Both the position numbers and the translations under genes were made by a program. Below the pieces are notes generated by a model. It made no database searches. It saw only the letters and a program-made list of their open reading frames with translations, and was not told where the DNA came from. From positions 64,001 to 128,000 of the forward strand of contig CAVZYA010000001.1 in assembly GCA_963779415.1 (NCBI GenBank): a stretch of 64,000 nt of DNA, read 5' to 3'. Positions 1-64,000 of this stretch are shown in pieces. Numbering within the stretch: position 1 is the first letter of the stretch; each line of letters opens with the position of its first letter. The DNA is from an uncultured Acidobacteriota bacterium. Lineage in GTDB: Bacteria > Acidobacteriota > Thermoanaerobaculia > UBA5066.

Positions 1-2329
1 TACTTCGGCAGTGACGTTCCGCAGGCCTACGGCGACGCCCTCCACAAACCCCTCGCGCCCTCCGACCAGAGCCAGATCGGCGCGAGCGTAGGCGGACCGA
101 TCCTCAAGGACAAGCTCTTCTTCTTCGTCAGCGGCGAGAAGAACAAGCTCTCGGCTCCGACGGGCGGGTCCTCCGACGGCTCGACGGTCAACACGTTCAA
201 GGATCCGGCGTCCGCCGCCCTCTTCCAGAGCGTCCTGATCAACCAGTACGGCTACAACCCGGGCTCGTTGGGGGACTACAACACGAGGACGAACAGCAAC
301 CTGCTCTTCGGCCGGCTCGACTTCAACGCCAACGACTCCAATCAGGTGACGGTCCGCTACAACTACGTCGATGCCCTGCAGGACGTCGCCAGCACCCGCA
401 ATGTCAACACCTATTCGTTCGAAACGTCCGGGTACACGATCACCGACAAGACGAATTCGATCGTGGCGCAGGTCAACAGCGTCTTCGGCGCCGATTCGTT
501 CAACCAGGGCCGGGTCGGCTACCAGACGATCCGGGACGACCGCGCCCTGCCCGCGAACTTCCCGTCGGTCTACATCTGCAATACGCCCAGCGCGACGGGC
601 TGTACCTCGAGCTCGGGCGCCTACAGTCTACTGGCCGGGTCCGAACGCTCGTCCGAAGCGAACTCCCTCAGTCAGGACATCCTCGAAGTCACCGACGACT
701 TCACGCTGGTCAAGGGGAACCACTCGCTCACGATCGGAACTCACAACGAGTTCTTCAAGTTCTCGAACGTCTACATCCAGGACGTCTACGGAACCTACTT
801 CTTCAACTCGATCGCCGCCCTTCAGGCGGGGACCGCGAATGTCTATCGGGTGGGGTACGCCAACGGGTCAGACCCGAAACGGCCGGCCGAGTTCGGTGCC
901 CAGCAGTGGGGCGTTTATGTAGGCGACCAGTGGAAGGTGAGCAGCAACCTCAACCTGAACCTCGGCCTCCGCTTCGACATTCCGCGGCTCACGGACAGCC
1001 CGACGTACAACCCGCTCGTCTACAACACGTTCGGCGTCGACACGAGCGACGTGCCCGGCGCCCAGGTCGTCGTCTCGCCCCGCCTCGGCTTCAACTGGGC
1101 CCCGGACGCGTCGGGGAAGGACCAGGTGCGCGGCGGCGTCGGCGTCTTCCTCGGCCGGACCCCGTTCGTCTGGCTCTCCAACAACTACTCCAACACCGGC
1201 ATCGAGTACACGAACGTGATCGCGAGCAACGTGCCGTTCAACCCGGATCCCAACAACCCGCCGAGGAACTTTCCTCCGGGAACCGCCGCAATCACGGTCA
1301 ACGGGGTCAATCCGGATTTCAAGTTCCCCAAGGTTCTCCGAAGCACCCTGGGCTACGACCGTGAGCTGCCTTGGGATATCAAGGGGACCGTCGAGTTCAT
1401 GTTCACGAAGACGCTCGAGGACGTCTTCTACTACAACATCGCCAAGGCCCCGACCGGAAACTACACGTTCTACGGCGCGCCCATCTACAAGAACGTCAGC
1501 ACAGCGTTCTCGGACATGATCTATCTGGACAACACCAGCCGGGGCGAGCAGCAGAACCTCGTCGTGCAGCTGGAGAAGCGCTTCCCGTTCGGCCTCTACC
1601 TCAACGCGGCGTACGCCTACATGAACTCGAAGGCCGCCTTCGAGGGAACGTCCAGCGTCGCGTACTCGAACTGGCAGTACCAGACCACGAACGGCGACAT
1701 CTACACGCAGCAGCTCACGCGCTCCTTCTTCGAGGTACCGAATCGCTTCACCGCCGTCGCCACGCAGGCGTTCAAGACCGGGCCTCTGCTTCATAACGTC
1801 GGGCTGGTCTTCACGGCGCAGTCGGGACAGCCCTACTCGATCCTGATGGGGGGCGACCCGAACAAGGACGGAGGGTCGAGCAACGACCTCATCTTCGTCC
1901 CCCAGAACTACAGCGACATCGTCTGGAAGGGGAACGGGGGCTCCCACCGAAGCTCAGTGGAACAACTTCCTCGGGACGACGGGCCTCGACAAGTACCGCG
2001 GGCAGCTCCTGCCCCGCAACGCGCTCGACGCGCCGTGGATCCATACGCTCGACTTTCACTACGACGTGACTCTTCCGATCTCGGTGGTGCAGGTGCAGCT
2101 TTCGTTCGATATCCTGAACCTGATCAACCTGATCGACCACAACTCGGGGCTCGTCCGTTACGTCCAGAACCAGACCTACACCGCGCTCAGCTACTCGGGG
2201 ATCGACACGGCCACGGGCAAGCCGATCTACACCGTCAGCGCGAACTCGCTCAACGAGGGAATTCAGTACACCATCCAGGACGTCCGCTCGCGCTACCAGC
2301 TGAAGTGGGGGGCGCGCCTCTCCTTCTGA
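1..2329 (+). CDS. TonB-dependent receptor, Oar-like (5' end outside window; one frameshift near 1940)
   Basis: Frame 1 is open from base 1 (IGASVGGPILKDKLFFF). It carries beta-barrel motifs (YVGDQWKV, LNLGLRFD, SPRLGFNWAP, LEKRF). The C-terminal fragment 2066-2329 ends in LKWGARLSF, with the terminal Phe typical of outer-membrane proteins. Confidence 0.85.
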
Positions 2330-2350
2330 GGGATTCGACACGCTCCAGGG

Positions 2351-2378
2351 AACGGGGGGCATCGGCCCCCCGTTTTTT
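2351..2378 (+). terminator. Rho-independent terminator
   Basis: AACGGGGGGC-ATCG-GCCCCCCGTT hairpin running into a T tract, just after the receptor stop. Confidence 0.8.
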
Positions 2379-2408
2379 CGGTATCCTTCCGCCGGAGGAA
2401 AATTTGAC

Positions 2409-3591
2409 ATGACCGTCACAGAAACGGCATCGGCCCTGACGGCCGTTCCCCCGGTCTCGATTCTTCAGGACCACGAGCGCGAGATCGCGGAAAACGTCCA
2501 CCGGTTCGCGGTCGAGGAAATCGCCCCGAAGTCGATGGAGATGGACCGGGCGAACCTCATGGACCCCGCCCTCGTCCGGAAGTTCTTCGACCTCGACCTG
2601 ATGGGGATCGAGATCCCCGAGGAGCTCGGGGGGCTGGGCCTGAATTTCGCGACGTCGATCGCCGTCATCGAGGCGCTCGCCCGCGTGGACGCCGCGGCGG
2701 CCGTCGTCGTCGACGTCCAGAACACCCTCGTCAACAACGCCCTTCTCCGCTGGGCGAGCCCCGCGCTGAAGAAGAGGTACCTGCCGCAGCTCGCGAAGTC
2801 GAAGGTCGGGGCGTACGCGCTTTCCGAGGCGGGCTCCGGGTCCGATGCGTTCGCCCTCGCGACGACCGCCGCGAGAAAGGGGGACCGCTGGGTCCTGAAC
2901 GGGTCCAAGCTCTGGATCACGAACGGGCTCGAGGCGGAGATCTTCCTCATCTTCGCGAACGTCGACCGGTCGAAGGGGTATCGCGGGATCACGGCTTTCC
3001 TCGTCGAGTCGGGCTGGAAGGGGTTCGGGAAGGGGAAGAAGGAAGACAAGCTCGGCATCCGCGCCTCCTCCACGCTCGCCCTGTCGTTCGAGGACGTCGA
3101 GGTGCCCGAGGAGAACGTCGTCGGAAACGTCGGCGAGGGGTACAAGATCGCCATCGAGACCCTCAACGAGGGGCGGATCGGGATCGGCGCGCAGATGGTC
3201 GGCATCGCCCGGGCGGCGCTCGACTACGCGGCGACAGTACGCGAAGGAGCGGGTGCAGTTCGGCAAGCCGATCGCCGAGTTCCAGGCCATCCAGCACGAC
3301 CTCGCCCGGATGGACATGGAGGTCGAGTGCGCCCGCCTCGCGGTCTACAACGCCGCGCGGCTGAAGGAGGCGGGGAAGCCGTTCGCGCGCGAGGGGGCCA
3401 TCGCGAAGCTGAAGGGGTCGGAGGTGGCCGAGTACTGCACGTCCCGCGGGCTCGAGATCCTGGGGGGCTACGGCTACGTGAAGGATTACCCGATGGAGAA
3501 GCTCTTCCGCGACGCGAAGATCGGGAAGATCTACGAAGGGACCTCCTTCATGCAGCTCAACACGATCGCGAAGGACGTCCTGAAGAGATAG
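2409..3591 (+). CDS. Acyl-CoA dehydrogenase (frameshift near 3235)
   Basis: Motifs YALSEAGSGSDA, LNGSKLWITNG, KLGIRASST and LNEGRIGIGAQ. The second fragment has QFGKPIAEFQAIQH, GGYGYVKDYP and KIYEGTS. Confidence 0.9.
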
Positions 3592-3666
3592 CGCGAAGGA
3601 CCCGAAGGATCGCCTTTTTTCTTGGAGCGGATGAGCGGCGGCCGACTGTCTTATCCTCTAAGAAGA

Positions 3667-5077
3667 ATGGCAGCGTCGACTCGAGCCGGAAAGTCCTCAT
3701 CTGCGGCGCGAGATCGGCCTCTGGCAGGGGACCGCCCTCAACGTCATCGACATGGTGGGGATCGGTCCGTTCGTCACCCTGCCGCTCATCCTCGCGGCGA
3801 TGGGGGGCGGACGGGCGCTCGGCGCCTGGCTTCTCGGCGCCCTCCTGGCCATCTGCGACGGTCTCGTGACGGCCGAGCTTTCGGCGACATTGCCGCGCGC
3901 GGGCGGGTCGTACGCCTTCCTTCGCGAGGCCTACGGCCCCGACCGGTGGGGGAGGCTCGTCTCGTTCCTCTTCCTCTTCCAGATCGTCTTCTCCGCGCCG
4001 CTCTCGATGGCCTCCGGCGCGATCGGCTTTTCGCGCTATCTGAAGTTCGTCGTCCCGGGGATTCCGGACGGGTGGGAGGCGCCCGTCGCCTCGGTGCTCT
4101 GCCTCGCCGTCACGCTACTCCTCTGCCGCCGGATCGGCGCCATCGGGAAGTTCTCCGTCGTCCTCTGGATCGGCGTCCTCGCCACGCTCGGCATCGTCAT
4201 CGGTCTCGGCCTGCCGCACCTGAAGTGGGAGGCCTTCCGTTTCTGGGCCGCGCCGGTCGAAACCGCGCCCGGCCTTCCGGCTCCCTCGGGCGCCTTCGGC
4301 GGGCTCGGAGCCGCGCTGATCCTCGCGGTCTACGACTACCTCGGCTACTACAACATCTGCTACCTCGCCGAGGAGGTGAAGGAGCCGACGAAGACGATCC
4401 CTCGCGTCATCGTCGTCTCCATCCTCTCGGTGGCCGTCCTCTACGTCCTGATGAACGTCTCGATCCTGTCGGTCCTGCCGGCGAAGGAGGCGATGGCCTC
4501 GAAAGCGACCGTCTCGGAGTTCGTCGCCGCCGTGGCCGGGCGGCCGATGGCCCGGGCCGTCACGGTCCTGATCCTCTGGACGGCCTTCGCGTCGGTCTTC
4601 TCTCTGACGCTCGGCTACTCGCGGATCCTCTGGGCGGCGGCGCGCGACGGGAACTTCTTCCGCCCCTTCGCGCGGCTCCACCCGACGGAAGGCTACCCGG
4701 TCGTCGCCCTCTTCGCCCTCGGCGGCGCGGCCGCCCTCTTCTCCTTCATCGACCTTCGAAAGGTCGTCATGGCGATCCTCTCGATCCGGGCCGTCATTCC
4801 CTTCATGGCGCAGATCGTCGCCGCGCTCGTCCTCCGGCGCCGTCTGCCGGACTCGGCCCGGCCGTTTAGGATGTGGCTTTATCCGCTTCCGGCGCTCGTG
4901 GCGCTCCTCCTCTGGGGCTTCGTCCTCTTCTCTCCGGAGAAGGGCCTCCGGGCGACGGGGCTCGTCGTCATCGGCGCCGGATCGATCGCGTTTCTCGTCC
5001 GCTCACGCCTCCGGGGGAGCTGGCCGTTCGCTCCGGCGGGCCCGCCCTCCGGTGCTAACATTCGCCCCCCGTCCTGA
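3667..5077 (+). CDS. APC-family amino acid permease (apparent frameshift near the 5' end)
   Basis: MVGIGPF, ELSATLPRAGGSYAFLREAYG, LAEEVKEP and SRILWAAARDG motifs, with about 12 hydrophobic segments. The start is uncertain (3667 or 3752). Confidence 0.85.
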
Positions 5078-5153
5078 GGCGACGTACCCAAGTGGTTAAG
5101 GGAAGGCTCTGCAAAAGCCTCATTCGTCGGTTCGAATCCGACCGTCGCCTCCA
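5078..5153 (+). tRNA. tRNA-Cys(GCA)
   Basis: GGCGACG/CGTCGCC acceptor stem, anticodon loop CT-GCA-AA, GGTTCGAATCC T-arm and encoded CCA. Confidence 0.95.
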
Positions 5154-5171
5154 ATCGTCGACCCCCCTCGC

Positions 5172-5260
5172 GCCGGAGTGGCGAAACTGGCAGACGCAGG
5201 GGACTTAAAATCCCCAGGTCCGAAAGGGCCATGCGGGTTCGACTCCCGCCTCCGGCACCA
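5172..5260 (+). tRNA. tRNA-Leu(TAA)
   Basis: GCCGGAG/CTCCGGC acceptor stem, anticodon loop CT-TAA-AA, long variable arm, GGTTCGACTCC and CCA end. Confidence 0.95.
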
Positions 5261-5289
5261 GAACGGATCCAAGTGAAAGTGAAGGACTC

Positions 5290-5805
5290 TTGAAGAAACA
5301 CGCTCTCCTCGTCGTCTCCCTCGCCGTGATGGCGGGCGCCTGCTCCACCCTCTCGACGACCGTCGACTTCGACCACTCGGCGGATTTCTCGCGTTATCGG
5401 TCCTACACGTGGAAAGACACGGGCGAGATCGCCGATTCAATATGGGACCGGCGGGTGGAGAGCGTCCTTGAGGACACCGTGGCGGCGAGGGGCCTGAAGA
5501 AGGTCGATCGCGAAGGTGACCTCCTGATGGTGGTCCACGCCCGGTTTTCGGTGGAGACGCAGGTGACCACCTGGAACTCCGGCTGGGGCTACGGATGGGG
5601 ATGGGGACCCACCACCACCCAGGTTACGCAGATCCCTCTCGGCACGATGATCGTCGACCTCGTCGACGCGAAGAACAACCAGCTCGTCTGGCGCGGCATC
5701 GCCAACGACACGCTTCAGCCCGACAAGCAGCCCGAGGAGCGGGAGAAAAAGCTCCGGACGGTCATGGCGGGTCTATTCGCGGATTATCCGCCAGCCCCGA
5801 AGTGA
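5290..5805 (+). CDS. DUF4136-like lipoprotein
   Basis: Signal peptide with lipobox-like AGAC, then DFDHSADFSRYRSY and GTMIVDLVDAKNNQLVWRG. Confidence 0.8.
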   Translation: MKKHALLVVSLAVMAGACSTLSTTVDFDHSADFSRYRSYTWKDTGEIADSIWDRRVESVLEDTVAARGLKKVDREGDLLMVVHARFSVETQVTTWNSGWGYGWGWGPTTTQVTQIPLGTMIVDLVDAKNNQLVWRGIANDTLQPDKQPEEREKKLRTVMAGLFADYPPAPK

Positions 5806-6515
5806 GCGACCCCTTCGCCTTTCTGGAGGATCGCCTCGGCCATCGCTTCGTCGAGAGAGAGCTCCTCGTCCGGGCCCTGACCCACGCGTCGTTCGCGAAC
5901 GAGGCCGAGCCCGCGGCGAAGGTCGTGGACAACGAGACGCTGGAGTTCCTCGGCGACAGCGTTCTCGGATTTCTCGTCGCGGAGCGCCTCTTTCGTTCCC
6001 ATCCCGGCTGGGAGCAGGGGACGCTGACGAAGGCCCGCGCCGAGATCGTCTCCGAGGCCTCCCTCGCGGAGACGGCGCGGCGACTCGATCTGGGGCCGCT
6101 TCTCCGGCTCGCCTCCTCGGACGAGAGGTCGGGAGGTCGCGACCGGGATGCGCGCCTCGCGGACGCGCTGGAGGCGGTCGTCGCGGGCGTCTTTCTCGAC
6201 GGAGGGCTGGAAGCTGCGCGGATCGCCGTCGCACGGCTCTTCGACGCCGACCTCGACGCTCTCGAGCCCGAAGAGCTCCTGCGCCGTGACGCGAAGAGCG
6301 CCCTGCAGGAGCGTGCGCAGGCCGAGGGGAATGCGCTTCCGCGCTACCGGCTTCTCTCGGAGAGCGGCCCCGACCACGAGAAGCGCTTCGTCTACGAGGT
6401 GCGTTACGGATCCGGAGACGAGCTCTTCGCGACGGGGGAGGGCGCGTCGAAGAAGGAGGCGCAGAGGGCGGCCGCCCGCGCCGCCCTCGACCGCCTCAGC
6501 GCGCGAAGCGGCTGA
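5802..6515 (+). CDS. rnc: Ribonuclease III
   Basis: RALTHASFAN, NETLEFLGDSVLG and ADALEAVVAG motifs; dsRBD with GPDHEKRF and GASKKEAQRAAA. The GTG at 5802 overlaps the upstream stop. Confidence 0.95.
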   Translation: MSDPFAFLEDRLGHRFVERELLVRALTHASFANEAEPAAKVVDNETLEFLGDSVLGFLVAERLFRSHPGWEQGTLTKARAEIVSEASLAETARRLDLGPLLRLASSDERSGGRDRDARLADALEAVVAGVFLDGGLEAARIAVARLFDADLDALEPEELLRRDAKSALQERAQAEGNALPRYRLLSESGPDHEKRFVYEVRYGSGDELFATGEGASKKEAQRAAARAALDRLSARSG

Positions 6516-6544
6516 CGAACGACTCGGGAGGCTCGAAGCCGACG
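6473..6544 (+). repeat. 72-bp direct repeat, left copy (contains rnc 3' end and a relic of the dsbD 3' end)
   Basis: 69/72 identical to 9436-9507 by manual alignment. Confidence 0.9.
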
Positions 6545-9435
6545 CTTCCCCCCGTTGGCTGCAACGAATTCGCTTGGATTTCACATAAGATATAGGAGCC
6601 GGTGGGAAGGCGCCGGCGGGGGGGATCGAATGCGTGGCACGTGCGTCGTCCGCGCGCTTCTGATCGCGTTCTCGTTGATTCCGGTGAACCTTCTGGCGGA
6701 TTCGGCCTGGACGATCCCGGGGATCGTGAACGCCCCCGGCCTGAACGGGACGCACTTCGTCTCGGACCTGACCGTCACGAACCCGGGAGGCGCCCCTGCG
6801 AACGTAACCCTCTCGTTCTTCCCCTCCGGGTCGAGCCCGAAGGCGCTGGCGCTGAGTCCGGGCCAAACAGTCGTCTCCTCCGACGTGGTCGGGAGGCTCT
6901 TCGGGACGCCCGGCGCCGCCGGCGCCCTCTCGGTCGTATCGGATCAGCCGCTCCTCATCCGCGCGAAGACGTACAACACGGCCTCGTCCGGAACGTACGG
7001 CGTCGCCCTTCCCGTCGTCTCCTCCGACCGTCTCCTCGCCCCCGGAGACGTGGCCGACAGCCTTTGGGTGAGCCAGGATTCTTCTCCGAGCGCAGGCTAC
7101 CGGACGAACGTCACCCTCGTCTTTCCCGACGCGTCGGGAGGCGCGGCGACCGTGACGATCTTCGACGCGGACGGAAACGAGCGCGGAAGCCGGGACTTCA
7201 GCCTCGCCGCGGCGGGCCAGCAGCAATTCACGGTCGGGAGCTTCGCGGGGGCCGTGCCCGTCGGGCGCGCGCGGGTCGCGGTGACGCGCGGACACGCTGC
7301 CGGATACGCGGTCGTCGTCGACAACGTCACGGGCGACAGCTCCCTCTTCTCCTTCGAGGACCTGCCGGGCGGCATCCAGGACGTCCTCGTGAACGGCGTC
7401 GCGCGGACGAACGGGCGGAATGGATCGTTCTTCCGGACGGACGGGCGCTTCTACAACCCGACGGATACGGACGCGACCGTCGAGGTCGCGTTTCACGCCA
7501 GCGGCATGGCGAACCCTTCGCCCGCGACGGCCTCTTTCACGGTCCCCGCCGGGAAGGTCCTCGGCGTCGTCGACGTCCTCGACTCGCTGCTCGGGCTCCC
7601 CGTCGGCTCCTCAGGCGCCCTGAGGTTCCGGTCGGACTGGCCGGTCGCGATTCTCTGCCGTACGAGCAACGTGGACCCGACGGGGGCGAATCCCGGCACC
7701 TTCGGCTCGCAGCAGAAGCCGGTGCCGCTCCTGTCGTTCCTCACCTCGGCGGACGCCGGAGCCGCGGTCACGGGCATCCGGCAGGACGCTTCGTTCCGGA
7801 CGAACATCGGCTTTGCGGCCGGGGCCGACGGGGCGGCGTACACGCTGACTCTGACGGATGCCGCGGGAAACGCCGTGGCGACGGCGTCGGCCTCGCTCGG
7901 CAGCTTCGGCTGGACCCAGCCGGGAATCCAGGCCCTCTTCCCGGGGACCACGATCCCCGAGAATGCGACGCTTCGGGTGAAGGTCACGGGCGGGAGCGTC
8001 GACATCTTCGACTCGTCCGTAGACAACCTCTCGGCAGACGCGGTCGTCACGCCGATCGCGCCGCTTCCGGTCGTCATCCCGTCGTCGGCGACGATCGGGC
8101 CCGCGGGGGGCTCGATCCGGTCGGACGACGGGCGCCTGACGCTTAAGGTCCCTGCAGGCGCCTTGAGCCAGCCCGTAACGCTCTCCTTCCAGGCCACATC
8201 GACCGACGCGCCACAGGCCATTGGGTCGGGGTCCAGATTCTTCCGTCCGGCGTCTCCTTCTCGATGCCGGTGCTCCTCACCCTCGCGTTCGGGAGAGGCG
8301 ACACGGAGGGATCCAGCGCCGGAGCATTGACGCTCGCTTCGAACGCGGGCACAGGCTGGTTCGCCCTCGGAGGAGGATCCGTGGACCCGGTACGGCACAC
8401 CTTGACGGTTCCGCTCGACTCGACGTCACCGGCGCCGCCGGTATCGTCGGAACATGCGGCCCCGGGGCGAGGTTGACGTCGGCAAGTGGTACTTCGCCAT
8501 CATCGATAGCTGGCGGTTTGACCCGATCGGGATGCAGACGATGTTCGTGGACCAAAAACTGGATCTCTCGGTCAAGTTCGTGGGGTACTCGTCCTCGCTC
8601 ATCGAGACGTCGGGTCGCCTCTTTCTCTCCAGCTCTCCCTCCGAGGTGGCGGTCCGCTGGATCGTCAACGATCAAGTCGCGGGGGGATTGGAGTCGGGCG
8701 TCGTCGTCAGCGTCAGCCCCACGACGGGGACGTACATCGCACCGTCCTGTCCCCCGCGGAGGAACCCGGTCTATCTCAATGCGACGATTGGGAACGCCAC
8801 CGGGTTCGCGCCGCGGTATGGGGTGTTCGGGGGTCTACATGTCCGCGTCCTGGCACGGAAGTGGTCGCTTCAGTGGTTCGTGACGGCAGCGACCGACTGC
8901 AATGGGCAGCAGACCTACTCGGACCGCGTGGACTGGGCCCCGAAGCAGCCGACGATCTCGTTCACCCTGGACGACAATTTCCATGGCTCCGCGACGCAGA
9001 CCTTCCTTGCCGCTTCCCACGACCTCAAAGCGTGTCAGGTGTGTCCGGGTGGCACGATGTCGATCTCGAAGCCCGGCACCGACACTCCGATGATGGTTCT
9101 CGTCACCGCCGACTGGAACAAATGCGAAGACGCCATGGACCTCAATGTCTACACGAATTACTCCGGGTTGCAGGGCGCGTTCGCGCGCTGCACGCATCCG
9201 AACGGGGAATGGGAAGAAGGCGTGATTCCGGAGTTCCTCGGGTTTGAATATCCCCTGTTGGGCTTCCAACCGAAGGATACGTTCGACGCAACAGATGATC
9301 TGCCACCGTGGACGATCGGGGTCGCCGTCGCGCTCGACGGCATCTGTCCGTGACGTCCTGTCCCGAAGGCCCGAGGCGGGAATCCGGGGCGCACGCATCG
9401 CGCCGCCGCGCGTGGTCGACGAGAACCTCGTGCAT
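6545..9435. mobile_element. Putative integrase-less genomic islet bounded by 72-bp direct repeats
   Basis: Flanking duplication of the rnc/dsbD tail-to-tail overlap. The cargo is one secreted-protein gene, and no recombinase is encoded. Confidence 0.55.
6630..9353 (+). CDS. Large secreted protein: tandem A-B-A'-B' module, ZU5-like segment and Cys-rich C-terminus (frameshifts near 8240 and 8470)
   Basis: Signal peptide, repeated motifs ([35 protein letters not shown]) and [24 protein letters not shown]. Clear paralog of 14173-16866. Confidence 0.75.
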
Positions 9436-9507
9436 CGCCCGCGCCGCCCTCGACCTCCTCAGCGCTCGAGGCGGCTGACGAACGACTCGGGAGGCTCGAA
9501 GCCGACG
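9436..9507 (+). repeat. 72-bp direct repeat, right copy (contains dsbD 3' end and a relic of the rnc 3' end)
   Basis: 69/72 identical to 6473-6544. Confidence 0.9.
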
Positions 9508-11243
9508 ATGCGCTCGCCGGTCTCGCGGCCGTCCGGGCCGAGGAAGATCAGCGTCGGAACGCCGAGCACCTTCCATTCGTCCTTCAGCGCCTCGACCTCC
9601 GGCGAGCCGGTCTTCGTCAGGTCGGCCTTCAGGAAGACCCAGCCCTTGCCCGCCGCGACGACGGCCGGGTCGGTGAAGGTCTTGTGCTCGAGCTCCTTGC
9701 ACGGGAGGCACCAGTCGGCGGCGAAGTCGATCATCACCGGCTTGCCGGCCGCCGCCCGCGAGGGCGGCCTCGGAGTAGGGCCGCGAATGACGAGCTGCTG
9801 GCGGCGTGCTTTCTTCGGGAGGGCGAAGAGGACGCCGGCCGCCGAAGAAGCGCGAGCGGCGACGACGATCCGGAGCGGCCCGGAACCAGGCGAGGTCCCG
9901 CCCGCTCTTCTCGAGGAGGAGGAGCCAGACTCCGCCCGCGAGCGAGCGGGGCCGCGACGCCGATCTCGCAGAGGCGAGCCGGAGAGGAGCGGCCGGAGGA
10001 ACCAGACCGCGAGCGCGAGGAGGGCGAAGCCGAAGACGCGGCGGACCGCTTCCATCCACTCGCCCGACCGCGGGAGCTTCGCGAGGCTTCCCGACACCGT
10101 CCCGAGGACGAGGTAGGGAAGGCCGAGCCCCATCGCGAGCGTGAAGAAGAGGCCGAAGTCCGAGCGGGACGGACCCCTTCGCGGCGACATAGGTCAGGAG
10201 CGAGAGGACGAAGGGCCCGATGCAGGGGGCCGCGACGAAACCGACGAAGAGGCCCATCGTGACGGCACCGGCGATTCCTGCCTTCGAGCCCGTCCGGTCG
10301 GTGATGAAGTGAGGGACGCGGATCTCCCAGAGCCCGAACATCGAGAGGGCGAGGGCCGGCGATCAGAAGGGCGATCGCGACGAGGACGGCGGGCTTCTGG
10401 AGCCAGGCGCCGAAGAGCGAGCCGGAGAGCGCCGCGAAGACGCCGAGGGCGGAGTAGGTGACGCTCATCCCGAGGACGTACGCGAGGGCGAGCCCGAACG
10501 TCGAAGGCGTCCGGCCCGAGCCCTGCCGGGCGAAGAAGCCGACCGTGATCGGGATCAGGGGATAGACGCACGGCGTCAGGTTCAGGGCGAGACCGGAGAG
10601 GAAGACGATCGCGAGGATCAGCGGGAGCGACTTGCCCGCGAAGAGGTCCGCTCCCGCGGCGGGGGCCGTCCCCTTCGAGGAGGGCGCGGCCGGAGCGCCG
10701 GCCCGGGGCGAAGAACCCGGCGTTCGCCGCCACCGCGGGCGTGCCTGCGGGGGCGACCTCCATGTCGAGCGTCGCCGTCACCTTCGCAGGCGGGAGGCAC
10801 TGCTCGTCGTTGCAGGGCTGGAACTCGACGGTGGCGGTGAGCGTTCGCGGTCCCGGGATCGCCGAGGCGTCGACCGTTCCGTCGAACCGGAAGAGGACCC
10901 TTCCTTCATAGACGGCGAGCGGCTTCTCCGAGAAGGCGAACTTCATCTCGCGATGGGCGGGGTACTTCGGGGGCGAGACGGTGAGGCCGGGGCCGGCGAC
11001 GAGCGAGACCTGGGTCGGGATCAGGAAATCCTCGTTCGGCGTGTGGCTGTTGACGTGCCACCCCGGCCGGACGTCGGCGACGACGACGAGGCGGAAGGAG
11101 GTCCCCGCGACGAGGCGGTCGGCGTCGGCGCGAAGCGACGCGGAGACGATCGACTCGGGAGGGGGGATCTCCTCCCCGCGGGCGGCCGGGGAGAGAAGCA
11201 GGGCGGCGACGGACGCGGCGGCAAGAAGGATGTTCCGCTTCAT
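9459..11243 (-). CDS. dsbD: Thiol:disulfide interchange protein DsbD (several frameshifts)
   Basis: N-domain QPCNDEQCLPP, membrane domain LNLTPCVYPLIP and VAAPCIGP, LPRSGEWM, and thioredoxin domain DFAADWCLPCKEL. Confidence 0.9.
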
Positions 11244-12178
11244 TTCGGCTTCTCGGCGTCCTTCGGCGCCTTCGAGTCGAGCGCGTCGAGGAGCTTCTCG
11301 ACCTCGGGGAGCGCCGGCGAATCCGGCCACTCCTTCCGGAAGGCCCGGAGCCGCTCCGCGGCGAGGTCCTTCCTCCCGAGGGCGATCTCCACGTCGGCAC
11401 GCCGGAGCTGGGCACGCTGCCGGATCCCGGGATCCTTCGCGATGGAAAGGAGCAGATCGAGCGATTTTCCGGCTTCCTCCGGCCGGCCCGCGTCGAGCTG
11501 GATCGTGGCGAGGTAGGCGAGCGACTGCTCGCGCAGATCGGGGGGCGTCCGCGGGTCGTTTCCGAGGCGGGCGAAGCGAGGCTCGGCGAGGCCGTCACCG
11601 TTCCGGTGGAAGCATTCGCGGGCCACCTCGAAGACGAGCTTCGGGTCTCCCGGGTTCGCCTTCTCCTCCGCAAGGAGCTTCTGATACCCGACCCAGCCCC
11701 TCTCGGCCTCGGCGAAGGCCTGCACCCATCCCATCTGACTGGTCGGACCGACCTGCCTCCCCGTGACGAGCAGCTCCGGCGTGACCACGACCCACGCCGG
11801 GATCTCCTTGATCCGGAGAGTGGCGGCGAGCTTCTTCCCCTCGGGGCTCGAGAACTTCTCGAAGAGCGGCACCTTGTCCCGCGTGAAGGCGAAGAAGGAC
11901 GTCGAGGGGATCACGAGCGCCTCCATCCGGCGACACTGTCCGCAATCGTCGTCGCCGAAGAAGATCAGGATCCTCCCGTTCGGCATCTTGCGGACGGCTT
12001 CGAGCGCTTCGTTCCAGCCGGAGGTCCAGAGAACCTCGAGGCCGGCGGGGCCCGGAACGGCGGCCGGGGTCGGCGAGGGAGCCGGCGGAGGCGCCGGCGC
12101 GGTCTGGGAGAGGAGAGCGGCGAGCAGAATCGGAGAGAGCACAGATTCCCTTTCGTTTGACACCCGGGGCGGCGCCAT
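11240..12178 (-). CDS. Exported thioredoxin-fold protein with TPR-like C-terminus
   Basis: Signal-like N-terminus, CGQC motif and helical C-terminus (KEWPDSP). Overlaps the dsbD start. Start uncertain. Confidence 0.7.
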   Translation of the reverse strand: MAPPRVSNERESVLSPILLAALLSQTAPAPPPAPSPTPAAVPGPAGLEVLWTSGWNEALEAVRKMPNGRILIFFGDDDCGQCRRMEALVIPSTSFFAFTRDKVPLFEKFSSPEGKKLAATLRIKEIPAWVVVTPELLVTGRQVGPTSQMGWVQAFAEAERGWVGYQKLLAEEKANPGDPKLVFEVARECFHRNGDGLAEPRFARLGNDPRTPPDLREQSLAYLATIQLDAGRPEEAGKSLDLLLSIAKDPGIRQRAQLRRADVEIALGRKDLAAERLRAFRKEWPDSPALPEVEKLLDALDSKAPKDAEKPK

Positions 12179-12253
12179 TTATAACGCCGCTCGCGACGAG
12201 GCGGATCTCCACGCAATGGGCGTGCCGCTTGCTTTGACAGTCCGGGCGGCCGT

Positions 12254-12329
12254 GCCCAGGTAGCTCAGTTGGTAGAGCACGCGCCTGAAAAGCGCGGTGT
12301 CGCCGGTTCAATTCCGGCCTTGGGCACCA
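12254..12329 (+). tRNA. tRNA-Phe(GAA)
   Basis: GCCCAGG/CTTGGGC stem, TAGCTCAGTTGGTAGAGC D-arm, CT-GAA-AA loop, GGTTCAATTCC and CCA. Confidence 0.95.
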
Positions 12330-13256
12330 TTTTCCCCCTCCGGACGGCCCCAGTTTCCGATCACGCGAAGAGCCCCGGCGTGCATCCGGAAGACGAGGGG
12401 AGTCGCGTGCGCGACGCCGCGCGTGACGTTTCCGTCGATATGGGCGATGAGGGGCCGGTCGCTTCGAAGAATGATGGAGCGTCCGCGCCGCATCGTCGTC
12501 TTCGCGAGCCGGACGTGCGACCCGTTCAGCGCCTTGGGGAGGTGACGGAGCGCCTCGAGCTTCCGGAAGTCGCCGAGGCGGCAGAAGTCGAAGAGGCCGT
12601 CGTCCGGCTTCGCGTCCGGCGTCAGGTAGAAGCCGCCGCCGCTGGCGGGACCGATCGTCACGGCCGCGAGGATCGCAGGCCCGTCGAGGACCTCGCCGTC
12701 GACCTCCGCGATGAGGCGGAAGTTCTCCCACGTCCGGAGAACGCGGAAGACGGCGGTGAGGTAGGCCGCGAAGCCCCGGATCAGCCGAAGCTTCGCGGCG
12801 TCGGCCGCCACGGCGCCATCGAACCCGAGGCCGACGCCGTTGGCGAAGAAGCGCCCGTTCACCTCCCCGGCATCCATGGTCCGGACCGTCCTGATCGCGA
12901 AGGACGGCCGCGGCCCCCGCGATGTCCCACCGGCGGTGGCCGAGCAGCCGCGCGTAGTCGCACCCGGTCCCGGCCGGCAGGACGCCGAGGATCGGGCGCG
13001 CCTCGGGGGGGACCCTCATGAGGCCACCGACGACCTCGTTCACCGTCCCGTCCCCGCCCACCGCGACGACGATGGTGGCGCCGCCGCGCGCGCTCTCGGC
13101 GGCGAGGGCGAGTCCGTGGTCCGGCCCTTCCGTTTCGAGCCACGTCCCGATGACGCCGGCACGCTCCACCTCGGCGCGGATGCGCTGCTTCTCCCGCCCC
13201 TCCCGCCCCTTCCCTGCGGCGGGGTTCTCGATGAAAACGGTTCTCTGTTCGGACAA
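12308..13256 (-). CDS. Diacylglycerol/lipid kinase family protein, YegS/DagK-like (frameshift near 12900)
   Basis: FIENPAAG, GGDGTVNEV, LPAGTGCDYAR, FANGVGLGFDG, AKPDDGLFD and HIDG motifs. Confidence 0.85.
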
Positions 13257-13284
13257 CGGGTAACATTCTAGAGGAGAGGGAACC

Positions 13285-13795
13285 GTGGCCGTACTCCGAG
13301 TCGTCCGCCTGGGCGCGAAGGTCCTCCGGACCCGCGCTTCCGAGATCGAGACCGCCGACCTGAAGAAAGGGCGCCTGAAGCCTTTCTTCGAAGACCTGAT
13401 GGAGACGATGGCCGAGTACAACGGAACGGGGCTCGCCGCGCCGCAGGTCTCGCAGCCGCTCCGCGTCGTCCTCTACGAGATCCAGAGCGAGAGCCGCGCC
13501 AAGGGGCTCTCCGTCCCGCCGACGATTCTGGTGAACCCGCGGCTTCGAGATCCTCGATCCATCGGAGACGGAGGAGTACGAGGCGTGCCTCTCGGTCCCG
13601 TTCCTCGCGGCGAAGGTCCCGCGCCCGCGGAAGATCCGGGTGAGAGCGCTCGACCGGACCGGCAAGCCGCTCGAATTCGTCGCCGAAGACTTTCACGCCC
13701 GCGTCGTCCTGCACGAGAGCGACCATCTCGACGGGACGGTCTACCTGGACCGGGTGAAGGACCGCGCTTCGATCCGCTACACGATTGACTATTGA
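13285..13795 (+). CDS. def: Peptide deformylase (frameshift near 13545)
   Basis: GTGLAAPQV motif 1, then EACLSVP and HESDHLDG in the shifted frame. Confidence 0.9.
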
Positions 13796-14019
13796 GTGAA
13801 CCGCCTCTCTCCCCGAAGCACGCGCTGGTTCTCCTGAAGTACCGGCCGGTCTGCATCTGCAACACGGTCCGTTATCCGCGCGTGAAGGAAGCGATCGACG
13901 CGGGGGCCCGGAGCGTGGAGGAGGTCGCGAAGGCGACCGGCTGCACGACGGGGGAATGCCGGGGCGAGCGCTGCCTCCCCGTCATCCGGGCGCTGCTGGA
14001 GGAGTTCGCCGCGCGCTGA
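13792..14019 (+). CDS. Bfd-like [2Fe-2S]-binding protein
   Basis: VCICN...ARSVEEV...TGCTTGECRGERC pattern. Confidence 0.75.
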   Translation: MSEPPLSPKHALVLLKYRPVCICNTVRYPRVKEAIDAGARSVEEVAKATGCTTGECRGERCLPVIRALLEEFAAR

Positions 14020-14068
14020 GGCCAACCGGCGGGGCGGATTCGACGAGCGTCACGAGCCCACGGCGGAT

Positions 14069-14115
14069 TGTGAGCGGGATCACCAGTTGCGACTGAGGCT
14101 CAATTTCTAGAGAAT
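14069..14115 (+). promoter_or_regulatory. Putative promoter with a CRP/FNR-like site and a degenerate palindrome
   Basis: TGTGA-N6-TCACC at 14069-14084. TTGCGA-N17-GAGAAT overlaps TGCGAC-TGA-GGCTCA. Confidence 0.35.
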
Positions 14116-14172
14116 GGGCCGTCCGGTGGATTGATCCGTCGAGGGCCAGGCTTCACGGCCAAGGAGGTGTTC

Positions 14173-16866
14173 GTGAAACACGTGCTCGCATCGATCGGCG
14201 TTCTCGTCGCGACCGTCGCCGCGCCCGTCCTCCGCGCGCAGAGTCCGCCCACCGTCTTCGTCTACACGGTCCCGGGCGTCGCGAAGGCGCCGGGGCGGAA
14301 CGGGACGCACTTCGTCACGGACGCGGTGATCACAAACCCGGGCTCCACGCCGGCGATCGTGTCGTACGCGATCGTCCCCGCCGTCGGGACGGCGCCCCCT
14401 TCCCGGCATTCCTGACGCCGGGGCAGAGCGTGACGGTGACGGACGTGGTGGGACGCTCTTCGGGGCGGGCGCGGGCTCCGGGGCGCTGACGGTGACGGGC
14501 CTGGCGCCGCTCGTCATCCGTGCGAAGACGTACAACGACGCGTCCACGGGGACGTACGGCGTCGCCCTGCCGGTCTACACGGACGACCGTTTCCTCGTGT
14601 CGGGCGAGACGGGCCACAGCCTCTGGGTCAGCCAGAGCGCCGACCCGAACTCGGGCTACCGGACGAACGTCACGGTCGTCTTTCCGGACGGGGGGGGCGG
14701 GTCGGCGACGGTGACGGTCTTCGACGGCGGTGGGAACCAGATCGGCCAGCAGCTCTTCTCGATGACGTCGGCGGGGGTGCAGCAGCTCGGGGTGGGGACC
14801 TTCTCATCCCCGTCGAACGTGGCGCGGGCGTCAATCGTGGTCACGAGCGGCCGCGCGGCGGCCTATACCTCCGTCGTCGACAACGTGACGGGGGACTCGT
14901 CGCTCTTCACCTTCGACGACCTCCCGGCCGGCCCGCAGGACGTTCTTCTCAACGGCGTGGCGTACGCGAACGGGAAGAACGGGACGTTTTTCCGGAGCGA
15001 CGGGCGATTCTTCAACCCGGGAGCGACGGACGCGGCGGTGACGCTTCTGTTCCACGCGAAAGGGACGAGCAACCCGTCTCCCGCGCAGGCCACGGTGATG
15101 GTACCGGCCGGGAAGATCGTGGACGCCACGAACCTCGTCGGGGGGCTGCTGGGGCAGCCGGTGGACTCGTCGGGAGCGCTGCGGATCACGTCGGACTCGC
15201 CTGTGGGGATCCTCTGCCGGACCTCGAACGTCGACCCGACGGGCGCGAAGCCGGGGACATACGGGGCGCAGCAGCGGCCGGTGCCGATCCTTTCGTTCCT
15301 CTCCTCGGCCGACGCCGGGGCGCTGATCACGGGAGTGCGGCAGAACGCGGCCTTCCGGACGAACATCGCTCTGGCGGCCGGGCCCGGCGGGGCGACGGCG
15401 CACTTTACGCTGAAGGGGGCGGATGGAACCGTGGCCGGAACGGCGACGCAGAGCCTTGGGCCGTGGGGCTGGGCGCAGACGGCCGTGAACGTCCTCTTCG
15501 CGGGAGTCACGATACCGGACAACGCGGAGGTCTCCGTGACTCTGACGCAGGGGAGCGGCGACCTGTTCGACTCCTCGGTGGACAGTGGCTCAGGCGACTC
15601 GGTCGTGACGGCGGCGCCCGCCGTGCCGGTCTCGATCCCCACGAGCGCGACGATCGGGCCTTCGGGTGGCTCGATCCAGTCAGACGACGGACGGCTGACG
15701 CTGAAGATCCCGGCGGGAGCCCTCGCGACGCCGACGGCCTTCTCGGTCGTGACGGGTGCCAACGGCGCGCCCGGCGCTGTCGGATCCGGCTACACGATCT
15801 CGCCGGCAGGGGCCGCCTTCGCGAGCCCGGTCCGGATCGTGATGGCCTACGGCCGGGAGGAGACGAACGGCTCGGCGCCGCAGTACCTCGGCATCGCCTG
15901 GCAGGGAACGTCGTCCTGGTACGGGCCGGCCAGCCAGTCCGTCGACACGTTCGCGAGGACGATCGCGGCCGACGTGCCGTCACTCCAGATCGCCTCGGCC
16001 CGCTCGGCGGCGTCCCGAACTCCCCTCGCCGGCTTCGGCGCCTCGGTCGGGACATACGCCAGAGTCATCATTCACGGTTTTCCTTTCGCCGTTCAGGGCG
16101 GCACGCGGAATTTCTCGGCCGAGGTCGTGAACATCGGCCCCAACGGCTCGGTCATCCAGCTCGAAGGGGTGGATCCCGCGAACTTCAACTACTACTGGCT
16201 CGTAACGGATCCCCAAGGGGGAAGCTTCGACGGGGCACAGAACGCATACGGGTCGACGGTAACCTACACGGCGCCGGACTGCCCCCCCGCGTCGCGCGTC
16301 GAGGTGACGCTCGACATCCACTCCATGGACGGCGGGCCGATCGCTTCCGTGAAGACGTTCGTCCGGGTGCTCTGGAAGAACTGGACCTACCGGCTCACGG
16401 AGGTCGACACGGTGGCCTGCAGCTCGAATCTGGCCGGGTGGGGCTACACGACCGATTCGAGCGCCGAGGTCGACTTTTCGCTGGCGCCGGACGGGTTGGC
16501 GACGAACGTCAATCTGTCGTCCGAGCCCGCAGAACGTCACGCTCACGACGTGCGGGGCGACGATCGGTGGCTGCACGTATGCGCTCTTCACCCCGTACCC
16601 GATCCAGGTGGACTCGTTCAACGGCACCTATCTCCTGACGGCGGACGCCATCGTCTTCTCCTGCAACTACCACCACATGGGGAGCCCCGGCGTTACGATT
16701 TCATGCCCTGAGGGCAGCGGCGGCCAGTCTGCCGCGCCGGGGACGCTCGACTACAGCACGAACGTCCATGTCGATCCGTTACAGAGGCGCGGCGTCGCCA
16801 CCTTCTCCCGGCGCGGTGAGCTCCCTGACTCTGGAGATGAGGCCCGTCAAGGGGACCTGTCCGTAG
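14173..16866 (+). CDS. Large secreted protein, paralog of 6630-9353 (frameshifts near 14400-14470, 16530 and 16810)
   Basis: AAGGAGGT RBS, GTG start and signal peptide. It shares near-identical motifs with the paralog ([55 protein letters not shown]) and ends KGTCP*. Confidence 0.75.
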
Positions 16867-16976
16867 GCCCGCCGGCGCCAGCGGCTTCGACGCCCCGATC
16901 CGCTCCGCGGGCCCTCGGCGTACCTCTATGTAGAATCCGGGCGGGGCTCGGAACGGGCCCCGTCCGAGGAGCCGAA

Positions 16977-17686
<710 letters not shown>

Positions 17687-17690
<4 letters not shown>

Positions 17691-19420
17691 GCGCCGTCGC
17701 CGCCCCGCCGGGACTCGACTTCGCGGCGGTCCTCGCGAACCGGTTTCCCGGGAAGACCTCCGTCGAGACCCGGCCGGCGGCCGACATCCCGACGATCGCC
17801 GTCGACCGGTCGGTCTGGCACGAGGTCGCGCTCTTCCTCCGCGACGACCCGTCGACGAAGTACGACCTCTTCCTGGACCTGGCGTCCCTCGACACTTCGC
17901 GGCTGCCGGCGCCGCAGGCGCCCCGCGACGGGAACCGTTTTCAGGCCCACAACGTCCTCTACTCGACCTCCCGGAACGCCCATCTCCGGGTCCGCGTGAC
18001 GGCTCCGGAGAAGGACGCGTCTCTCCCGAGCGTGACGGACGTCTGGCCGGCGGCCAACTGGTTCGAGCGCGAGGCCTGGGACCTGATGGGGATCCGCTTT
18101 CCCGGGCATCCGAACCTGAACCGCCTCCTGACGCACAACGGCTTCGTCGGGCACGCGCTCCGGAAGGACTACGAAGCCGCCCAGCGGTGGCTCTGCACGG
18201 AGGAGGACCTCCTTCAGACCCAGCTCGCCGCGAAGACGGATGTCGCCGAGGATCTCTTCGAGACGACGACGCTGAACTTGGGACCGTCGCACAACGCGAC
18301 GCACGGCACCCTCCGCGTCGTCGTGAAGCTCGACGGCGAGCGGATCGTGGCGGCCGAGGGGGAGTGCGGCTACCTCCACCGCTGCTTCGAGAAAATGTCC
18401 GAGACGCACACCTGGGTGCAGGTCGTCCCGTACACCGACCGGCTGAACTACTGCTCGCCGATGATCAACGGCTTCGGTTACGCGCGAGCGGTGGAGCAGC
18501 TCGTCGGCGTCGAGGTGCCGCCGCGCGCGCAGGCGGTCCGGACGATCCTCTCCGAGTTCAACCGGATCATGGACCACATGGTCTGCATCGGGACGAACCT
18601 CGTCGACCTCGGCGGCCTGACCCCGTTCTGGTACGCGTACCAGTCGCGCGAGGAGATCTACGGCCTTCTCGAGGCGTGCTGCGGAGCGCGGCTCACGTCG
18701 TCCTACGCGAGGATCGGAGGGCTCTCGAACGACGTGCCGGCGAACTTCGTCGAGTGGTCGCGCTCCCTCTTCCCGAAGATCGAGCAGAACATCGCCGACG
18801 TCGACCGACTCATCACGAAGAACCGGATCGCCCAGGACCGGATGCGGGGGACCGGGGTCGTCTCCCGCGACATGGCGATCGCGTACGGATTCACCGGTCC
18901 GTGCGGCCGGGCCTCGGGCCTCGCCTACGACGTCCGGAAGGACGCACCGTACGAGTTCTATGGCGAGGTCGACTTCGATGTCCCCGTCTCGAACGACGGC
19001 GACAACTACGCGCGCTACCTCGTCCGGATGGAGGAGATGCGGCAGTCGCTCCGGATCATCGACCAGGTCCTGAAGAAGCTCCCCGGCGGGCCGGTGACGA
19101 CGGACGACTATCGCGTGGCCCTTCCACCGAAGGAGATGGTCTACAACGAAATGGAGGCGCTGATCTACCACTTCAAGGTGGTCTTCGAGGGAGCGAAAGT
19201 GCCTCCGGGCGAGATCTACTCCTGGGTGGAGGGGGCGAACGGCGAGCTGGGCTACACGCTCGTCTCGGACGGTAGCGGGCTGCCGTACCGCGTGAAAGTC
19301 CGCCCCCCCTGCTTCCCCCTCTTCGCCGCCTTCGAGAAGATCGCCGTCGGAGGCCTCGTTGCGGATGCTGTGGCCACGCTCGGCATGCTGAACATCATCG
19401 CCGGCGAACTGGACCGCTGA
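17687..19420 (+). CDS. nuoCD: NADH-quinone oxidoreductase subunit C/D fusion
   Basis: NuoC part [20 protein letters not shown] and HALRKDY; NuoD part [31 protein letters not shown] and GELDR. Confidence 0.92.
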
Positions 19421-19432
19421 AGGAGACCGCCG

Positions 19433-20116
19433 ATGGCCGCGCGCGTCGTGAACCTCTCCGCCCCCCCGATGACCTTCGCCCAGCGCCTCTACCTGATCGA
19501 GATCGTGAAAGGGATGGCCCGGACGCTGGGACACTTCCTCAGGAACCTCGCGGACATGAAGCGGCTTCCGACGATCCAGTACCCCGAGATGCGGCGGAAG
19601 TACTCCGAACGGTTCCGGGGGCGTCACATCCTGAAGACCCGAGAGGACGGGACCCTCCGCTGCGTCGCCTGCTACATGTGCGAGACGGCCTGTCCGGCCG
19701 ACTGCATTCACATCGAGGCGGGGGAGCACCCGGTCCTCGCGTACGAGAAGTACCCCGTCAAGTTCGAGATCGACATGCTCCGGTGCGTCTTCTGTGGCTA
19801 CTGCGTCGACGCCTGCCCGAAGGACGCCATCTGGATGACGAAGGACTACGAGCTGTCGTACTTCGACCGCAAGAGCGCGATCTTCGGCATCGAGAAGCTG
19901 ACGGAAAAGCCGGAGGACACGGCTGCGGAGGGCCCGGGCTACGGCTACCGCCCCTACTACGGCGAGAGCCCGAAGCGGAAGGCGGGGGAGTTCGAGCCTT
20001 CGGGATTGACGCTCCTGCCGCTTCTCGCCAGGCGTGGCGAGGCGATCAACCGGATGCCGGCGCCACCGCCGCCGAAGCCCGCGACGACGCCGCCGCCCCA
20101 GGCGAAGACGGCGTAG
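19433..20116 (+). CDS. nuoI: NADH-quinone oxidoreductase subunit I
   Basis: TIQYPE, RFRGRH and two 4Fe-4S motifs (CVACYMCETACP, CVFCGYCVDACP). Confidence 0.93.
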   Translation: MAARVVNLSAPPMTFAQRLYLIEIVKGMARTLGHFLRNLADMKRLPTIQYPEMRRKYSERFRGRHILKTREDGTLRCVACYMCETACPADCIHIEAGEHPVLAYEKYPVKFEIDMLRCVFCGYCVDACPKDAIWMTKDYELSYFDRKSAIFGIEKLTEKPEDTAAEGPGYGYRPYYGESPKRKAGEFEPSGLTLLPLLARRGEAINRMPAPPPPKPATTPPPQAKTA

Positions 20117-20118
20117 GA

Positions 20119-22344
20119 ATGGGCGAGCGCCGGCTCGCGATCCTCACCAGCGGCGGGGATGCCCCCGGAATGAACGCCGTCGTCCGTGCGGCGGTACGGA
20201 CGGCGCTCTCCCGCGAAGCGGTCCCGTTCGCCGTCGCGGACGGGTTCCAGGGCCTCGTCGACGGCGGAGACCGGATCCGCGCGTTGAGCTGGTCCTCCGT
20301 CGGCGGCATTCTCCACCTCGGCGGCACGGTCATCGGGACGGCGCGCTGCGCCGCGTTCTTCGGCCGGGAGGGCCGACGGACGGCCGCCCGGAATCTCCTC
20401 GAAAGACGGATAGACGCCCTCATCTGCGTCGGCGGAGACGGGACGCTCACCGGAGCGGACACCCTGAGGCGCGAATGGCCCTCGCTCGTGGCCGAGCTGG
20501 CGGAGCGGGGCGACATCCCGCCCGACGCCGCCGAACGGCACCCGTTCCTCGCACTCGTCGGGCTCGCCGGCTCGATCGACAACGACATGCCGGGCACCGA
20601 CATGACGCTCGGCGCCGACACGGCGCTTCACCGGATCACCGAAGCCGTCGATGCCCTCACGAGCACAGCCGCGAGCCACCAGCGGGCCTTCGTCGTGGAG
20701 GTGATGGGACGCCGGTGCGGGTACCTCGCGCTGATGAGCGCCCTCGCGACTGGGGCGAGCTGGGTCCTGATCCCCGAGGCGCCCCCGGACGAAGGCTGGG
20801 AAGACCGGATGTGCGCGCGGATCCGCGAGGGACGGAGAGGCGGGCGGCGGCACTCGACGGTCATCGTCGCGGAGGGAGCGGTCGACCGGCGTGGCGCGAC
20901 GATCACGGCCGACCGCATCCGGGCGGTCCTGGAGGAGCGGCTCGGCGTCGAGGCGCGAACGACCGTCCTCGGCCACGTGCAGCGCGGAGGGGCGCCGAGC
21001 GCGTTCGATCGGGTGATGGGAACGCTGCTCGGCCATGCGGCCGTCGAGGAGGCGCTGGCCTTCAGACCCGATTCGATCCCGCAGCTGATCGGACTGAAGG
21101 AGAACCGGATCCAGAAGACGCCGCTGGCGGAATGCGTGGACCGGGCTCGCGCGGTCACGGAGGCTCTCGGAGCGGGCAACTTCGAAGGGGCGCTTTCTCT
21201 CCGCAGCGGAAGCTTCCGCGAAGCGTTCGAGGTTCTCCGGACGCTCGTTCGGGCGCATCCGCAGGAGGCGCCCCCCGGGACCCGCCGCTTCCGGATCGCC
21301 CTCTTGAACGCGGGAGCCCCCGCCCCGGGAATGAACACGGCAGCCCGCACCTTCGTCCGGATCCTCCTCGACCGGGGACACGAGGCGCTCGGCGTGCGGA
21401 ACGGATTCGTGGGGCTCATGGAGGGGACGGTCGAGGAGCTTTCCTGGATGAGCGTCCACGGCTGGGTGAGCCGGGGGGGCGCCGAGCTGGGGACGAACCG
21501 GAAGGTGCCGGACGGCGCCGATTGGGGAGCGGTCGCACGCACCCTCTCCGCGAGCCGCGTGGACGGCCTCCTCGTCGTGGGGGGCTTCACGGGATGCGAG
21601 GCCGCATGGCGGCTTCTCCGGGCCCGGGAGGAGTACGCGGCGCTGAACATCCCGGTGGTCTGCCTGCCGGCAGCCATCGACAACAACCTTCCGGGAGCCG
21701 AGCTGGCGCTCGGCGCGGATACCGCCCTGAACTCCATCGTCGAAGCCGTCGACAAGATCAAGCAGTCGGCGGTGGCGTGGCGGCGCGCCTTCGTCGTCGA
21801 GGTGATGGGGGCCTGGTGCGGCTACCTCGCGACGGCGGCCGGGCTCGCGACCGGAGCGGAGAGGGTGTACATCCACGAGGATCCCCTCACGATGGCGCGG
21901 CTCGAACAGGACGTACGCGACCTCTCGGACGGCTTTGCGAGGGGCAAGAGGCTCGGCCTCGTCATCCGGAACGAGAACGCGCACACGGTCTTCTCGACGG
22001 CTTTCCTCCGCCGCCTCTTCGAGGCGGAAGGGAAAGGGCTCTTCGACGCCCGCCAGGCGATCCTCGGCCACCTCCAGCAGGGGGGAAACCCGACGCCGTT
22101 CGACCGGATCCTCGCGACGCGCCTCGCGGTCCGCTGCGCGGATTTCCTCCTCGAGGCGTGCCGGAAGGGGGAGGCGCCGGCCTCCTTCATGGGTTTCGAG
22201 GGAGGACGCCTCCGGTTCGTCGACTTCGCCCAGTTCACGTCGATGGTGGAGCGGGAGTTCCGGCGCTCGAAGAACCGGTGGTGGCGCTCGTATGAGCCCG
22301 TCGCGGATCTGCTCGACCGGCCGGGGCCGGGGGCCGGCGCTTGA
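20119..22344 (+). CDS. pfkA: ATP-dependent 6-phosphofructokinase, tandem-duplicated eukaryote-type architecture
   Basis: N-half TSGGDAPGMN, GGDGT, GSIDND, EVMGRRCG and LGHVQRGG. C-half GAPAPGMN, AAIDNNLPG, EVMGAWCG and LGHLQQGGNPTPFDR. Confidence 0.9.
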   Translation: MGERRLAILTSGGDAPGMNAVVRAAVRTALSREAVPFAVADGFQGLVDGGDRIRALSWSSVGGILHLGGTVIGTARCAAFFGREGRRTAARNLLERRIDALICVGGDGTLTGADTLRREWPSLVAELAERGDIPPDAAERHPFLALVGLAGSIDNDMPGTDMTLGADTALHRITEAVDALTSTAASHQRAFVVEVMGRRCGYLALMSALATGASWVLIPEAPPDEGWEDRMCARIREGRRGGRRHSTVIVAEGAVDRRGATITADRIRAVLEERLGVEARTTVLGHVQRGGAPSAFDRVMGTLLGHAAVEEALAFRPDSIPQLIGLKENRIQKTPLAECVDRARAVTEALGAGNFEGALSLRSGSFREAFEVLRTLVRAHPQEAPPGTRRFRIALLNAGAPAPGMNTAARTFVRILLDRGHEALGVRNGFVGLMEGTVEELSWMSVHGWVSRGGAELGTNRKVPDGADWGAVARTLSASRVDGLLVVGGFTGCEAAWRLLRAREEYAALNIPVVCLPAAIDNNLPGAELALGADTALNSIVEAVDKIKQSAVAWRRAFVVEVMGAWCGYLATAAGLATGAERVYIHEDPLTMARLEQDVRDLSDGFARGKRLGLVIRNENAHTVFSTAFLRRLFEAEGKGLFDARQAILGHLQQGGNPTPFDRILATRLAVRCADFLLEACRKGEAPASFMGFEGGRLRFVDFAQFTSMVEREFRRSKNRWWRSYEPVADLLDRPGPGAGA

Positions 22345-25300
22345 GGGACGCTCCCGAGCTGCGGGACCGGAGGGTGCGCGAGGCGACCTATGCGATCGCC
22401 CGCGCGGTGTCACGGACCGAAGGGCTCGGCGAGCTCTTCCGGAGCCTGCACCGGATCGTGGCCGACCTGATGGAGGCGAAGAACTTCTACGTCGCCCTCG
22501 CGGACGAGGCGACGGGCCTCATCAGCTTCCCCTATTTCTCGGACGAACGGGATCCCGTCCCTCCGGCCGGACCGCAGGAAGCCGGGCGGGGGTTGACGGC
22601 TTATGTCCTGCGGAGACGGCAGCCTCTCCTCGCGAGCCCGGAGGTCTTCGAGAGGCTCGTCGCGGAGGGAGAGGTGGACCTCGTCGGGGCGCCGTCGGTC
22701 GACTGGCTCGGCGTTCCGCTTCTCGTGGGGGAGCGGACCATCGGCGTCCTCGCCGTCCAGAGCTACTCGGGCGACGTCCGTTACACGAGGGACGATCTCG
22801 ATCTCCTCCTCTTCGTCTCGGCGCAGATCGCCCTTGCCGTCGAGAGGCGCCGGACCGAGGAGGCGCTCCGGGAGAGCGAGCGGCGCCACCGGGCCATCCT
22901 CGAGGCCCTTCCCGATCTCCTCTTCATCCTCTCGCGGGAAGGGAGGTACCTCGCGGTTCACGCCGCGCGCGAGGATCGTCTGATCGCGCCTCCGGAGACC
23001 CTCCTTTCGAGTTCCGTTCAGGAGCAGCTGCCCGGGGAACCCGCCCGCCTCTGGCTCGACGCGATCGGACGGTGCCTCGGAAGCGGCATGCCGGAGGTCC
23101 TTCAATACCCGCTCGACGTCCCGGCGGGACGCCGGTGGTTCGAGGCCCGGATCGTCCCCTACGGAACCGACGCCGTCCTCTCCCTCGTCCGGGACAGGAC
23201 CGAGTTCTACGAGGCCGAGCGGACGCTCCGGCAGCGCGAGCGCGAGCTGAAGAGGCGGACGGACGCGATGATCGACGTCATCGCCGAGATCGGCCTCGAC
23301 GGGAAGTTCCGCTACGCCTCGCCTTCCTACCGGCTCCTCGGATGGGATCCGGAAAAGATCATCGGGACGTCCGGCCTCGATCTCGTCCACCCCGAGGACC
23401 GCCCGAGGGTCCGGGAGGTTCTCTCGGGCGTCGTCCGCGACGGACGCCCTGCGACCGTGCCGTACCGGTTCCGGAAGGCCGACGGCCGTTACCTCTGGTC
23501 CGAATCGGTCGCGACGGTTCTGCTCGATGAAGGGGGCGCGCCGGAGGGTTTCGTCGTCTCCTCGCGCGACGTCACCCTGAGGATCCGGGACGAGGCCATC
23601 CTCTCGGTCCTCCACGAGACGGAGAGGGCGCTCCTCCGTCGCGAGCCGGTCGAGCCGCTCCTCCAGAGGATCTGCGACCAGCTCCTTTCGATCTTCGGCC
23701 TCGAAGCGGTTTTCATCGGCGAGCGGACGGCGGACGGGTCGATCGTGGCGCGAGCGTCGGCGGGAGCCGATGCGGGGCGGACGTCGCTGCCGGGGACCTT
23801 TCTCGCGCCGCTCGCGGCCCGCGACCGGGTCCTCGGAGTCCTCGAGGTACGGACGGCTCCGGACGTGCCGGTGGACGCGGAGACGCAGGCGATGCTCCAC
23901 CGCTTCGCCGATCAGATCGCCCTCCTTCTCCTCGAGGCCGAGCAGCTCGATCGCCTCCAGCTCCAGACGGCCGCCCTCGAGGCGGCGGCAAACGCCGTTC
24001 TGATAAGCGACGCCGAGGGGCGGGTCGAGTGGGTGAACCGGGCTTTCGCCGAGCTGACGGGCTACTCGCTCGAGGAGATGCGGGGGCAGACGCCACGGAT
24101 CCTGAAGTCGGGCGTCCAGAACCCTTTCTACTACGAAAAGCTCTGGGAGACGGTCCTTGCGGGGAACGTCTGGCATGGGGAGCTCTATAACCGGCGGAAG
24201 GACGGCTCCGTCTACATCGAGGAACAGACGATCACGCCGGTCCGCGGGTCGGACGGGACGATCCGCCACTTCGTCGCCATCAAGCAGGACGTCACGATGC
24301 GCAAGAGGACCGAGGAGCGGATCCGGCACCTCGCCCTGCACGATCCCCTCACGGACCTCGGGAACCGGCGCGCCGCGGAGGAGGTCCTCGAACGCGCCGT
24401 GGCGCGGGCGCGCCGCGGCACGCCGACGACGCTTCTCCTCCTCGACCTCGATCACTTCAAGGTCGTGAACGACACGCTCGGGCACGCGGCCGGAGACACG
24501 GTCCTCATCGACGTGTCGCGGCTTCTTCTCTCGCTCCGGCGACCCGGCGACGAGGTGGCGAGGCTCGGCGGCGACGAGTTCGTCGTCGTCCTCGAAGGGA
24601 CGGAGACGGAGGCCGGCCGGCTCGTCGCGGAGCGGCTCCGGCGGGCCGTGGAGGAGCACCCTTTCGAGGTCGGAGGGCGCCGCTTCGATCTCGGCGTCTC
24701 CATCGGAGTCCTTCCGATCGACGGACGGGTCGAGGCCGGGGCGCTGCTCGGGCTCGCGGATGCGGCGCTCTACGCGGCGAAGGAACGGGGCCGGAACCGG
24801 ATCGCGATCAGCGACGGAACGAGCGCACCGCTCGGACCGCTCTCCGAAGCGAGCCTCTGGGCCTCCCGTGTCAAGGAAGCCCTGCGCGAGGGAAGGTTCG
24901 TCCTCGCCTTCCAGCCGATCGTCCGGCTCGCGACGAGGACGCCGACCCATTACGAAGCGCTTCTCCGGATGCGCGATCCGGAGGGAGGGCTCCTCCTGCC
25001 CGGCGTCTTCCTCCCCGCCGCGGAGCGGTTCGGCCTGATGCCGCAGATCGACGCATGGGTCTTCTCGGAACTGCTCGGCCTCCTCGCGCAGCGCCACGAC
25101 CTCGAGATCTTCATGAATCTCTCCGGAGCGAGCCTCGGCGACGAGAGCCTTCTTCTCTCGTTCGAAGAGCGTCTCCGCACGAGCAGGATCGGCCCGGGGC
25201 GCCTCGCCATCGAAGTGACCGAGACGACGGCGGTCCGCGACATCCTCGCGGCCCGGGAGTGGATGCGGCGCCTGAAGGACCTCGGATGCCGGTTCGCGCT

Positions 25301-25595
25301 CGACGACTTCGGCATCGGGTTCTCCTCCTTCGCCTACCTCCAGAGCCTTCCGGTCGACTACGTCAAGATCGACGGATTCTTCCTTCGCGACCTCGCCTCG
25401 AGCACGGCCAACCGTGCCCTCGTGCAGGCGATCGAGACCGTGTCCGAGACCCTCGGCAAGGAGACCATCGCCGAATCGGTGGAGCACGCGGAGTCCATCC
25501 CCGTCCTCCTCTCGCTCGGCGTGGAGTTCGGGCAGGGGTACGCGCTCGGGATGCCGTCGGTCGGACCCCCTCCCCGGCCGCGGACGGGCCCCTAG
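22341..25595 (+). CDS. GAF-PAS-PAS-GAF-PAS-GGDEF-EAL diguanylate cyclase/phosphodiesterase
   Basis: WLGVPL GAF motif, PAS motifs (VHPEDR, NRRKDG), HDPLTDLGNR, RPGD..RLGGDEF, YEALLR and DDFGIGFSS. Confidence 0.92.
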   Translation: MRDAPELRDRRVREATYAIARAVSRTEGLGELFRSLHRIVADLMEAKNFYVALADEATGLISFPYFSDERDPVPPAGPQEAGRGLTAYVLRRRQPLLASPEVFERLVAEGEVDLVGAPSVDWLGVPLLVGERTIGVLAVQSYSGDVRYTRDDLDLLLFVSAQIALAVERRRTEEALRESERRHRAILEALPDLLFILSREGRYLAVHAAREDRLIAPPETLLSSSVQEQLPGEPARLWLDAIGRCLGSGMPEVLQYPLDVPAGRRWFEARIVPYGTDAVLSLVRDRTEFYEAERTLRQRERELKRRTDAMIDVIAEIGLDGKFRYASPSYRLLGWDPEKIIGTSGLDLVHPEDRPRVREVLSGVVRDGRPATVPYRFRKADGRYLWSESVATVLLDEGGAPEGFVVSSRDVTLRIRDEAILSVLHETERALLRREPVEPLLQRICDQLLSIFGLEAVFIGERTADGSIVARASAGADAGRTSLPGTFLAPLAARDRVLGVLEVRTAPDVPVDAETQAMLHRFADQIALLLLEAEQLDRLQLQTAALEAAANAVLISDAEGRVEWVNRAFAELTGYSLEEMRGQTPRILKSGVQNPFYYEKLWETVLAGNVWHGELYNRRKDGSVYIEEQTITPVRGSDGTIRHFVAIKQDVTMRKRTEERIRHLALHDPLTDLGNRRAAEEVLERAVARARRGTPTTLLLLDLDHFKVVNDTLGHAAGDTVLIDVSRLLLSLRRPGDEVARLGGDEFVVVLEGTETEAGRLVAERLRRAVEEHPFEVGGRRFDLGVSIGVLPIDGRVEAGALLGLADAALYAAKERGRNRIAISDGTSAPLGPLSEASLWASRVKEALREGRFVLAFQPIVRLATRTPTHYEALLRMRDPEGGLLLPGVFLPAAERFGLMPQIDAWVFSELLGLLAQRHDLEIFMNLSGASLGDESLLLSFEERLRTSRIGPGRLAIEVTETTAVRDILAAREWMRRLKDLGCRFALDDFGIGFSSFAYLQSLPVDYVKIDGFFLRDLASSTANRALVQAIETVSETLGKETIAESVEHAESIPVLLSLGVEFGQGYALGMPSVGPPPRPRTGP

Positions 25596-26920
25596 AGCGC
25601 TTCGGACCCGGTCGGGTGCTCCCGGATCTTCCCGTTCGGAAGGCCGGCGTTCAGGACGATCGGAGGGAGCTCGGTGTCGATGAGGTACTCGAACTCCTTC
25701 CGGAAGTCGGTGAGCGAGATCCCGGCGGTCGCGGCGAACTTCGCCAGCTCGTGCGGGTCGTCGAAGTCGTCGCGGCGGAGGCGGATCATGTAACGGCGCG
25801 CGATGGCGTAACGCGTCGAGCGGATGTCCACCATCCGCACTTTCGTCCGGCCCGTTTCGGGATCGATCATCTCCCGGAAGGGGATCGGGACGAAGTTTCC
25901 GGCCTGCATGGAGATCATCGCGGCGTTCCCGCCGGAGACGAGGTACTTCGTCGCGCAATACCCGAGGTCGCGCGTGTACTCGAGGTCGTACGGCACCGGG
26001 TCGGCGCATCGCAGCTCGTAACCGATGGTCTTCGCCGCGATCGTCGTTTTGATCCCGAACTGAAGGAGCCGCTGCTGGACGGCCGCCTTCAGGATCTCGC
26101 CGATGTTCACCTCGGCGATCCGGACGTTCCCGTGGGCGTCGCACTCGATTTCCTGGACTCCCGCGAGCTCCTTCGGATCGAGGCCGAGGACGAGCCCCTC
26201 GGCGATGACGGCGACGCCGTCGCGCCGCCCGTAGGAGAGCCGCTTGATGATGGCCCCGGCGAGCGTGTCGACGATCGCCTGGAACCGGATCTTCTGCGTC
26301 TGGAACTCCTCGGGGATGAGCGTGAGCGTCGCGCCCGCCGCCTTCCCGATGCCGAGAGCGAGATGGCCGGCTTTCCGCCCCATGGCGATGACGAAGTACC
26401 AGCGCGAGGTCGTCTTGGCGTCCACCATCAGGTTCTTGACGATCTCGACGCCGTGGTGGCGGGCCGTCTGGAAGCCGAAGGTGTCGACGTGCGGAGGAAG
26501 GTCGAGGTCGTTGTCGATCGTCTTCGGAACGTGGACGACCTGGATCCGGCCGCCCGCCCTCTCCTCGAGCTTCATCGCCGAGTACGCGGTGTCGTCGCCG
26601 CCGATGGTGATGAGCTGCGAGACGTTGAGGCGGAGGAGGGAAATGACGGTGTTCTCGAGGTGTTTCGGGTCCTTCGTCGGGTTCGCGCGCGAGATCCCGA
26701 TGTGGGAGCCGCCCCGAAAGTGGATCCGGCTGATCGCGTCGATCGTCAGCGGGGTCACGTGATCGACGTTCCCCTCCATGATCCATTCGAACCCGTCGCG
26801 GATTCCGATAACCTCGACGCCTTCGAGAATCGCCCGGATCGTCGACGAGCCGATGACGCTGTTGATCCCGGGGGCCGGACCCCCTCCGACGAGGATGGCG
26901 AGATTCTTTGCGTGGCTCAT
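25592..26920 (-). CDS. pfp: Pyrophosphate-dependent phosphofructokinase
   Basis: GGGPAPGIN, MGRKAG and GYELRC, plus the PPi-specificity signatures GGDDT and PKTIDNDL. Confidence 0.9.
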   Translation of the reverse strand: MSHAKNLAILVGGGPAPGINSVIGSSTIRAILEGVEVIGIRDGFEWIMEGNVDHVTPLTIDAISRIHFRGGSHIGISRANPTKDPKHLENTVISLLRLNVSQLITIGGDDTAYSAMKLEERAGGRIQVVHVPKTIDNDLDLPPHVDTFGFQTARHHGVEIVKNLMVDAKTTSRWYFVIAMGRKAGHLALGIGKAAGATLTLIPEEFQTQKIRFQAIVDTLAGAIIKRLSYGRRDGVAVIAEGLVLGLDPKELAGVQEIECDAHGNVRIAEVNIGEILKAAVQQRLLQFGIKTTIAAKTIGYELRCADPVPYDLEYTRDLGYCATKYLVSGGNAAMISMQAGNFVPIPFREMIDPETGRTKVRMVDIRSTRYAIARRYMIRLRRDDFDDPHELAKFAATAGISLTDFRKEFEYLIDTELPPIVLNAGLPNGKIREHPTGSEAL

Positions 26921-27030
26921 TCGAGGACCCCCGCGAGGATATTAGCGAAGAGAGGAGCGGGCAGGAGGGACGCCCCGGTCCGGACGCGGGGGCGCCGCTC
27001 CGGACGAGGCCGTCCCCAAAGCGTCTCGCC

Positions 27031-27064
27031 TTGAGTCTCGCGGCCACACTGAGATACGATCTCA
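27031..27064 (+). promoter_or_regulatory. Putative sigma70 promoter with a perfect operator-like palindrome
   Basis: TTGAGT-N18-TACGAT. The -10 lies inside TGAGAT-ACG-ATCTCA (27050-27064). Confidence 0.5.
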
Positions 27065-27101
27065 ATGAATCCCCCCTCTGCGGGGCCATGGGGACGGGAT
27101 C

Positions 27102-30100
27102 ATGCTCTTCAGGCTGCGTTGCCTTCGCACCCGCCGGTTCGTCCGTGCCTGCTCTCTCGCAGGCCTCATTCTTATCGCGGGCGTTGCCCGCGGCGACGTC
27201 GACGTGTGGAGCAGCGTCGGACCAAACGGGGGATCGGTGTTCGCCCTCGCGATCGATCCGCACGCGCCGGCGACGATTTACGCAGGCACCGGCGGCGGGT
27301 CCCTGAAGTTCTCGGGCGGCAACGGCGGCGCCGTCTTCAAGACGACGAACGGCGGGGCGAGCTGGCAGGGTGCCGCGAGCAGCCTGCCGTCCGACGCCTT
27401 CATCTCCCTCGCGATCGACCCCGTCGCCTCCTCGACCGTGTATGCCGGCACGAAGCACTCGGGAGTCTTCAAGAGCACGGACGGCGGGGCGACGTGGACG
27501 CCGCCCGCGGCCAACCTCGCGGCGTCGAGGGTCTACGCGCTCGTCGTCGACCCGGGGACGCCGGCCACGCTCTATGCGGCCACGGACACGGGCGTCTTCA
27601 AGAGCACGGACGCCGCCGCGACGTGGGCGGCCGCCACCGCAGGCGTCGGCCAGCAGCTCGTCTACTCTCTCGCGATCGACCCGACGGCGCCCTCGACCCT
27701 TTATGCGGGGACGGCGAACAACGGCATCTTCAAGAGCGTCGATGGGGCATCGACGTGGACGGCGGCCTCGAGCGGCCTGACGGGCACGAGAGTCTTCGCG
27801 ATCGTCGTCGATCCGAAGACCCCTGCAACCCTCTACGCCGGGACGAACGGCAGCGGCGTCTTCAAGAGCACCGACGGCGCGGCGACCTGGACGGCGGCCG
27901 CCTTCAAAGGGACCAACTTCGCCCTGGCCATCGACCCCGTCACGCCCACCACGGTCTATGCCTGCGCCAACGCCGTGCAGGTCGCGAAGAGCCTCGACGG
28001 GGCCGCGACCCTGAACAGGGTGACCGGCGGATTCCCGAACCAGGCCATCAACGCCGTGGTGGTCGACCCGGTGACGCCCTCCACGCTCTACATCGGCGCG
28101 GCGAACGGCGTCTTCAAGAGTACGAACGGGGGCGTGAACGCCCAGACCGCAAGCACGGGCCTGACGGCGGTCAGGATCTTCGCGCTCGCCGTCGACCCCG
28201 CAGCACCCGCGATCATCTACGCGGGCACCGACATCGGCCTCTTCAAGAGCACCGACGGCGGGACGAGCTGGACGATCCTCACCGTCGACCCGAACTCGGC
28301 GCGCGTCCTATCGCTCGCGATCCTCCCGGGATCCTCGGCGATTCTGGCGGGGACGGATTACCAGGGGTGGAGGAGCACCGACGGCGGGGCGACCTGGACG
28401 CCCCTCACCGGCGTGGGCGTGCCTTACGCGTGGGCGGTGGACCCCGGATCGCCGGCGACCATTTACGCCGCCGGAGGATTCGGTGCGAGCGGCGCGCTGC
28501 AGGGCGGCGCGTGGAAGAGCACCGACGGCGGCGCGACGTGGACGGGTTACGGTGACGCGAACGCCCCCCTTCCCATCTTCGAGAGCATCGTGGTCCCCGC
28601 CGCGGGATCCACCGCGGCCGTCGGGACGGATTCCGGCGTCTACGGGATCTTCATCCACGGGGGCGGCCGATACGAATGGGTCACGAACAACGCGCTCGCC
28701 GGCAAGGTCGTCTGGGCGCTGGCGGTGGATCCTGACTCCTCCTCGATCTTCTGGGCCGGCACCGACAATGGCCTCTTTCGCTCCACGGACGGCGGCGTGA
28801 GCTGGGCACCGGTGACGAATGGCCTGCCCGCGGCGACGATCACGGCCCTCAAGTTCGATCCCGCGTCGCCCACGACGTTCTACGCGGCCACGACTGCCGG
28901 ACTGTTCCGGAGCACGGACGACGGGGCGACGTGGACGGCTCTCAACGCGGGCCTCACGAACCTCTTCGTGAACGCCTTCGCGATCCTCCCCGGTCCGCCC
29001 GAGACGCTCTTCGTGGGCATCTTCGGTGGAGGCGTCTACCGCTTCCCGACCCCGCCCCCGGTGGCGGACTTCACGTGGGTCGGGATTCCAGTCGCCGGCC
29101 AGCCTTTTGGCTTCACGGACCTCTCGAGCGGAAACCCGGCGTCCTGGTCGTGGACCTTCGGCGACGGGGGCGTGGCGACGACACCTTACCCGCAGCACAC
29201 GTTCGCGGCCGCTGGCTCCTATCCGGTATCCCTCACGGTGACGAACGCGGCCGGCCCGAACACGAAGACGAAGACGATCACCGTCACGCCGGCAGTCGCC
29301 GGCAGCACCGTCACGAAGGTCGTCCCCATCGTCCTCGACGTCTCGGGCGTGGGCGGAGCGCGCTTCTCCTCGGAGCTGACGCTCGCGAACCGGGGCACGA
29401 CGACCGCGACGCTCCAGATCACGTACGTGGCGGCGACGTCGCTCGGCACCTCGGGGTCAGGAACCGTCGCCGAGATGCTCGGACCGGGGCGACAGATCAT
29501 CATCTCCGATGCGATCGGCTACCTTCGCTCGAAGGGCCTGGCGATCCCGTCGGGCTCGAACCAGGGCGGCGCCCTTTTCCTCACGTTCGAAGGCCTGTCG
29601 TCGGATACCGTCGCCTTCGCGGGCGCGCGGACGACGGCGCCGTCCGCGGGGGGCAGGGCCGGGCTCGCGTACCCCGCCGTCCGGCTCGACGACGGCTTCA
29701 TGACGCTCGTCTACCTGTTCGGCCTCCGCGAGAACGCCGCTGACCGGAGCAACCTCGCTCTCGTGAACATGAACGCGGCGGTGCCGATCACGCTCCGGGT
29801 GACTCTCTACGCGGGCGCCGACGGGCGGTCCACGGTCCTTCCGAACGTCATCCTCGGGCCGGGCCAGTGGACACAGATCGGTCACGTCCTGTCTTCGGCC
29901 GGGTATACCGACGGCTGGGCGACGGTCGAGCTCATCGATGGGCCCGGACCGTTCTACGCGTACGCCGTCTTCAACGACAACACGACGGCTGACGGCTCCT
30001 TCGTGCCGCCCACGCTCGACGGAGACGCCCGATCCATCCTGCCCGTCCTCGTGGAGACGAGCACCTTCCAGAGCGAGCTCGTCCTTTCGAACCCGTTCAA

Positions 30101-30758
30101 CCAGCCGTCCGTCGCGACGATGTCGTACGTCGAGTCTTTGAGTCTGGCGGGCGGCGCGGGCGGCGTTACGACCGAGAACCTCGGTCCCTACGAGCAGAAG
30201 ATCATTCCCGGCGCCATCGACTACCTGCGCGGCAAAGGCCTCTCGATCGGCGCTCAGGGCGCGGGCTCGTACGCCGGGGCGGTCCAGACCACGTACCACA
30301 CGCCCGGCGGCGCCTTCATCTACGGATTCGTCGGGGCGAGGACCTCCGCGCCCGCGATCGGGGGTGGCGAGTACGGCCTCTTCTATCGGGCGCTTCTGAT
30401 CGGCGAGAACGCCCCCACCGAGGCGTGGGTCTTCGGACTGCAGCAGAACGCGACGAACCGCTCGAACCTCGCCGTCGTGAACTACGGCAACGTCGGGCCG
30501 ATCACGTACCGCCTCGACGTCTACGACGGCGACACGGGAAAGCTGGTCAGAAGCTCACCGGTTCAGAACCTCCCGGCCGGCGGCTGGTTCCAGTTCTCGC
30601 CTGTCCTCACGGCCTACGGGGTCAGCAACGGCTACGTGAGGGTCGTCCGTCTCTCCGGGACGAGCTTGCTCATGGCTTACGGCGTCGTCAACGATGGCGC
30701 GACGCCGACGAGCGGCGGCACGAACGACGGGAGCTACGTGGCGTTCTCAAACCGGTAG
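27102..30758 (+). CDS. Secreted BNR/Asp-box beta-propeller protein with PKD domain and C-terminal A-B-A'-B' module
   Basis: Signal peptide, about 10 GVFKSTDGGATW / LAIDP..P.TLYAGT repeats, PKD domain (FTDLSSGNPASWSWTFGDG) and C-terminal FSSELTLAN, RSNLALVN and NDGSYV motifs. Confidence 0.85.
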   Translation: MLFRLRCLRTRRFVRACSLAGLILIAGVARGDVDVWSSVGPNGGSVFALAIDPHAPATIYAGTGGGSLKFSGGNGGAVFKTTNGGASWQGAASSLPSDAFISLAIDPVASSTVYAGTKHSGVFKSTDGGATWTPPAANLAASRVYALVVDPGTPATLYAATDTGVFKSTDAAATWAAATAGVGQQLVYSLAIDPTAPSTLYAGTANNGIFKSVDGASTWTAASSGLTGTRVFAIVVDPKTPATLYAGTNGSGVFKSTDGAATWTAAAFKGTNFALAIDPVTPTTVYACANAVQVAKSLDGAATLNRVTGGFPNQAINAVVVDPVTPSTLYIGAANGVFKSTNGGVNAQTASTGLTAVRIFALAVDPAAPAIIYAGTDIGLFKSTDGGTSWTILTVDPNSARVLSLAILPGSSAILAGTDYQGWRSTDGGATWTPLTGVGVPYAWAVDPGSPATIYAAGGFGASGALQGGAWKSTDGGATWTGYGDANAPLPIFESIVVPAAGSTAAVGTDSGVYGIFIHGGGRYEWVTNNALAGKVVWALAVDPDSSSIFWAGTDNGLFRSTDGGVSWAPVTNGLPAATITALKFDPASPTTFYAATTAGLFRSTDDGATWTALNAGLTNLFVNAFAILPGPPETLFVGIFGGGVYRFPTPPPVADFTWVGIPVAGQPFGFTDLSSGNPASWSWTFGDGGVATTPYPQHTFAAAGSYPVSLTVTNAAGPNTKTKTITVTPAVAGSTVTKVVPIVLDVSGVGGARFSSELTLANRGTTTATLQITYVAATSLGTSGSGTVAEMLGPGRQIIISDAIGYLRSKGLAIPSGSNQGGALFLTFEGLSSDTVAFAGARTTAPSAGGRAGLAYPAVRLDDGFMTLVYLFGLRENAADRSNLALVNMNAAVPITLRVTLYAGADGRSTVLPNVILGPGQWTQIGHVLSSAGYTDGWATVELIDGPGPFYAYAVFNDNTTADGSFVPPTLDGDARSILPVLVETSTFQSELVLSNPFNQPSVATMSYVESLSLAGGAGGVTTENLGPYEQKIIPGAIDYLRGKGLSIGAQGAGSYAGAVQTTYHTPGGAFIYGFVGARTSAPAIGGGEYGLFYRALLIGENAPTEAWVFGLQQNATNRSNLAVVNYGNVGPITYRLDVYDGDTGKLVRSSPVQNLPAGGWFQFSPVLTAYGVSNGYVRVVRLSGTSLLMAYGVVNDGATPTSGGTNDGSYVAFSNR

Positions 30759-30785
30759 GAAAGCCGATCGTCTCCGTGAGCGGAG

Positions 30786-31187
30786 CTACCAGACGAGCCG
30801 TGCCCCGAAACAGAACTGGTAGGGCCGGCCGCGCTCGTCCAGCGCGCTGAAGGCTCCGCCAGCCCGGAACCGGTTGTCGTTCGGTTCGAGGGTGGGGTCC
30901 GGCCTGTAGGCCTTGAGGAAGATGTCGTTGATCTCGAAGGCCGGGAGCAACCGGAGCTCGTGCGAGGCGCCCGGGCCGCCGGGGCTGATCACGGAATCGG
31001 GGTCTCCCGGCTGCCGGATCGCGAGCCTCTCCGGCGGCCGCACGCTTGCGTCGAGGTGCTGCGGCGACGGCTCGAAGAAGCCTGGCAAGAGCTGGAAAGA
31101 GAAAAGGGCCTTCGCGTCGTGTGTCGGAGGCGGCGGAGCCTCCGCGGCGAGCGCCGGGAGCGCCAGAAGAGTGAGAACGAGGCCCAT
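30786..31187 (-). CDS. Small exported hypothetical protein
   Basis: MGLVLTLLALPALAAEA signal. It ends FGARLVW (beta-signal-like) and follows the SDR gene. Confidence 0.5.
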   Translation of the reverse strand: MGLVLTLLALPALAAEAPPPPTHDAKALFSFQLLPGFFEPSPQHLDASVRPPERLAIRQPGDPDSVISPGGPGASHELRLLPAFEINDIFLKAYRPDPTLEPNDNRFRAGGAFSALDERGRPYQFCFGARLVW

Positions 31188-31228
31188 CCGTCGCAAGGTC
31201 GCCTCCAGAGGGAACAGACAGACCGATT

Positions 31229-31995
<767 letters not shown>

Positions 31996-31999
<4 letters not shown>

Positions 32000-32853
32000 G
32001 AGCGGAGGCGCCGTGCCGCCACGAGGGCCCCCATCGCGCCGACGAACTCGCCGTGAGGGAGGAACCGGGACCTGGCGCCGACGAGGGAGTTCGTGAAGGC
32101 GAGGACGTCGCGGAGGGCGGCGTTCGCACGGAGGGTCGAGCCGGCGTAGACGATGTCGAGCGGCGCTCCGGCCCCGTTTCGCTGGGCGAGCGCCCCGGCG
32201 ATGAGCCCGACGTTCTCGCCGATCAGGCCGATGATGGCGTGTGCGAGGTCGCGCGGGTCCCGCGACGCGACGTGTCCGAGGTTCGCGGCCGTCAGGTCCC
32301 CCGAGAGGGGGGTCTCACCGGCCCCATAGAGGTCACGGACGAGGAGGTCGACCTTTCTCCGGTCCCCCTGCGAGGCGAGAGAGGCGAGCGCGTCGTAGTC
32401 GGACTCGTCGAGGAGGAGCCGGCCGAAGCCCTGGAGCGTCCCCCCTCCGAGGCCCGTCCCGCCGACGCGGACGACACGGCCGCCGTCGTCGACGCGGAGA
32501 ATGGAGGTCCCCGTCCCGAGGCTCACGAGGAGATGAGGCCGCGAGGGGGTGAAGTCGGCGCGAACGAGGAGAGCCTCTTCCCCCAGCCCCCACGCTTCGA
32601 ACTCGTCCACGAGGGCGACCGGAGAAGCCCCGGCGAACTGACGGGAGAGCCGCCTCGCCCCCGCGCCCGTGGCCGCGAGGGCCGGATCGTGCCGGCTGGC
32701 CAGGAAGGAGGCGATCGCCGGGCGGTCGTTGCTCGGGAAGAGGAAAGTCTCGAAGTCGGTGAGGGGTGCCCCGGTCTCGACGACGACGGCCTTCGTGAGG
32801 GTCGCGCCGAGGTCGAGGCCGATCTCCTCGGCGGGAGAGAGGGACTCCGTCAT
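31996..32853 (-). CDS. coaW: Type II (Fumble-family) pantothenate kinase
   Basis: GLDLGATLTK, ATGAGA, LLVSLGTGTS, RVGGTGLGGGTL and GDRRKVDLLVRDLYG motifs. Confidence 0.85.
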
Positions 32854-33668
32854 GACCGTGATTGTCGCGCAGGTTCTCCCCGGGTCGAATCGGGAGGGAG
32901 GGACGAGACGATCCGCGCGGCGATCTCGTCGTAGCCGGCCGGCCCGGGGTGGAAGTGGTCGGCCGCGAGCCGGTCGGGGCGCCCTTCGAAGAGATCGGCC
33001 ACCGGGACGACGAGGGCGCCGTCCACGGCGGCGGCCGCCTTCTCGAGGGCGGCATTCGACATGAGGAGAGCCATCCGGGCCGCCCGCTCGTCGCCGGGCG
33101 CGTCGGACCACGGATTGTAGAGTCCGACGAGACGGATCGGCGCCCTTGGATTTGCCGCCCGGATCTCCTCGAGAATCTTCGTGACGTCGGCCTCCACGCG
33201 GGAAAGGACGGTTCCCGGCGCGTTCGTCCCTTCGCCGGCCGGGGCGCCGGGAAGGGCACGCGTCAGGTCGTTGCCGGAGATCGACAGGACGACGAGTCCG
33301 GCCGCGGCGAGGCTCTCTCTCGTGGAGTGATCGTCCAGCTGCCGGAGGAGATCCGCCGTCCGGAACCCGTCGACGGCGAGGTTCTCGACCGTGACGGCGC
33401 GCCCCCCCCTCCGGATCTCGCGGGCCACGCGCTCCGGATAGCCCCCCGCCGCATCGCCGGCTCCGCGGGTCATCGAGTCCCCGAGCGCGACGATCCGGAG
33501 CGCTCCGGCCGGGGGAGGAGGCGCGGGGGTCGGCGTCGGGAGGACCGCCTCGGCCGCGGGGACCCCCGCGCGTCCCGAGATTCCTGCCGCGAATCCCGCC
33601 GCGAAGACGCCGGCCATTCCGACGGCGATCCCGGCCGGGAGAAACCAGAGAAAGAAGCGTTTCACCAA
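32850..33668 (-). CDS. Membrane-anchored SGNH/GDSL hydrolase
   Basis: ALGDSMTRG, SISGNDL, GLYNP and ADHFHP motifs. Confidence 0.88.
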   Translation of the reverse strand: MVKRFFLWFLPAGIAVGMAGVFAAGFAAGISGRAGVPAAEAVLPTPTPAPPPPAGALRIVALGDSMTRGAGDAAGGYPERVAREIRRGGRAVTVENLAVDGFRTADLLRQLDDHSTRESLAAAGLVVLSISGNDLTRALPGAPAGEGTNAPGTVLSRVEADVTKILEEIRAANPRAPIRLVGLYNPWSDAPGDERAARMALLMSNAALEKAAAAVDGALVVPVADLFEGRPDRLAADHFHPGPAGYDEIAARIVSSLPPDSTRGEPARQSRS

Positions 33669-33700
33669 CCGGATTCTCGCCGATGGCGTAAAAAGGGGGC

Positions 33701-34433
33701 GTGGACGACGGTCCGGTCCTTTCGGCCGAGGGGCTGGCGAAGAGGTACGGCGACCGGGAGGTGGTGACGGACGCGACGTTCTCCCTCCGGCGCGGAGAGG
33801 TATTCGGCTTTCTCGGGCCGAACGGCGCGGGGAAGACGACGACGATCCGGATGCTGGTGGGCCTCGTGAAGCCGACCCGGGGACGGGCCGTCATCGACGG
33901 GCACGACGTCCAGCGCGAGTTCGAGGCCGCGATGCGGCGCGTCGGCTGCATCGTCGAGACTCCCGACCTCTACCGCTTCCTGACGGGGAGGGAGAACCTC
34001 GAGCACTTCGCCCGGATGGTCGGCAACGGCGCCCGGGGGCGGATCGCGGAGCTGGCCGATCTCGTCCGGATGACGGGCCGCCTCGACGACGCGGTCCGTA
34101 CCTACTCCCTCGGGATGCGCCAGCGGATCGGCATCGCGCAGGCGCTCCTCGGCGACCCCTCGGTCCTGATCCTCGACGAGCCGACGAACGGCCTCGATCC
34201 CGGCCGGCATCCGGGAGATGCGCGAGCTGATCCGCCACCTCGCGGACGAGCGGGGCCTCGCCGTCTTCGTCTCCAGCCACATCCTCTCGGAGGTCGAGAA
34301 GATCGCCGACCGGGTCGCGATCGTCCACCGCGGGCGGACGCTGGCCCAGGGGACCCTCTCCGAGCTGACGGGCGGCGGCGCCCGCTCGCTCGAGGACCTC
34401 TTCCTCGAGAAGACGGCGGGGGAAACGGTATGA
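33701..34433 (+). CDS. ABC transporter ATP-binding protein (frameshift near 34205)
   Basis: GPNGAGKTT, YSLGMRQR and LDEPTNGLDP, with VSSHILSEVE in the shifted frame. Confidence 0.9.
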
Positions 34434-35422
34434 CTCTTCCCGGGCTGGTCGAGAACGAGACGCTGAAGATCCTCCGGCGCCGGCGGTTCCGGGTGGTTCT
34501 CCTGGTCCTCGCGATCCTCCTCGCCGTCGTCGTCTTCGCCCAGGCGCGGCAGCGGGTGAGCGCGGAAAAGAACCAGCCGGGGTCGAACTGGCGGAGCCGT
34601 GCGGAGGCCCGCGTCGCGCAGATGGAGAGGCGCGTCGCCCAGCCGCGTCAGATGCCCGACAGCTTCGTCCGGTTCATGAAGTTCGAGACGGGCCGGCTGA
34701 AGTATCACCTCGAGAAGAACATCGACCCGGAGTCGGTGACGGGGCCCCTCTTCTCGCGGGGGTTCGCCGGGGTCGGTTCGATCCTCCTGCTTCCGCTTCT
34801 CGTCGCCGTCGTCGGCGCCGACCTCGTCTCGTCGGAGTTCTCGGAGGGGACCGTGACGCTTCTTCTGACCCGCCCCGTCGCGCGGTGGAAGGTGCTCCTT
34901 TCGAAGGTCGTCACGATGTTTCTCTTCACGACGCTCACGATCCTCTCGGCGGCGCTCCTCTCGTGGGCGATCTCCGGCGTCGCTTTCGGCTGGAAAGGGT
35001 GGGGCGCACCGGTCGTGACGGGCTTCCGCTTCTCCGCGGCCGGGTTCGACGCCTCGGCCGCGCGCGTCCTCCCTCTCTGGCAGGACGTCCTCGTGGCGTG
35101 GGGGCTCGCCTGGTTCTCGGCCCTCGCCGTCGGGGCGGTGACGATGCTCCTCTCGGTCGTCTTCCGCTCCACCGCGGCCGCGATGGGGACGATGATGGCG
35201 ACGTTGATCGGCGGGACGATCCTCTCCCGCGTGGCGTCGGACTGGGAGGGAGCCAAATGGTTCTTCGTCTCGTGCCTCCCGCTCCCGGAGTACTACACCG
35301 GGGTGCCGACGCCGTTTCCGGGGATGACGCTCGCCTTCTGTGCCGCCGTCCTCACGGCATGGGCCGCCGCGGCAACGGCGCTTGCCTTCGTCCTCTTCTC
35401 CCGCCGTGACATCACGAGCTGA
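34430..35422 (+). CDS. ABC-2 type exporter permease
   Basis: LVENETLK, DLVSSEFSEGTVTLLLTRPVARWKVLLSK and terminal FSRRDI. Confidence 0.88.
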   Translation: MTLPGLVENETLKILRRRRFRVVLLVLAILLAVVVFAQARQRVSAEKNQPGSNWRSRAEARVAQMERRVAQPRQMPDSFVRFMKFETGRLKYHLEKNIDPESVTGPLFSRGFAGVGSILLLPLLVAVVGADLVSSEFSEGTVTLLLTRPVARWKVLLSKVVTMFLFTTLTILSAALLSWAISGVAFGWKGWGAPVVTGFRFSAAGFDASAARVLPLWQDVLVAWGLAWFSALAVGAVTMLLSVVFRSTAAAMGTMMATLIGGTILSRVASDWEGAKWFFVSCLPLPEYYTGVPTPFPGMTLAFCAAVLTAWAAAATALAFVLFSRRDITS

Positions 35423-35451
35423 GCGCAGCGTAGAATTCGCCCCCCGAACCG

Positions 35452-38400
35452 ATGAGCCCGAACGCGCACCCCGACGTCGTCAACGCCCTCGCGGATGAAT
35501 TCGGCCCGAACGCCGGCCTCGCCCTCGAGCTCTACGCCAGCTACCGGCTGAACCCCGCCTCGGTGGACGCCGGGTGGCGGCGCGCCTTCGAGATTGCCGA
35601 GACGAAGGCCGCCGGAGGTCCCGGAGCCCGGCCGCTTCTCTCCGCCGACGTCACCCCCGGAGCGGAAGAGGGGCCGGCCGCGCCGGCGGCGAGCGCGGCG
35701 GGGCCGGCACCGGCGGCGCCGCGCCCGTCCGCTCCGGTCCCGCTTCCCGACGGGGAGGTCGTGCCGCTCGCCGGGGGCGCCGCGGTCGTCGCGCGGAACA
35801 TGGACGCCTCGCTCGCCGTCCCGACCGCCACCTCGAACCGCCAGATCGCCGCCAAGACGATGGAGGAGAACCGGCGCATCCTGAACCGGCACCGCGAGGT
35901 GATCGGGGAGCGGAAGATCTCCTTCACGCACCTCGTGGCGTGGGCGATCCTCCGCGCCCTCGAGAAGCACCCGGCGATGAACGATGCGTATGCCGAGGTG
36001 GAGGGGCGCCCGGTCCGGGTCCGAAGGAAGAGCGTGAACCTCGGGATCGCGGTCGACGTGACGAAGAGGGACGGGAGCCGGACGCTTCTCGTCCCGAACA
36101 TCAAGGGGGCCGAAACGCTCGGCTTCGCCGGCCTCCTCGACGCCTTCGAATCGGTCGTCACGAAGGCCCGAAAGGGGCAGATCGAGCCGGACGCCTTTGC
36201 CGGGACGACGGTCTCGCTCACGAATCCCGGCACCGTCGGAACGACGGCATCGGCGCCTCGCCTCATGCCGGGGCAGGGGACGATCCTCGCGACGGGGGCT
36301 CTCGACTACCCGGCCGAGTTCGCGGCGATGCCCGACGAAGTCCTCTCCGCCGTCGGCATCTCGCGCATCCTGAACGTCTCCTCGACCTACGACCACCGGA
36401 TCATCCAGGGAGCGGAGTCGGGGCAGTTCCTCGCGACGATGGAGATGCTCCTCCTCGGAGGGGACAGCTTCTACGAGCGGATCTTCCACGACCTGAAGGT
36501 CCCTCACCGTCCGGTCCGGTTCGAGAAGGACCTGAATCCTCCCTTCTTCGCCGGGGGCCGGAACGTGGAGGCGGTCGAGAAGCAGGCCCGCGTCGGCGCG
36601 CTCATCAACGCGTACCGCGTCCGGGGGCACCTCGTCGCGAACCTCGACCCGCTCGGGCCGGGCGAGGACCTCCCGTACCACCGCGACCTCGATCCGCACA
36701 GCTACGGCTTCACGATGTGGGACCTCGACCGCCCCTTCGCGACGGGGGGACTGGGCGGAACGGCCCAGGCCACGCTTCGGGAGATCCTCGAGGTCCTCCG
36801 GCAGACCTACTGCGGAAAGATCGGCGCGGAGTTCATGTACAACGCCGACCCGGCCCAGAAGCAGTGGCTGATGGACCGGATGGAGTCGACGCGGAACCGC
36901 GCGAGCCTGACGGACGAGGAACGGAAGGTCGTCCTCACGCGCCTCGTCGAGGCGGAGGCCTTCGAGAAGTTCCTCCACACGAAGTACGTCGGCCACAAGC
37001 GGTTCTCGCTCGAAGGGGGCGAGGCGGCGATCCCGCTTCTCTCGCGCCTCCTGGACCGGTGCGTCGGGAAGGGAATCGGCGAGGTCGTCATCGGGATGTC
37101 GCACCGCGGGCGCCTGACGGTTCTCGCGACGATCGTCGGAAAGCCGGTGGACCAGATCTTCGCGGAGTTCGAGGACGTCCCGGACCCGGCCTCCATCCAG
37201 GGCTCCGGCGACGTGAAGTACCACCTCGGCGCCGCGGGGGTCCACGAGGCCCCCACGGGAGGAACCGTCGCCGTCGCCGTCGCGCCGAACCCGAGCCATC
37301 TCGAGGCCGTCGACCCGGTCGTGGAGGGGATGGTCCGCGCGAAGCAGACGCGGATCGGGGACCGGAATCACGAAAAAGTCATGCCCGTCCTCGTCCACGG
37401 CGACGCCGCCTTCGCGGGGCAGGGGGTCGTGGCCGAAACGCTGAACATGTCCCAGCTCCACGGCTACCGGACGGGCGGGACGGTCCACGTCGTCATCAAC
37501 AACCAGATCGGCTTCACGACGAGCCCCATCGACGCCCGGACCTCGACGTACTGCACCGACGTCGCGAAGATGATCCAGGCCCCGGTCTTCCACGTGAACG
37601 GCGACGACCCCGAGGCGGTTCTCCACGCGGTCGACGTCGCCCTCGACTACCGCTGCCGGTTCAACCGGGACGTCGTCGTGGACCTCGTCTGCTACCGCCG
37701 CTACGGGCACAACGAGGGGGACGAGCCAAGCTACACGCAGCCCCTCCTCTACCAGAGGATCAAGGCGCACCCCTCGACCGCGCACCTCTACGGCGAACTT
37801 CTCGTCCGGGACCACCGGATCCCCGCCGAGGAGGTCGAGGCGATCTGGAGCGACGCGCGCGGAAGGCTTCAGTCCGCCTTCGAGGCTTCGGCCGGCGGGC
37901 GGTCGAGGGCATCGTTCGTCGATTCGCTCACCGCGGCCCCGGCCCCCCGGATCGATCCGGGCCTCGACGCGAACGCGGCCCTTCGAAAGGTCGTGGAGGC
38001 GGTCTCGACCGTCCCGCCGGGATTCGAAATCCACCCCAAACTCCGCCCCGTCCTGAAGAAGAGGGCCGAGTACGCGAGCGGCCGGCCGGAGATCGACTGG
38101 GCCGGCGCCGAGATGCTGGCCTTCGGGATGCTCCTGATGAAGGGGATCCCCGTCCGTCTCTCGGGGCAGGACTCGGGGCGCGGCACTTTCAGCCACCGGC
38201 ATGCCGTCCTCGCGGACCATCGCTCCGGTGTCGAGTACGTCGCCCTGAACCACATCTCCCCGGGAGAGCAGGCCGAGTTCGAGGTGATCGACTCGCTTCT
38301 CTCGGAGAACGCGGTCCTCGGATTCGAGTTCGGCTACTCGGTCGCCGACCCCTCGACGCTCGTCCTCTGGGAGGCGCAGTTCGGCGACTTCGCCAACGGC

Positions 38401-39165
38401 GCGCAGATCGTCATCGACCAGTTCATCTCGGGCTCGGAGCAGAAGTGGAACCAGCGCTGCGGCCTCCTGCTGCTCCTGCCGCACGGGCAGGAGGGGCAGG
38501 GGCCCGAGCACTCCTCGGCGCGGCTGGAGCGGTTCCTGACGCTCTGCTCCGAGGAGAACCTGCGCGTCGCGAACGTCTCGACGCCGGCGCAGTACTACCA
38601 CGCCCTCCTCCGGCAGATGGAGGGCGATCTCCGCAAGCCGCTCGTTCTGATGGCGCCGAAGAGCCTACTGCGCCATCCGAAGGTCGTCTCGTCGCTCTCC
38701 GATCTCGCGGAGGGGGCGTTCCATCCGGTTCTCGACGACGGAGCTTTCGCGTCCGGCGGGACGGGGAGCGTCCGCCGGGTCGTCCTCGGGAGCGGCAAGG
38801 TCCTCTACGACCTTCTCGCGGGGCGCGAGAAGGCGAAATGCGACGACGTGGCGGTCGTCCGGCTGGAGGAGTTCTACCCCTTCCCGGGGCAGGAGCTGGG
38901 CGCGATCCTCGCGCGCTACCCGGCCGCAGCCGAGATCGTCTGGGTACAGGAGGAGCCGGAGAACATGGGAGGGTGGCGCTTCGTCCGGGAGCAGTTTCTC
39001 GACGGGCACGTCGCGGGGATCTCGCCGTCCCGGGTCCTTCGGTACGTCGGGCGGCGCTCGCTCGCGAGTCCCGCCCCCGGCTCCCACCACGCGTTCGAGC
39101 ACGAGCAGGAGGCCCTCGTCGCCGAGGCCCTCCGCGCTCCGGCCGCCGCCCGGACGGGGGTATGA
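35452..39165 (+). CDS. kgd: Multifunctional 2-oxoglutarate dehydrogenase E2-E1 fusion (Kgd/OdhA type)
   Basis: E2 domain with TYDHRIIQGAESG. E1 motifs KRFSLEG, GMSHRGRL, GDVKYHLG, HGDAAFAGQG and WEAQFGDF. Confidence 0.93.
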   Translation: MSPNAHPDVVNALADEFGPNAGLALELYASYRLNPASVDAGWRRAFEIAETKAAGGPGARPLLSADVTPGAEEGPAAPAASAAGPAPAAPRPSAPVPLPDGEVVPLAGGAAVVARNMDASLAVPTATSNRQIAAKTMEENRRILNRHREVIGERKISFTHLVAWAILRALEKHPAMNDAYAEVEGRPVRVRRKSVNLGIAVDVTKRDGSRTLLVPNIKGAETLGFAGLLDAFESVVTKARKGQIEPDAFAGTTVSLTNPGTVGTTASAPRLMPGQGTILATGALDYPAEFAAMPDEVLSAVGISRILNVSSTYDHRIIQGAESGQFLATMEMLLLGGDSFYERIFHDLKVPHRPVRFEKDLNPPFFAGGRNVEAVEKQARVGALINAYRVRGHLVANLDPLGPGEDLPYHRDLDPHSYGFTMWDLDRPFATGGLGGTAQATLREILEVLRQTYCGKIGAEFMYNADPAQKQWLMDRMESTRNRASLTDEERKVVLTRLVEAEAFEKFLHTKYVGHKRFSLEGGEAAIPLLSRLLDRCVGKGIGEVVIGMSHRGRLTVLATIVGKPVDQIFAEFEDVPDPASIQGSGDVKYHLGAAGVHEAPTGGTVAVAVAPNPSHLEAVDPVVEGMVRAKQTRIGDRNHEKVMPVLVHGDAAFAGQGVVAETLNMSQLHGYRTGGTVHVVINNQIGFTTSPIDARTSTYCTDVAKMIQAPVFHVNGDDPEAVLHAVDVALDYRCRFNRDVVVDLVCYRRYGHNEGDEPSYTQPLLYQRIKAHPSTAHLYGELLVRDHRIPAEEVEAIWSDARGRLQSAFEASAGGRSRASFVDSLTAAPAPRIDPGLDANAALRKVVEAVSTVPPGFEIHPKLRPVLKKRAEYASGRPEIDWAGAEMLAFGMLLMKGIPVRLSGQDSGRGTFSHRHAVLADHRSGVEYVALNHISPGEQAEFEVIDSLLSENAVLGFEFGYSVADPSTLVLWEAQFGDFANGAQIVIDQFISGSEQKWNQRCGLLLLLPHGQEGQGPEHSSARLERFLTLCSEENLRVANVSTPAQYYHALLRQMEGDLRKPLVLMAPKSLLRHPKVVSSLSDLAEGAFHPVLDDGAFASGGTGSVRRVVLGSGKVLYDLLAGREKAKCDDVAVVRLEEFYPFPGQELGAILARYPAAAEIVWVQEEPENMGGWRFVREQFLDGHVAGISPSRVLRYVGRRSLASPAPGSHHAFEHEQEALVAEALRAPAAARTGV

Positions 39166-39223
39166 CGCCGGGCCGGCACGGCCTGGGCCGCACGCCCCGA
39201 ATTAGGTAAGAATCCGGCACCCC

Positions 39224-40591
39224 ATGTCCGCGATCGTCCCGGCCGTCCCGCGAGAGCCCGACTCGATGCCGGCGCAGCCGGAGGCCGAAAAGAGCCTTCT
39301 CGGGGCGCTCTTCATCGACGGCGGGCTCCTGTCCCGCGTCATGGAGTTCCTCGTTCCGGAGGACTTCGCCGCCGAGGAGCACCGGGTCGTCTACGAGGCC
39401 TTCCTTTCGCTCGCCGACCGGGACGAGGCCCGCGACCTCGTGACGGTGCGGAGCGAGCTGGAGAAGGCGGGAACGCTCGAGCGCGCGGGCGGAGCGTCGT
39501 ACCTCGCCTCCCTCGTGGACCGCGTCCCCGACGTGGAGAACGTCGAGGCCTACGCGCGCCTGATCCGCGAGGCGTCCCTCCGCCGCGCCGTCATCCAGCA
39601 GTCCCGCCGGGCGATCCGCGAGGCGATGGAGCTGCCGGACGCCGAGCTGGTCCTCGAGAACGCCCAGCGCGAGCTCGTCGAGATCGCGAAGGGGTCGGTC
39701 AAGGGGGGGTTCGTCCGGATCGGGCGGATCGCCGAGAGGAACGAGGAGGAGATCCAGCGGATCCACGGCCGCGGGACGATGCTGACGGGCCTTTCGACGG
39801 GCTTCACGCGACTGAACGCGCTGACCCAGGGGTTCCAGAAGAGCGACCTGATCGTCGTGGCCGCGCGCCCCGGGATGGGAAAGAGCGCCTTCGCTCTGAA
39901 CATCGCGGCGCATCTCGCGATCCACCAGCCGAACACCGTGGGCTTCTTCTCCCTCGAGATGTCGGCCCAGCAGGTCGGCTTCCGGATCCAGTGCTCCGAG
40001 GCGCGGGTAAACCTCCAGCGGCTTCGCGAGGGGCGGATCTCCAAGGACGAGAAGAAAGCCCTCTTCTTCACGCTCCAGAAGATCCGCGACGCGAAGCTCT
40101 ACATCGACGACACGCCCGCCATCACCCTTCTCGAGATGCGCGCGCGAGCCCTCCAGCTCAAGCAGAGGTACGGCCTCGAGGCCCTCTTCGTCGACTACCT
40201 CCAGATCATGGGGACGCGCGGCAAGGTCGAGAACCGGACGCAGGAGGTCTCGGCCTTTTCGCGGGGCCTCAAGGCGCTGGCCAAGGAGCTGGACGTTCCG
40301 GTCGTCGCGCTCTCGCAGCTCTCCCGCCGGACCGAGCAGCGCGGCGCGAGCGAGAAGGAGCCGGTCCTGTCGGACCTCCGCGAGTCGGGAGCCATCGAGC
40401 AGGACGCGGACGTCGTCATCTTCCTTTCGCGCCCCGAGTACTACGACAAGGAGACCGAGCAGAAGAACGTCTGCGACGTGATCATCGCCAAGCAGCGGAA
40501 CGGTCCGACCGACCGGTTCACCCTCGGCTGGTCGGGGGAGTACACGCGTTTCTCCGACCTCGCCCAGGTCTCCGAAGCACCCGGCTACTGA
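39224..40591 (+). CDS. dnaB: Replicative DNA helicase
   Basis: AARPGMGKS, FSLEMS, VDYLQ, LSQLSR, SDLRESGAIEQDAD and KQRNGP motifs. Confidence 0.96.
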   Translation: MSAIVPAVPREPDSMPAQPEAEKSLLGALFIDGGLLSRVMEFLVPEDFAAEEHRVVYEAFLSLADRDEARDLVTVRSELEKAGTLERAGGASYLASLVDRVPDVENVEAYARLIREASLRRAVIQQSRRAIREAMELPDAELVLENAQRELVEIAKGSVKGGFVRIGRIAERNEEEIQRIHGRGTMLTGLSTGFTRLNALTQGFQKSDLIVVAARPGMGKSAFALNIAAHLAIHQPNTVGFFSLEMSAQQVGFRIQCSEARVNLQRLREGRISKDEKKALFFTLQKIRDAKLYIDDTPAITLLEMRARALQLKQRYGLEALFVDYLQIMGTRGKVENRTQEVSAFSRGLKALAKELDVPVVALSQLSRRTEQRGASEKEPVLSDLRESGAIEQDADVVIFLSRPEYYDKETEQKNVCDVIIAKQRNGPTDRFTLGWSGEYTRFSDLAQVSEAPGY

Positions 40592-40598
40592 GCCCTCC

Positions 40599-41774
40599 GT
40601 GAAGCTTCGTCCGACCCGGGCCGTGATCGACCTCGACGCGCTCGCCGCGAACTACCGGGCGCTCGCCGGCGCCGTTCCACCGGGGGTTGCGGTGATGCCC
40701 GTCGTGAAGGCGGACGGTTACGGGCACGGGGCCGTCCCGGTGTCACGCCAGCTCGTCGCAGCAGGCGCCGGAATCCTGGCTGTCGCCGTCGTGGAGGAAG
40801 GGGCTGAACTGCGCCGCGGCGGAATCGAGGTCCCCATCCTCGTGATGGGCTGGATCGGACCCGAGCAGCTCGAAGCGCTGGTGGAGAACGGCCTGACGCC
40901 GAACGCCCACTCGCCGGAGCAGCTCCGGGAACTGGTGGAGTTTGTTGAGAAGAAACGAACGAAGCTCCGGTTGCACCTGAAGCTCGACACGGGAATGACG
41001 AGGTTGGGGATCCTGCCGGACCAGATGTCGCATGTCCTCGACGCCGTCGCGAGGGCGAAAGAGCACCTTTTCTTAGAAGGGGTATTCCAGAATTTCGCCT
41101 CGGCCGACGAATCCGGCTCGGCACAGACAGACGCTCAGGCACTTGCCTTCGAAGAGATGCTCGCGGCGATCCGGGCGGCGGGGCATACGCCATCGATGAT
41201 CCATACCGACAACAGCGCCGGTGCTCTCTCTCGTCTCTCTTCACCTTCTAAGAAATCTCTCGTCGGGGTCTCCCACGTTCGCCCCGGCCTTGCTCTCTAT
41301 GCTCCGTTGCCCGGTCTCCCCCTTGCGGATTCTCTTCGGGACGTCATGACGTTTGTCTCCGCCGTCGATCAGGTCAAGCGCGTGGCGGCGGGGACCCGGA
41401 TCGGGTACGGCGGAACGTTCGTCTGCGGACGGGAGACGACCGTGGCCCTCGTCCCGGCCGGCTACGCGGACGGCGTTCCCCGGTCCCTCTCGGGGCGGGG
41501 CCAGGTTCTGATCCAAGGCCGGCGCTGTCCGATCGCGGGGCGCATCTCGATGGACATGACGGCGGTCGACGTGACGGACCTTCCCGCCGCGCCGCGGCGC
41601 GGGGACGAGGCGGTCTTCTTCGGCCGGTCGTTCGGGACGCGCCTCGGCGTGGAGGAAGCGGCGGCCGCCGCGGGAACGGTGGCATGGGAGGTCCTCTGCG
41701 GCGTGGGGCCGCGGGTGCCGCGTATCATCGTCGCCGGCGGCCGCATCCTCGAGATGCAGTCGAAGTTTCTCTGA
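40599..41774 (+). CDS. alr: Alanine racemase
   Basis: VVKADGYGHG, HLKLDTGMTRLG, VRPGLALY, GYADG and GRISMD motifs. Confidence 0.95.
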   Translation: MKLRPTRAVIDLDALAANYRALAGAVPPGVAVMPVVKADGYGHGAVPVSRQLVAAGAGILAVAVVEEGAELRRGGIEVPILVMGWIGPEQLEALVENGLTPNAHSPEQLRELVEFVEKKRTKLRLHLKLDTGMTRLGILPDQMSHVLDAVARAKEHLFLEGVFQNFASADESGSAQTDAQALAFEEMLAAIRAAGHTPSMIHTDNSAGALSRLSSPSKKSLVGVSHVRPGLALYAPLPGLPLADSLRDVMTFVSAVDQVKRVAAGTRIGYGGTFVCGRETTVALVPAGYADGVPRSLSGRGQVLIQGRRCPIAGRISMDMTAVDVTDLPAAPRRGDEAVFFGRSFGTRLGVEEAAAAAGTVAWEVLCGVGPRVPRIIVAGGRILEMQSKFL

Positions 41775-42542
41775 ATGTTCGTCTTCGAGTGGCTTGGCCG
41801 CGGGCTCCTCGGCGTCCTCCACGCCGTCGGCCGCTTTTTCGTCCTCCTCGGCCAGACCCTTCACGGCGCCGTCCGCCCGCCGTTCGCTCCCGGCGCCGCC
41901 GCGCGTCAGGTCGTCCGGGTCGGCGTCGACTCGGTCCCGGTCGTCCTCCTCACGGCCCTCTTCACCGGCGGCGTCCTCGCCCTCCAGACCTTCAAAGGAT
42001 TCTCGCGGTTCCATGCCGAGGCCTACATCGGCTCGGTCGTGGCCCTCTCGATGCTTCGCGAGCTGGGGCCCGTCCTGACGGCCCTGATGGTGACCGGCCG
42101 CGCCGGGAGCGCCATGGCGGCCGAGCTCGGCTCGATGCGGGTGACGGAGCAGATCGACGCGCTCGTCACTCTCGCCACCGACCCCGTCCAGTACCTCTTC
42201 GTCCCGCGCGTCATCGCGGGGATCCTCGTTCTCCCGATGCTGACGGTTCTCGCGGACGCGATCGGGATGGCGGGGGGATACCTCGTCGCCGTGACGTACC
42301 TCGGGGCGAACCCCGTGACGTACGTCGAGAACAGCTTCCAGTTCCTGAACCTCGACGACTTGACCTCCGGCCTGATCAAGGCGGCCGTCTTCGGTGGCCT
42401 TCTCGCGCTGATCGGCTGCCAGACCGGCTTCGACACGAAGGGCGGGGCGGAAGGCGTGGGGCGTTCCACGACACGCGCTGTCGTGGCGGGCTCGCTCGCC
42501 GTCCTGATCGCCGACTTTTTCCTGACGAAGATCCTCTTCTGA
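41775..42542 (+). CDS. mlaE: MlaE-family ABC permease
   Basis: RELGPVLTALMVTGRAGSAMAAELGSMRVTEQIDAL and GGAEGVGRSTT. Confidence 0.93.
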   Translation: MFVFEWLGRGLLGVLHAVGRFFVLLGQTLHGAVRPPFAPGAAARQVVRVGVDSVPVVLLTALFTGGVLALQTFKGFSRFHAEAYIGSVVALSMLRELGPVLTALMVTGRAGSAMAAELGSMRVTEQIDALVTLATDPVQYLFVPRVIAGILVLPMLTVLADAIGMAGGYLVAVTYLGANPVTYVENSFQFLNLDDLTSGLIKAAVFGGLLALIGCQTGFDTKGGAEGVGRSTTRAVVAGSLAVLIADFFLTKILF

Positions 42543-43369
42543 TGAGCGCCTCCCGTCCCATCCTCGACCTCACCGGCGTGACGAAGAGCTTCGACGGCAA
42601 GCGCGTTCTCGACCGGCTGGATCTCTCCGTCGCGGCGGGGGAGTCGCTCGTGATCGTCGGCAAGTCCGGGACCGGAAAGAGCGTTCTCCTCAAGCACGTG
42701 ATCGGCCTCCTCGAGCCGGACGCCGGGAGGGTGGAGATCGACGGCGAGGACCTCTGGAAAGTCGGGCGCGTCCGCCGGGACGAGATCCGACGGAAGTTCG
42801 GGATGTCGTTCCAGGAAGGGGCTCTCTTCGACTCGATGTCGGTCGGGGAGAACATCGCCTTCCCCCTCGTCCGGCATACGAAGATGACGCGCGAGAAGAT
42901 CCGCGCGCGCGTGGCGGAATGCCTCGAGCTGGTCCGGCTCCCCGGCCTCGAGGCGAAACGGCCGTCGGAGCTCTCGGGCGGGATGCGCCGCCGCGTCGGC
43001 TTCGCCCGCGCCATCGCGCTCTCCCCGTCGATCCTCCTCTTCGACGAGCCGACGACGGGCCTCGACCCGATCACGACGGACGTCATCGTCGGGGTCATCT
43101 CGGCGCTCGCCCGGCGCCTGAACCCGACGACCATCACGATCACGCACGACCTGAAGGCGGCCTTTGCGATCGCCGACCGGGTGGCGCTTCTCTCGGACGG
43201 ACGGATCCGGGTGGCCCTCCCGCCGCGGGAGTTCGAAGCGTCGGAGGATCCCTACGTCGCCGCCTTCGTCCGGGGGGACAGCCGCCTCGAGCCCGCGCCG
43301 GATCCGGATGTGACGGCCGCCTCTTCCCGTGGGGGGGCCTCCGGGCCGACAATAGGGACGTCTCCATGA
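42542..43369 (+). CDS. mlaF: MlaF-family ABC ATPase
   Basis: GKSGTGKS, FQEGALFDSM, ELSGGMRRRV and DEPTTGLDP motifs. Confidence 0.92.
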   Translation: MSASRPILDLTGVTKSFDGKRVLDRLDLSVAAGESLVIVGKSGTGKSVLLKHVIGLLEPDAGRVEIDGEDLWKVGRVRRDEIRRKFGMSFQEGALFDSMSVGENIAFPLVRHTKMTREKIRARVAECLELVRLPGLEAKRPSELSGGMRRRVGFARAIALSPSILLFDEPTTGLDPITTDVIVGVISALARRLNPTTITITHDLKAAFAIADRVALLSDGRIRVALPPREFEASEDPYVAAFVRGDSRLEPAPDPDVTAASSRGGASGPTIGTSP

Positions 43370-44808
43370 GCACGACGGCCAAGATCGGCGCCTTCTTCCT
43401 CGTCGTCCTGATCGCGGCGGGAATCCTCATCCTCCGGATCGAGGACATCGCCATCGGAAAGAAGGCGAGAACCCACGCCGTCGAGGTCCACTTCGCCGAC
43501 GTGGCGGGGCTCGACGACAAGTCTGCGGCCCGGATCGCGGGCGTCCGCGTCGGGAAGGTGGACGGCATCCGTCTTCTCCCGGACGGCTCGGCCGTCGTCC
43601 GGATCGCCCTCGAGGGGGACGTCGAGCTTCGTCAGGGGGCGACCGGGCAAATCCGGGCGATGGGCCTCCTCGGCGACAAGTACGTCGACCTCTTCCCCGG
43701 GCCACCGTCCGGAGCGAAGCTCGCCGACGGGACGCGGATAGAGGGAAACGTTCCTACCAGCCTCGACGAGCTGACGTCGCTCGCGGGGGACATCGGGAAG
43801 GACGTCAAGGAGCTGACGTCGGCCCTTCGCGGCTCGCTCGGCGGGCGCGAAGGAGAGGAGAAGCTGAACCGGATCGTCGACAACATCGGGCGCCTCGCCG
43901 AGTCGCTCGCCCAGATGGTCGAGGCGAACCGGCTCAACGTCGACGCGACGCTCAGGAACATCCGTGAGTTCACCTCCGGGCTGAACGCCACTCTCGCGCG
44001 GCTCGACCGGATCCTCGACGAGAACCGGGGAAGCCTGAAGGGGACGATGGCGAACACGGACGAGCTTTCGGCGAAGCTGAAGACGACGGCGGACAACCTG
44101 AACTCCATCACCCAGAAGATCGACGAGGGGAAGGGGACCATCGGCAAGCTCGTCAACGATCCGGAGACGGCCCAGAACCTCAACGACACGCTGAAGTCCG
44201 TGAAGTCCGGCGTCGACCAGCTGAACACGACGCTGACGCAGGTGAACAAGCTGGAGCTGCAGTTCGGCTTCCGCGGGGAATACGGGACGCGCAACGGGGC
44301 CGGGAGCGGTTTCTTCACCCTCGACATCATGCCGCACGAGAACCGCTTCTACCGGTTCGAGCTGGTCACGCCCGCGAACGGGCGGCGGTACGACGAGGCG
44401 CAGACGGTCACGATCCTGAACCCCGACGGAACGCAGACGACGACCCAGTACGTCACCACGAGTTACAAGGACCAGCTGGCCATCTCGGCGCAGATGGGGT
44501 GGCGGCATCGACGACACGATCCTCCGCGCCGGCCTCATCGAGTCGCGAGGCGGCGTCGGCATCGACCAGATGCTCTGGGGGGACCAGGTCCGGCTGACGG
44601 GCGAGGTCTGGGATTTCAACAGGTCCACCTTCCGCCCGCAACATGAAGATGTACGGGCGTTGGGTGCCCGGGAAGAACTTCTTCGTCACGGCGGGCGTGG
44701 GCGACCTTCTGAATCCGTCGGAGCGGTCGCTCCTCGCTCGGTGCGGGCTTCAGCTGGACGGACGAGCGGGTCAAGACGCTCCTGGGAACCGCGACGGTCT
44801 TCCGGTAA
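43366..44808 (+). CDS. mlaD: MCE/MlaD protein with long helical region and beta-rich C-terminus (frameshifts in 44500-44740)
   Basis: IAGVRVGKV, GLLGDKYV and GKGTIGKLVND motifs; located in the mla operon. Confidence 0.85.
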
Positions 44809-44810
44809 TC

Positions 44811-44871
44811 GGGGGGTGCGTCGTCCGTCTCCGCCGGTGGGACGCCGGGTTCGCACCCCCCGGCCCCCCCT
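44811..44871. repeat. GC-rich inverted repeat / stem-loop
   Basis: GGGGGGTGCG...CGCACCCCCC outer stem with an inner CGTCC/GGACG pairing. Confidence 0.5.
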
Positions 44872-44899
44872 GACCCTCGCGATCAGGTAGCCTCGCCTC

Positions 44900-46264
44900 G
44901 TGGCCAAGAAACAAATCTCGGTATTCGCCTGCACGGCATGCGGGGCGCAGGCCCCGCGCTGGCTCGGACGCTGCCCGGAATGCGGCGCGTGGAACACGCT
45001 CGTGGAGGAGCGAGCGGCCGCGTTGGCGGACGGCAAGGCGCGCCCGGGCGGCGCCGCGTCCGCCGTCCCGCTCGCGGGCGTCGAGGCGTCGGATCTGCCG
45101 CGGATTCCGACCGGGATGCCCGACGTCGACCGGGTGCTCGGCGGCGGCCTCGTTCCCGGCTCGGTCGTCCTTCTCGGCGGAGAGCCCGGCATCGGAAAAT
45201 CGACGCTCCTCCTCCAGGTCGCGGCGAGGCTCTCGATGCGGATGGGCCCCGTCCTCTACGTCACGGCCGAGGAGTCGGCTCGGCAGGTCCGGATGCGCGC
45301 CGACCGGCTGGGGATCGGAGGGGCCCCGGCGGCCGGCATCTTCCTTCTCCCGGAGACGGACCTCGGGAGGATCCTCGACGTCGCCCTTGCGGGGAAGTTC
45401 GGCGCCGTCGTCGTCGACTCCATCCAGACGATCGCCTCGGATGAAACGGCCGGAGCCCCGGGCTCCGTGGGACAGGTGCGCTCCTGCGCGGGGCGGCTTC
45501 TCTCCTTCGCGAAGACGACCGGAACACCGGTCTTTTTGATCGGACACGTCACGAAGGACGGGACGCTCGCGGGCCCGAAGGCGCTGGAGCACCTCGTCGA
45601 CGCCGTCCTCTCCTTCGAAGGGGAGCGCTTTCACTCCCAGCGCGTCGTCCGGGCGCTGAAGAACCGCTTCGGGCCTGTCCACGAGCTGGGGGTCTTCGAG
45701 ATGTCCGGCACGGGGCTGACGGAGGTGGCGAACCCGTCGGCTCTCTACCTCGGCTCGGGAGCGGGGGCGAGGCCCGGCTCGGCGGTTCTCGCGGGGGTCG
45801 AGGGGACCCGGCCGCTCCTTCTGGAGGTTCAGGCGCTCACGGTCGAGGTGAAATACGGGACGCCGAGGCGGACGGCGATCGGATTCGACGGGACGCGTCT
45901 CGCGCTTCTCCTCGCGGTCCTCGAGCGGCACGGGGGGATGAAGCTCTCTTCCTGCGACGTCTTCCTGAACGTGGCGGGGGGCGCGGAGAGCGCCGAGCCG
46001 GCCGCCGACCTCGCCGTCTCGGCGGCCGTCGCGGGAAGCCTCCGCGGCCGGGCCCTCCCCCCCGCGACGGTCGTCTTCGGCGAGATGGGGCTTCTCGGCG
46101 AGATCCGCCCGGTCTCGGACGTCCCTCTCCGCCTGAAGGAGGCCGTCTCTCTCGGCTTCAAGGGAGCCATCCTCCCCGCGGGGAACGCCTCCGAGGCCGC
46201 GGCCTTTCCCGACCTCGCCGTGACGCCGGTCCGGTCCGTCGAGGAAATGCTGACGCGGCTCTAG
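44900..46264 (+). CDS. radA: DNA repair protein RadA/Sms
   Basis: CTACG..CPECGAWN zinc finger, GEPGIGKSTL and KNRFG. Confidence 0.96.
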   Translation: MAKKQISVFACTACGAQAPRWLGRCPECGAWNTLVEERAAALADGKARPGGAASAVPLAGVEASDLPRIPTGMPDVDRVLGGGLVPGSVVLLGGEPGIGKSTLLLQVAARLSMRMGPVLYVTAEESARQVRMRADRLGIGGAPAAGIFLLPETDLGRILDVALAGKFGAVVVDSIQTIASDETAGAPGSVGQVRSCAGRLLSFAKTTGTPVFLIGHVTKDGTLAGPKALEHLVDAVLSFEGERFHSQRVVRALKNRFGPVHELGVFEMSGTGLTEVANPSALYLGSGAGARPGSAVLAGVEGTRPLLLEVQALTVEVKYGTPRRTAIGFDGTRLALLLAVLERHGGMKLSSCDVFLNVAGGAESAEPAADLAVSAAVAGSLRGRALPPATVVFGEMGLLGEIRPVSDVPLRLKEAVSLGFKGAILPAGNASEAAAFPDLAVTPVRSVEEMLTRL

Positions 46265-46270
46265 CCTCCT

Positions 46271-46471
46271 TCAGGCCGGCCGCGGGCCGCCGAGGATCCG
46301 CGCGGGGAGGAAGATCAGCGCCTTCACGACGGCGAGAACGCCTCCGACCGCGATCCCGACGAGGTGGAACGGGAGCAAGAGCAGCCAGACGAACGGGTAG
46401 AGGACCAGCCCCAGGAGCGCCAGCGGCCAGCAGAGGACGAGGAGGATGAGCCAGAGAAAGAACTTCGCCAT
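46271..46471 (-). CDS. Small hydrophobic membrane protein
   Basis: 66-aa ORF with an upstream GGAGG RBS; almost entirely hydrophobic. Confidence 0.7.
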   Translation of the reverse strand: MAKFFLWLILLVLCWPLALLGLVLYPFVWLLLLPFHLVGIAVGGVLAVVKALIFLPARILGGPRPA

Positions 46472-46601
46472 CGCGGGCCTCCGGGAGGTGTTACGGGCGG
46501 CTCCGGCAGAGGTTTCGTTTTCGCTGATCCCATTGCATCATGGCCCCGGGCGAAGGGGCATGGGAAGGTCCGCGGGGAACGCTCCGGGAGGAGACGCGAA
46601 G

Positions 46602-47120
46602 ATGAAGACTCTCGACCTGACGAAGATCGACCTGAGAGACGCCCTCGACCTCGCCAGCCTGATCGAAGACGAGGCGAAAGAGCGGTACGAGGAGCTGGCC
46701 CATCAGATGGAGCTGCACCACGATGCCGACGTCGCCCGGTTCTTTCACTTCATGGCCAAGAACGAAGCCCGTCACGGCGAGGAGCTGGCCGAGCGGCGAG
46801 CGCGACTCTTCCCGAGCCTGCCGCGCCGGGTCGACCGCTCGATGATCTGGGATGTCGAGGCACCCGCCTACGAGACCGTCCGGGCCTTCATGTCGCTGAA
46901 GGAGGCCCTCGAGGTGGCGCTCGCGGCCGAGGTCAAGGCCTTCAACTACTTCTGCGAGGTCCTGAAGTCCATGCCCGAGGGGGAAGTCAAGAAGCTCTTC
47001 GAGGAGTTGAAGGAAGAAGAGGTCCACCACCAGAACCTCGTCAAGCTCGAGATGGCAAAGCTCGGGCCCGAGGAGAAGTTCACGACCGAGGACTTCGCCG
47101 ACGAGCCGGTCGGGCACTGA
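46602..47120 (+). CDS. Rubrerythrin/ferritin-like di-iron protein
   Basis: Two E...ExxH units (IEDEA..NEARH; AEVKA..EEVHH) and a GGAGG RBS. Confidence 0.85.
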   Translation: MKTLDLTKIDLRDALDLASLIEDEAKERYEELAHQMELHHDADVARFFHFMAKNEARHGEELAERRARLFPSLPRRVDRSMIWDVEAPAYETVRAFMSLKEALEVALAAEVKAFNYFCEVLKSMPEGEVKKLFEELKEEEVHHQNLVKLEMAKLGPEEKFTTEDFADEPVGH

Positions 47121-47132
47121 AGCCCCGGGCGT

Positions 47133-48033
47133 TCAGACCCCGGCGAAGCGCTCCCCGGTGAGGGTTTCGAAGGCCTCGACGTATCGGGCATAGGTGCCCG
47201 CGACGACGTCCGGAGGGAGGGGGGGCGCCGGTGGCGATTTGTCCCAGCCCGACTTCTCCAGCCAGTTGCGGAGAAACTGCTTGTCGTAAGAGGGGGGCGA
47301 GCCGCCGGGATGCCAGCTCTCGCGCGGGCCAGAAGCGCGAGGAGTCCGGGGTGAGCGCCTCGTCTATCCAGACGAGCCGGCCGCCGTCGTCGAGGCCGAA
47401 CTCGAACTTCGTGTCGGCGAGGAGGATCCCGCGCGACTCGGCGAAGGCCGCCGCCCGCGCGTAGATGCCGAGAGTCAGCTCCTTCAGCTTCGCGGTCAGC
47501 TCCTCGCCGAGAACGTCGGCCATGCGGGAGACCGGGATGTTCTCGTCGTGCCCGCTCTCGGCCTTCGTGGCCGGCGTGAAGATCGGCTCGGGGAGCCGGT
47601 CGGATTCGCGAAGCCCCGGCGGCAGGCGGTGGCCGCAGACTTCGCCGCTCACCCGGTAGTCCTTCCAGCCCGAGCCGGCGAGAAAGCCGCGTGCCACGCA
47701 CTCGAACGGGATCACGCGGCACTTCCGGACGAGGACGCCGCGCCCCTGAAGAAGCGCTTTCTCGGCGTCGAGAGGAGCCGGGAAGCGGGCCGCATCGGTC
47801 TCGATCAGATGGTTCGTCACGACACTCTCGAACTTCCGGAACCAGAAGGTCGAGAGGCGCGTCAGGAGGACGCCCTTGTCCGGGATGCCCGGCGAGAGGA
47901 CGACGTCGAACGCCGAGATCCGGTCGGTGGCGACGATCAGAAGCTTGTCGCCGAGATCGTAGACGTCCCGGACCTTTCCGCGTCGCGGCGGGGGGAGTCC
48001 GGGGAGGGAGGTCTGGCTGACGGGCTCGTGCAT
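47133..48033 (-). CDS. purC: SAICAR synthetase (frameshift near 47320)
   Basis: [32 protein letters not shown] and [12 protein letters not shown], with YDKQFLR in the shifted frame. Confidence 0.93.
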
Positions 48034-48098
48034 GCGCGGAGTCTAGCCCGCGCGCTAGACTTCGCGGGTCTCCGGAATCCGACTCTCGAGGAGAACAC

Positions 48099-49636
48099 GT
48101 GAAGCTTCTGAGCCCTTCCAGAACGAAACGCTCCCGTCCGGACGCCCTCGTCGCCTTCTGCCTTTCCGGAAAGGAAGGGGCGCCCGACTTCGGAACGTTG
48201 CCGAAGCCTCTGGCCGAGGAGGCCGCGCGGCACGCGCCGGCGAAGATCGGCGGCGACGGCACCTCCTGCACGATCCCTCTCGGCGACGCCGGATCCGCGC
48301 GCCGCCTCTATCTCTTCGGCGCCGGAAAGAGCGCAGAGATCTCCCCGCGAAAGGCTCGCGCCCTCCTCCGGACGACCCTCAGGGCCGTCGCCAAGAACGG
48401 CGAAACGTCGGCGGAGGTCGACTTCCCGTTCCGGTTGCAGCGGATGGACGCGGCCGAGAGCCGGGACTTTCTCCTCCGGAACCTGGCCCTCGCCGACTAC
48501 GACTTCAAGACCTACAAGTCGGGAGACAAGGAGCCCTCGCCCCTCGTCTCCGCCTGGTTCGCCCCGGACCGCGGCCCCTGGAAGGGGATCGATCCGAGAA
48601 CGGCGGCGAAGGAAGCTGCGGCGGCCGGGGCGGTGGTCCTGGCGGCCGAGCTGGTCCGGGAGATGGGGAACACGCCCCCCTGCGACATGACGCCGTCGAT
48701 TTTCGCGGCCCGCGTCGAGGAGGAGGCCGGGAAGCGGAAGCTGAAACTCACTATTCTCGACCGGGAGGCGATGAAGGCCGAGAAGATGGGAGGGCTCCTC
48801 GCCGTCAGCCGCGGATCATCGGAGGAGCCCCGCCTCGTTGCGCTGGAATATCGGGGCGGGAAGAAGGACGACCCGCCCGTCGCTCTCGTCGGCAAGGGGG
48901 TCACGTTCGACGCCGGCGGCATTTCCCTCAAGCCGGCCGAGAAGATGGGGGAGATGAAGTGGGACATGATGGGCGCGGCGACGGCGGTCGGAACCGTGCT
49001 GGCGGCCGCCGACCTGAAGCTCCCCGTCAACCTCGTCGCGATCGCGCCGCTGACCGAGAACCTCCCGTCGGGCTCGGCCTACAAGCCCGGCGACATCGTC
49101 CGCTTCCGGAACGGGAAGACCGCCGAGATCGACAACACCGACGCCGAGGGGCGTGTCATCCTGGCCGACGCGCTCGACTACGCGAAGGAGTGGAAGCCGA
49201 AGGCGATCGTCGACTACGCGACCCTCACCGGTGCGGCGCTCGTCGCCCTCGGTCTCGAGGCGGCTATCGTCTTCACCGCGGACGACGACCTCTCCCGCGA
49301 GCTGGTCTCGGCCGGCGAGCGGACGGACGAGCGCCTCTGGCGCCTCCCGCTCTGGGAGGACTACAAGGAGAACATCAAGTCCGACTGGGCCGACGTCAAG
49401 AACACGGGGGGCAAGTGGGGGGGTCGATCAACGGCGCGATGTTCCTGAAGGAGTTCGTCGACGCGAAGACGCCCTGGGCACACCTCGACATCGCGCCGAC
49501 GGCGAATTACGACCACGAGTACGCCGGGTACGCACCGGGGGCGACGGCCTTCGGTGTCGCCCTGACGCTCCGGTGGCTGAAGGACCGCCTCGAAGGGCGC
49601 AAGCGGGGCCGCCGGCCGGCGCGCCGCCGGGCCTGA
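48099..49636 (+). CDS. pepA: Leucyl aminopeptidase, M17 family (frameshift in G-run near 49420)
   Basis: VGKGVTFDAGGISLK, MKWDM, NTDAEGR, ATLTGA and WAHLDIA motifs. Confidence 0.93.
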
Positions 49637-49641
49637 CCGGG

Positions 49642-51391
49642 TTGCTCGCGTCCCTCCGCGTCCGCGACCTCGCCGTCCTCGAGGACGTGGAGGTCTCGTT
49701 CGGGGAGGGGCTGACCGTCCTGACCGGCGAGACGGGAGCGGGAAAGTCGCTCGTCGTCGACGCCCTTTCGCTTCTCTCGGGCGACCGGGGCGACGCCACG
49801 CTCGTCCGCGCCGGAGCGGAGAAGCTCGTCGTGGAGGGGGCCTTCGACTCCGACGACGACGCCGTCCGCGAGGCGCTTTTCGAGGCCGGCCTTCTCGACG
49901 GGGAGCGCGGCGCGGCCGACGGCGTCGTCATCCGGCGCGAGGTGGCCTCCGGCGGAAAGGGGCGTCTCTTCGTGAACGGCTCGCCGGCGGTCCTGAAGAC
50001 GCTCGCGGAGATCGCCCCGCGCCTCCTCGTCCTCTACGGGCAGGCGGAGGCGCGCGAGCTTCTCGACCCGTCGGCGCCGCGGGAGCTGCTCGACCGGTAC
50101 GCGGGACTTTCGGAAGAGGTGGCGCGGACGGCGGGGTACTACCGGACGTGGCGCTCCCGGGAAACGGATTGCTCGCGCCTCCGCGCGGCGGAGAGCGACC
50201 GGGCGCGCAAGCTCGACCTTCTCGAATTCCAGATCCGGGAGATCGACGCGGTAAGGCCCGAGGAAGGAGAAGACCAGGAGCTTTCTTCTGAGAAAGGAAA
50301 GCTCGCGAACGTAGAGAAGAGTCGGGACCCTGCTCGCACAGGCCGTGGAGGCGTTGGAGTCCGAGGAGAACGGCGCCATTCGCGCGGCTTCGTCGGCGCG
50401 GCGCGCTTTTCTCCTTCTCGAAGAAATCGACTCGTCGTACGGTGCGCGAGCCGCGAGGGTCTCCGAAGCGATCGAGACGCTCAGCCAGGCGGCTCTCGAG
50501 GCCTCTCGCGACCTCGAAAGGCTGCAGGCTGACCCTTCCCGCCTCGCTTTCGTGTCGGAGCGTCTGGACGCGCTCGCGCGCCTGAAGCGGAAGTACGGCG
50601 CGACGCTTTCGGACGTCCTCCGCTTCCGGGAGGAGATCGGGAAGGAGCGGGCCGAGCTTTCGGATCTGGAAGGGGCGGTCGTCAAGGCCGAAAAGGCCGC
50701 GCGCGAGGCGTTCGACATCTACCGGAAGGCGGCCCTGGAGCTTTCCGCCGCGAGGGCGGCCGCGGCCCCGCGCCTCGCGAAGGCGGTCCGGTCCCATCTC
50801 TCCGACCTCGCGTTTCCGAAAGCGGCCTTCGACGTCTCCGTGTCGCGAAAGCCGGACGCGGAGAGCCCTTTTTCGGCCGGGGGCGAGCGCGTCGCCTGTG
50901 CGGCACACGGCATCGACGCCGTCTCCTTCTCGTTCGCCCCGAACCCGGGCGAGCCGGCGCGGCCGCTCCCGAAGATCGCTTCGGGAGGGGAGCTGGCGCG
51001 CGTCCAGCTCGCCCTCGCGGCGTCGCTCGCGGAGGAGGAGATCCGGCTCGGGGGCGGGCGTCCGCGGCGCGGCGGCCCGGTCCGGACGTTCGTCTTCGAC
51101 GAGGTGGACGCCGGGGTCTCGGGCGCGACGGCCGAGGCCGTGGGCCGGAAGCTCCGGTCCCTCTCCCGCCGCGAGCAGGTCCTCGTCGTGACGCACCTGC
51201 CGCAGGTCGCGGCGGCGGGGGAGCGGCATCTCCTCGTGACGAAGGAGACGTCGGCGGGCCGGACTCGAACCCGGGTCGCCGAGCTGGATGAGAAGGGGCG
51301 GATCGAGGCGATCGCCGGGATGCTCGCGGGAACCTCGGTCGGTCCGGCCGCCCGCGCCCAGGCAAAGCAGCTCCTCGGCGGCCGGAGCTGA
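49642..51391 (+). CDS. recN: DNA repair protein RecN (frameshift near 50325)
   Basis: LTGETGAGKS, KIASGGELAR, FDEVDAGVSG and VTHLPQVAA motifs. Confidence 0.93.
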
Positions 51392-51454
51392 AGCCGGCAC
51401 GAAGCCAGCGGGAATTTCGAGACCGGTTCGCTACAATCAATTTCGGGGCAAATT

Positions 51455-54400
51455 CTGGAAGCAACGAAAGTCTCCTGCCCATATTGCTCGAACCCCGTCG
51501 CATCCGGAGCGGCGTACTGCCCCACATGCGGGCGGGACCCCTCGGATCACTCGCTCCACGGGAGGACGCTGGACCCTCCCTCTTCGAAAAAGGGGGCGGA
51601 CTCTTCCGCCGCACCCGCGGCCGACGAGACGGCCGCTCCGTCCCGCCCATCTGCGGCCCGGGAGCAGAGAACTTCCGGTTTCGCCAGCTCGATCGCGGGA
51701 ATGGCGTCGCTGCCCGAAGGGACGGAGATCGGCTCGCGCTACCGGGTCGTGAAGCTCCTCGGCCGCGGAGGGATGGGGGCGGTCTACCGGTGCCGCGACG
51801 AGGAGCTGCAGCGCGACGTGGCGCTCAAGATCATCCGTCCCGAGATCGCCGCGGACCTCGATGTCCTCGACCGTTTCAAGCGCGAGATCCAGCTTTCGAG
51901 CCGCGTGACGCACCGGAACGTCCTTCGGGTCTACGACCTCGGCGAGGCGGACGGAGTCCGCTTCCTGACGATGCAGTTCGTCGAGGGGGACGATCTCTCG
52001 AACCTCCTGAAGAGGACGGGCGCCCTCCCGACGCCGCGGCTCGTGGCCCTCTTCCGGCAGGTCTGCGAGGGGCTGGCGGCGGCGCACGAGGAGGAGGTCG
52101 TCCACCGGGACCTGAAGCCCCAGAACATCATGGTCGACGCCTCCGACCACGTCTGGCTCACCGACTTCGGCCTCGCGAAGAACCTCGGCGGGTCGGCCAT
52201 GACGGAGATGGGAGCCGTGATGGGGACCCCCGCCTACATGTCCCCGGAGCAGGTACGGGGCCAGGCCGTCGACAAGCGCGCGGACATCTACTCCCTCGGC
52301 GTGATCCTGTACGAGATGGCGACGGGGCAGGTCCCGTTCTCCGGAGGCTCGGCCTACGAGGTGATGATGCGGCGGCTGACGACGGCGCCCCGGCCGGTCA
52401 CCGAGATCAATCCGGGCATCCCCGCCTACCTCCGGAAGATCCTCGAGCGCTGCCTCGCGGTCGACCCGGCCGCGCGCTACCAGAGCGGTCGCCGAGATCG
52501 TCGCCGACCTCGACGCGACGACGTATCGGACGACGGTCCGTTTCGAGCTGCAGCGCCGGCGCTGGATGCTCGTCAGCGCGGCCCTCCTCCTCGTCGCCGC
52601 CGTCGCCATCGCGGGCGTCTCGTGGCTGCTGAAGCGGAGGCCGGCGCCGGCGAAGGCCGCCGGGCCGCCCCGGGCCATCCTCATCGCCGACTTCGACAAC
52701 AGGACGGGCGACCCGATCTTCGACGGAACGCTCGAGAACGCCCTCGGGATCGCCCTCGAGGACGCCTCTTTCATCACCACGTTCAGCCGGGGGGCCGCGC
52801 GGAAGGAGGCCGCCGAGGTGCGCCCGGGCGCCAGCGGCCTCTCCGAACCCGTCGCCCGGCTCGTCGCCGCCCGGGAAGGGGTCGGCACGGTCATCGCCGG
52901 GACGGTGGAGAGCCGGGGCGAGGGCTACCGCGTCTCGGTGACGGCGGAGGACGCGCGGACCGGGAAGCCGATCGTCTCGGCGGAGGCGGACGCCGACGGC
53001 AAGAACGCGGTTCTCGGCGCCGTCGCGAAGCTGGCCTCGAAGGTCCGCGGCGCCCTCGGCGACACGAAGCCCGAGTCGGCCCGCCTCGCCGCGGCCGAGA
53101 CCTTCACGGCCGGCTCGCTCGCGGCGGCCCACGAATACGCTCTCGCGCAGGACGCCGCGCTCGCCGGAAAGTGGGAAGCGGCGCGGGAGGGCTACGAGAA
53201 GGCGATCGGGCTCGACCCGAAGATGGGGCGGGCCTACGCCGGGCTCGCGGCCGTCTACCAGAACGAGGGGCGGCACGAGGAGGCGAAGAAGTCGCTTGAG
53301 GACGCCCTCGCCCGGCTGGATCGGATGAGCGACCGGGAGAAATACCGGACGCGCGGCCTCTACTACGTCACCGTCCGGAAGCCCGACAAGGCCATCGAGG
53401 AGCTGAAGAACCTCGTCGCCCAGTACCCGGCCGACACGAACGGCATCGCGAACCTCGCCCTCGCGTACTTCTACCGGCGGGAAATGGCCCAGGCCCTCGC
53501 GGTGGGCCGGCGATTCACGGAGATCTACCCGAGCGCCGTCCCCCAGCGGAACAACGTCGGCCTCTTCGCCATGTACGCGGGCGAATTCGACACCGCCGTC
53601 CGCGAGCAGAAGGCCGTCCTCGACCTGAACCCGAAGTTCCACCTCGCCTTCGTCGGCCTCGCGCTCTCCCAGCTCGCGGAGGGGAAGCCGGCCGACGCGC
53701 GGGAGACGTGGCAGAAGCTGGCCGCGCTCGACGCCCGCGGCGCCTCGATGGCGGCGATGGGACTCGCCGACATGGCGCTGGCGGCCGGAAAGCCGTCCGA
53801 GGCGGCGCCCCTCCTCGAGAAGGGAGCGGCCGACGATCTGAACGCGAAGAACCCCGACGCGGCGGCGGCCAAGCTCGTCGCGCTCGCCGAGGCGCAGCGT
53901 CGCGCTTGGGGAACGAAAAGGCGGCCGTCGCTTCGGCCGAAAAGGCCGTTTCGCTGGCGAAGGGCGAGAACATCCTCTTCCCGGCGGCGCGGGTCTTCAT
54001 CGCCTTGGGAAAGACGCCTCGGGCGCTGGAATTGGCGGCCGACCTCGGCAAGCGCCTCGAGGACGACCCGAGGGCGTACGGCAAGCTGATCGAGGCCGAA
54101 GCAGGTCTCAAGGCGGGCAAGGCCGCGGAGGCCATCCGGACGATCGAGGCGGCCAAGGCGATCGCGGACACCTGGATGGGGCGGTTCCTGCTCGGGCGCG
54201 CGTACGTCGAAGCCGGCGCTTTCACGGAGGCCGATTCCGAGCTGGAGACGTGCATGAAGCGCCGCGGCGAGGCGACGGCAGTATTCCTCGATGAGGTGCC
54301 GAGCTGGCGGCTCTTTGGTCCCGTTCTCTACTGGAGGGGCCGGGCTCAGGAAGGGCTGAAGAGCCCGGCGGCCGCCGACACCTTCAAGTCCTTCCTTGCC

Positions 54401-54466
54401 CTCCGCCCCGGCGCGGGCGGGGATCCGCTCGTCGCGGACGCCCGCCGGCGGCTGGGCTCGCCCTGA
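51455..54466 (+). CDS. Membrane Ser/Thr protein kinase with N-terminal zinc ribbon and extracytoplasmic TPR domain (frameshifts near 52490 and 53900)
   Basis: LGRGGMGAVY, VALK, HRDLKPQN, DFG and GTPAYMSPEQ motifs, then a TM helix and TPRs. An in-frame CPYC..CPTC lies upstream of the ATG at 51701. Confidence 0.88.
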
Positions 54467-54481
54467 AGAGGCGAACCCAGC
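54451..54481. terminator. Stem-loop between convergent genes
   Basis: GCTGGGCTCGCC-N7-GGCGAACCCAGC, with no clear U tract. Confidence 0.4.
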
Positions 54482-54499
54482 CCACCTGAAGGTTTTCTG

Positions 54500-57400
54500 T
54501 CAGGGGCTCGGGACGGGAGTGACTCGGACGTTGTCGATGTAGGTCCCGTAAGAGTCCGAAATGCCCAGATCGGCGAACGAGAGCGTCGTGGCCGTGCCCG
54601 TTGCGACTACGCTGTACGAGTACGTCGTCCACTGCGTATCGGAGCTCGTCGAAGTGGCCGTCAGGTCCGCGACAACGGCTCCGTTCCATTTCACCTGAAC
54701 GTGATTGTCGGACGGGTTCGGTGCGTTGGGCCGGGGAGAGAAGTCGAACTGGAGGCTGTACGTGACGCCAGTCACGGTCGTGAGGGTTTGCTGAATCGTG
54801 CTCGAGCAGTTGGAGTCGAGCTCCACGAACTGAATTCCGTCTCCGACGGCCGGCGACCCGGCGACGTTGCTCTGAATCTCGATCAGGCACGGAGCGGGCG
54901 TGGTGGCCGTCCAGCCGGGAATGGAAGCGACAGATGGAGTACGTGCCGGGCGTGATCGACCGGGTCCTCGAAGCTCCCGTTCGTGACGATGTCTCCGTTT
55001 CCCGCCACGGCGATGGTCAGAGGCTGACTCATGACCTGCACCGGGTTCGAGGAATCGGTCGCCTGCACGGTGAAGCTGTACAGCCAGGAGTGGTCGGGGT
55101 GCCGCTGATCAGCGCGCCAGACAGCATCAGACCCGGAGGCAGCGAGCCGGAGGCGATCGTCCAGCTCACCGGAGCCGTCCCGCCCGTCGAAGCCAGCATC
55201 TGACTGTAGCCTGACCCCACGACTCCGTAAGGCAATGACGTGGTCGTGATGGCGAGAGGGTTCGCGATTCGGAGGGTGTAGGCGCGGTTGCCTGTCTTCG
55301 AGGCGGAGTCCGTCACAGACACGCCGACAGCGAAGGTGCCGGCGACCAGAGGCGTTCCAGAGATCAGGCCGGTCGAATTGTTGATCGATAGGCCGGCCGA
55401 AAGGCCCGTCGCCGTCCAGACAGTGTAGGGAGGTGTGCCGCCCAGGGCCGTCAACGGATCCGAATAGAACTGGCCGGCCACGCCGTCGGAGCAGCGAGGA
55501 AATCGTGATGACCGGCGGAGAGGTCGCCGGCGTGTTCGTCGGGTCGTTCGTGTTCGGGGCGTGCGCCACGACGACCGGCGCCACGTTCTGGATGATGTTC
55601 GTGAGCGTCGGCGCGTCGACCGGACCCCGGATCGTCACGAGAATCGACTCTCCCGGCCCGAGAACGAAGGTCGCGTTGCCGTCGGACGGATCGGTGATCC
55701 CCGGATCGGGAGGGGTGCCCGGGGCGATGAACTCCGGGTCGATGACGCTGGCGACCGGAACGTTGTGCTGCTGCTCGAAAAGGAAGCAGTTCTGCGAGGC
55801 CGGAGTTCGCGTAGGGCTTGGTGATGATGAGTTGAATCGGTATGTCGGCCGGGGTTGTCCCTGCGAGCTGCACGTGATATGTCGCGGCCGTGTTCCCGTC
55901 GTTCGTCACCGTGTAGGTGGCGTCCGAGACCGGGGCGTTGGTGACGTTCGGGTTGGTGACGTTCGGATTGGTCACGTTCGGGTTCGTGACGTTCGGGTTC
56001 GTCACATTCGGATTCGTAACATTCGGGTTCGCGAGATCGGCGTTCGTGACATTGGGGTTCGTCACGTTGGGGTTCGTTACATTCGGATTCGTGACGTTCG
56101 GGTTCGTCACGTTGGGGTTCGTGACGTTAGGATTCGTGACGTTGGGGTTCGTGACGTTCGGATTCGTCACATTCGGGTTGTAGACCTCGACCGTGGTCAC
56201 GTGATCAGTCGTGCCATCGGGGTCGATGAGGGTGGGGGCGGAAGGATCGGTGTTGAAGACGACGAAGCCGGTGAGGCCGTCCGTCTTGAGGGGCCGCCCG
56301 GCGGGCCGTTCACCTCGGCCACGTCGACTTCGATCAGGGCGTGAGGATCCGTCGAGAGCGCGTAGACGGAGCGCGCAACGGACGAGTTCGCCGGGATGAC
56401 GACGTCGAGTGTCGTCGTCGCCGGCGGGAGCGGGTTCGGGAGCGGATTCGGTGCCGGCACAAAGGAGGCCTGGCCGCCCGCGGGCTGGGCGGCGATGGTG
56501 AGACGGAAGGTCCGCTCGAGCGGGGTGAGGTTCTCGACACTCAGCGCCAGGGCGCGCTGGAGGGTCGTCGAGAGAGGCTTGGCGTTCTGGGCCGACGTGA
56601 CGGCGAGGCCCTGCGAGATCCGTGCAGCGTAGATGTTCTGATTCCGCATCCCCTCGTTGCCCGGAGCGCAAGGGGGACGTTGGCGTGCCGATCGAAGACG
56701 CTTGTCCCGCCCGCTGCCGTGCTCCCCGGGGGCGTGTAGTCCGCCCAGGTTGGACCCAGGGTCCGCGGCGGGCACGACGTCCTGGTTCGACGTCCAGGAG
56801 GCGAGGAAGACGGGATTGGTGCCCGGCAGGCTGTTGAAGCGCCAGCGGCGGCCGGGGGCGCTCGGCGGCAGGAAGGTCGGGCCCGCCACGTCGATGTAGT
56901 CGCCGAGGAACGGAACGGTCCCCTGCTGGAAGAGCTTCAGGTTGGGCGGGTTGATCTGGAGTTGCTGAGGGCGCTAATGGTCACCAGTCTCGTCGCCGCG
57001 CGTGCCGAAGATGTATTGCGAGAGTCGCCCCGAGGTGAAGACAGGGGAGACGGCGGCATCGGCCTGGACGAATCGCAAGTCGATGGTGTGCCGCCATTGT
57101 GTCATCCCGGTCTCGACGAAGAATGGCGTGAAGACCAGATCGGCCCCGCCCGGATTGATGAGAAGCTCGCCCTCGAGCTGACGCGTCTCGAGATAGAGCT
57201 TCCCGGTGACCGGGTCCGGCGTGAGCGGATTGCTCCGGGGCGAGAAGAGCCCGAACGTGTGGTCGAGGCGGGCGTCGTAGTAGATGATCGTGATCTTGTC
57301 GGCCGTTACGGACATCTGGGGCATGAACTGGTGGCCGCGGGAGAACGAGTTGGCGACCGGCGTCGCGTCGTCCGTCAGTGTACCGTTGTCGATGGGTGTT

Positions 57401-58679
57401 GGCGTCGACCAGGTCGAGCCGCCGTCCGTCGAGACGGAGAGGACTACTCGCGCGTCACCGTTCGGTCCGATGCCCCGCTGCGACCAGGCGACGAAGACCT
57501 TCCCCCGGAAGGTGGGGGTGTCGGGCTCGTCGTCATCTTCGGAGCCGGCGTCCGGGCGGCGGTCGATTCCGATCGTCGGGTAGGCGTTTGTCCGGAAAGA
57601 GTCTGTCGACGTCCCCTGATCGAAGAATGACGGGGCCGTCGGATTCGCGGCGTTGTAAGCCGGGAGCGAGACGACGACGGACGGCGTCGAGAAGAGAATG
57701 CCGCGAAGCGACCGGGTGACCATGATCGCGTCCGTCTGTGATCCTCTGGCGAACCTCCGCCAGACGACGTAGACGACGCCGGTGGCTGGGTCGATCGCGA
57801 TCGAAGCCCCCTGGTTGACCTTGTTCGTCCCGTTCAGCTTGACCGGCCGGCTCCACGAGCTCCCGCAGTCCCTGGAAGACGAGAAGAAGACGTTCGTGGT
57901 CAGGGAGCCCCCTGTACCGGTGGCTTCGGTCCAGGCCGCGTAGACCGAGCCGGCAGGCACCGTCTGCGAGACCGTGGCGTCCGGATTCCCCGGCTGAGGC
58001 TGCGGGATGGTCAGGTTGCAGACGCCGCTGAGGAGGCGCGGCTTGTCCACGGCGATCCACGGCTTGTCGATGAAGGGAGATCCCGTGGAGCTGTCGACGA
58101 CCTGCGTGTCGATGTACCGGATCGGATCGGAATCAAGCGTGGGATCGCCGTTCTCCTTGTTGTTCAGGTCCATGAACCTCGAGACGAAGAGGACGCCGGC
58201 GTTCGTGCTCCGGTTGAAGGCGATCCCCGAGTAGTAGAAGAGCCCGTTCGTGCCGGCGCGGACGACCGGGTCGGCCGCGGTCGTGAACGTGGAGAGCGGC
58301 CCCGTGCGCGGAACCTGCTGCGGGTACCCCGGCAGGAGCGTGCTCTTCCAGGTGATGCCGCCGTCGAAGGACTTGAAGACACCCAGCCAGGCATCGCCGG
58401 TCTCGGGGGGGCCCGAAGTCGGGGGGAACGGGAGGTCCACGGCCCGATAGTCGTTCGCCCCCGCGAGAAGGTGGCGGGGATTCCGGCGAAGACATGGCGA
58501 CGAGGGCTCGTTCTGGCGCTGGAGGAACGGATCGCCGCCGGGCCACTGGATGCCCGAGACCATGTTCACGTTCTGGCTGGCCACCTGCGCCAGCGGCGGG
58601 CCGCGCCGGGAGGCTGAGCCCTGCGAGAAGGGTGGCGAGAGGCGACGGGGACGAGCAGGCCGGCATTCGGACCACGCAT
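54500..58679 (-). CDS. Giant secreted protein: Asp-box propeller, (NPNVT)n array, two putative Ig (He_PIG-like) domains and a DUF642-like carbohydrate-binding domain (multiple frameshifts)
   Basis: AAGGAG RBS before the ATG at 58679, and a signal peptide. Asp boxes SFDGGITW, SRDCGSSW and STDGGSTW; Ig motifs GGTPPY, SGSLPPGL and ISGTP; then NGSFE and YGTYIDNVRV. Confidence 0.7.
55940..56179 (-). repeat. 15-bp coding tandem repeat: (NPNVT)9-NADLA-(NPNVT)6
   Basis: 16 contiguous 15-bp units, varying only at synonymous sites except for one unit. Confidence 0.95.
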
Positions 58680-58833
58680 CAGATGCTCCTTTTTCGAAAG
58701 AGAGGGAGGGGAAAGAAATCGGTTGAGGGGGTTTTCTGTTGAAGTCTGGAGAGGGCCGTCCCGTTTCTCACGGCTGCGGCGCTTTGATTCATTTCCGCAT
58801 CCAGGGGTAAGCTCTGTGCCCTGGAGCGAATTC

Positions 58834-58854
58834 TGTCAATGAGATTCATTCTCC
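58834..58854 (-). promoter_or_regulatory. TTGACA -35-like hexamer abutting an imperfect palindrome
   Basis: Minus-strand TTGACA at 58834-58839, next to TGAGAT-TCA-TTCTCC at 58840-58854. Confidence 0.4.
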
Positions 58855-59193
58855 GTTGCGACAGCCGGCCGGGGGACCCGGGAGTCCGCGGGGCCCGGAA
58901 GGAAGGCCGGGCGCCGCGGCGGCGCCCGGCGGAGCGGATCGATCGAGGGAAAGTCCGGTGCACGCCCGAAGAACCGGCGGAGAAAAGCGGGCCCGAAAAT
59001 GGCGTGGAGGGGGTGCTCCAGGGTATTGAAATCAAAGCGGTTACGGGATTTCAGAGCCGCTGTGCGAAAAGCTGTGGATTCGCGTTCGAAAAGTGGGGTT
59101 CACGCGGTATTTACAGGGGTCTCACGAGGTCGCACAGGAACCGGTGCAGGGAGACGCGGCGCGTCGTTCTGGTATCTTCCGCCGGGGTTCTTC

Positions 59194-59730
59194 ATGATCG
59201 TTCGCACATACAGAGGAGCCACTCCGCGACTCGGCGAGCGGGTCTTTCTCGCGGAGACGGCCGTCGTCGTCGGAGACGTCGTCCTCGGCGACGACGTCTC
59301 GATCTGGTACTCGTCGGTCGTCCGCGGCGACTGCTGCTGGATCCGGATCGGGGCGCGGAGCAACGTCCAGGACAACTGCACGCTCCACGTCACGAAGGAG
59401 ACCGGGCCTCTCGTCCTCGAGGAGGAGGTCACTCTCGGCCACAACGCCGTCGTCCACGCCTGCACGATCCGGAGAGGGACGCTGATCGGGATGAACGCCA
59501 CCGTCCTCGACAACGCGGAAGTGGGCGAGAGCGCGCTCGTGGCGGCGGGCTCAGTCGTCCTCGCCGGGACGATCGTCCCGCCCCGGACGCTCTGGGCGGG
59601 GAATCCGGCGAGGCAGAAGCGGGCCCTGACGCCTGAGGAGGTCGAGGGGCTTCGGACGTACTGGACGAACTACATCGGCTACAAGGCCGAGTATCTCCGC
59701 GGCGAGGCCGCTTCGGCGCGATCGGCGTGA
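59194..59730 (+). CDS. Gamma carbonic anhydrase family (YrdA/PaaY-like) hexapeptide protein
   Basis: VVRGD, IGARSNVQDNCTLH, TLGHNAVVHAC and WAGNPA motifs. Confidence 0.92.
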   Translation: MIVRTYRGATPRLGERVFLAETAVVVGDVVLGDDVSIWYSSVVRGDCCWIRIGARSNVQDNCTLHVTKETGPLVLEEEVTLGHNAVVHACTIRRGTLIGMNATVLDNAEVGESALVAAGSVVLAGTIVPPRTLWAGNPARQKRALTPEEVEGLRTYWTNYIGYKAEYLRGEAASARSA

Positions 59731-59734
59731 CCGG

Positions 59735-61013
59735 ATGATTACGTCGCAGAAGGGGACGCGGGACCTTCTCCCTCCCGAGACGCGGGTCTGGAACTGCGTC
59801 GAGCGGACGGCGCGGGAGGTCTTCGGGCTCTACGGCTTCGACGAGATCCGGACGCCGACGTTCGAGGCGACGGAGCTCTTCGTCCGGAGCGTCGGCGAGT
59901 CGACCGACATCGTCCACAAGGAGATGTACACCTTCACGGACCGGGGGGGGCGCTCCGTCACGCTCCGGCCGGAGAACACGGCGGGGGTGGCACGGGCCTA
60001 CGTCGAGCACAGCCTCGCACAGGCGGGCCGCCCCTGGAAGCTCTACTACATGGGTCCTCAGTTCCGCTACGAGCGACCCCAGAAAGGGCGCTTTCGGGAG
60101 TTCCGGCAGATCGGCGCCGAAGTGCTCGGCGACCCGACGGCACTGATCGACGCCGAGGTCATCGTCATGCTGTTCGATTTCCTCGGGCGGCTCGGGTTCA
60201 CGGGCCTCTCGGTATCGCTCAATTCCGTGGGGACCGAGGAGCGACGCGGCCGGCTTACGTCGAAGCCGTGAGGACGTTCTTCTCTTCGAATGAGGGGAAG
60301 CTCGGCGAAGACGACCGCAGGCGCCTCGCGCGAGAACCCGCTGCGGGTCCTCGACTCGAAGGATCCCGCGGTCAGGCGAGCTCGTCGCTTCACCCGATTT
60401 TCCGAAGATGGTCGACCTCCTGTCGACGCTCGACCCGGCCTCGGACGCTCACCATCGCGAACTCAAGGCGCTTCTCGATCCAGAGCAAGGTCCCTTTCAA
60501 GGAAGAGCCCCGTCTCGGTCCGCGGCCTCGACTACTACACGCGGACCGTCTTCGAGGTGACCGCGGAAGGGCTCGGGGCGCAGGACGCGCTCGCTCGGCG
60601 GCGGCCGCTACGACCGTCTCGTCTCCGACCTCGGCGGACCGAAGACTCCCGGGATCGGTTTCGCCATCGGCGAGGACCGGCTCGTCGAGGTTCTCCCGGA
60701 GTCCTTCAGAAGGAGGGCTCGGGAAAGCGCGTGCTCCGTGGCCGTGATGCCGGTGGGAAGCCCCGACGTGCCCGATGCGTGGGAGGTCGCGAGATCCCTT
60801 CGCGCGGCGGGGATCGCGGCCGACCTGCACTCGGGGCACAAGGGGCTCGGCCCGGCCCTGAAGTCCGCCGAGAAGTCGGGCGCGAAGTGGGCCATTCTCG
60901 TCGGGCAGGAGGAGACGCAGAGAGGCGCCGTGGTCGTGAAGAACATGGCGAGCCGGACCCAGGAAGAGATCCCCCGGGAGTCCCTCGCCGACGTTCTCCG
61001 TCCGCGTCTGTAA
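59735..61013 (+). CDS. hisS: Histidine--tRNA ligase (multiple frameshifts)
   Basis: KGTRDLLP, KEMYTF, LRPENTAG, FRYERPQKGRFREF, RGLDYYTRTVFE and GGRYD motifs. Confidence 0.93.
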
Positions 61014-61024
61014 GATCCACGCGG

Positions 61025-62776
61025 ATGTCCGCACTCGCGCGCACCCCCGCCGGCGCCCTTCGGAAGGACCATGCGGGGCAGACCGTCCGTCTCGAGGGCT
61101 GGGTCAATCGCCGCCGCGACCACGGCGAGCTGGTCTTCGTGGACCTTCGCGACCGGTCGGGCCTCGTCCAGGTCGTCTTCGACGCGCGGTTCCTTCCGTC
61201 GAAGGAGATTCTCGAGACCGCCAAGGAGATCCGGAGCGAGTTCGTCCTCGACGTCGAGGGGACCGTCGTCCCGCGCGAAGGCGGCGCCGTGAACCCGGAG
61301 CTTCCGACGGGCGAAGTCGAGGTCCGCGCGACGGCCCTTTCGATCCTGAACCGCTCGGAGACGCCGCCGTTCCCGATCGAGGACGACGTGAAGGCCTCCG
61401 AGGACCTGCGGCTCAAGCACCGCTATCTCGACCTCCGTCGTCCCGTCATGACGCGGAACTTCGTCATGCGGAGCGACGTGACGTTCCGGATCCGGAAGAT
61501 CCTGCACGAGGAGGGCTTTCTCGAGATCGAGACCCCGATCCTGACGAAGTCGACGCCGGAAGGAGCGCGCGACTTCCTCGTCCCGGCCCGGGTCCACCCG
61601 GGCGAGTTCTACGCGCTGCCGCAGTCGCCGCAGCTCTTCAAGCAGCTCCTGATGGTCTCGGGGATGGAGCGGTATTACCAGATCGCGCGCTGCTTCCGGG
61701 ACGAGGACCTCCGGGCGGACCGGCAGCCGGAGTTCACGCAGGTCGACCTCGAGCTCTCCTTCCCGACCGAGGAGACGATCTTCGCGCTCGTCGAGCGCCT
61801 CTTCGCCGACGTCTTTCCGATGTGCGGCATTCCGTGTCCGACCCCCTTTCCACGGATGACGTACGACGAGGCGATGGAGCGGTTCGGGATCGACCGGCCG
61901 GATACACGGTTCGGCCTCGAGCTCGGCGACGTCGCGGGGCTCGAAGAGAAGATCCCTTCGAAAGTGGAGAAGGTGAAGGGCCTCTGCGTCCCCGGTGGAG
62001 GCTCTTTCTCGCGCAAGCGCCTCGACGATTTCGAGAAGGGGGCGAAGGCGGCGGGCGCGGAGTGGTTCTTCTGGGTGAAGACGTCCTCCCCCTGGAATTC
62101 CAATTCGAAGAAATTCTTCGACGACGGCTCCGTCGAGCGCCTCCGCGAGTCGGTCGGCGCGAAGGAGGGCGACCTCGTCCTCGTCGCCGCCGGAAAGGCC
62201 AAGAACGTTTTCGACTGCCTCGCCTCTCTCCGCGTCCAGATCGCCCGCGAGGAAAAGCGGATCCCCGAGGGGCGTCACGATTTCCTCTGGGTGACCGACT
62301 TCCCGCTCCTCGAGTGGCATGAGGAAGACCGGCGGTGGTACGCGATGCATCACCCCTTCACGTCGCCGCGCGAGGAGGATCTTCCCTTCCTCGACTCCGA
62401 CCCGGGACGCGTCAAGGCGCGGGCGTACGACGTCGTCCTGAACGGGATGGAGCTCGGAGGCGGCTCGATCCGCATCCACCGGCCGGACGTCCAGTCGCAG
62501 GTTTTCGCGCGGCTCGGGATCGGGCCCGACGAGGCTCGCGCGAAGTTCGGATTTCTCCTCGACGCGTTCCGTTTCGGCGCGCCCCCGCATGGCGGTATCG
62601 CGCTCGGGCTCGACCGGATGCTGATGGTCCTCTCGGGGAGCACGTCGATCCGCGACGTCATCGCGTTCCCGAAGACGGCGTCGGGCACCTGCCTCATGAC
62701 CGGCTCGCCGGGGCCGGTCGATCCCGCTCAGCTCTCGGAGCTGGGGATCGCGCTGGCGAAGCCGGTCAAGAGTTGA
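61025..62776 (+). CDS. aspS: Aspartate--tRNA ligase (likely non-discriminating Asp/Asn type)
   Basis: RRRDHG, STPEGARDFLVP, YALPQSPQLFKQ, DRQPEFTQ and PPHGGIALGLDR motifs. Confidence 0.96.
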   Translation: MSALARTPAGALRKDHAGQTVRLEGWVNRRRDHGELVFVDLRDRSGLVQVVFDARFLPSKEILETAKEIRSEFVLDVEGTVVPREGGAVNPELPTGEVEVRATALSILNRSETPPFPIEDDVKASEDLRLKHRYLDLRRPVMTRNFVMRSDVTFRIRKILHEEGFLEIETPILTKSTPEGARDFLVPARVHPGEFYALPQSPQLFKQLLMVSGMERYYQIARCFRDEDLRADRQPEFTQVDLELSFPTEETIFALVERLFADVFPMCGIPCPTPFPRMTYDEAMERFGIDRPDTRFGLELGDVAGLEEKIPSKVEKVKGLCVPGGGSFSRKRLDDFEKGAKAAGAEWFFWVKTSSPWNSNSKKFFDDGSVERLRESVGAKEGDLVLVAAGKAKNVFDCLASLRVQIAREEKRIPEGRHDFLWVTDFPLLEWHEEDRRWYAMHHPFTSPREEDLPFLDSDPGRVKARAYDVVLNGMELGGGSIRIHRPDVQSQVFARLGIGPDEARAKFGFLLDAFRFGAPPHGGIALGLDRMLMVLSGSTSIRDVIAFPKTASGTCLMTGSPGPVDPAQLSELGIALAKPVKS

Positions 62777-62804
62777 GGAAGAGAAGATCGGGGATTTTCC
62801 GAAA

Positions 62805-63935
62805 ATGAGAAGAGCAGAGAGGTCGCGGTTCCGGGAGCGGCTGTCCTGCTTCTCGTTCGCGGCGGGTGGCGACCGGACGGATGTGGTCGTGGGAGCGGGC
62901 GCTTTTCGCGTTCTCGCCTCGCGGCTCCCCGACATCGCGCCGGGCCGCTGGTTCCTCGTCTCTTCGAAGAGAGTCTTCACTCTCCATGGCGAAGAGCTTC
63001 TCGCGGGAGGCGTCGAGAGGCTCGATCGCAAACCCCTCCTCGTCCCCGACGGCGAGGCGGCCAAGACGTGGGACGTCCTCGGGCGACTGCTCTCCGAGCT
63101 GGCGACGCGAGGCCTGAAACGGGACGGCGGGATCATCGCCCTCGGCGGCGGGACGGTCGGGGACGTGGCCGGCCTCGCGGCGGCGCTCGCGCTCCGCGGG
63201 GTGCCGGTCGTTCAGGTTCCGACGACGCTTCTCGCGGCTGCGGACAGCGCGCTCGGCGGCAAGACCGCGGTCGACCTTCCGGCGGGAAAGAACATGGCCG
63301 GGACGTTTCACATGCCGCGGCTCGTGGCCGTCGAGATCGGGACGCTCGAGACGCTCCCGCCACGGGCGTTCCGCTCCGGTCTCGCGGAGGTCGTCAAGAG
63401 CGCGCTCCTCTCGCGGCCGTTCTTCTCCGAGATGCCGGGGCTCGTCCCGGGGCTCGCCCGAAGGGATCCCGCCGCCGTCGTCCGCGCCGTGCGCCGATCG
63501 CTCGCGATGAAGGCGGCGGTGGTCGCGGCGGATCCGTTCGAGCGGCGGGGCCTCCGATTCGCGCTCAATCTCGGGCACACGGTGGGACACGCGCTGGAAG
63601 CCGCGTCCGGCTACCGCCTCGCCCATGGAGAAGCGATCGGATGGGGGCTTCTCGCGGCGATCCGGCTCTCCGAGGAGCGAGCCGGCCTCTCGCGGCCGGC
63701 GGCCGACGCCGCGCGCGCCTGGATCCGGACGCTCGTCCGTCCGCCGCTTCCTCCTCTCTCGGCGCTCCGCTCGTGGCGGGGTCGCCTGAAGGCCGACAAG
63801 AAAGCGGACCGGGAGGGCCTCGTTGCGGTTCTCCTCGCGGCGCCGGGGCGAACGACGCTCTGCCGGGTCGCACCGAAGGACCTCGCGGCGGCCTTCGAGG
63901 CGTCACTCCCATCGTACAATCGGCCCGGGAAGTGA
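62805..63935 (+). CDS. aroB: 3-dehydroquinate synthase
   Basis: PDGEAAKT, GGGTVGD, VPTTLLA, GGKTAVD, LNLGHTVGHALE, HGEA and DKK motifs. Confidence 0.93.
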   Translation: MRRAERSRFRERLSCFSFAAGGDRTDVVVGAGAFRVLASRLPDIAPGRWFLVSSKRVFTLHGEELLAGGVERLDRKPLLVPDGEAAKTWDVLGRLLSELATRGLKRDGGIIALGGGTVGDVAGLAAALALRGVPVVQVPTTLLAAADSALGGKTAVDLPAGKNMAGTFHMPRLVAVEIGTLETLPPRAFRSGLAEVVKSALLSRPFFSEMPGLVPGLARRDPAAVVRAVRRSLAMKAAVVAADPFERRGLRFALNLGHTVGHALEAASGYRLAHGEAIGWGLLAAIRLSEERAGLSRPAADAARAWIRTLVRPPLPPLSALRSWRGRLKADKKADREGLVAVLLAAPGRTTLCRVAPKDLAAAFEASLPSYNRPGK

Positions 63936-64000
63936 TGAGGGCGGCGAAGCTCCCCCGGCTCCGTATCGTCACGGCGCTTCTGGCCGCGCTCTCGCTCGTT
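63935..64000 (+). CDS. Start of a probable exported protein (truncated by window end)
   Basis: ATG overlaps the aroB stop; MRAAKLPRLRIVTALLAALSLV is signal-like. Confidence 0.4.
   Translation, partial: MRAAKLPRLRIVTALLAALSLV

What the first reader, a model, noticed from the sequence alone, without database searches (positions are those of the whole stretch)
6473..9507. Integrase-less single-gene islet inserted by duplicating the 72-bp rnc/dsbD overlap
Seen in sequence: 6473-6544 and 9436-9507 are 69/72 identical. Each copy holds both the rnc 3' end (+ strand, ARAALD.LSAR.G*) and the dsbD 3' end (- strand, VGFEPPESFVSR..R*). The left copy serves rnc and the right copy serves dsbD. Between them lies one secreted-protein gene, with no integrase or transposase. 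Inference: rnc and dsbD ancestrally overlapped tail-to-tail, and a cassette entered by Campbell-like or homology-driven insertion that kept both genes intact. The three mismatches suggest an aged biological event rather than a fresh duplication or misassembly.
Basis: partly seen in the sequence, partly recalled or inferred. Interest (0 to 1): 0.8.

Follow-up and report, generated by a model that had tools for sequence, protein, structure and literature searches.

The report
Foreign gene wedged between overlapping genes
A horizontally acquired secreted-protein gene sits inside the tail-to-tail overlap of two housekeeping genes, and a 72-base copy of that overlap on each side lets both genes keep a complete end; it is a tidy natural example, not a new kind of mobile element.

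Summary
A 72-nt direct repeat (69/72; the only two copies in the 4.36-Mb genome) flanks a 2,891-bp insert between convergent rnc and dsbD. Four same-genus genomes have the empty site, with one copy of the junction and exactly the 20-nt rnc/dsbD overlap that each repeat copy contains. The insert holds one ~907-codon secreted, all-beta protein gene (split by two compensating frameshifts in an indel-noisy assembly). It also holds a 54-nt internal fragment of an ECF sigma gene. No recombinase is present.

The cargo is nested (ML support 100/99, 99/97) among homologues from a sister genus. There it belongs to a cargo / Ser-Thr kinase / ECF-sigma module lying directly beside rnc. It is 77-83% identical to them, against 59-65% for rnc, so it was acquired horizontally.

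Both repeat copies are recipient-type. The right joint falls in up to 12 nt shared by the sigma fragment and the rnc tail. I read this as recombinase-independent illegitimate insertion with a 72-bp target duplication, kept because it preserved both genes.

Two other genera carry unrelated ~3-kb inserts at the same junction with 41-nt and ~23-nt repeats. Junction reads were not available. Interest is moderate.

The parts
5172..5260 (+). tRNA-Leu(UAA). This is context: in the sister genus the cargo module often lies directly downstream of this tRNA.
   Evidence: ARAGORN. The tRNA is seen upstream of cargo homologues in G155, G156, G142 and G161.
5802..6515 (+). rnc (RNase III), intact. Its last 43 nt lie in the left repeat copy.
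   Evidence: Pfam Ribonucleas_3_3 1.6e-30 and dsrm 3e-16. Orthologues found in 159 of 175 genomes of the order.
6473..6544 (.). Left copy of the 72-nt duplication: a functional rnc tail plus a 29-nt non-functional dsbD tail.
6545..6629 (+). The cargo's own upstream region, with a conserved motif block and ribosome-binding hairpin shared with sister-genus cargo genes. The left joint is 6544|6545.
   Evidence: Alignments.
6630..9353 (+). Cargo: secreted all-beta protein gene of ~907 codons. Two compensating frame changes lie near 8228 and 8450, at G/C runs. The N-terminal 532 aa are 77-83% identical to sister-genus homologues; the C-terminal 299 aa are only 29-39% identical.
   Evidence: AlphaFold2 model.
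9354..9393 (.). 40 nt of unassigned sequence between the cargo stop and the sigma fragment.
   Evidence: No match.
9394..9447 (-). Internal 18-codon fragment of a PF07638-type ECF sigma gene. Its last 12 nt (9436-9447) are also the first 12 nt of the right repeat copy.
   Evidence: 78-91% nt identity over 42-55 nt to 7 of 8 island sigma genes compared. Translation aligned. Pfam on the G153 sigma.
9436..9507 (.). Right copy of the 72-nt duplication: a non-functional rnc tail plus the functional dsbD tail. The right joint is 9435|9436.
9459..11243 (-). dsbD (DsbD_N, transmembrane and thioredoxin parts), read in at least three frames in this assembly.
   Evidence: Pfam. Frame changes relative to G003 dsbD.

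Best explanation
What it is. In the ancestor of this genome, rnc and dsbD converged and overlapped by 20 nt. A piece of foreign DNA was then inserted into that junction. It came from an island made of a secreted beta-sandwich protein, a Ser/Thr kinase and an ECF sigma factor; in a sister genus this island lies immediately beside rnc.

How it got there. No site-specific recombinase was involved. The ends were joined by illegitimate, short-homology recombination. The right joint lies within up to 12 nt that the sigma gene and the rnc tail share. The event duplicated 72 bp of the recipient's own junction. The enzymology is not resolved: it could be a replicative template switch that returned 72 nt behind its departure point, or repair of a staggered break.

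Why the duplication is there. Because the two genes overlap, only an insertion that duplicates the overlap leaves both genes with complete 3' ends, so selection retained this rare form. What remains today is the cargo gene with its own upstream region plus a 54-nt sigma remnant.

Afterwards. Each repeat copy now answers to one gene only. The three substitutions lie in or beside the former overlap.

Shown versus inferred. Shown: the repeat, the empty site, the foreign origin of the cargo, the sigma remnant, and the absence of a recombinase. Inferred: the joining mechanism, one step versus several, and the role of selection.
For: Repeat and copy number.

Empty site:
- 20-nt overlap in G003, G005, G007 and G002.
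- The junction alignment shows relatives continue the left flank of the left copy and the right flank of the right copy.
- G003 synteny, with its junction matched by both window copies.

Deep conservation of the adjacency: of 134 genomes of the order with both genes listed, 131 have them on one contig, 130 are convergent, and 127 lie within 450 nt.

Foreign origin:
- The cargo N-terminal part is 77-83% identical to G161, G156, G142 and G158, while rnc is 59-65% identical.
- The ML tree places the window's cargo inside that sister-genus clade (100/99 and 99/97).
- GC falls to 0.58 at 9000-9299, against ~0.67-0.72 around it.

Island context: the cargo / kinase / ECF-sigma module lies beside rnc in G153, G158, G159, G155 and in metagenome loci L082-L084.

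Sigma remnant and shared 12 nt at the right joint.

Both copies are recipient-type.

No recombinase and no terminal inverted repeats.

No second copy of the insert in the genome; only a 69.6%-identical paralogue exists.

No homology beyond the repeat borders.

The duplication is special to this site: of 20 lineage-specific indel or replacement sites in ~250 kb of G000/G003 synteny, only this one has a flanking repeat above the shuffle controls.
Against: - No donor closer than 83% aa / ~82% nt was found, so neither joint can be reconstructed. In the available sigma genes the 12-nt stretch matches only 7-9 of 12.
- The 3-nt match suggested at the left joint rests on an uncertain alignment with two genomes.
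- Neither junction is covered by independent reads, and an exact search for the right joint in metagenome contigs found nothing. The assembly is indel-noisy.
- In G009 a perfect 41-nt repeat flanks a 3.1-kb insert although rnc and dsbD do not overlap there. Selection alone therefore does not explain such duplications.
- The sister-genus islands between rnc and dsbD show no flanking repeats.
- The order cargo, sigma fragment, rnc tail, dsbD is collinear with the arrangement cargo-kinase-sigma-rnc-dsbD in L083 and L084. That also fits the multi-step rival.
Confidence: 0.6

Rival explanations
1. Multi-step, homology-assisted route. Donor DNA arranged cargo-kinase-sigma-rnc-dsbD paired with the recipient's rnc/dsbD. 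This could be a Campbell-type single crossover of a circle, or 'crossed' recombination with two sister chromosomes. The result was rnc-island-rnc-dsbD with a long duplication. Later deletions removed the kinase, most of sigma and most of the second rnc. The last deletion ran between the sigma gene and the rnc tail at the shared 12 nt.
For: - The right part of the locus (cargo, sigma fragment on the minus strand, rnc tail, dsbD) is collinear with L083, L084 and G155.
- The module lies on either side of rnc in the sister genus, as expected if rnc-island-rnc intermediates resolve both ways.
- The sigma piece is an internal fragment, which needs at least one deletion anyway.
Against: - It needs four events where one or two suffice.
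- Homologous exchange would have to occur between rnc genes only 59-65% identical at the protein level.
- The left copy carries 29 nt of recipient-type dsbD tail, so the left joint is illegitimate in any case.
- No degenerate rnc remnant lies left of the right copy, here or in G009.
- The rnc remnants in three independent cases are all short (43, 40, ~20 nt).
Confidence: 0.2
2. Site-specific integration into the rnc 3' end by a recombinase acting in trans, with the repeats as att sites.
For: - Three genera carry unrelated ~3-kb inserts at this junction, each flanked by a repeat that includes the rnc tail: 72 nt here, 41 nt perfect in G009, ~23 nt in G011.
- The left borders of the repeats in G000 and G009 differ by only 3 nt in homologous position (read).
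Against: - No recombinase lies in any of the three inserts.
- Repeat lengths and right borders differ (29, 1 and about 9 nt past the rnc stop).
- Both copies are recipient-type.
- The 72-mer has no unusual secondary structure (z 0.6, 0.8, -1.1).
- The right joint continues into a sigma gene fragment, not an element end.
Confidence: 0.07
3. Assembly artefact: a chimeric or mis-joined contig that places sister-genus-like DNA inside this genome.
For: - The assembly is noisy: 5 of 16 genes compared with G003 are split across frames.
- The insert is phylogenetically foreign.
- No independent read spans a junction.
Against: - The switch points are not in homologous sequence.
- The insert is not collinear with any known island, since the kinase and most of sigma are missing.
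- A 72-nt repeat is far too short to mislead a long-read assembler. This point is inference: I take the three-contig, indel-noisy assembly to be long-read.
- The two copies differ at three positions and show no indels.
- Three short public contigs match the cargo with 0 differences.
Confidence: 0.05
4. The insert is ancestral, and relatives lost it by recombination between the repeats.
For: Deletion between 72-nt direct repeats would regenerate exactly the empty site.
Against: - The empty, adjacent arrangement holds across three families (127 of 131 same-contig cases within 450 nt).
- The 20-nt overlap is shared by four same-genus genomes.
- The cargo is nested in a sister-genus clade and is far more similar to it than the flanking genes are.
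Confidence: 0.03

Closest known systems
Integrase-mediated islands and prophages that enter the 3' end of a gene and bring a replacement 3' end (tRNA-targeting islands; e14 in icd, which I recall and did not check here)
   Same: Direct repeats flank the insert, and the target gene keeps a complete 3' end thanks to the duplicated segment.
   Different: There is no integrase in or next to the insert. Both repeat copies are the recipient's own sequence. The right joint runs into a gene fragment. Two genes are rescued at once because they overlap.
Illegitimate integration of foreign DNA at short GC-rich homologies during natural transformation: homology-facilitated and double illegitimate recombination in Acinetobacter. 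I saw these papers only as entries in the reference list of PMC8116780; their details are recalled. A preprint abstract on short-patch double illegitimate recombination appeared in the listing.
   Same: Foreign DNA, no recombinase, and a joint in a short GC-rich shared stretch.
   Different: As I recall, those events usually delete recipient DNA. Here 72 bp of recipient DNA is duplicated. The donor and recipient loci are the same neighbourhood (beside rnc).
Target-site duplications of transposons
   Same: A direct duplication of target sequence flanks the insert.
   Different: The duplication is 72 nt (41 and ~23 nt in the other two genomes), not the few bases typical of transposons. For example, 5 bp is reported for Tn1 in passages of PMC8116780. 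There are no terminal inverted repeats and no transposase, and the insert is single-copy.
Template-switch models of replication (microhomology-mediated break-induced replication) and laboratory duplication-insertion recombineering (both recalled)
   Same: They predict an insert flanked by a duplication of variable length, short homology at the return joint, and short templated fragments such as the 54-nt sigma piece.
   Different: Nothing here shows replication was involved. The template would have to be incoming foreign DNA.

Membership tests
Integrative island or prophage at a gene 3' end | Site-specific recombinase (integrase) encoded in or beside the element | tested here: not met
   Pfam and NCBIfam on all ORF pieces of the insert gave no recombinase. 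The neighbours are a DUF4136 protein, rnc and dsbD.
Integrative island or prophage at a gene 3' end | Flanking direct repeats (attL/attR), one derived from the element | tested here: inconclusive
   Repeats are present, but both copies carry recipient-lineage sequence. No donor is available to test for an attP.
Integrative island or prophage at a gene 3' end | Excision: circular form or empty-site reads in the same population | not testable with these tools
   Only two low-share public runs were found, and no contig reaches a junction.
Transposon or insertion sequence | Transposase and terminal inverted repeats | tested here: not met
   No inverted repeat at 6545 / 9435 among the 25 pairs listed. 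No transposase domain.
Transposon or insertion sequence | Short target-site duplication of fixed length, and multiple copies | tested here: not met
   The duplication is 72 nt. The insert is single-copy in the genome.
Illegitimate (short-homology) integration of horizontally acquired DNA | Foreign origin of the insert | tested here: met
   Identity contrast of 77-83% against 59-65%. The tree nests the cargo in a sister-genus clade.
Illegitimate (short-homology) integration of horizontally acquired DNA | Short shared sequence at the joints, and no extended homology | tested here: inconclusive
   Right joint: sigma homology overlaps the repeat by 12 nt, but the true donor is unknown. Left joint: only a doubtful 3-nt match. 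No extended homology beyond the borders.
RNase III (rnc) | RNase III catalytic domain plus a dsRNA-binding domain in one open frame | tested here: met
DsbD | DsbD_N, transmembrane and thioredoxin parts in one open frame | tested here: inconclusive
   All three parts are present, but in at least three frames. The assembly shows the same kind of frame breaks in housekeeping genes.
ECF sigma factor, Pfam PF07638 | Full-length sigma with regions 2 and 4 | tested here: not met
   Only 18 codons remain (9394-9447). They match sigma genes that do score PF07638, for example G153 at 1.6e-52.

The most novel reading that the evidence does not exclude
The 3' end of rnc, at its junction with dsbD, is a recurrent target of an undescribed insertion process. 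That process places ~3-kb single- or two-gene cassettes without an element-encoded recombinase and duplicates 20-70 nt of target. Three independent events in three genera (72, 41 and ~23 nt) would be its footprints. The near-coincident left borders in G000 and G009 would mark a preferred break point.
Probability: 0.12. Interest if true: 0.7.

Novelty: new variant of a known kind. Interest (0 to 1): 0.42.

Why it matters
The locus shows how foreign DNA can enter between two overlapping genes without harming either: the overlap is duplicated and each copy then serves one gene. It is a natural record of an overlap being uncoupled, and the only substitutions sit where the double coding constraint was lifted.

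It also shows that an 'integrase-less single-gene islet' can be the worn-down stump of a larger regulatory island that moves between genera and stays beside the same housekeeping gene.

If the recurrence at this junction reflects a mechanism and not only selection, it would point to an unrecognised way of generating long target duplications in bacteria.

Tried and rejected
- **Independent reads.** Two public runs held only 0.08 and 0.05 of the sampled words. When laid, none of their contigs reaches either junction.
- **Exact search for the right joint** in metagenome contigs: 0 matches.
- **Closer donor.** The best relatives are 83% (G158, partial), 81% (G161) and 82-83% (L082, L083).
- **Donor for the G009 insert.** The best match in 175 genomes is 35-36%.
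- **Second copies of the G009 and G011 inserts** in their own genomes: none.
- **Flanking repeats around the sister-genus islands:** none at the island ends.
- **Flanking repeats at the neighbouring def-nuoB variable region:** none.
- **Hairpin or terminator at the junction.** Fold z-scores were 0.6, 0.8, -1.1 and -0.13. No terminator-like or sigma-70-like sites were found.
- **Function of the cargo.**
  - Pfam gave only a sub-threshold FlgD_ig hit (E 0.0096), and NCBIfam gave nothing.
  - The ESM Atlas gave a cluster of 51 hypothetical proteins and a weak ZU5 lead at 0.78.
  - The AlphaFold2 model (mean pLDDT 72.6, all-beta) matched only multi-beta-sandwich proteins at TM 0.17 or below.
  - So 'tandem beta-sandwich secreted protein' is as far as this goes.
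- **Literature.** Two full-text searches listed no paper on inserts that duplicate a convergent gene overlap. The paper PMC122324 is not held.
- **Genome-wide scan for isolated short direct repeats**: swamped by paralogous gene families and not pursued.
Full report
**The observation**

The window holds a 72-nt direct repeat at 6473-6544 and 9436-9507 with three mismatches. These are the only two copies in the 4.36-Mb, three-contig assembly. Each copy contains the rnc stop and, 20 nt upstream on the other strand, the dsbD stop.

The left copy closes an intact RNase III gene starting at 5802 (RNase III and dsrm domains). The right copy closes the thioredoxin-domain end of dsbD.

Between the copies lie 2,891 bp. 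Pfam and NCBIfam find no recombinase there. No inverted repeat marks the ends.

**Quality of the assembly**

dsbD is read in at least three frames, and the cargo in three pieces. This is not special to the locus. Of 16 genes from the syntenic stretch of the same-genus genome G003 that match the window, 5 are split across frames in the window. They include peptide deformylase and a diacylglycerol-kinase-like gene.

The two cargo frame changes sit at G/C runs and cancel each other. The gene has 907 codons, against 908 aa for the intact G161 homologue. I therefore treat the frame breaks as probable consensus errors, and dsbD as probably intact. This is not proven.

**The empty site**

rnc and dsbD are convergent neighbours throughout the order.
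- From the two order-wide searches (175 genomes each) I tabulated 134 genomes with both genes listed.
- In 131 the two genes lie on one contig, 130 are convergent, and 127 are within 450 nt by alignment ends.
- This tally includes the unpublished genomes G025, G030, G089 and G136, all of the adjacent kind. No other claim rests on them.

In the window's own genus, G003, G005, G007 and G002 show exactly the 20-nt overlap. G004 shows the same stop spacing in the alignment, but my ORF walk failed there.

The junction alignment shows that the relatives' single copy continues the left flank of the window's left copy and the right flank of its right copy. G003 is collinear on both sides, and both window copies match its one junction. 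The insert is therefore derived and the duplication is of the target.

**What was inserted**

The cargo starts with a signal-like segment. The model is all-beta (mean pLDDT 72.6). Only low-TM matches to multi-beta-sandwich proteins came back, and no family names it.

Its closest relatives are in a sister genus (g4), where it lies next to rnc in two layouts:
- **Between tRNA-Leu(UAA) and rnc:** G161, G156 and G142; and G155 with a Ser/Thr kinase-TPR gene and a PF07638 ECF sigma gene in between.
- **Between rnc and dsbD, with kinase and sigma:** G153, G158 and G159.

Metagenome loci repeat both layouts: L083-L086 the first, L082 the second.

The window's N-terminal 532 residues are 77-83% identical to G161, G156, G142 and G158, whereas rnc is 59-65% identical to theirs. 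A maximum-likelihood tree of 12 sequences puts the window's cargo inside that clade, with support 100/99 and 99/97. The rows were chosen from loci I had fetched; other homologues listed were not included.

The C-terminal 299 residues are only 29-39% identical to any homologue. They lie in a GC dip down to 0.58, so the gene is itself mosaic. The paralogue 5 kb downstream (window ~14266-16800) is only 58-60% identical and is not the source.

**The sigma remnant and the joints**

Window 9394-9447 on the minus strand encodes 18 residues of the island's ECF sigma factor. It matches 7 of the 8 island sigma genes compared, at 78-91% nt identity over 42-55 nt (L084 gave no hit).

This homology runs 12 nt into the right repeat copy (9436-9447). 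There the sigma reading (Ala-Ala-Arg-Ala) and the rnc reading on the other strand use the same GC-rich bases. The right joint therefore lies in a stretch of up to 12 nt common to both partners. In the sigma genes at hand, 7-9 of the 12 bases agree, and the true donor is unknown.

The other end of the fragment (about 9393) is a second breakpoint, followed by 40 unassigned bases.

At the left joint the cargo's conserved upstream block begins about 11 nt inside the insert. A possible 3-nt match with two sister-genus sequences is weak. There is no homology beyond either repeat border. The 72-mer has no unusual fold, and there are no promoter- or terminator-like sites.

**Mechanism**

Both repeat copies carry the recipient lineage's own sequence, so the duplication was made from the target and was not brought in by the element. 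Three further facts point to illegitimate insertion of horizontally acquired DNA with a 72-bp target duplication:
- there is no recombinase;
- the cargo is single-copy;
- the right joint lies in short shared sequence.

A replicative template switch that returns 72 nt behind its departure point would give this product, as would fill-in of a staggered break. I cannot tell them apart.

Selection explains why this form is seen here. With a 20-nt overlap, only an insertion that duplicates the overlap leaves both genes whole. In line with this, I examined 20 lineage-specific indel or replacement sites (7 in G000, 13 in G003) over ~250 kb of synteny. Only this site has a flanking repeat above the shuffle controls: score 129, against a shuffle maximum of 30.

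The three mismatches (6493, 6503, 6507) all lie in or just beside the former overlap. At 6507 the dsbD-serving copy keeps the leucine seen in relatives, while the other copy does not (reading). With three sites this is only suggestive.

**What does not fit neatly**

- The order cargo, sigma fragment, rnc tail, dsbD is collinear with the layout cargo-kinase-sigma-rnc-dsbD of L083, L084 and G155. A multi-step route is therefore possible: homology-assisted duplication-insertion giving rnc-island-rnc, followed by deletions. I give it 0.2.
- Two other genera have unrelated inserts at the same junction.
  - G009 has 3,130 bp encoding a 482-aa protein without a family and an HXXEE membrane protein, flanked by a perfect 41-nt repeat.
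  - G011 has ~3.0 kb encoding a 963-aa BNR/sortilin-like protein. It is flanked by a ~23-nt repeat with one mismatch and one gap, scoring 34 against a shuffle maximum of 30.
- In G009 the genes do not overlap (about 19 nt apart), so the duplication there was not needed.
- The left borders of the G000 and G009 repeats are 3 nt apart in homologous position.

This leaves room for a site-preferring process (0.07 for a trans-acting recombinase; see also the novel case). The sister-genus islands between rnc and dsbD have no flanking repeats.

**Checks that could not be made**

No read set covers the junctions. The exact joint is not in the metagenome contig collection. Two literature searches listed nothing on this kind of event. 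My comparisons with homology-facilitated and double illegitimate recombination, template-switch replication, and e14/icd rest on recall, apart from the reference list and passages seen in PMC8116780.

**Verdict**

This is a real, derived, recombinase-less insertion of horizontally acquired DNA into an overlapping convergent gene pair, with a 72-bp target duplication that uncoupled the two genes. It is a new variant of a known kind (illegitimate integration of foreign DNA) and of moderate interest. The recurrence at this junction is the part most worth following up.

Noticed in passing
window 1-27000 (examples near 12892-12897, 13539-13544, 1925-1944, 3233-3235): Housekeeping genes are split across reading frames relative to the same-genus genome G003 (5 of 16 genes compared). 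The assembly appears to carry many single-base indel errors.
   Followed up: partly
window ~14266-16800 (+), between def (13285-) and nuoB (17100-): A 58-60% identical paralogue of the cargo, also frame-broken, sits in a variable slot. G003 has an unrelated ~3.4 kb there, and several other genera have def and nuoB about 0.7 kb apart. No flanking repeats were found.
   Followed up: partly
window 22325-25572 (G000 C1:86325-89572): A further G000-specific ~3.2-kb insertion relative to G003. It has a clean empty site in G003 (3-nt gap) and no flanking repeat. Its content was not examined.
   Followed up: no
L063 (G153), L071 (G159), L072 (G158), L076 (G155), L073-L075, L082-L086: In the sister genus the cargo / Ser-Thr kinase-TPR / ECF sigma module lies either upstream of rnc (after tRNA-Leu) or downstream of it (before dsbD). 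The same module thus appears on both sides of one housekeeping gene. In G153 and G159 the sigma gene starts at the dsbD stop, like an operon.
   Followed up: partly
window 6556-6629 and the upstream regions of cargo homologues (alignment): A conserved upstream block (a TGCAA-GAA-like box, a GCATAT-like box about 20 nt later, then a GC hairpin before the start codon) is shared by all cargo genes compared. It may be the target promoter of the linked ECF sigma factor, which this genome has lost at this locus.
   Followed up: no
L072 (G158) versus L073/L074 and L063/L071: The rnc of G158 groups with G153 and G159 (88%), but its cargo groups with G161 and G156 (87%). The cargo has therefore also been exchanged within the sister genus.
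   Followed up: no
L045 1768-4979 (G009) and L046 1545-4580 (G011): Independent ~3-kb inserts lie at the rnc/dsbD junction with 41-nt (perfect) and ~23-nt flanking repeats. In G011 the 963-aa cargo ORF ends in the duplicated dsbD tail (last residues Arg-Leu-Arg, as in dsbD).
   Followed up: partly
dsbD matches in g4, g7 and g8 genomes (table; loci L009, L013-L015, L020, L053, L059, L060): In these genera the thioredoxin-like segment aligns between the DsbD_N and transmembrane parts, and the search reads through one stop codon. DsbD therefore seems to have a different domain order, or to be split into two genes.
   Followed up: no
window 6733-6994, 7255-7405, 7407-7557: Short contigs of two public runs labelled soil metagenome match the cargo with no differences. 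In one of these runs, contigs over rnc differ at 9 of 297 and 3 of 151 bases.
   Followed up: no
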